Assembly (NCBI GenBank): GCA_038999435.1
Contig: JAVZYR010000005.1
Location: 1-25,574 of the forward strand
DNA from: Candidatus Aenigmatarchaeota archaeon
GTDB taxonomy: Archaea > Aenigmatarchaeota > Aenigmatarchaeia > QMZP01
DNA length: 25,574 nucleotides
Direction of reading: 5' to 3'
Below, in pieces: positions 1 through 25,574 of the stretch. How positions within the stretch are numbered: the first letter of the stretch is position 1; the number at the start of each line of letters is the position of its first letter. The translations under genes and the position numbers were made by a program. The notes below the pieces were generated by a model. That model was not told the origin of the DNA. It saw only the letters and a program-made list of their open reading frames with translations, and did no database searches.

Positions 1-7
1 CCACATT

Positions 8-1321
8 TCATACATTCATATTTTGCCATAGCTTTCCAAACCTCCCAAACATACCTCTCTTCAATTTTTTACCGCTGAACTGTTTTATAATCTTTTTGAG
101 CATTTTATAATATCTCAAAAGCTCTTTTATATCTGATTCGGGAACACCTGAACCCTTTGCTATTCTTGCTATCCTTGTACCTTTTATGATCTCAGGGTTT
201 TCTCTTTCCTCTTTTGTCATTGATTGTATAGCAAAAAACCATTTTTTCATCTTGCTTTCCTGTATATTAAGCATATCTTTTGGTATTTTCATCATACCAA
301 AACCTGGTATGTGTTCAACTATTTTTTCAATTGGGCCCATTTTCTGTATGTTTTTAAGCTGTTCATAGAATTCATTAAGCGTGAATCGTTCTGGCAGAAC
401 AGATACCTCTTCAATACCTGCTGTCTTTGCCTTTTCAAGCAGGCCTTGTATGTCACCCCACCCTATGAGCCGGGAGACGAATCTTTTTGGTTCATAACTT
501 TCAATATCATCAATCTTTTCTCCTGTGCCCAAAAAAATAACATTTGCACCAGTGATCTTAGCTGCGCTTAATGCACCCCCACCTTTTGCCGTGCCATCCA
601 TTCTAGTTATGACAATGCCAGTTATTTTGACAATCTTTTGAAAACCCTCTGTTTGTGCCTTTGCTGCTTGGCCAAGTTCAGCAGGCAGGACAAGCCATGT
701 TTCATCTGGTTTTATCGTTTTTTCCATTTCTTTAAGTTCTTTTGCAAGCTCTTTATCCAGCGCATCTCTTCCTGCAGAGTCGAATATGAGCACATCTTCC
801 TTTGCCTTTTTGATTGCATTTTTTGCAACATCTTGTGAATTTTTACCTTCAGCATACACAGGTACACCAACCTTTTCACCTATCTGTTTGAGTTGGGTTT
901 GGGCTGCAGGTCTATAAAGATCGCATGCCACAAGACCTGTTTTAAGCCCCCTTGTTTTAAACCACTTTGCAATCTTTCCTATGGTTGTGGTCTTACCTGA
1001 ACCAAAAAGGCCAACAACAAGAATCCTTTGTGGTTTTAGTTCAGGGCTTCTTCCGCTTCCAAGCAAAGAAACAATCTCATCGTATAATGTTTTTATTAAA
1101 ATCTCCTTTAATGTTAGGCCTGCAATCTGTTTTTCAGATGTTATCTTTTTTCTTATCCTATCACAAAGTTCAGCAACAAGTTCAACATCCACATCTGCAG
1201 ATATGAGGGCTCTTTGAACATCTCTTAGCACTGCATCCAACTCTTCTTTGTCAATCTTTGGAAGTCTTGCAATCTTTCTGAATGTTTCAGAAAGGCGCTC
1301 TCCAAGATTGTTTAGAACCAT
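8..1321 (-). CDS. srp54: Signal recognition particle protein SRP54
   Basis: N domain (RALISADVDVELV), P-loop GLFGSGKTTT, DLYRPAA, DSAGR, DGTAKGGGALS, and an M domain (IQSMTKEERENPEII..RIARIAKGSG). Confidence 0.97.
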   Translation of the reverse strand: MVLNNLGERLSETFRKIARLPKIDKEELDAVLRDVQRALISADVDVELVAELCDRIRKKITSEKQIAGLTLKEILIKTLYDEIVSLLGSGRSPELKPQRILVVGLFGSGKTTTIGKIAKWFKTRGLKTGLVACDLYRPAAQTQLKQIGEKVGVPVYAEGKNSQDVAKNAIKKAKEDVLIFDSAGRDALDKELAKELKEMEKTIKPDETWLVLPAELGQAAKAQTEGFQKIVKITGIVITRMDGTAKGGGALSAAKITGANVIFLGTGEKIDDIESYEPKRFVSRLIGWGDIQGLLEKAKTAGIEEVSVLPERFTLNEFYEQLKNIQKMGPIEKIVEHIPGFGMMKIPKDMLNIQESKMKKWFFAIQSMTKEERENPEIIKGTRIARIAKGSGVPESDIKELLRYYKMLKKIIKQFSGKKLKRGMFGRFGKLWQNMNV

Positions 1322-1324
1322 ACA

Positions 1325-2059
1325 TTACTCCATTATCTCGAATGTTGCTGATGGAAAATCTTTAGAAATAGCTTCAGCAGCAGCCTTTAACCTTTTTTTG
1401 ATATCTTTATGGTCTGAACCTTTTGCTAAAATCATATAATTTGGCGCTGAAATATATCTAACCTCAACATCACTTAATTTAAGCAAGCTTTTCTTTATCC
1501 TTTCTATACCATCTGGTTCATAACTTATCAGCTTTAGTATCATCTTTGCTTCGTAAACCTTTTTCTCTTTTGCCTTTCTAGCCAAATTTATAATTTCATC
1601 TGCATACCTTTCTTTTACCCTTTCTTTAAAGCTTTCAGGGTTCTTTGTCGCCATTTCAATTGCCTTTGCTAATGAACCAAAACTTTCAATTAGCATATTG
1701 TACATCCTTTCAGCTTCTTTTTGAGAAAGATTGAGATTTTTTTGCGCAAGTTCCAAAATTCTTTCAGCTTTTTTCTCCCTCTTAAATTCATTCAGCTTTC
1801 TTTCCCTCTCATCTCTTTCCACTCTTTTAACAGAAAGTAATATCGTTGTATCTTCAACGTCTATGACCCTGCACACCGTGTATTGACCTTCTTTCAAAAA
1901 CTCCTTTATTGACCTTACCCATCTTTTTGCAACTTCAGAGGCATGTATCATTCCTGTTATGCCATACTCGATAATCTCTGCTGTGGCTGAATTTGGATAT
2001 ATTTTAGTAATTTTACATACAACAAGTTCGCCTTTTTCTGGCTTTGCGCCTCTTTTCAT
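1325..2059 (-). CDS. eif2a: Translation initiation factor aIF2 subunit alpha
   Basis: N-terminal S1 domain (PEKGELVVCKI..GMIHASEV..WVRSIKEFLKEGQ), C-terminal YISAPNY, and the conserved position after rpl44e-rps27e. Confidence 0.95.
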   Translation of the reverse strand: MKRGAKPEKGELVVCKITKIYPNSATAEIIEYGITGMIHASEVAKRWVRSIKEFLKEGQYTVCRVIDVEDTTILLSVKRVERDERERKLNEFKREKKAERILELAQKNLNLSQKEAERMYNMLIESFGSLAKAIEMATKNPESFKERVKERYADEIINLARKAKEKKVYEAKMILKLISYEPDGIERIKKSLLKLSDVEVRYISAPNYMILAKGSDHKDIKKRLKAAAEAISKDFPSATFEIME

Positions 2060-2223
2060 TTTAGAGTTTCGATTATCTTTCCTTTTATATCTGCTTTACC
2101 CCCCTTTGGTTCTGCAAGCAATTCACCACAAACAAGGCATGTTATTTTTGTTGCCGCTTTCTCGAAAATAATTTGCTCATTCTTGCACTTTTTACATCTT
2201 ATCTTAACAAATTTCCCTGTCAT
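2056..2223 (-). CDS. rps27e: 30S ribosomal protein S27e (55 aa; not in ORF track)
   Basis: Hand translation: [56 protein letters not shown]4 zinc finger plus PxGGKA. ATGA overlaps with both neighbours. Confidence 0.96.
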
Positions 2224-2504
2224 ACCAATTCAAACTTCCTTGCCCTAAATCCTTTTTTTGTATGTTTTTTCTTACATTCTTGGCATTCAAGCCTTATATC
2301 AACCTTCTTTGTTGTTTTTCCTTCGCCCTTTGGATTTGGCCTTGGAAAGCTACCATATCCTTTAATCTTCCTCTCAAATCTTCTTTGAGCAAGAGACATC
2401 GGATGCCCACTTCCTCTTGCCCTTTTCTTCACAACACTAACTTTATGCTCAGTATGCTTTTTGCAATATGGACAAAGTGTCCTGATTGTTTTTGGGAATT
2501 TCAT
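2220..2504 (-). CDS. rpl44e: 50S ribosomal protein L44e
   Basis: [18 protein letters not shown] and [18 protein letters not shown]4 zinc finger; conserved cluster. Confidence 0.96.
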
Positions 2505-2995
2505 ATCTTTTTAGCTATACCTTTTTCTATTAATATATTTGCGCTTTCTATGGGTAAATTTGCAACATCACCCTCTTTGAATGGGCCATAAACCTTCATA
2601 TCAGGGCCCACGAAATCGGGGAATTCCTTAATAATAACAATGAGTTCATTCTTCTTTTTATTTTCAAATATTTTACTTCTATCCTCCTTCCATTTTTTAA
2701 GAATTTCAACAATCTGCTCAAAAAAAGACCTCTCCTCAGTCAAAAGATTTTCAGGTATGCTGCCTGTTTTGATATGATACAAAGCCATATTTAGCAATTT
2801 CAAATCCCTCATATCAAACAAGTCTCTAATAAGCTTTTTTGCAGATTCTAATTCCCATTTATCTTCTATTTCTAATGCTGCCTTTTTTTCAAGATATTCA
2901 TTTAATGATGGTATGAAATCTTCTGGTAATTTTGTCAGTTTTTGGTTCATTTTTTCTTGTTCAAATATTTTTCTAAGCAAATCGTATGTGAGCAT
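2501..2995 (-). CDS. ginS: DNA replication complex GINS protein (Gins51/Gins15 type)
   Basis: Helical A domain ([20 protein letters not shown]) followed by the B domain [31 protein letters not shown]; sits between primase and rpl44e. Confidence 0.9.
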
Positions 2996-2998
2996 AAT

Positions 2999-4225
2999 TC
3001 AATATTTCCTTTTTGTTTTTAATTTCTTTCCATAACCAACAGGATTTTTTATCATTTTGCATTTTTCATCTGGTTTGCATATACCAAAAGATTTATAATA
3101 TGTTTCGTTTGTGCAATTTGGTGGAAGGATCGGTTTTTTATCTTTTGAGTATCTTAGTTGTGTTCTAACATATGTATCTCTTAATGGTGGTTTATTCTTT
3201 TTATTCCATTCCCATATCTCATTTTCTATTCTTCCCCAGTCCCAACCTATCGACTTAAAATAATTGAGCATGATAAAGAGGGCCCTTTTTCTACCATCTG
3301 AAAGGCCCTGTAAGGCGGTCTTGATGCACGGCGGAGTCTCTCTTTTAAAAGTCCTTCTTGTTGGTGATATCACTTTTTCAGTTTTTCTCTGTTTTCTTGC
3401 CCAATCTGATGTTTCAATGAAAAGTATATCTGCGCTTTCATTTTCTATTACAGGAAATCTTTTTATCTCAACAAGCTCTGGCACTGCCATCTCCTTTTTA
3501 AAATCCTCTATTTCAGATGGCTCAAGCAGAACAGAGACGAGACCTGTTTTTGCATTTATAGAATATGGCATTCTAAATAGATGCCTAGGAGATATCAGTA
3601 AAGGGTCTATCTCAACAATCTTCCATGGATTTATCCCTTCATCTGTCATGATATTCTTTAACTCAATCCCCAATTCCTTTGCAATCTGTTCTGGATTTTT
3701 GTACAATAGCAGCTCTCTCTCAAACTTCTCTCTTGCGAAATATTTTATATAGGCACATACATCTCTTGCAAGCTCAGGAAACATCTTAGCAGTTGGCTGA
3801 AGATTGATATCTTTAGGTATTGCCTCCCATGGTATGCATATGTGAAAGCCTTTTCCACCACTAAACTTTATCCAAAAATCTGTTTTATGCTTTCTTAATG
3901 CCCATACAATAGCCTTTACTGCAATCTTTCCATAAAAGAAGTTTTTACAATCAAGGTCAATAACAAGGTCCCATCCAGTTCTCAGTTCATCATATCTTTC
4001 TGGCTTAAGGGCCATCGGATTTGACCATCGCTCGAGAGAACAATGAAATTCTACCATACCCTGTTTGACCATGCTCAGTATATCACCTGTGCTCAAAAAC
4101 ATGTTTGGTCTTTGTCCATATACTCCATTTTCAAAAACACCAACAATTTCCCTTTCCCTTGAAAAATCAAAAATTATATTCTGTACATCATCTCTTGAGT
4201 AGTAGCTGATGGCATTTTTTATCAT
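2999..4225 (-). CDS. priS: Single-chain DNA primase: PriS catalytic domain fused to a PriL C-terminal Fe-S domain
   Basis: AEP motifs WDLVIDLD, FSGGKGFH and RHLFRMPYSIN. The C-terminal region has PPCI..GRKRALF..PPNC..GICKPDEKC..KNP (4 Cys). Confidence 0.9.
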   Translation of the reverse strand: MIKNAISYYSRDDVQNIIFDFSREREIVGVFENGVYGQRPNMFLSTGDILSMVKQGMVEFHCSLERWSNPMALKPERYDELRTGWDLVIDLDCKNFFYGKIAVKAIVWALRKHKTDFWIKFSGGKGFHICIPWEAIPKDINLQPTAKMFPELARDVCAYIKYFAREKFERELLLYKNPEQIAKELGIELKNIMTDEGINPWKIVEIDPLLISPRHLFRMPYSINAKTGLVSVLLEPSEIEDFKKEMAVPELVEIKRFPVIENESADILFIETSDWARKQRKTEKVISPTRRTFKRETPPCIKTALQGLSDGRKRALFIMLNYFKSIGWDWGRIENEIWEWNKKNKPPLRDTYVRTQLRYSKDKKPILPPNCTNETYYKSFGICKPDEKCKMIKNPVGYGKKLKTKRKY

Positions 4226-4253
4226 AATATCAATTGATAATAAATTTTAAGTA

Positions 4254-4550
4254 TTAGGATGAAATGCCCATCAAGATTGAATAGACACCTTTTATAAACA
4301 GCAGTACTGCAATAAAAACAAAACCAGACCATTCAATACCTGCAAGGACAATAAGAAGGGATGCACCAGCAGCTATATCAAGCCAACCCAGTATATCAAA
4401 CATGAAGCCACCTGCTGCAGCAGAACCAACAGACCAAAGCCCTTTAACAAACCATATTATTCCAAAAATAAGAAAAAGTGATTTCAGCAGCCCAAAAAAA
4501 ATCATTGCAGCAACCAACACATCAAGAATACCTAAAAATATCAAAAACAT
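4254..4550 (-). CDS. Small integral membrane protein (about 4 TM) with a two-fold internal repeat
   Basis: Almost entirely hydrophobic, with two copies of LGxLD...KGxxS. The start overlaps the leuS 3' end by 10 nt. Confidence 0.75.
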   Translation of the reverse strand: MFLIFLGILDVLVAAMIFFGLLKSLFLIFGIIWFVKGLWSVGSAAAGGFMFDILGWLDIAAGASLLIVLAGIEWSGFVFIAVLLFIKGVYSILMGISS

Positions 4551-7318
4551 AGCTCAATACCCGGCTTTCCAGGCTCAGCCTTTAGAGCCCTTTCTGATTT
4601 ATGCTTTTCAGCCTCAAATATCTCAACTTTGCAGCCAATCTCCTTCTCAAAGAATTCTTTTGCAGATTTTAGTGTTTCAAGTTCTTCCATGCTTGATAGC
4701 ATCTCAACAGGCTTACCTTCTTTGAAGAGCTTTTTGACATATTCAACAACATTTGGTCTTGACCTTATCTCAGGGTCTGACAGCACATCCTTCAAAATCC
4801 TCTTTTTTTCAATCGCATCCATAACAATTTTGTAAATATGGTGCTTCCATTCTGGTGCAATGTATATCTTTATCTCTTTTGGTGTGCCCTTCAATTTTAT
4901 TATTTCTCTTATATCATCGAGTGTCCTTTCAATAAGCCTTTCTCCGAGCCCAAGCCTTAAATCTATTGCTTTTACATCAGCTTGTGGCCAACCTGTTTCA
5001 TGCACAAAACCTTGATTGCCCATCTCTTTCCAAAGCTCTTGTGTGAGATGCGGCATGTATGGCGATAGCAGCTTAAGCCATATATCTATCACATCTTTCA
5101 GTATCTTTTTATTTGGCTCTGTTCTTCTGCAATACCATTTGAGCATATTCCAAAATTCAAAAAATACCGCAAGTCCTGCCTTTCTTATTTGCCATCTTTC
5201 AAGGCATTCTGTTGCATCACGGACAATCCTGTTAACTTCTGAAGCAAGCCATTTTTCAACCCTTCCAATTTTACCTTCTTTTCCAGCACCTTTTAGCAGC
5301 CTTATGTACTCAAACCATTTTTCAACCTTTTCTTTATACTGTTCAACCTCTTTCTCTTTCCAGTCAAAATCCTGCCATGGCTCGGCTGAAAGCATGAGGA
5401 ATAGCCTCACAACATCAGCACCATACTTTGCTATCGCATCCTTTGCAAGTATGACATTTCCTTTAGAGCTTGACATCTTTTGAGATTCGAGCAGGCCCAT
5501 ACCAAAAACAACAATACCACGTGGCCAGAACTGCTCTGGGAATATTGCTGTGTGATGGAAAACCATAAATGTGAGATGATTTTGTATAAGGTCTGCTGCA
5601 GATGTGCGCCAATCAAGAGGATACCAATAGAGGAAAGATTTTCTTGCCTTTTCTATCTGACTTTTATTTAGCCCTGTTACCTTTTCTATTTTTCCCAAAT
5701 CACCTTTTCCTAAAAAGACATAATCAAAAAACTCATCATAAAGTTTGCAATTTTTCACAAGATGGGAGATTGTATAGTATGCCATGTAGATTGTTGAATC
5801 AGACAGCGGTTCTATCATAAATTTTTCATCATGTGGAAGATGTGTACCCAGCCCATAATTTCTTACACATGGCCATTCCTTGAGCCATTCAATAGCATGT
5901 TCATAATCCATCTTTGTATGCTCAGGTATCAGCTGCATCTTATCAAATGCCTCTTTTGTCCTTTTCTTCCAACTTCTGTTGGAGTAGTCTATAAACCATG
6001 ACCTGTCAATTGCAACAATCACCTTTGCACCGCATCGGCATCGTACAGGCTCTGAAAAGTCCCACATCGTTGATGCCTTTCCGCTTTCTATTAGCTGTTG
6101 TTTTACAGCCTCCTTTGCCTTTGAAACAGCCATACCAGCATATTCCCCTGCTATCATCCTACCTTTGTGAAAGCCATCCTTGTAAACATCCCTTGTCGCT
6201 TCCTCTATCTTTGCCTTTTCAGATATGGATTTTATACCCCTTTCTTCGCATGCTTTTATCGCAGCAAGCCTGCCATATCTTTCTGTTTCGATGATTTCTA
6301 TCGGTTTTATGCCCTCAGCAATATTTTTCCATTTTTTATCCTTCTTCAATTCTTGCAATGCAATCCAGTCCCACGGCGCATCAGAGGGCACAGATGTTAC
6401 AATACCTGTACCAAAATTTGGGTCACAGAATGTTGCAGGTAATATAGGTATTTCTCGCTCAATACCAGGCGCCCAACATTTTTTCCCAAGCAGATTTTTT
6501 CCTAATATCTCATCTTTTATTTCAACCTTCTTACCTTGATGAGAAAGTTTCTCTGCACATTCTTTTGAAACAACCCACCTCTCACCATCAACATCTGCCT
6601 CAACATAGCTTATTTCAGGATTCACCCACATATTTGTCTGGCCATAAATCGTTTCAGGTCTAAGCGTTGCTGCAACAAGATATTTGCTATCGAATTTGAA
6701 CTTTATCAGTACAAGCTCTTGCATCTCTGCCTCCTCACCTTCGAGTAGGTCATGCGTTGTTACAGGGTTCTTTTCATTGGTACACCATTTTACAGGATGT
6801 CTGCCTTCGTGCTCAAGTCCTGCTTTGTAAAGCTTTCTATGCTGCCATGAAACGAATGCATTATATTCAGGGTCAGCAGTTAGAAATTGTCTTCTCCAAT
6901 CAATCGACAGGCCAAGTAAGCGCATCACAGGGATGTAGTCATTTTCTATGAAAAATCTTGCATACCCAATTGGTGTGTCGAGCTTTTTTAAATCATCATC
7001 AGTCAGCCTGAATATCTCCTTCAAAACCCTCATCTGTCTTGGCTCTTTTGCCTTTAGCCTATTCACAGCACCAACAATCGGTGTGCCTGTGACATGCCAT
7101 GCCATTGGAAACAGCACATTATACCCCTCCGCTCGCTTAAATCGAGCAATGATGTCAGGAACTGTGTATGTTCGAACATGTCCAACATGCATGGGCCCTG
7201 ATGGGTATGGAAATGCAACTGTGAGATAAAACTTTTTATTTTTGTTTGGTTCTACTTCCCATACCTTGGCTTTATCCCACTCTTTTTGCCATTTCTGCTC
7301 TATTGCTTTAAAATCCAT
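4541..7318 (-). CDS. leuS: Leucine--tRNA ligase (archaeal type)
   Basis: FPYPSGPMHVGH (HIGH), ATLRPETIYGQTN, editing-domain GTGIVTSVPSDAPWD, IEPLSDSTIYMAYY, KMSSSKGN (KMSKS) and C-terminal KAEPGKPGI. Start set at ATG 7318 rather than the upstream TTG at 7333. Confidence 0.96.
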   Translation of the reverse strand: MDFKAIEQKWQKEWDKAKVWEVEPNKNKKFYLTVAFPYPSGPMHVGHVRTYTVPDIIARFKRAEGYNVLFPMAWHVTGTPIVGAVNRLKAKEPRQMRVLKEIFRLTDDDLKKLDTPIGYARFFIENDYIPVMRLLGLSIDWRRQFLTADPEYNAFVSWQHRKLYKAGLEHEGRHPVKWCTNEKNPVTTHDLLEGEEAEMQELVLIKFKFDSKYLVAATLRPETIYGQTNMWVNPEISYVEADVDGERWVVSKECAEKLSHQGKKVEIKDEILGKNLLGKKCWAPGIEREIPILPATFCDPNFGTGIVTSVPSDAPWDWIALQELKKDKKWKNIAEGIKPIEIIETERYGRLAAIKACEERGIKSISEKAKIEEATRDVYKDGFHKGRMIAGEYAGMAVSKAKEAVKQQLIESGKASTMWDFSEPVRCRCGAKVIVAIDRSWFIDYSNRSWKKRTKEAFDKMQLIPEHTKMDYEHAIEWLKEWPCVRNYGLGTHLPHDEKFMIEPLSDSTIYMAYYTISHLVKNCKLYDEFFDYVFLGKGDLGKIEKVTGLNKSQIEKARKSFLYWYPLDWRTSAADLIQNHLTFMVFHHTAIFPEQFWPRGIVVFGMGLLESQKMSSSKGNVILAKDAIAKYGADVVRLFLMLSAEPWQDFDWKEKEVEQYKEKVEKWFEYIRLLKGAGKEGKIGRVEKWLASEVNRIVRDATECLERWQIRKAGLAVFFEFWNMLKWYCRRTEPNKKILKDVIDIWLKLLSPYMPHLTQELWKEMGNQGFVHETGWPQADVKAIDLRLGLGERLIERTLDDIREIIKLKGTPKEIKIYIAPEWKHHIYKIVMDAIEKKRILKDVLSDPEIRSRPNVVEYVKKLFKEGKPVEMLSSMEELETLKSAKEFFEKEIGCKVEIFEAEKHKSERALKAEPGKPGIELCF

Positions 7319-7347
7319 ATTTCTATTTATCAAACAAATTAATATTT

Positions 7348-8943
7348 ATGAAAAAGTTCGTCCTGTTCATCTTCCTTTTGCTTGTCCCACTTGCTTCGGC
7401 CGCAAACTATACAGTCTGCTCATCAGGCTGCGATTATGACAACCTGACAGCATGCCTTTTTGCAATAAATGATACAAATAATACATGTATAATTGATGAA
7501 CAGGGCTATTGGGCAATAGATGGCAGTTATGTTTTTAGAGCAAGATCACCAATATCTGGCTTTATAACAACGAATAAAAGTGGAATTATACTTGATTGTA
7601 ATCTTAGCCTTATAAACGGCACATACAACAACATAGCAATTTATGTCAAAACGAATATCACAATCACAAACTGCAACATTTCAAATTTTGATACTTATAT
7701 ACAATGTGGTACCAATGAATGCTACTATGTCAATTTAAAAAATTGTACATTTCTTCATACCCGTCTTGAATGGGGAGAAGTTATAGTCGGCCTAAGAAAT
7801 TCATCGTTTTATAACAATAAAATATCAGGACAGCTTTTATTTTCTTTTGGTCCTTATAATAACATAACTCACAATGTCTTTGAAAATATTGTTTACTTTG
7901 GTGGTTTTCCTAGCTATTGTGAAATAAGGGATAATTTTATATCTGCTCGACAGGTCTCTTCTGGAAGATGGCCAAGTAACATAGTTATTCAAAATAACAC
8001 CTTTGTTATGTTAGAAGGATATCCAAATCATTTTACAATACAAAATTCAACTATACAAAACAATACGTTTGACTTTAATGATACGTCAAATGAAATTTGT
8101 TTTTTAAACTCAAACATATTTGGGAATGTTTTTGCAAACGGTTCAACATGGTATCAATATGCTATTTGCAAAAACAACACATACATAGACAATAAATTTT
8201 ACAACATCGATATGCAAAATTACGAAAATCTTTCTGTATTCTACAATAACACATTTGAAATGTCAAAACTAAACATAAATGCAACGAGAACAAACATTAC
8301 GTTAAATTTCTATAATTCCTCTTTGCTTAATCTCACAGGTGAGCAAAATGCATTTTGGCTTAACATATTTTACAACACAAGTATTTTAGATAATGCACAG
8401 AGCACTGCATACTGTATAGATAACAAAGGCAATCTTTATGAAGAAAGCCTAACACCCATGCCAGGTGACTGCGGGCCTGCAAATTTTACATATGTCAAGG
8501 AAAGATATTATAATACTGTTGGTCTTGCATGGCGAGAACAGTCAAGCCCAAGGAATGTAAGATATGATATATTTCTGAAAAATGAATGGGGAAAGAGATA
8601 TCACATAGCAACAACAAATTTAACAAATTGGACAGGCCCTGTTACTGTACCTGCAGGAAATTATACCGCTCTTCTTGTGCCATGGATTGAGGGCTCAAGG
8701 ATAAATGCAACAAACATCGAATCACAACAATTTGAAATCATACCTGTTCAGACAATGCAGTTTATAATGAAGTTTAACAACAGCGCTGCATGGGTATGGA
8801 AAGGAGAACAGGTTAGGGCATCTGAGCTTGGGCCTGTTTCAAAAGTTTACAACATACCATTCCTTGCAACATGGCTAAATAGCCTTTATGGTATGATTTT
8901 TGTAGGAAATGTGTTTGATTATTTTGCAGCCGGTATTGTTTGA
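7348..8943 (+). CDS. Secreted/surface glycoprotein with right-handed beta-helix (NosD/pectin-lyase-like) repeats and a probable FN3-like domain
   Basis: Signal peptide MKKFVLFIFLLLVPLASA, N-terminal VCSSGCDY..L.A cap motif, repeated I.NN.F / I.NC.I units, about 30 N-x-S/T sequons, and an FN3-like LAW...YDI...YT pattern. Confidence 0.7.
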   Translation: MKKFVLFIFLLLVPLASAANYTVCSSGCDYDNLTACLFAINDTNNTCIIDEQGYWAIDGSYVFRARSPISGFITTNKSGIILDCNLSLINGTYNNIAIYVKTNITITNCNISNFDTYIQCGTNECYYVNLKNCTFLHTRLEWGEVIVGLRNSSFYNNKISGQLLFSFGPYNNITHNVFENIVYFGGFPSYCEIRDNFISARQVSSGRWPSNIVIQNNTFVMLEGYPNHFTIQNSTIQNNTFDFNDTSNEICFLNSNIFGNVFANGSTWYQYAICKNNTYIDNKFYNIDMQNYENLSVFYNNTFEMSKLNINATRTNITLNFYNSSLLNLTGEQNAFWLNIFYNTSILDNAQSTAYCIDNKGNLYEESLTPMPGDCGPANFTYVKERYYNTVGLAWREQSSPRNVRYDIFLKNEWGKRYHIATTNLTNWTGPVTVPAGNYTALLVPWIEGSRINATNIESQQFEIIPVQTMQFIMKFNNSAAWVWKGEQVRASELGPVSKVYNIPFLATWLNSLYGMIFVGNVFDYFAAGIV

Positions 8944-9680
8944 TTTTCAAGAGCAAGCCTGATATGTGTGATGTCCTTATAACTTTTTCCTGCGAGCCTT
9001 GGTTCATATTTCTTTAAAAGCTTGAATCCTGCTATGTCAAGTTTGACTGCATCAGGCCCTGCCAACATCCATCCAGGTCTAATGATAATCCCTCCATGCC
9101 TCACCTCGTTTGCACTTCGATAGCTTTCTACAAAGTCCATTATTGTTAGATTGGGTGGACAGATTTTGTTCAGCTGTGCTATTACTTTGTGTATATTCAT
9201 AAGACCTATATGGCATGCAATCCTTTGCCTGTTTGCAAGAAGCCCAAACTGATTCTTCAGCGCACCTGTCAGGCCTGTATCTGGGTGGCTTTTCAGCACA
9301 GGCAAGGAGATGTAAAAATCACATTCGAATGGAAGGGCTGATATCTTAAGCCTGTCAATCTTTTTGAAGGGCTGCTTGTGCAGATTTAGCAATTTTATAT
9401 TAAAATCTTTACATACTTTTTGCAAAGGATGATTTTGTATTATCTTTTCTGCATTTCCTGCATCTGGCGCAGGCCCATCGGCAACAACAATTTCACAACC
9501 AAGTCTTTGCAGAGTCTTTATTATAGTTGCCAATACATCAGGATGCGTGGTTGTAGGATATGGCTCAAAGCTGACGATGTTCGGCTTGACAAAAATCTTT
9601 CTGCCTTTTACACTTTGCTTAAATCTCATCAAAACATTATTTGCAAATCTAATTCTGTTAGAGGTCTTTTCAATCCACAT
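8919..9680 (-). CDS. DUF362 domain protein
   Basis: IFVKPNIV..TTHPDV, VVADG, ISLPVLKSH..TGLTGALKNQFG and LTIMD. Start set at ATG 9680; the ORF-track start at 9695 is TTG. Confidence 0.85.
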   Translation of the reverse strand: MWIEKTSNRIRFANNVLMRFKQSVKGRKIFVKPNIVSFEPYPTTTHPDVLATIIKTLQRLGCEIVVADGPAPDAGNAEKIIQNHPLQKVCKDFNIKLLNLHKQPFKKIDRLKISALPFECDFYISLPVLKSHPDTGLTGALKNQFGLLANRQRIACHIGLMNIHKVIAQLNKICPPNLTIMDFVESYRSANEVRHGGIIIRPGWMLAGPDAVKLDIAGFKLLKKYEPRLAGKSYKDITHIRLALENQTIPAAK

Positions 9681-9725
9681 TTTTATTATTATCAAAAAAC
9701 TTTAATCAGTTTAACAATCTCAAGT

Positions 9726-11801
9726 ATGGATATCATTAAGCAAGTTTTGGCTCTAAGCGGTTACAAAAGCCTGAACCCTCTTCAAAGATTGGCTATAGAT
9801 GCTGGTTTACTTGGAGATAAAAATCTTGTGGTTGCAGCACCAACAGCATCTGGGAAGACGCTTATAGCAGAGATTGCTGCGCTCAAAACTATAAAAGAAG
9901 GAAAAAAGGTTGTTTATATCGTTCCCTTGCGTGCGCTTGCATCAGAAAAATACAACGAGTTTAGGCAAAAGTACAGCAACATTGGAATAAAGATTGCAAT
10001 AAGCATCGGTGATTATGACTCGGCAGATCCATGGCTTGCTGATTATGATATGATAATCGTGACATCTGAAAAACTCGATTCATTGCTTAGACATAGAGCG
10101 CCATGGATAGTTGATATCGGGCTTGTGATTGCCGATGAGATACATCTTTTAAATAGCCCTGATAGAGGACCAACCTTGGAGATGATAATAACAAGGTTAA
10201 GAGATGTCGCAAATCCGAGAATCCTTGCGCTCTCAGCAACGATTAGCAATTACAAAGAGCTTGCTGGTTGGCTCAATGCAGCTGTTGTGAAATCTGATTG
10301 GAGACCTGTTAAGTTGTATAGAGGTATCTGTTATGATTATAAAATTAGTTTCGAGCATGATAAGGAGATAGAGCTCGACCAACAATATCCCCAACTAATC
10401 TCTCTTGTTCTCGATACATTGGCTGCAAAAAAACAGATACTTATATTTTTGTCAACACGCAAGTCAGCCGAAGCAGCTGCAGAAAGCATAGGAAAGGCAA
10501 TAAAACTGAGTTCACCTGAGTTAGAGAAACTTGCAAAAAACATAGAAGGTGTGCTTGAAAGGCCAACAAAACAATGCCATAGATTGGCTGCATGCATAAG
10601 GAATGGTACTGCATTCCATCATGCAGGCCTTGTTGCTGAGCAAAGAAGGCTTATAGAGGATGCATTTAGAGATGGGCTAATAAAAGTAATTGCAGCAACA
10701 CCAACATTGGCAGCAGGGATAAACATGCCTGCATTTCGCGTTGTGATTAGGGACCTTCGGCGATTTAGCCATTATCATGGCCTTTCATGGATACCTGTTC
10801 TTGAGATTGAACAGATGATGGGACGGGCAGGAAGGCCTCAATATGACAGCGAGGGCCAAGCAATACTGCTTGCAAAGGATAGAGGGGAGGCAAGATTTGC
10901 ATGGGAGAATTACATAAAAGGAGAGCCTGAGAGGATAACATCAAAGCTTGGGCTCGAGCCTATACTAAGGATGCACATGCTTGCGCTGATTGCATCATCA
11001 GGTGTAATTACATGGGATGAGATTGTCACATTTTTTTCAAAAACATTCTATGCACATCAGTACAAGGACATCTCACGGCTCGAGAATATACTAAAAAAGA
11101 TTTTGAGGCTTCTTGAGGGCTTTGGTTTCATTAAGGTTGGTGAAAGAATATCTGCAACGGCTATTGGTCGGCGTGTCTCAGAACTTTACATAGACCCACT
11201 TACAGCAGACAGGCTTATAAAAGGGCTGAAAAGGCTTAAAAGCCCTCCTGATATAGCTTTGCTTTATCTTCTTTCAGATTGCCTTGAGATGCAACCTGGC
11301 CTTTCTCCAAGAAAAAGGGAACTAAAAGAGATACTTGATATTGCAGAAAAATATGAAGGATGGTTGCCCAAAATTGAGCCATGGGAGATTGAATATGATG
11401 ATTTTCTGAGAAGCCTGAAACTTGCACTTATGCTGAATAATTGGATAGATGAGATGGGAGAGGATGCGCTGCTTGAAAGATTTGGCATCACGCCAGGCGA
11501 GCTTCGTGGTCGACTTGAGATTGCTGATTGGCTCTGCTATGCTGCAGGTGAACTTGGGCTGTTGCTTGGAATGTGGGACCAGATAAAGGCTATGCGAAAG
11601 CTGAGGATAAGGTTGCAGTATGGCGTTAAAGAAGAACTTCTACCACTTGTCAGGCTAAAGGGCATAGGTCGTGTGCGTGCGAGGCTGCTCTACAATGCAG
11701 GGCTTAAAAGGATTGCCGATTTGAGAAAGGCATCCGTGGAAAGCCTTGAACGGTTGCTCGGGCCAAGTCTTGCAAGGGATATTAAAGCGCAAGTTGGTTA
11801 A
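9726..11801 (+). CDS. hel308: Ski2-like SF2 DNA helicase Hel308/Hjm
   Basis: APTASGKT, DEIH, LSAT, AFHHAGL, TPTLAAGINMPA, QMMGRAGRP, and a C-terminal HhH with the RAR motif (GIGRVRAR). True start taken as ATG 9726 (MDIIKQ). Confidence 0.95.
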   Translation: MDIIKQVLALSGYKSLNPLQRLAIDAGLLGDKNLVVAAPTASGKTLIAEIAALKTIKEGKKVVYIVPLRALASEKYNEFRQKYSNIGIKIAISIGDYDSADPWLADYDMIIVTSEKLDSLLRHRAPWIVDIGLVIADEIHLLNSPDRGPTLEMIITRLRDVANPRILALSATISNYKELAGWLNAAVVKSDWRPVKLYRGICYDYKISFEHDKEIELDQQYPQLISLVLDTLAAKKQILIFLSTRKSAEAAAESIGKAIKLSSPELEKLAKNIEGVLERPTKQCHRLAACIRNGTAFHHAGLVAEQRRLIEDAFRDGLIKVIAATPTLAAGINMPAFRVVIRDLRRFSHYHGLSWIPVLEIEQMMGRAGRPQYDSEGQAILLAKDRGEARFAWENYIKGEPERITSKLGLEPILRMHMLALIASSGVITWDEIVTFFSKTFYAHQYKDISRLENILKKILRLLEGFGFIKVGERISATAIGRRVSELYIDPLTADRLIKGLKRLKSPPDIALLYLLSDCLEMQPGLSPRKRELKEILDIAEKYEGWLPKIEPWEIEYDDFLRSLKLALMLNNWIDEMGEDALLERFGITPGELRGRLEIADWLCYAAGELGLLLGMWDQIKAMRKLRIRLQYGVKEELLPLVRLKGIGRVRARLLYNAGLKRIADLRKASVESLERLLGPSLARDIKAQVG

Positions 11802-12703
11802 ACCTCATATGCGAGCTGTATTCCTCTTGGGTTGAAAAATCCTCTTCGTCCTCTTGAAATAGCTTTGTACTCATCAAGGACAAAGCTTGCCTGTCCTACT
11901 TCGCTTATTCCTAAATTATCTAACATGTCTTGGATAGGGTCAAAAGTGGTATCTATCATGTCATAGTATAGATCTCCAAATTTCCAATAAGCATATGTCA
12001 TAAGTTTGTTAGGTCTGCCATATACATTAACCTTCCAATTTGTGCCATCATCAAGGGTTATAGTTTTGCTATCAATAACAGGGCCGTATTGTTGCATAAG
12101 CCATGTCTCATCCCTTACAAATCTTTCAAGAAATGCATATTCTAAGATTTCAACCCCAGAACCATAATCTAATCTCGTGTACTTTTTAGCTGCAAGATGT
12201 GTAAAGGGTCCATTAATGTATTTGTTTAATTTGCTTTCAATCCTTGGCACACCTTTTGTTGGTGTCCAGTATGGTGATTTGTTGTTTTTTATAACAAATT
12301 CTATACCCTTTTTAAGCTCTTCATCTGTCGGACCTTGCTCTGTAGCATACGATTTTAAGTATATTGGAACTTCAGCCCCGTTATATTCAACCGTGTACAA
12401 CTCTCTGATTGTTGTCGCACCATTTGAGAAGTCCAGCTCAATCATGAGACCTGGGGCAATCTTTCTTGGTAATGTTTTATATTTTTGTCTATACAGCTCG
12501 GTCCAGCTATCCAATAGACCACCTATTATATCACTTGCTAAATTCTTTCTTTTTTCCTCAGGTATATTGATTTTTTCTAATAATTTGTGACCAGCATAGT
12601 AAACAGGCAGTTTCCATACATTGCCTATCTCATCTAAATTTACAAGTGGGTTTTCATCTTTGAATCTTCTATATTCAGCCCATCTATCCCTTTTCATACT
12701 CAT
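11798..12703 (-). CDS. Hypothetical protein (301 aa), third gene of an accessory operon
   Basis: Long ORF with soluble-protein composition. ATGA overlap with the upstream gene; shares TTAA with the hel308 stop. No recognisable family motif. Confidence 0.8.
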   Translation of the reverse strand: MSMKRDRWAEYRRFKDENPLVNLDEIGNVWKLPVYYAGHKLLEKINIPEEKRKNLASDIIGGLLDSWTELYRQKYKTLPRKIAPGLMIELDFSNGATTIRELYTVEYNGAEVPIYLKSYATEQGPTDEELKKGIEFVIKNNKSPYWTPTKGVPRIESKLNKYINGPFTHLAAKKYTRLDYGSGVEILEYAFLERFVRDETWLMQQYGPVIDSKTITLDDGTNWKVNVYGRPNKLMTYAYWKFGDLYYDMIDTTFDPIQDMLDNLGISEVGQASFVLDEYKAISRGRRGFFNPRGIQLAYEV

Positions 12704-13224
12704 CTCAGAACCTCTCTCACTTTTTCAACAAGTTCTGGGTAAAGCCTTTTGTAATTTTCGAATGCATCTTTTATCCATGGTGCATATTTTATAACCCTTG
12801 CGCTAAAATCATAACCAAAGCCCTGCTCTTCAAGATTTATGCCATGATATATCACACCAAAGATTTTTTCATCTTCGCTATTTTCAAGATATTCTGCTTC
12901 GAGCCTTGCATGCTCTTCTTCATTTTTAAATTCATGGTCTGTAAATCTCCTTCCAAACCACTCAACATAGAGCTCATGCCCAAGAACATATGCCTTTATA
13001 CCATCAACCACAGGCTTGAGGTTTTTATCATATTTCAGAGCTGAGATATAAATAATGCCATTTTCTGGATCTGTATAACCAAGATAAGAACCCAAGGAAT
13101 CTTGGTCAACCTCTTTTATAATTGGATCGCGCGGTATTTCCTCTTTGTTGTTAAAATACCATACATTTCCATGTGGGTCAACCCAACCTTTCTTCCATTC
13201 CAAATTTTGTTTTTGCCTTTTCAT
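12700..13224 (-). CDS. Hypothetical protein, possible zincin-like metallopeptidase fold with a variant motif
   Basis: LGYT...IIYIS...YVLGHELYVE resembles the zincin strand-strand-helix core, but the second His of HExxH is absent. ATGA overlaps at both ends. Confidence 0.6.
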   Translation of the reverse strand: MKRQKQNLEWKKGWVDPHGNVWYFNNKEEIPRDPIIKEVDQDSLGSYLGYTDPENGIIYISALKYDKNLKPVVDGIKAYVLGHELYVEWFGRRFTDHEFKNEEEHARLEAEYLENSEDEKIFGVIYHGINLEEQGFGYDFSARVIKYAPWIKDAFENYKRLYPELVEKVREVLR

Positions 13225-13322
13225 ATCTTCCTCGGATAATCAAACCTCACCTTGCATCTTGGGCATGATTTTGGGCTTGCAATCCTTGCCTGCCATTCAT
13301 ATGAGCATTTAAAGCATTTCAT
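13221..13322 (-). CDS. C4 zinc-ribbon microprotein (33 aa; not in ORF track)
   Basis: Hand translation: MKCFKCSYEWQARIASPKSCPRCKVRFDYPRKI (CxxC-x13-CPxC). SD-like GGGAGTGA lies 5 nt upstream, and the stop overlaps the next ATG (ATGA). Confidence 0.8.
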   Translation of the reverse strand: MKCFKCSYEWQARIASPKSCPRCKVRFDYPRKI

Positions 13323-13347
13323 ATTTATCACTCCCTAATAGTAATAA

Positions 13348-13407
13348 TAATAGTAAGATTTATAAAGCTTTCGGTTTGTAATAGTAAGATTTATAAAGCT
13401 TTCGGTT
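13348..13407. repeat. Perfect 29-bp direct repeat, two copies, 31-bp period
   Basis: TAATAGTAAGATTTATAAAGCTTTCGGTT at 13348-13376 and 13379-13407, separated by TG. Confidence 0.97.
13359..13405 (-). promoter_or_regulatory. Two tandem archaeal BRE-TATA promoters upstream of the zinc-ribbon operon
   Basis: The minus strand of each repeat unit reads CCGAAAGC-TTTATAAA (BRE-like purine run followed by a TATA box). TATA boxes are at 13359-13366 and 13390-13397. The proximal one would start transcription just upstream of the SD at 13328-13335. Confidence 0.75.
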
Positions 13408-13422
13408 GGTTTTATCCCCTCT

Positions 13423-13875
13423 TCAAGGCCTATATTTATAAAAGATGCATGTTATCGCAATACCCATACCAGCACCTGCTAGCACATCATAAAAGGTGTG
13501 CACACCGAGTGCTAATCTTGATGCACAAACAAGCACTGGTATAATCAAAATGGGAATGATGCGAACATTTCTTTTAAGCAAAACCAATGGCAGGAACATA
13601 ATCCATACTGTGCCTGAATGACCTGAAGGGAAGCTTGCATCTGTCGGGCATAGCGGATTGCAGCCTTCAGCAGGGCATGGTATGCAGGGCCTGGGTATGG
13701 GAAGTAGGGATTTTATGACAAATGCTAGTAGAAGAAATGCTAAGATTGATGGGATGTATATCTTTGAGTAGCTTTTCAAAAATTGAGATTTTGTTACTTT
13801 GTATCCAATAACCAAAAATGGGATTAGCATTAACCCAAGTTCAGGCATGCCAATCCAACTTATCCACTCCCACAT
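13423..13875 (-). CDS. PAP2-family membrane phosphatase
   Basis: All three PAP2 motifs: KSLLPIPRP (Kx6RP), FPSGH and SRLALGVHTFYD (SRx5Hx3D); hydrophobic helices. Confidence 0.9.
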   Translation of the reverse strand: MWEWISWIGMPELGLMLIPFLVIGYKVTKSQFLKSYSKIYIPSILAFLLLAFVIKSLLPIPRPCIPCPAEGCNPLCPTDASFPSGHSGTVWIMFLPLVLLKRNVRIIPILIIPVLVCASRLALGVHTFYDVLAGAGMGIAITCIFYKYRP

Positions 13876-15575
13876 ATCAATTCAATCTCATCCTCCCTTA
13901 ACCTATGTTTTAGCCCACGAAGACATTCAAGTTCTTCAGGCTTTATCAAAACTTCCAGTATATCCCCCTCTCTAACATCCTTTCCAAAAACAACATCAGG
14001 CATGGATATTGCAACCTTTTCTCCAATTTTTGCTTCAGATAAGCCCTTTCCTTCTGATTGTATCTCTTTCACCTCACCGAGCACATTTTTGCCTTTTACA
14101 AGGCATGCACCTGTTTTAAGCGTGCCTGTAATGATTTCAACCCCAAATATGGCAGGCCTTGATTGTCTGAAAACATACCCTGGCAATACCCTTATCTTTG
14201 CAGGTCTTGGCATCCTTTTCAAGATGTCCTCTTCTGCCCTTTCTTTTGCTTTCAATCTCCAAACATCATACTCCTCAATAAGTTTATAGATGACATCTGA
14301 TGAGAATATCTTCACACCAATATCTTCTGCAAACCTGTGAATCTCATCCGGTATCTTTAGGCCAAATACAAAACATATCTTTTCTTTCAATGGTTTAAGC
14401 TCAAGCAGGTCTGATTTTGTGACAGCACCAACTTCAGCACGCCGTATTGGAAGGCCAAGTTCACTTATGCATTTTATAAGTGCTTCTAAAGAGCCAAGTG
14501 TGTCTGTCTTGATAAGTACACCCTCTTTTTCTGTTCTTATTTCTACCTCCTCAATCTCTGCCTGTAGCTCTTTTGTAATCTTTTCAACATCCTTTTCGCT
14601 CTTCACAATCCTTACAGGAGAGCCTGCCAGCACATCCTCAAGACCAGGTGCAGCAACCCTCACACCAACTGCTGCGCTCACTGCATCCATCTGCTTGAAC
14701 TGTCCTGCCATTTTCAGCTCCCTTAAAGGTGCTGGAACAAGTATGGATTTTATACGCGTCTGAACAGGTTTTTTACCACCTATGACCATCAAATCTCCCC
14801 TTTTCATCATGCCATCGTACAGTATTATGTCAGCTGTTATGCCTAGCCCTCTTATTTGATTTAACTCAAGCACAACACCTTTCCCTTCTTTCCCAACCTT
14901 TAACCTTTCTTTTAGAAATCTCTGTGCAAGGCCACAAAGTATTGCAAGCAGGTCAGCAACCCCTTCCCCTGTTATACCTGAGACAGGAACTATTGCTAAC
15001 TGTTTTGTGAAATCAGTAACCCTGTCGTATCTTTCTGCCTCAAATCCCCTCATTGTTAGTTGGCCAACAATCTGATAAAGCCTTTTCTCAACCTCTCCCT
15101 GTACAGATTCTCTTTGCCTTTCAATAGATTTGAAGAATGGCATGCCTTCATTGCTAACCCAGCCTGGTATTTTGTCTATTTTTGTAAGGGCAACAACAAA
15201 CGGGGTCTTGAATTTTTTCAGAAACATTATGCTTTCATCTGTTTGTGGCATGAGCCCTTCAATGATGTCAACAACCAGAACTGCAATGTCTGCAATTGCA
15301 CCGCCACGCTTTCTAAGGGTTGTGAATGCAGCATGGCCAGGGATATCTATCCAAAGCAGGCCAGGTATCTCCAGTTTAATACCAAACCTTTGAAAAAGCT
15401 CACCTGCCATCTTTTTTATAACCTCAAGTGGAACATAGCTTGATGATATGTATTGTGTGATGAGCCCAGGTTCTGATTTTGCAACAGCAGTCCCTCTTAT
15501 TTTGTCAAGTAGCGTTGTTTTGCCATGATCCACATGCCCTAATACAGATATGATAGGCGAACGAATACCTTCCAT
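13860..15575 (-). CDS. infB: Translation initiation factor aIF5B (IF-2)
   Basis: RSPIISVLGHVDHGKTTLLDKIR, DIPGHAAF..LRKRGG, TKID, DTLGSLEAL and VFRQSRPAIFGV. Confidence 0.97.
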   Translation of the reverse strand: MEGIRSPIISVLGHVDHGKTTLLDKIRGTAVAKSEPGLITQYISSSYVPLEVIKKMAGELFQRFGIKLEIPGLLWIDIPGHAAFTTLRKRGGAIADIAVLVVDIIEGLMPQTDESIMFLKKFKTPFVVALTKIDKIPGWVSNEGMPFFKSIERQRESVQGEVEKRLYQIVGQLTMRGFEAERYDRVTDFTKQLAIVPVSGITGEGVADLLAILCGLAQRFLKERLKVGKEGKGVVLELNQIRGLGITADIILYDGMMKRGDLMVIGGKKPVQTRIKSILVPAPLRELKMAGQFKQMDAVSAAVGVRVAAPGLEDVLAGSPVRIVKSEKDVEKITKELQAEIEEVEIRTEKEGVLIKTDTLGSLEALIKCISELGLPIRRAEVGAVTKSDLLELKPLKEKICFVFGLKIPDEIHRFAEDIGVKIFSSDVIYKLIEEYDVWRLKAKERAEEDILKRMPRPAKIRVLPGYVFRQSRPAIFGVEIITGTLKTGACLVKGKNVLGEVKEIQSEGKGLSEAKIGEKVAISMPDVVFGKDVREGDILEVLIKPEELECLRGLKHRLREDEIELICGSG

Positions 15576-15637
15576 AATCTAAATATCAAAGGCTGATTTT
15601 ATTAACAGTACTTAAATTTATTTTTACATTTAATGAT

Positions 15638-16522
15638 ATGGACAAATCACTTGTTTGGAGCTCTTCTAAGCTTGCAACAATACTTGATTGCCCAAGGGCG
15701 TTTAAATATAGATATATTGACCACGAGCCAGCCCCAAAAGATATAAGGGCTGCATTTGGTACAGCAATACATTATTTTTTGGAGCAGTTTTACAAGAAAA
15801 ATTACAAATCGCCTGAGACATTTTGCAATGCTTGGAATTTTTATTGGAATCTTGTTTGTGATGATAGAGATGTCAATGAGATAGACCAAAAATTAAGCAA
15901 GATGTATGAAAAATTGAGAAAGAGATATGGCCATATTTCAACATGGAATGAGGAAAAGAGAAGATACATCGTATCTTACTATAGAAGGCTTGGGGAAAAT
16001 ATACTAAAAGAATTTTATAATAGACACAAAGGAAGGAAAAGACCGATTGCTGTTGAAAAGAGATTCAAAATAGATTTTGATGGATTTAAGCTGATAGGGA
16101 ATATAGATAGGATTGATGAGATAACAGATAATGGAAAATATGAAAATGGCCTTTATATAACAGATTATAAAACAGACAAAAGATGTCCAGAAAAAGATGA
16201 CTTGTTGTTGAGAAAGCATCATCAACTAACATTCTATAATCTTGCTTTCAAAGATATTTTTGGGACAGAACCAAAAGGAATATTCATATATCATCTTAGG
16301 TCAATGAAAATAATACCAACAAAGAGAACAGAAGAGGATGTAGAATATCTCCTTTCCTCGCTCAGAAAGGCAAAAAGGATTATAGATGAAAAGGAATTTG
16401 AACCATATTTCGGCTTTCACTGTAATCTTTGCGAATATCTGAGCATATGTCAAAAAAGAGAGGTTGTGATGGATATAGCAGAGATGGAAGAAAGCGATGA
16501 ATTATGGGGCATTGACAGATAA
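15638..16522 (+). CDS. RecB/AddB/Cas4-like PD-(D/E)xK nuclease with a probable 4Fe-4S staple
   Basis: S.SKL...DCPR, FGTAIH, VEKRF, GNIDRID, DYKT, QLTFY and C-terminal CNLCEYLSIC (1+3 Cys). Confidence 0.88.
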   Translation: MDKSLVWSSSKLATILDCPRAFKYRYIDHEPAPKDIRAAFGTAIHYFLEQFYKKNYKSPETFCNAWNFYWNLVCDDRDVNEIDQKLSKMYEKLRKRYGHISTWNEEKRRYIVSYYRRLGENILKEFYNRHKGRKRPIAVEKRFKIDFDGFKLIGNIDRIDEITDNGKYENGLYITDYKTDKRCPEKDDLLLRKHHQLTFYNLAFKDIFGTEPKGIFIYHLRSMKIIPTKRTEEDVEYLLSSLRKAKRIIDEKEFEPYFGFHCNLCEYLSICQKREVVMDIAEMEESDELWGIDR

Positions 16523-16609
16523 TTCTGTCTACGTTGATTTTTGCTAATTCTGCTTAATCTTACTTTGTTGCAGCTTTTGCAAATTTATAATCTATTAATT
16601 AATAATGAT

Positions 16610-16945
16610 ATGGCACAAATAACTTGGGATGATTTTGAAAAAGTTGAGCTTAGAGTTGGTACTATAATTAAAGTAGAAGATTTCCCAGAAGCTAAAAAAC
16701 CCGCATACAAGTTATTAATAGATTTTGGTAAGTATGGAACAAAAAAATCAAGTGCTCAAATTACGAAACTTTACAAGAAAGAAGATTTATTAGGCAAGCA
16801 GGTTATTTGTGTAACTAACTTTCCACCAAAGCAAATTGCTAATTTTATTTCTGAGGTTCTCATAACAGGTTTTGTTCTTGATAATGGAGATGTGGTTTTG
16901 GCAATACCTGAAAGAAAAGTTAAGAATGGATTGAAATTAGAATGA
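16610..16945 (+). CDS. csaA: CsaA/Trbp111-family OB-fold tRNA-binding/export chaperone
   Basis: [53 protein letters not shown]. Start at ATG 16610, with TTTATAA at 16584-16590. Confidence 0.92.
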
Positions 16946-16992
16946 CTGATTTTCTACCATCTCGCTCCACTCAAATTCCTACAATATAAACA

Positions 16993-17000
16993 TTTATAAA
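16993..17000 (+). promoter_or_regulatory. Putative TATA box of the psmB-fttA operon
   Basis: TTTATAAA about 40 nt upstream of the psmB ATG; SD-like GAGGT at 17033-17037. Confidence 0.5.
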
Positions 17001-17041
17001 CCCCTAATCTAAAAAAAATTATAACTCATTCTGAGGTTAGG

Positions 17042-17659
17042 ATGGAATCAAAAAAAACGGGCACAACAACAGTTGGTCTGTTAACAAATGATGCAGTAAT
17101 ACTTGGCGCTGAGAAAAAGGCTACTATGGGCTATCTCGTAGCATCAAAGGCAACAAAAAAAATACTTCAGATAGATGACAGGCTTGGCATGACAATAGCA
17201 GGTTTGGAAGGAGATGCACAGGCCCTTGCACGATATCTGAGTGCAGAGTTAAAACTCTATAGATTTCAGGAAGAAAGACCTGCATCAGTGAAGGCAGCTG
17301 CAACGCTGCTAGCAAATATATTGCATTCTTCGAGATATTTTCCATATCTTGTGCAGCTGCTTGTTGGAGGATATGATACAAAACCAAGGCTTTATTCATT
17401 CGACCCTTCAGGTTCTCTACAAGAAGAAACTGACTATTTTTCAACAGGTTCTGGTTCACCCATCGCTTTAGGTGTGCTTGAGGATAGATACAAACCAAAC
17501 ATGTCAACTGAAGAAGCAGTAAAACTCGTTGTTGCTGCAATCGATGCAGCGATAAAACGAGACATAGCATCAGGCGGTGCAGGTATTGATGTGGTTGTCA
17601 TTGACAAAAAAGGTTATAATGAGATATCTTCAAAAGAGATAGAAAAGTACAGGAAATAA
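17042..17659 (+). CDS. psmB: Proteasome subunit beta
   Basis: Short propeptide MESKKTG followed by the catalytic TTTVG; TGSGS; RDIASGG. Confidence 0.96.
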   Translation: MESKKTGTTTVGLLTNDAVILGAEKKATMGYLVASKATKKILQIDDRLGMTIAGLEGDAQALARYLSAELKLYRFQEERPASVKAAATLLANILHSSRYFPYLVQLLVGGYDTKPRLYSFDPSGSLQEETDYFSTGSGSPIALGVLEDRYKPNMSTEEAVKLVVAAIDAAIKRDIASGGAGIDVVVIDKKGYNEISSKEIEKYRK

Positions 17660-17664
17660 AGATT

Positions 17665-19539
17665 ATGTCAATTTTAAAGGAGTTGGAAAAACATCTACCT
17701 GAAGATGCATCTATCACTGAAGTGAAGTTTGAGGCATCGCTTATTGTACTCTATACAAAATCAAAAACATTTTTTCAGGAGTCAGAGACAATTGCAAAAT
17801 CGATTGTTTCAGAGATAAAAAAGAGGATTGAAATAAGACCAGATCTGTCGATTGTAATGGAGCCCGAGAAAGCAAAAGAGTTTATCACATCAGTTGTGCC
17901 TGCTGAGGCTAATATAAAGGCAATATATTTTGAACCCGAATTAGGCAAGGTTATAATCGAATGTCAAAAACCAGGGCTTGTGATTGGGAAAGGTGGTGAG
18001 ACTTATAGAAAGATAAAGACCGAAACATGTTGGCTACCAAAAATAGAGCGTGCACCTGCCATCGAATCAAAGGTTGTACGGGCAGTAAGAAATCTTTTGC
18101 ATACAGAGATTGACTATAGAAAAAAATTCCTGAATGATGTTGGGCAAAAAATCAACACAAAGATATTAACAGAAGAAGAGAGAAAATCAGAATGGATAAG
18201 GCTATCTACTCTTGGTGGTTTTAGACAAGTAGGCCGTTCTGCAGCACTTCTTCAAACACCTCATTCACGTGTACTTCTCGATTGTGGGGTTGATGTAGGC
18301 TCACCAGATGGCATACCATACATCGATGCACCAGAATTTGATATAGACAAACTTGATGCTGTTTTTATTTCCCATGCCCATATAGACCATGTTGGATTTC
18401 TACCATACCTTTATGAAAAGGGCTATAAAGGACCTGTTTATTGTTCTGCACCAACCCGTGATTTGATGGTTCTTTTGTGTTTTGATTTTATAGATGTTTG
18501 CCAAAAAGAAGGAAAAAAGGTGTTATACAGCAAGAAGGCAATAGAAAAGGCAATAAAACATTCAATAACCCTTGAATATGGAGATGTAACGGACATAAGC
18601 CCTGACATAAGGCTAACAATCCAACCATCTGGCCATTTACTTGGCTCCTCACTTGCGCACCTGCATATTGGTGATGGTCTACACAATATACTTTATACAT
18701 CAGATTTCAAGTTTGGTCCTACGCGTCTTTTTGAGCCAGCCTGCACAAATTTTCCTCGCATCGAAACACTAATCATCGAATCAACATATGGTGGGGTTGA
18801 TGATGTATTGCCAAAAAGGGCCGAGGCCGAGGCTGCACTGCTTAAGATAGTAGAAGAGACTGCAGCAAAGAAAGGCAAGGTGCTCATACCTGTCTTTGCA
18901 GTTGGTAGGGCACAAGAGGTTATGGCAATACTTGCAGAAAAATGTCAATACCCTGTCTATCTTGATGGTATGGTATGGGATGCAACAGCAATCCATACAG
19001 CTTATCCCGAACATCTCTCAAACTATATGCAAAAGAAAATACTGCATTATGGCAAAAATCCATTCCTCTCAGAAATATTCAAACCTGTTGTGCCGAAAGA
19101 GAGGCAATCGGTCATTGAGTCCACGGAACCAGCAGTCATACTTGCAACATCAGGAATGTTGATAGGTGGGCCTGCCATTGAATACCTCAAGGCATTTGCA
19201 ACAGATGAAAAAAATACCTTGCTTTTTGTAGGTTATCAAGGCGAGGGCACACTCGGCAGGAGGATACAAAAGGGATGGAAGGAGATACCAGTTGTTGAAG
19301 ATGGTAAAACAAAAACACTTGAATTGAAACTGAGGGTTGAAACCGTTTCTGGCTTAACTGGTCATTCTGGAAGAAACCAGATATTTGGATACATAAAGAA
19401 TCTCTCATCTACACCAGAAAGGATAATCATTGGGCATGGCGAACAAAAGAAATGCATAGAGCTGGCAAGGGATATTCATAAATATTTCAGGATAGAAACG
19501 ATTGTACCGAGAAATCTTGAAGCAATAAGGCTGAGATAG
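17665..19539 (+). CDS. fttA: Beta-CASP ribonuclease aCPSF1 / transcription termination factor FttA
   Basis: Two N-terminal KH domains (KPGLVIGKGG), LGGFRQVGRS, MBL motif SHAHIDH, GHLLGS, ESTYGG, AVGRAQE and GYQGEGTLGR; conserved adjacency to psmB. Confidence 0.96.
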   Translation: MSILKELEKHLPEDASITEVKFEASLIVLYTKSKTFFQESETIAKSIVSEIKKRIEIRPDLSIVMEPEKAKEFITSVVPAEANIKAIYFEPELGKVIIECQKPGLVIGKGGETYRKIKTETCWLPKIERAPAIESKVVRAVRNLLHTEIDYRKKFLNDVGQKINTKILTEEERKSEWIRLSTLGGFRQVGRSAALLQTPHSRVLLDCGVDVGSPDGIPYIDAPEFDIDKLDAVFISHAHIDHVGFLPYLYEKGYKGPVYCSAPTRDLMVLLCFDFIDVCQKEGKKVLYSKKAIEKAIKHSITLEYGDVTDISPDIRLTIQPSGHLLGSSLAHLHIGDGLHNILYTSDFKFGPTRLFEPACTNFPRIETLIIESTYGGVDDVLPKRAEAEAALLKIVEETAAKKGKVLIPVFAVGRAQEVMAILAEKCQYPVYLDGMVWDATAIHTAYPEHLSNYMQKKILHYGKNPFLSEIFKPVVPKERQSVIESTEPAVILATSGMLIGGPAIEYLKAFATDEKNTLLFVGYQGEGTLGRRIQKGWKEIPVVEDGKTKTLELKLRVETVSGLTGHSGRNQIFGYIKNLSSTPERIIIGHGEQKKCIELARDIHKYFRIETIVPRNLEAIRLR

Positions 19540-19584
19540 ACAGAGAAATAAGTAAGCAATTCTCGAATTTTATGTTTTTTAATT

Positions 19585-19920
19585 TTATTCCCTTCTTACA
19601 GCCACAAGCTCTGGTGTAAGTATAAGCCAGTCCTGCTCAATACCTGCAATGTCTCCGTTATTTGCAACAATTGCCTTTTTTAGCTTTTCAACAGCCCTTT
19701 TAAGCTCTCCAAGATCTTTTTCTCTGAGTCCCTTTATCTTCAAAAACACAATGTTACCTTCTCTGAGTGTTCGCAGTATTCTGTCTGTGTCTGAAAAATC
19801 GTCGAGTTTATCTACTTTTATGCTTAATCTTCTTGCCTCTTCTTCGAATGTGCCAACCTCAACGTAGTGTTCCTCTTTTGGTATCTCTTCTCCAGAGCCA
19901 AAAATCTTTCGCAACACCAT
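19585..19920 (-). CDS. sepF: Cell division protein SepF (archaeal)
   Basis: D...I...LREGNIVFL.I..L.....LKRAVEKLK......GDIAGI....LILTP. ATG 19920 has the SD AGGTGA at 19926-19931. Confidence 0.88.
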   Translation of the reverse strand: MVLRKIFGSGEEIPKEEHYVEVGTFEEEARRLSIKVDKLDDFSDTDRILRTLREGNIVFLKIKGLREKDLGELKRAVEKLKKAIVANNGDIAGIEQDWLILTPELVAVRRE

Positions 19921-19967
19921 TTTATTCACCTGTATATTATTTAGCACATAAATTTAAATTTATCGCA

Positions 19968-20267
19968 TCAAGAGTGTTTTAGTTTTTCAATCCTCTCCTT
20001 TATTTGCTTTTCTATTTTTTCTAAATTACCAATACGAAGTGTTAGCATCTCTTCCTTTTCCTTCAGGTCTTTCTTCGCACTCTCTACTGTTGTTTTAACA
20101 AGCAGCGGCCCTGCAAGTTTGAAAACCTCTCCATTACCTATCTTTTCCAATTCTTCAAGCGCTTTTTTAATCTCAAGAAGTTGAAGGTTTAGGCTCTCTT
20201 TTTGTATAATTATAGATTGCATCTGTTGCTGATATGCTTGTGCCTGTTTAGTAGCATCCTCTTTCAT
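19968..20267 (-). CDS. pfdB: Prefoldin subunit beta
   Basis: Coiled coil, beta-hairpin (ALEELEK..EVFKLAGPLLVK), coiled coil; conserved position at the end of the exosome superoperon. Confidence 0.9.
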   Translation of the reverse strand: MKEDATKQAQAYQQQMQSIIIQKESLNLQLLEIKKALEELEKIGNGEVFKLAGPLLVKTTVESAKKDLKEKEEMLTLRIGNLEKIEKQIKERIEKLKHS

Positions 20268-20407
20268 TGTGAAGTAACCCTTTTTATTATAGGTGCGCGT
20301 CTTTTTGTTAGGATTCTAAAACCACAGAAAGGACACTGAACCTTTTTTGCAGTTGCAAGTTCTATCTCAACAACCTTTCCACATTCCATGCAAATATATT
20401 CTGTCAT
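20264..20407 (-). CDS. rpoP: DNA-directed RNA polymerase subunit Rpo12/RpoP (47 aa; not in ORF track)
   Basis: Hand translation: MTEYICMECGKVVEIELATAKKVQCPFCGFRILTKRRAPIIKRVTSQ (YxCxxCG..CPxCGxRILxKxR). Follows rpl37ae. Confidence 0.95.
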   Translation of the reverse strand: MTEYICMECGKVVEIELATAKKVQCPFCGFRILTKRRAPIIKRVTSQ

Positions 20408-20419
20408 AATTATATCAAA

Positions 20420-20638
20420 TCATGATGGTTTATAAGCCTTTCCAGCAAATTTTAGCCCACATTTTTTGCAACGCCATATTCCTTTTGCAATCCTTTTGAG
20501 ACCTGCTTTAAGACAGGCCGGGCATGTATGTCTTTGTTTTTGCAAAAGCTCGATTTCGATCAATCTTTCTTTAATTCTTTTTCCATACCTTGGGCCAAAT
20601 CGCCCTGCAGGTCCGACCTTCTTTGTCCTCTTTGTCAT
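20420..20638 (-). CDS. rpl37ae: 50S ribosomal protein L37Ae (eL43)
   Basis: KKVGPAGRFGPRYG, CPAC..KRIAKGIWRCKKCG..FAG.AY.P. Confidence 0.96.
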   Translation of the reverse strand: MTKRTKKVGPAGRFGPRYGKRIKERLIEIELLQKQRHTCPACLKAGLKRIAKGIWRCKKCGLKFAGKAYKPS

Positions 20639-21399
20639 ATCAACCTCCTCAATCTCTCTGCATACATACCAACTTTATTCAACATATCTTCTATCTCTGA
20701 AATCTTGAGAAACATAGGACCTGTCTTTTGTATTGCACACACATTTCCATCATCCTTTGTAGTGATTATGAGCTTGCCTTGTGCAACCGATTCTTCATCA
20801 AGCAATGGATCAAGGATGAAAATATTTTCTATTTTTGTAAAGCTGATTGCTACAGGTTTGAATCGGAGTGGAAGCTTATCCTTTTTAATCGTATAATCTA
20901 TCTTTTTCCCATCCCATGCAGGTATTTTTGCATCGCTAAGTGCTGCAACTGCTGCAAGTACTGCAGCATCCATAAGATTGCCTGCATGATTTATTGTGTG
21001 TATATCAATAAATACAGCCCATGCCTGTTCACCTGGGACAATACAAAGCTTTTGCATGTCTATTGCTTTAGATTCTCTTATACCTCTATCAACAACGCGT
21101 GCCAGTTCAATTGCCTCCTCTTTTGGTGGACCTGATTCAAACTGAGGAGAGGCAATAGGAGAAAATTCTGCATTGACTATAAGCAAGCCCTCATCTGGCT
21201 TGTCAGGGAATGGCTTGTCTACTGCCAATTTAACACCAGCCAGAACCTCTGTTGAGCCAATCTTTACTCGAGCAGAACCTTCTGCATTTTCTATAATCCC
21301 TTTTTCAATCTGAATAGGTCTAAATTCATCCAGCTTTCTACCATCTATCCTTTCGCCCTTTTCTATAAGCTTTAGCACATATTCATTTTGAATCTGCAT
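20635..21399 (-). CDS. rrp42: Exosome complex component Rrp42
   Basis: RIDGRKLDEFR, AEGSARVKIGST, PFPDKPDEG, FESGPP..AIELARVVDRGIRES and GNLMDA. ATG 21399 has the SD GGAGGTGG. Confidence 0.95.
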   Translation of the reverse strand: MQIQNEYVLKLIEKGERIDGRKLDEFRPIQIEKGIIENAEGSARVKIGSTEVLAGVKLAVDKPFPDKPDEGLLIVNAEFSPIASPQFESGPPKEEAIELARVVDRGIRESKAIDMQKLCIVPGEQAWAVFIDIHTINHAGNLMDAAVLAAVAALSDAKIPAWDGKKIDYTIKKDKLPLRFKPVAISFTKIENIFILDPLLDEESVAQGKLIITTKDDGNVCAIQKTGPMFLKISEIEDMLNKVGMYAERLRRLI

Positions 21400-22078
21400 C
21401 AATCCACCTCCTTCTGAGTGCTTCTTTCTGCTTTTCGTATATCTCTTGACAGCCTTTCAATGCAAGCCTTAAAAGCCTTTTTACATCCTCTGGTGTTACA
21501 TCACCGTCCATCTGAAGGAGTGTCACTTCACCTTTTCTTGGTAGAACAGCAACAGGCAAATCACATGCTGTTATCTCTTCCTCTTTTGATGTTATATCTA
21601 AAATATATGTATCTTCAATCTTTCCCACAGCCACGGCAGCTACAAGGTCTTTCATCGGTACCCCTGCATCAGCAAGTGCAACGGATGCAGCATTGATTGC
21701 AGCAGTTCTTGTGCCTGCATCTGCCTGAAGGATATCAATGTATATATCAATCTCTGCTTTGGGAAATTCATCAAGGAAAATTACATTCTCAAATGTTTGA
21801 CGTATTACTTTGCAAAGCTCTATGGAACGGCGCGAGGGCCCTGGCTTTACCCTTTCAAGTGTTGAGAATGGCACCATAGCATAAACTGTTTCGAGTGTTG
21901 CTTTGTTTGGTAGACGAAGGTGCTTTGGAAACATAGAACGAGGGCCATAAACAGCAGCAATCGCTGTTGTTTTCCCCATTCTTACAAGTGCAGAGCCTTT
22001 TGCCTGTTCAATTACACCTGCATCTATCGTTATCGGCCTTAGTTCTTCAGGTCCTCTTCCATCAATCCTTTTTAGCAT
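21383..22078 (-). CDS. rrp41: Exosome complex exonuclease Rrp41
   Basis: RIDGRGPEELRP, AAVYGPR, PFST.ER..PGPSRRSIE, phosphate-binding ADAGTR, DLP and LLQMDG. Confidence 0.96.
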   Translation of the reverse strand: MLKRIDGRGPEELRPITIDAGVIEQAKGSALVRMGKTTAIAAVYGPRSMFPKHLRLPNKATLETVYAMVPFSTLERVKPGPSRRSIELCKVIRQTFENVIFLDEFPKAEIDIYIDILQADAGTRTAAINAASVALADAGVPMKDLVAAVAVGKIEDTYILDITSKEEEITACDLPVAVLPRKGEVTLLQMDGDVTPEDVKRLLRLALKGCQEIYEKQKEALRRRWIDADSK

Positions 22079-22739
22079 GTTCCTCCAAAAATTGTGTTAC
22101 TCGGTCGGTTAGACCTTCTTTATAAAATTCCTTTTCAATCAATTTTATCGCCTTTATCACAAGCTCTTCTTTTCCACCTTCAATCCATACAAAGCCATTT
22201 TGTCCTATTGATATCTTTGAATCTGTCGCCTTTTTTATCACATTTATCATAGAACCTGCCTTACCAATCACCCGTGGTATCTTTGCCGGATTTACTGCTA
22301 TTATCCGTCCTGATGTAATTTTTTTACACCCAACCTCCTTCATTGAAAGATATACAGATGTTTTTGAAATCCTTTCAATCTTTGCATAGATGATATCACC
22401 AATATCATATATAGTTGAAAGGTCTGTCTTTGTGATATCAACATAACCCTTAATACCTGCAAGAGGGAGGAATGCATCGTATGCAGTATTTATGTCAACA
22501 ATCCAGCCATTTGATTGTATGTCCAAAATCTTTCCAATCACCATATCATCAGCCTTTGGCATATATATCGTATTGAATGGTATGACAGACACAACACGGT
22601 TTTTTATGCTAACAAGGCCAAGCCTTTTTGCGACTATATCATCTCCATCTCTATAGCAATTCTTCCCTGGCAACCAATCAAGCGATTTGACAATCACCTG
22701 ACCTGGAAGCACAAATTCTCTTTCTTTTGGTTCTTCCAT
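22062..22739 (-). CDS. rrp4: Exosome complex RNA-binding protein Rrp4
   Basis: VLPG N domain, S1 domain (YMPKADDMVIGKI..WIVDIN) and KH domain (PAKIPRVIGKAGSMI..GQNGFVWI). Confidence 0.95.
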   Translation of the reverse strand: MEEPKEREFVLPGQVIVKSLDWLPGKNCYRDGDDIVAKRLGLVSIKNRVVSVIPFNTIYMPKADDMVIGKILDIQSNGWIVDINTAYDAFLPLAGIKGYVDITKTDLSTIYDIGDIIYAKIERISKTSVYLSMKEVGCKKITSGRIIAVNPAKIPRVIGKAGSMINVIKKATDSKISIGQNGFVWIEGGKEELVIKAIKLIEKEFYKEGLTDRVTQFLEEHAKKD

Positions 22740-22776
22740 AAATTTTTTATTTTGGTTTTATGCTTATAAAAGGTTG

Positions 22777-23475
22777 TTATATCGATGTCAAAATCTTACT
22801 CTCAACCTGTCCGCCAGCAACCTTGTTCAATTTTGCAAGTATCTCTCCTTGAAGGCCTGCAGGTATCTCTATGACAGCATACCAACCATCTGATTTCCAC
22901 TCCTCCTTTTTAATGCTGACCATACCTCTCAATACTGCAGATGCCTTTCCTGCCCATTGAAGAGGTATTTTGACTGCGATCTGAACTCTTTTGATTGTTA
23001 CAGGTATTATTGGTTGTATTGCGTTCAAAACCATCTCAATTTGCTCTTCTGCAGGTTTGAAAGGGTCTATTGATATCTTTGCCTGTTCCATTGCGTTCAT
23101 AATCCTGCTAACAGGGTGTGGCAGGTTTGTTTGAGGGTTTATCCCCTCTCTTGCTATCGTCTCTGCAATCTGTTTCTTTTTTTCCTCAACCGCCCTTCTT
23201 CTTTGTTCTGTTGTGAGTTGTATTTCACCCTTTTTTATTATCTCTTCAGCCACATTTGATGTGTTGCTGGTGCCAAACACAGATTCCAATTCCTTCTCCC
23301 CTGCCTTCTCCCCCTTTTTCGCATCTTTGAATATAGCTTGTACTGCAAGCAGAGAATCGATTGGTATCTCCTTTCCCTTTCTAAGCTCAAGAGCAAGCTC
23401 TGGGTCAACGAGTATTTCAAAATGCTTTCCGCTCTTTGTAATTCTTGCTATAACAGCCTTTTCAATAGATATCAT
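22777..23475 (-). CDS. Ribosome maturation factor SBDS/Sdo1
   Basis: GKHFEILVDP, IFKDAKKG, IIKKGEIQLTTEQRR, INPQTNLPHP..RI.NAM and IDPFK.AEEQ. Confidence 0.95.
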   Translation of the reverse strand: MISIEKAVIARITKSGKHFEILVDPELALELRKGKEIPIDSLLAVQAIFKDAKKGEKAGEKELESVFGTSNTSNVAEEIIKKGEIQLTTEQRRRAVEEKKKQIAETIAREGINPQTNLPHPVSRIMNAMEQAKISIDPFKPAEEQIEMVLNAIQPIIPVTIKRVQIAVKIPLQWAGKASAVLRGMVSIKKEEWKSDGWYAVIEIPAGLQGEILAKLNKVAGGQVESKILTSI

Positions 23476-24173
23476 GCATATTTAGATATCATCTTTTCTT
23501 CAATCCTCTCAACACCACTCTTTGTAACATAAACTACTTCATATTCTCCGCCAGTTCCTTTTTCCCCTTCTTTTAGCGCATTTATCAAAAGCTTTATCCC
23601 TTCTTCCTTACTCATATCTTTTTTGTATCCTTTAATCAAAATCTTTCTCGCTTTCTCCCCTCCTCTTCCTATTGCTTGTGCATACCATTCCATCATCGTG
23701 CCTGATGGATCTGTTTCAAAGAGCCGGGGACCAACATCATCAACACCACCTATAAGCATGCCTACCCCATAAGGCCGTACACCAGCATATTGTGTTACCA
23801 TATGTTTTCTATCACATATGTGAGAGACGAGGGAGAGGATAGAGATTTTCTCACCGAATGTTATGCGATTGACCTGCGCCTTTACCCTTGCAATCTCTGC
23901 AAGTTCCTTGCCATCTGCAAGGCTACCTGATATCACTGCAGCGATATGTTCATCAATTTGGTATATTTTCTTATACGAATCTAACACAGCAAGTTGTGGC
24001 GCTATCTTTACAGTACCGAGAAGCACACCATCAGAAAGCCTTATGCCAATAGATGTTATACCATTTTTTACCATCTGTCGTGCATATTCTACTTGAAGTA
24101 GTCTGCCTTCTGGAGAGAATACGACGATTGTTCTGTCATAAGCCATATGTGATGGAGGAACAGGTTCTGCCAT
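23472..24173 (-). CDS. psmA: Proteasome subunit alpha
   Basis: YDRTIVVFSPEGRLLQVEYA, TQYAGVRPYGV and PRLFETDPSG. Confidence 0.97.
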   Translation of the reverse strand: MAEPVPPSHMAYDRTIVVFSPEGRLLQVEYARQMVKNGITSIGIRLSDGVLLGTVKIAPQLAVLDSYKKIYQIDEHIAAVISGSLADGKELAEIARVKAQVNRITFGEKISILSLVSHICDRKHMVTQYAGVRPYGVGMLIGGVDDVGPRLFETDPSGTMMEWYAQAIGRGGEKARKILIKGYKKDMSKEEGIKLLINALKEGEKGTGGEYEVVYVTKSGVERIEEKMISKYA

Positions 24174-24181
24174 AAATTTTA

Positions 24182-25351
24182 TTACAACCCTTCTTTATAA
24201 ATCTTGCAAATCTTTTCCATAAGCTCATTACCTTTTAACCTTTGTCCCTGTAGTGCAGCACGTTCATCAAATGTATTGATGCCATCAGGTTTTACATGGT
24301 TTGAAATAAGCCATGGTACAGGAGATGATAAATGACGATATGCTTTGAAATCAGGGCTACTCGCTGTACCATGATCACATGTTAGGCAAAAAAGACATTC
24401 TATGTCCAAACTGCCTATATAACCATCAACCTTTTCTATGAACCGTTTTTTAAGTTCAGGCCTGCTATCATGTGAAAGTATATCTGTTGCATTTATATGC
24501 AGCCATACAAAATCATATCTTTTTAGCGCATTTTTTGTTGCATCAAATTTTGCTTCAAGGTTTGTATCAGGCATGCCTGTTGCACCTTTCACATCTATCA
24601 CATCCAGACCAAGCCATGTCGCAACACCTTTTGCTATTGGTATCCCTGCTATGCAGCAACCTTTTAGTCCCCATTTTTGTCTAAAACTGCTGGTTTCCTT
24701 TTTTCTTCCAACATTTCTTATCAATATCGCATTTGCAGGCCAGCGCCTTTTTTTGTTTATCACATCTTTTTTGAGAATTTCATGCGCCTTTCTGAGAAAT
24801 TTATTTAATATGCTTGCAGTTGCTTTTGCAGATTGCTTTTTTGCCCTTATTTCAGGTACAGGTACTCCAATTTTGAGTGGGTCATTTGGTTGAATGTACT
24901 CGGAAAGCCCCTTTCCACTCATTATTATCACAAGGCGATGTCCTGCAGATGGTATGATAGTGAATTTGATTTTATCTATTATCATACCATTAAGTTTTTC
25001 TGCAAGTTGTTCAAGTCCATATGTTTCTCTTCCTGCCCTTCTATCGAGTATATTGCCACTTTTATCAAGCGTTGCCCAATTTGCCCTTATGCATATATCA
25101 TCCTTGCTTGGTTTAAACCCTACACCGAGCGCTTCGAGATAGCCACGACCTGGATATGTTTTTTCAGAATAACAGCCAAGAAGGTTTAGATAACCAAAAT
25201 CAGAATTGACATAACCACGATAGCCGATATCAAGTGTCCCAACAATGCCATGATAAGCAAGCCTGTCTATGTTTGGTTTTTTTGCAAGTGCAAGTGGTGT
25301 TGGCCATCCTGCATCAGCCAGGCCATCCATCACAAGCATCAAAATAGGCAT
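24182..25351 (-). CDS. apgM: 2,3-bisphosphoglycerate-independent phosphoglycerate mutase (archaeal type)
   Basis: VMDGLAD..TPL.LA.KPN.D.LA, NSD (catalytic Ser), YPGRGYLEALG, DRRAGR, GATG..DTN, HINATD..SHD and TCDHGT. Start set at ATG 25351. Confidence 0.92.
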   Translation of the reverse strand: MPILMLVMDGLADAGWPTPLALAKKPNIDRLAYHGIVGTLDIGYRGYVNSDFGYLNLLGCYSEKTYPGRGYLEALGVGFKPSKDDICIRANWATLDKSGNILDRRAGRETYGLEQLAEKLNGMIIDKIKFTIIPSAGHRLVIIMSGKGLSEYIQPNDPLKIGVPVPEIRAKKQSAKATASILNKFLRKAHEILKKDVINKKRRWPANAILIRNVGRKKETSSFRQKWGLKGCCIAGIPIAKGVATWLGLDVIDVKGATGMPDTNLEAKFDATKNALKRYDFVWLHINATDILSHDSRPELKKRFIEKVDGYIGSLDIECLFCLTCDHGTASSPDFKAYRHLSSPVPWLISNHVKPDGINTFDERAALQGQRLKGNELMEKICKIYKEGL

Positions 25352-25415
25352 ATAAAAATTTGTTTTTTTCATTAAAATTCGAAACTTATTTAAAATTTTG
25401 CAACCTTTTAATTCT

Positions 25416-25574
25416 ATGAAATTGTATGATGACCTAAAATGGTATCTTGAGCCAAAAAGGAAGTATGGTATTAGAGATTTACTCATAGGACTTACTTTTG
25501 TTTCTTTGTCTTTGTTCTCGCTTTATAATATCTACAAAGATGGTCACAAAGATCAAAGAGAGCAGTTTAGATAT
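25416..25574 (+). CDS. Partial ORF running off the window; probable N-terminal membrane anchor
   Basis: Hand translation with no stop: MKLYDDLKWYLEPKRKYGIRDLLIGLTFVSLSLFSLYNIYKDGHKDQREQFRY. CGAAAC-TTATTTAAA (BRE/TATA-like) lies about 25 nt upstream. Confidence 0.55.
   Translation, partial: MKLYDDLKWYLEPKRKYGIRDLLIGLTFVSLSLFSLYNIYKDGHKDQREQFRY

Follow-up and report, generated by a model that had tools for sequence, protein, structure and literature searches.

A translationally coupled operon of Aenigmatarchaeota pairs a predicted zincin-fold protein with a conserved protein of unmatched fold

Results

The window analysed here is the whole 25,574-nucleotide stretch of a contig from a Candidatus Aenigmatarchaeota archaeon, a tiny hot-spring organism. 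On its minus strand lies a real, translationally coupled operon of three genes, flanked by a gene for a PAP2 membrane phosphatase and a convergent helicase gene. The features of the locus are:

13423..13875, minus strand: PAP2 membrane phosphatase gene, directly upstream (PF01569, E 3.5e-20)
13348..13409, minus strand: tandem duplication, putative operon promoter; 31-nt copies, each with a BRE/TATA-like AAAGCTTTATAAAT
13327..13335, minus strand: Shine-Dalgarno-like GGGAGTGAT, 8 nt upstream of the first ATG, read from the sequence
13221..13322, minus strand: 33-aa ORF, zinc-ribbon microprotein with CxxC-x13-CxxC in its translation
12700..13224, minus strand: 174-aa protein of predicted zincin fold (family profile, predicted model, column counts)
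11798..12703, minus strand: 301-aa protein, predicted alpha/beta (family profile, predicted model)
11798..11801, no strand: TTAA shared by the stops of the convergent 301-aa and hel308 genes, read from the sequence
9720..11801, plus strand: Hel308-type helicase gene, convergent (DEAD and Helicase_dom4_arc domains)

The three ORFs are chained by ATGA stop/start overlaps at 13224-13221 and 12703-12700 (minus strand), and the starts of the 174- and 301-aa ORFs are preceded by GAGGA-like and GAGAGG-like stretches. The two repeat copies upstream (13348-13378 and 13379-13409) are 97% identical and are both covered, without difference, by one 62-nt contig of run X1; exact matches to the 14-mer AAAGCTTTATAAAT occur in the window in these two copies only. 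From its sequence, this tandem element would act as the promoter of the operon. All of the architecture described in the initial annotation (the ORFs, their overlaps, a Shine-Dalgarno sequence of their own, the duplicated promoter-like element and the shared TTAA) was recovered in our analysis. For the 33-aa ORF, support comes from its signals, its translational coupling and a close-strain contig that covers it; the two larger ORFs are real genes because relatives of both occur in other genomes. Rearrangements in related strains fall exactly at the operon head, and these strains carry three in-frame indels, so that the reading frame is kept. GC content of the operon genes is 0.369, compared to 0.42 in the flanking genes, and is close to the window value. 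A domain search also placed IF-2/aIF5B domains in the flank.

The microprotein is basic (pI 9.8), with sub-threshold Pfam matches to zinc-ribbon and treble-clef families (best E 8.9e-4). A CxxC..CxxC ORF precedes the zincin-like gene in 1 of the 15 loci examined, and this lineage alone acquired the 33-aa zinc ribbon, recently and at the operon head. The conserved pair of larger genes thus works without it, and the idea that the ribbon serves as a stand-in repressor for the operon is not supported by this comparison.

Neither the 174-aa nor the 301-aa protein matched a known family in Pfam, NCBIfam, PHROGs, PADLOC or PDB sequence profiles, in agreement with the earlier reading, which recognised no core archaeal family among them. 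For the 174-aa protein, the best PDB chain found by sequence profile was unrelated (E 0.22). Its predicted model (pLDDT 82) contains strands at residues 35-39, 49-52 and 57-61 followed by helices at 67-93 and 102-115, the order expected of a zincin fold with its mixed sheet, active-site helix and third-ligand helix, and adds four C-terminal helices and a disordered N-terminus. In a VIA structure search with this model, 39 of the 50 matches listed were metallopeptidases by title, at Z values of 3.3-5.6; the top match had a Z of 5.6 and an rmsd of 3.7 over 139 aligned residues. By the tool's own guidance a Z below 8 can mean a common arrangement only, and the best Foldseek match had an E of 0.63, so these low values identify the fold class and fall short of proving homology. 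At the level of fold, they bear out the initial description of the protein as variant zincin-like. We conclude that the 174-aa protein founds a small new family with a predicted zincin (minigluzincin-like) fold.

The classical HExxH motif is absent from the window protein, which reads H83-E84-L-Y-V-E88. Across the family the motif is HExx(x)E, and the helix that follows carries a conserved (D/E)HxxxE. At position +4, 18 of 23 members have Glu and the other 5/23 have Val, and Glu stands at +5 in 5/23, the window protein among them; one homologue (in genome G034) has a classical HExxH. Conservation is high at H83 (22/23), E84 (23/23), H105 (21/23) and E109 (21/23), of which H105 (+22) and E109 (+26) lie on helix 102-115 in the model and are candidate third metal ligands. 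Given the missing HExxH and the Glu at +5, the protein may be inactive or bind no metal. It is soluble, with a maximum 19-residue hydropathy of 0.61, and is predicted to be cytoplasmic.

The 301-aa product is, from its confident model (pLDDT 95, pTM 0.90), predicted to be a soluble cytoplasmic alpha/beta protein with a long helical hairpin at residues 26-82. Foldseek searches of PDB and BFVD, and VIA searches in which the hairpin filled the lists and residues 88-301 were barely covered, gave no fold match beyond that hairpin. The same searches, with the same coverage in VIA, returned no row for the HK97 fold, which would have pointed to an encapsulin-type shell with upstream cargo. Among 1.84 billion representatives searched, the family comprises 120 clusters at E<=1e-3 and 72 at E<=1e-30.

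We mapped both genes with profile searches of 301 genomes of the phylum Aenigmatarchaeota, 34 of them from the host's own family. The 301-aa profile matched 28/301 genomes, distributed over four families of one order (11/34, 3/3, 7/23 and 6/11), and 0/229 genomes elsewhere. The 174-aa profile matched 23/301 genomes (19/34 and 3/3 in two families), with 0/263 elsewhere in the phylum. Each gene is single-copy in the genomes with matches. Both occur together in 11 genomes, where they are adjacent and on one strand in 11/11, and where the 301-aa protein is the better conserved of the two. Among 13 loci inspected individually, the genes are directly adjacent in 10 and separated by one to three genes in 3; in one genome, BacA/UppP and a GT2 glycosyltransferase are inserted between them.

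The surroundings of the pair are conserved as well. Within the host's family, hel308 adjoins it in 10 genomes from 9 genera, PAP2 lies beside it in 6 of these (G009, G002, G024, G017, G011 and G014), and infB is next to it in 5 genomes. Both profiles nevertheless missed their genes in many fairly complete genomes of the family, and the distribution is patchy. In twelve genomes the profiles detected the 174-aa gene alone; at the four loci of this kind that we inspected (G014, G012 and G007, plus G001 of the same genus), the neighbours are unrelated or unrecognisable genus-specific proteins. Against the initial annotation's own test, known housekeeping families conserved at this locus in all relatives, the outcome is halfway: the genes are conserved here in many relatives, but they belong to no known housekeeping family, and the profiles found them in part of the host's family only. 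Together, these results show that the pair is limited to one order of Aenigmatarchaeota, in which we take it to be old and vertically inherited. Such joint inheritance suggests a cellular component particular to this lineage, as opposed to a mobile island of defence genes.

Beyond the host's family, the 301-aa gene adjoins the gene of a membrane protein, TMcc; a second membrane protein, TM4, belongs to the ancestral cluster. TMcc is a multi-pass membrane protein with a Gly-rich linker and a coiled-coil tail, found in 161/301 genomes and conserved across the class; TM4 is a membrane protein of roughly 145 aa. By coordinates, TMcc directly adjoins the 301-aa gene in 16 of the 28 genomes with a match and, outside the host's family, in 14 of 16. 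In the ancestral arrangement the pair headed a cluster with TMcc and TM4; in the host genome, the pair and TMcc/TM4 are on different contigs. This ancestral tie to membrane-protein genes, together with the hel308 and PAP2 synteny, speaks against calling the operon a self-contained accessory unit. A small HExxH protein lies beside TMcc in other families of the class, a parallel in position only, with no sequence similarity to the 174-aa family (hhalign probabilities 1.3% and 0.15%). SecD also occurs near TMcc, and with PAP2, BacA/UppP and the GT2 glycosyltransferase it makes up a set of envelope-type neighbours.

Discussion

We favor, with about an even chance of being right, a reading in which this translationally coupled operon encodes a vertically inherited peptidase or pseudopeptidase and its downstream partner, probably acting at the membrane, and in which it serves membrane or envelope biogenesis and not defence. 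We infer how the two proteins might work from motif, model and gene order. The ligands by which the zincin-like protein would bind metal are His83, a Glu close by, and either His105 or Glu109; Glu84 would serve as general base. The protein could then cleave, trim or hold the 301-aa product, or a client that this product presents. It would act at the membrane proteins TMcc and TM4, on their cytoplasmic side, with membrane or envelope biogenesis as the likely setting.

A related reading, unlikely in our judgement, keeps the membrane setting and drops the chemistry: catalysis would have been lost as HExxH decayed, leaving the 174- and 301-aa proteins as structural subunits or adaptors of a TMcc/TM4 membrane apparatus. 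The loss of HExxH and the inconsistent placement of the replacement Glu, at +4 or +5, are what such decay would leave behind. The strong positional linkage of the 301-aa gene to TMcc is in line with a structural role too, and the 301-aa hairpin is of a kind that pairs with coiled coils, such as the tail of TMcc. However, 21-23 of 23 members retain H83, E84, H105 and E109, more conservation than a decayed site needs, and the member from G034 still has a full HExxH. Zinc sites made of His, Glu and His also occur in active peptidases, the M14 carboxypeptidases, which would count further against a dead enzyme.

The favored peptidase-partner reading could be widened, although we consider the wider version rather doubtful. 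The pair would then be the cytoplasmic head of an undescribed class-wide DPANN membrane apparatus built from TMcc, TM4, coiled-coil proteins and several small membrane proteins that are paralogues of one another. Within it, a small zincin, with HExxE here and HExxH in certain families, would process or load an interchangeable cytoplasmic partner of new fold. If so, the apparatus may help these episymbionts build their envelope or make contact with host cells.

The initial annotation had suggested a regulator-protease-effector module for stress response, antiviral defence or toxin-antitoxin function: in the manner of ImmR/ImmA, DdrO/IrrE and CapH/CapP, the zincin would cleave a DNA-binding zinc-ribbon repressor and so release expression or activity of the 301-aa effector. 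There is a resemblance in that a small zincin-fold protein shares an operon with a small, basic and possibly nucleic-acid-binding protein, and the structure matches of the 174-aa protein include IrrE/PprI (Z 4.2-4.5) and, at Z 4.2, CapP. Replacement of the downstream gene by genus-specific proteins in some relatives could also look like a variable effector slot, and the operon head is rearranged in related strains. Yet M1 aminopeptidases and selecase score at least as well as IrrE and CapP, and the 174-aa protein has no Pfam Peptidase_M78 match even at E<=1. No HTH or other DNA-binding gene takes the place of the ribbon at the loci that do without it; unlike in the ImmA/IrrE (M78) and CapP switches, the conserved partner is a protein of some 300 aa and unmatched fold. 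PADLOC gave no defence-system match: the 33- and 301-aa proteins returned no row, and the one row of the 174-aa protein was a "2TM effector" at 15.3 bits. In the window annotation the neighbours are core genes, and none is a defence, integrase or phage gene; the locus is conserved, with its gene order, from genus to genus, and where both occur it is the supposed effector that is conserved better than the protease. We therefore regard such a switch as improbable.

Least probable is that the operon is left over from a virus, plasmid or other mobile element once integrated here, or is a toxin-antitoxin pair that such an element carries. The genes are orphan-like in a 5.8-billion protein index (self or one close match only), slightly lower in GC than their flanks and variable at the operon head between strains, and in the protein atlas the 174-aa protein has unnamed viral clusters as neighbours (score 0.90, a lead only), but the same core-gene neighbours recur in those 10 genomes from 9 genera, both genes are single-copy, the window annotation contains no integrase, tRNA or repeat boundary, no PHROG match falls below E 0.027 and BFVD gave no structure match.

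Protein families without predicted function account for most of what distinguishes DPANN from other archaea, many of their lineage-specific families are membrane-bound, and one group, Module 128, is described as Aenigmarchaeota-confined families entirely without functional prediction (Castelle et al. 2021, PMC8204110). The two families reported here fit that description. The published account of Module 128 presents, in its description of these families, no fold, motif or gene-order analysis. Our analysis makes two such families concrete, one of them with a predicted zincin fold and an altered metal motif open to test by mutagenesis. Since the model of the 301-aa protein is confident and no structural relative of it could be detected, its structure would be well worth determining. 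The pair, through its conservation and its positional tie with a class-wide membrane protein, offers a testable entry into Aenigmatarchaeota cell biology, from which a tempting but unsupported defence-system reading has been removed.

Among known peptidases, the M48 (HtpX/Ste24/BepA) and M56 (BlaR1) gluzincins have the zincin fold in common with the 174-aa model (BepA Z 5.1, Ste24 Z 4.0-4.1, BlaR1 Z 3.7-4.0). They are functionally tied to membrane proteins, and the gene neighbourhood suggests the same here; whereas their HExxH is intact and their transmembrane segments belong to the same chain, the protein described here is soluble and the membrane proteins are separate genes. The best structural matches among small proteins are the minigluzincins selecase (4qhj; Z 4.9, rmsd 3.6, 85 aligned residues, 20% identity), abylysin (Z 4.7) and jannalysin (Z 4.5), known from Methanocaldococcus and Pyrococcus. 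These too are small soluble archaeal proteins with a short sheet, an HE helix and a ligand-bearing helix. Minigluzincins are about 110 aa long, contain HExxH and are recognisable by sequence, whereas the 174-aa protein has HExx(x)E, no sequence match in Pfam, NCBIfam or PDB profiles, extra C-terminal helices and always a downstream partner gene.

Operon organization

Re-reading and translating the open reading frames (ORFs) recovered three chained genes at the positions assigned in the initial annotation:

13322..13221, minus strand, 33-aa ORF with two CxxC pairs (zinc ribbon)
13224..12700, minus strand, 174-aa ORF (zincin-like protein)
12703..11798, minus strand, 301-aa ORF (protein of no known family)

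The sequence bears out both ATGA overlaps between consecutive ORFs and the TTAA that the operon end has in common with the stop of a convergent Hel308-type helicase gene. The operon has its own SD-like GGGAGTGAT 8 nt upstream of the first start codon, and what had been read as a duplicated promoter consists of two 31-nt copies in tandem (13348-13378 and 13379-13409) that are 97% identical. Both contain a BRE/TATA-like 14-mer with no other exact occurrence in the window, and a 62-nt contig from the best-matching public sequencing run covers both copies. The public runs listed as matching the window were four DNA runs from one hot-spring metagenome study, with no RNA run among them.

The operon is flanked by PAP2, aIF5B/IF-2 and Hel308 genes, and core genes are dense across the wider window (SRP54, aIF2-alpha, GINS, primase, proteasome, exosome, SepF and FttA). 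Its GC content (0.369) is near the window value (0.382). A defence or mobile-element character had been suggested for the operon; we found no defence or mobile context around it.

Two new protein families

As the initial annotation had it, the two larger proteins fall outside recognised families: neither the 174-aa nor the 301-aa protein had a significant match in Pfam, PHROGs, PADLOC or NCBIfam, and neither matched PDB sequence profiles. We treat them as two new families. Against 5.8 billion proteins, a word-indexed search returned one 90%-identical match for the 174-aa protein, labelled Candidatus Aenigmatarchaeota, and for the 301-aa protein only itself. Six-frame searches of 41 related genomes identified homologues of the 174-aa protein in 6 and of the 301-aa protein in 14. 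Reading 16 loci drawn from these genomes revealed, upstream of nearly all 301-aa homologues, a 185-287-aa protein with the common signature Y-x3-H-E-x2-E ... (D/E)-H-x3-E; family alignments A1, A2 and A4 indicate that these proteins form a divergent family to which the 174-aa protein belongs.

The word-indexed search with the 174-aa family profile retrieved 9 proteins; all lack a Pfam domain, and the named ones are called hypothetical. A pattern search of genome contigs with the 174-aa protein gave 41 matches, of which 0 were confirmed. The 301-aa family profile matched 120 clusters among 1.84 billion representatives, 72 of them at E<=1e-30. A protein atlas offered leads for the 174-aa protein, all scoring <=0.90 (unnamed viral clusters, LPD23, DUF3920 and SprT-like), and no usable result for the 301-aa protein. 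At their C-termini, 5/15 sequences in the 174-aa family alignment A2 end in Ala-Ala, as do 17/88 of the 301-aa family in alignment A3, where a penultimate Tyr occurs in 19/88. A loose C-terminal aromatic motif present in 63/88 tails of the 301-aa family, against 24% of background windows, is too unspecific.

Predicted folds

The structural model of the 174-aa protein (pLDDT 82.3, pTM 0.77) runs from a disordered N-terminus through three strands, helix 67-93 bearing H83-E84, helix 102-115 bearing H105 and E109, and four further helices. No Foldseek match reached E<=0.001; ArdC, selecase and PprI ranked best. In a Foldseek-independent search, 39/50 listed rows were metallopeptidases by title. 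They included M1 aminopeptidases and LTA4 hydrolase (Z 5.0-5.6) as well as BepA, DPP III, collagenases, abylysin, selecase, jannalysin, Spartan, PprI, CapP, Ste24, BlaR1, Wss1 and thermolysin. A second look gave Z 4.9 for selecase (20% identity over 85 aligned residues), 4.5 for IrrE and 4.2 for CapP. Because the list is so one-sided, we accept a zincin as the predicted fold class of the 174-aa protein, as initially proposed, despite the low Z values.

The motif residues are kept across the family (H83 in 22/23 members, E84 in 23/23, H105 in 21/23, E109 in 21/23), with an alteration of the hallmark HExxH: the second His is replaced by Glu in 18/23 members, and the subgroup that includes the window protein has Val at this position, then Glu at +5. 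One homologue has a true HExxH. A literature search for HEXXE metallopeptidases found only unrelated fungal M35 enzymes, and a search for zincins in Aenigmarchaeota returned no description of one.

The 301-aa model is very confident (pLDDT 95.0, pTM 0.90) and combines long helices with a helical hairpin (26-82) and two beta-hairpins (99-118 and 209-229). Neither PDB nor BFVD yielded a match at E<=0.001 (best TM 0.11-0.19), and in both runs of the Foldseek-independent search the helical hairpin was the only part to align, with generic coiled coils as its matches (Z about 7). The model thus has no structural relative detected in these searches, which the hairpin dominated and residues 88-301 barely entered, so the fold is at most a candidate for a new one. 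An encapsulin or capsid identity gained no support from the PDB and BFVD searches, and hhalign detected no internal duplication into two helix / beta-hairpin / helix units. Complex prediction for the 301-aa and 174-aa proteins scored 0.00, below the mark and run without controls, and is uninformative either way.

Pairing and synteny

Across 301 genomes of the phylum, the 301-aa profile matched 28 (11/34, 3/3, 7/23 and 6/11 in four families of one order; elsewhere 0/229), and the 174-aa profile matched 23 (19/34 and 3/3; elsewhere 0/263), a range confined to the one order. These genomes are 58-98% complete, so a profile miss does not show absence. The 174-aa family occurs alone in 12 genomes and the 301-aa family alone in 17. 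In the 11 genomes with both, they are adjacent on the same strand in 11/11, a strict pairing.

In the window's own family the pair adjoins hel308 (genomes G009, G002, G024, G017, G016, G011, G010, G023, G001 and G014), with PAP2 and/or infB on the opposite side where the contig extends that far. The neighbours are far better conserved, with tblastn identities of 52-73% for hel308 and 54-59% for infB versus 24-32% for the 301-aa protein. We read the pair as fast-evolving and vertically inherited at a fixed place in the chromosome, and not as an inserted island.

In six relatives (loci L018, L019, L021, L022, L023 and L035), hel308 and the pair are separated by a DUF192 gene of 110-135 aa; the window has none there, and its 301-aa gene abuts hel308 directly. 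In G010, a gene for a GT2 glycosyltransferase (PF00535, E 1e-29; L022 1654-2445) separates the zincin-like and 301-aa genes.

A variable operon head

The 33-aa peptide has zinc-ribbon and treble-clef Pfam matches, all sub-threshold. Among 15 loci, the window alone has a CxxC..CxxC ORF upstream of the zincin-like gene on the operon strand, and we conclude from this that the zinc ribbon is a recent addition outside the conserved module. G007 has an unrelated 80-aa Cys-rich ORF at this position.

In three runs of this hot-spring study, contigs of related strains match the window through the 33-aa gene. Their agreement ends at 13328-13331, right between the SD and the promoter repeats, and their loose ends run on for as many as 221 non-matching letters; those strains thus carry other sequence between PAP2 and the operon. 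One strain contig lacks a repeat copy, a weak observation with 20 letters on its shorter side, and each of three indels in the stretch encoding the N-terminal part of the 174-aa protein has a length divisible by three. The head of the operon thus differs from strain to strain, with intact reading frames.

A variable downstream gene

In the four genomes below, where the searches detected the 174-aa family only, the gene downstream encodes a different, genus-specific protein in place of the 301-aa family.

Products of the gene that follows the zincin-like gene
G014 (L035), 340 aa
G001 (L028), same genus as G014, 263 aa
G012 (L042), 207 aa
G007 (L029), 150 aa

The G014 protein was found in 1/41 genomes searched, G014 itself, and matches the G001 protein at a BLASTP E of 0.001. 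By hhalign, the G001 protein scores a probability of 30% against the 301-aa family, and the G014 and G012 proteins showed no detected relation to it. Because the 301-aa family outscores the 174-aa family in profile searches where both occur, its absence beside a zincin-like gene that can still be detected seems better explained by replacement or a spell of rapid change than by gradual drift.

A positional link to membrane-protein genes

Downstream of the 301-aa gene in a sister family (G027, G031, G034 and G037), and also in G009 and G298, lies the gene for TMcc, a protein that crosses the membrane several times and carries a Gly-rich linker and a coiled-coil tail. Several of these loci continue with TM4, a membrane protein of ~145 aa, and G031 and G034 include a small zinc ribbon, different from the window's, within this gene run. 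TMcc had no match among PDB sequence profiles, and its profile matched 161/301 genomes of the phylum, far wider than the pair's range. Coordinate comparison placed the 301-aa gene directly beside TMcc in 16/28 genomes with a match overall, and in 14/16 when only genomes outside the window's family are counted; the link is ancestral. The genome of the window carries TMcc and TM4 on contig 3 (L044: 5076-6172), beside SecD and the gene for a 1121-aa surface protein.

Small HExxH proteins with weak M48/M78 matches (E about 2e-3) are encoded just upstream of TMcc in other families of the class (G099 and G052), as is a small HExxxH protein in G130. No sequence similarity between these proteins and the 174-aa family was detected by hhalign; they are alike in position and motif alone.

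The membrane-gene cluster, whose members lack family matches, is conserved well beyond the order (L015, L016, L025-L027, L036-L043 and contig 3). It comprises TMcc, the ~145-aa membrane protein, 2-4 paralogous membrane proteins of 160-185 aa, a 214-365-aa protein with coiled-coil-type Pfam rows for one homologue only (all below threshold) and a 128-153-aa protein. The cluster is often beside a small HExxH protein, and a TP_methylase (diphthine-synthase-like) gene adjoins it in some families.

Possible function

The initial annotation had proposed a regulator-protease-effector switch of the ImmA/IrrE type, with the zinc ribbon in place of an HTH repressor. The defining parts of such a switch are missing, with no M78 match and no conserved DNA-binding partner. 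We propose instead that the 174-aa protein may be a metal-dependent peptidase, or an inactive descendant of one, and that it would act, at the TMcc/TM4 membrane proteins, together with the product of the downstream gene or on that product. A role in membrane or envelope biogenesis is hinted at by neighbours of envelope type, namely PAP2, BacA in G002, the GT2 transferase between the two genes in G010, and SecD near TMcc. A passage in Castelle et al. 2021 (PMC8204110) describes an Aenigmarchaeota-specific module of families for which functional prediction is entirely absent; the 174-aa and 301-aa genes fit that description.

Elsewhere in the window, a 531-aa ORF (7348-8943, plus strand) between class I tRNA synthetase and DUF362 genes had no Pfam match at E<=0.001. 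The mechanically called hel308 ORF begins at TTG 9420 and overlaps the opposite-strand DUF362 gene (window 9420-9720). Because hel308 alignments with relatives begin only ~300 bases inside this ORF (query from about 9735), the true start is probably an internal ATG near ~9735.
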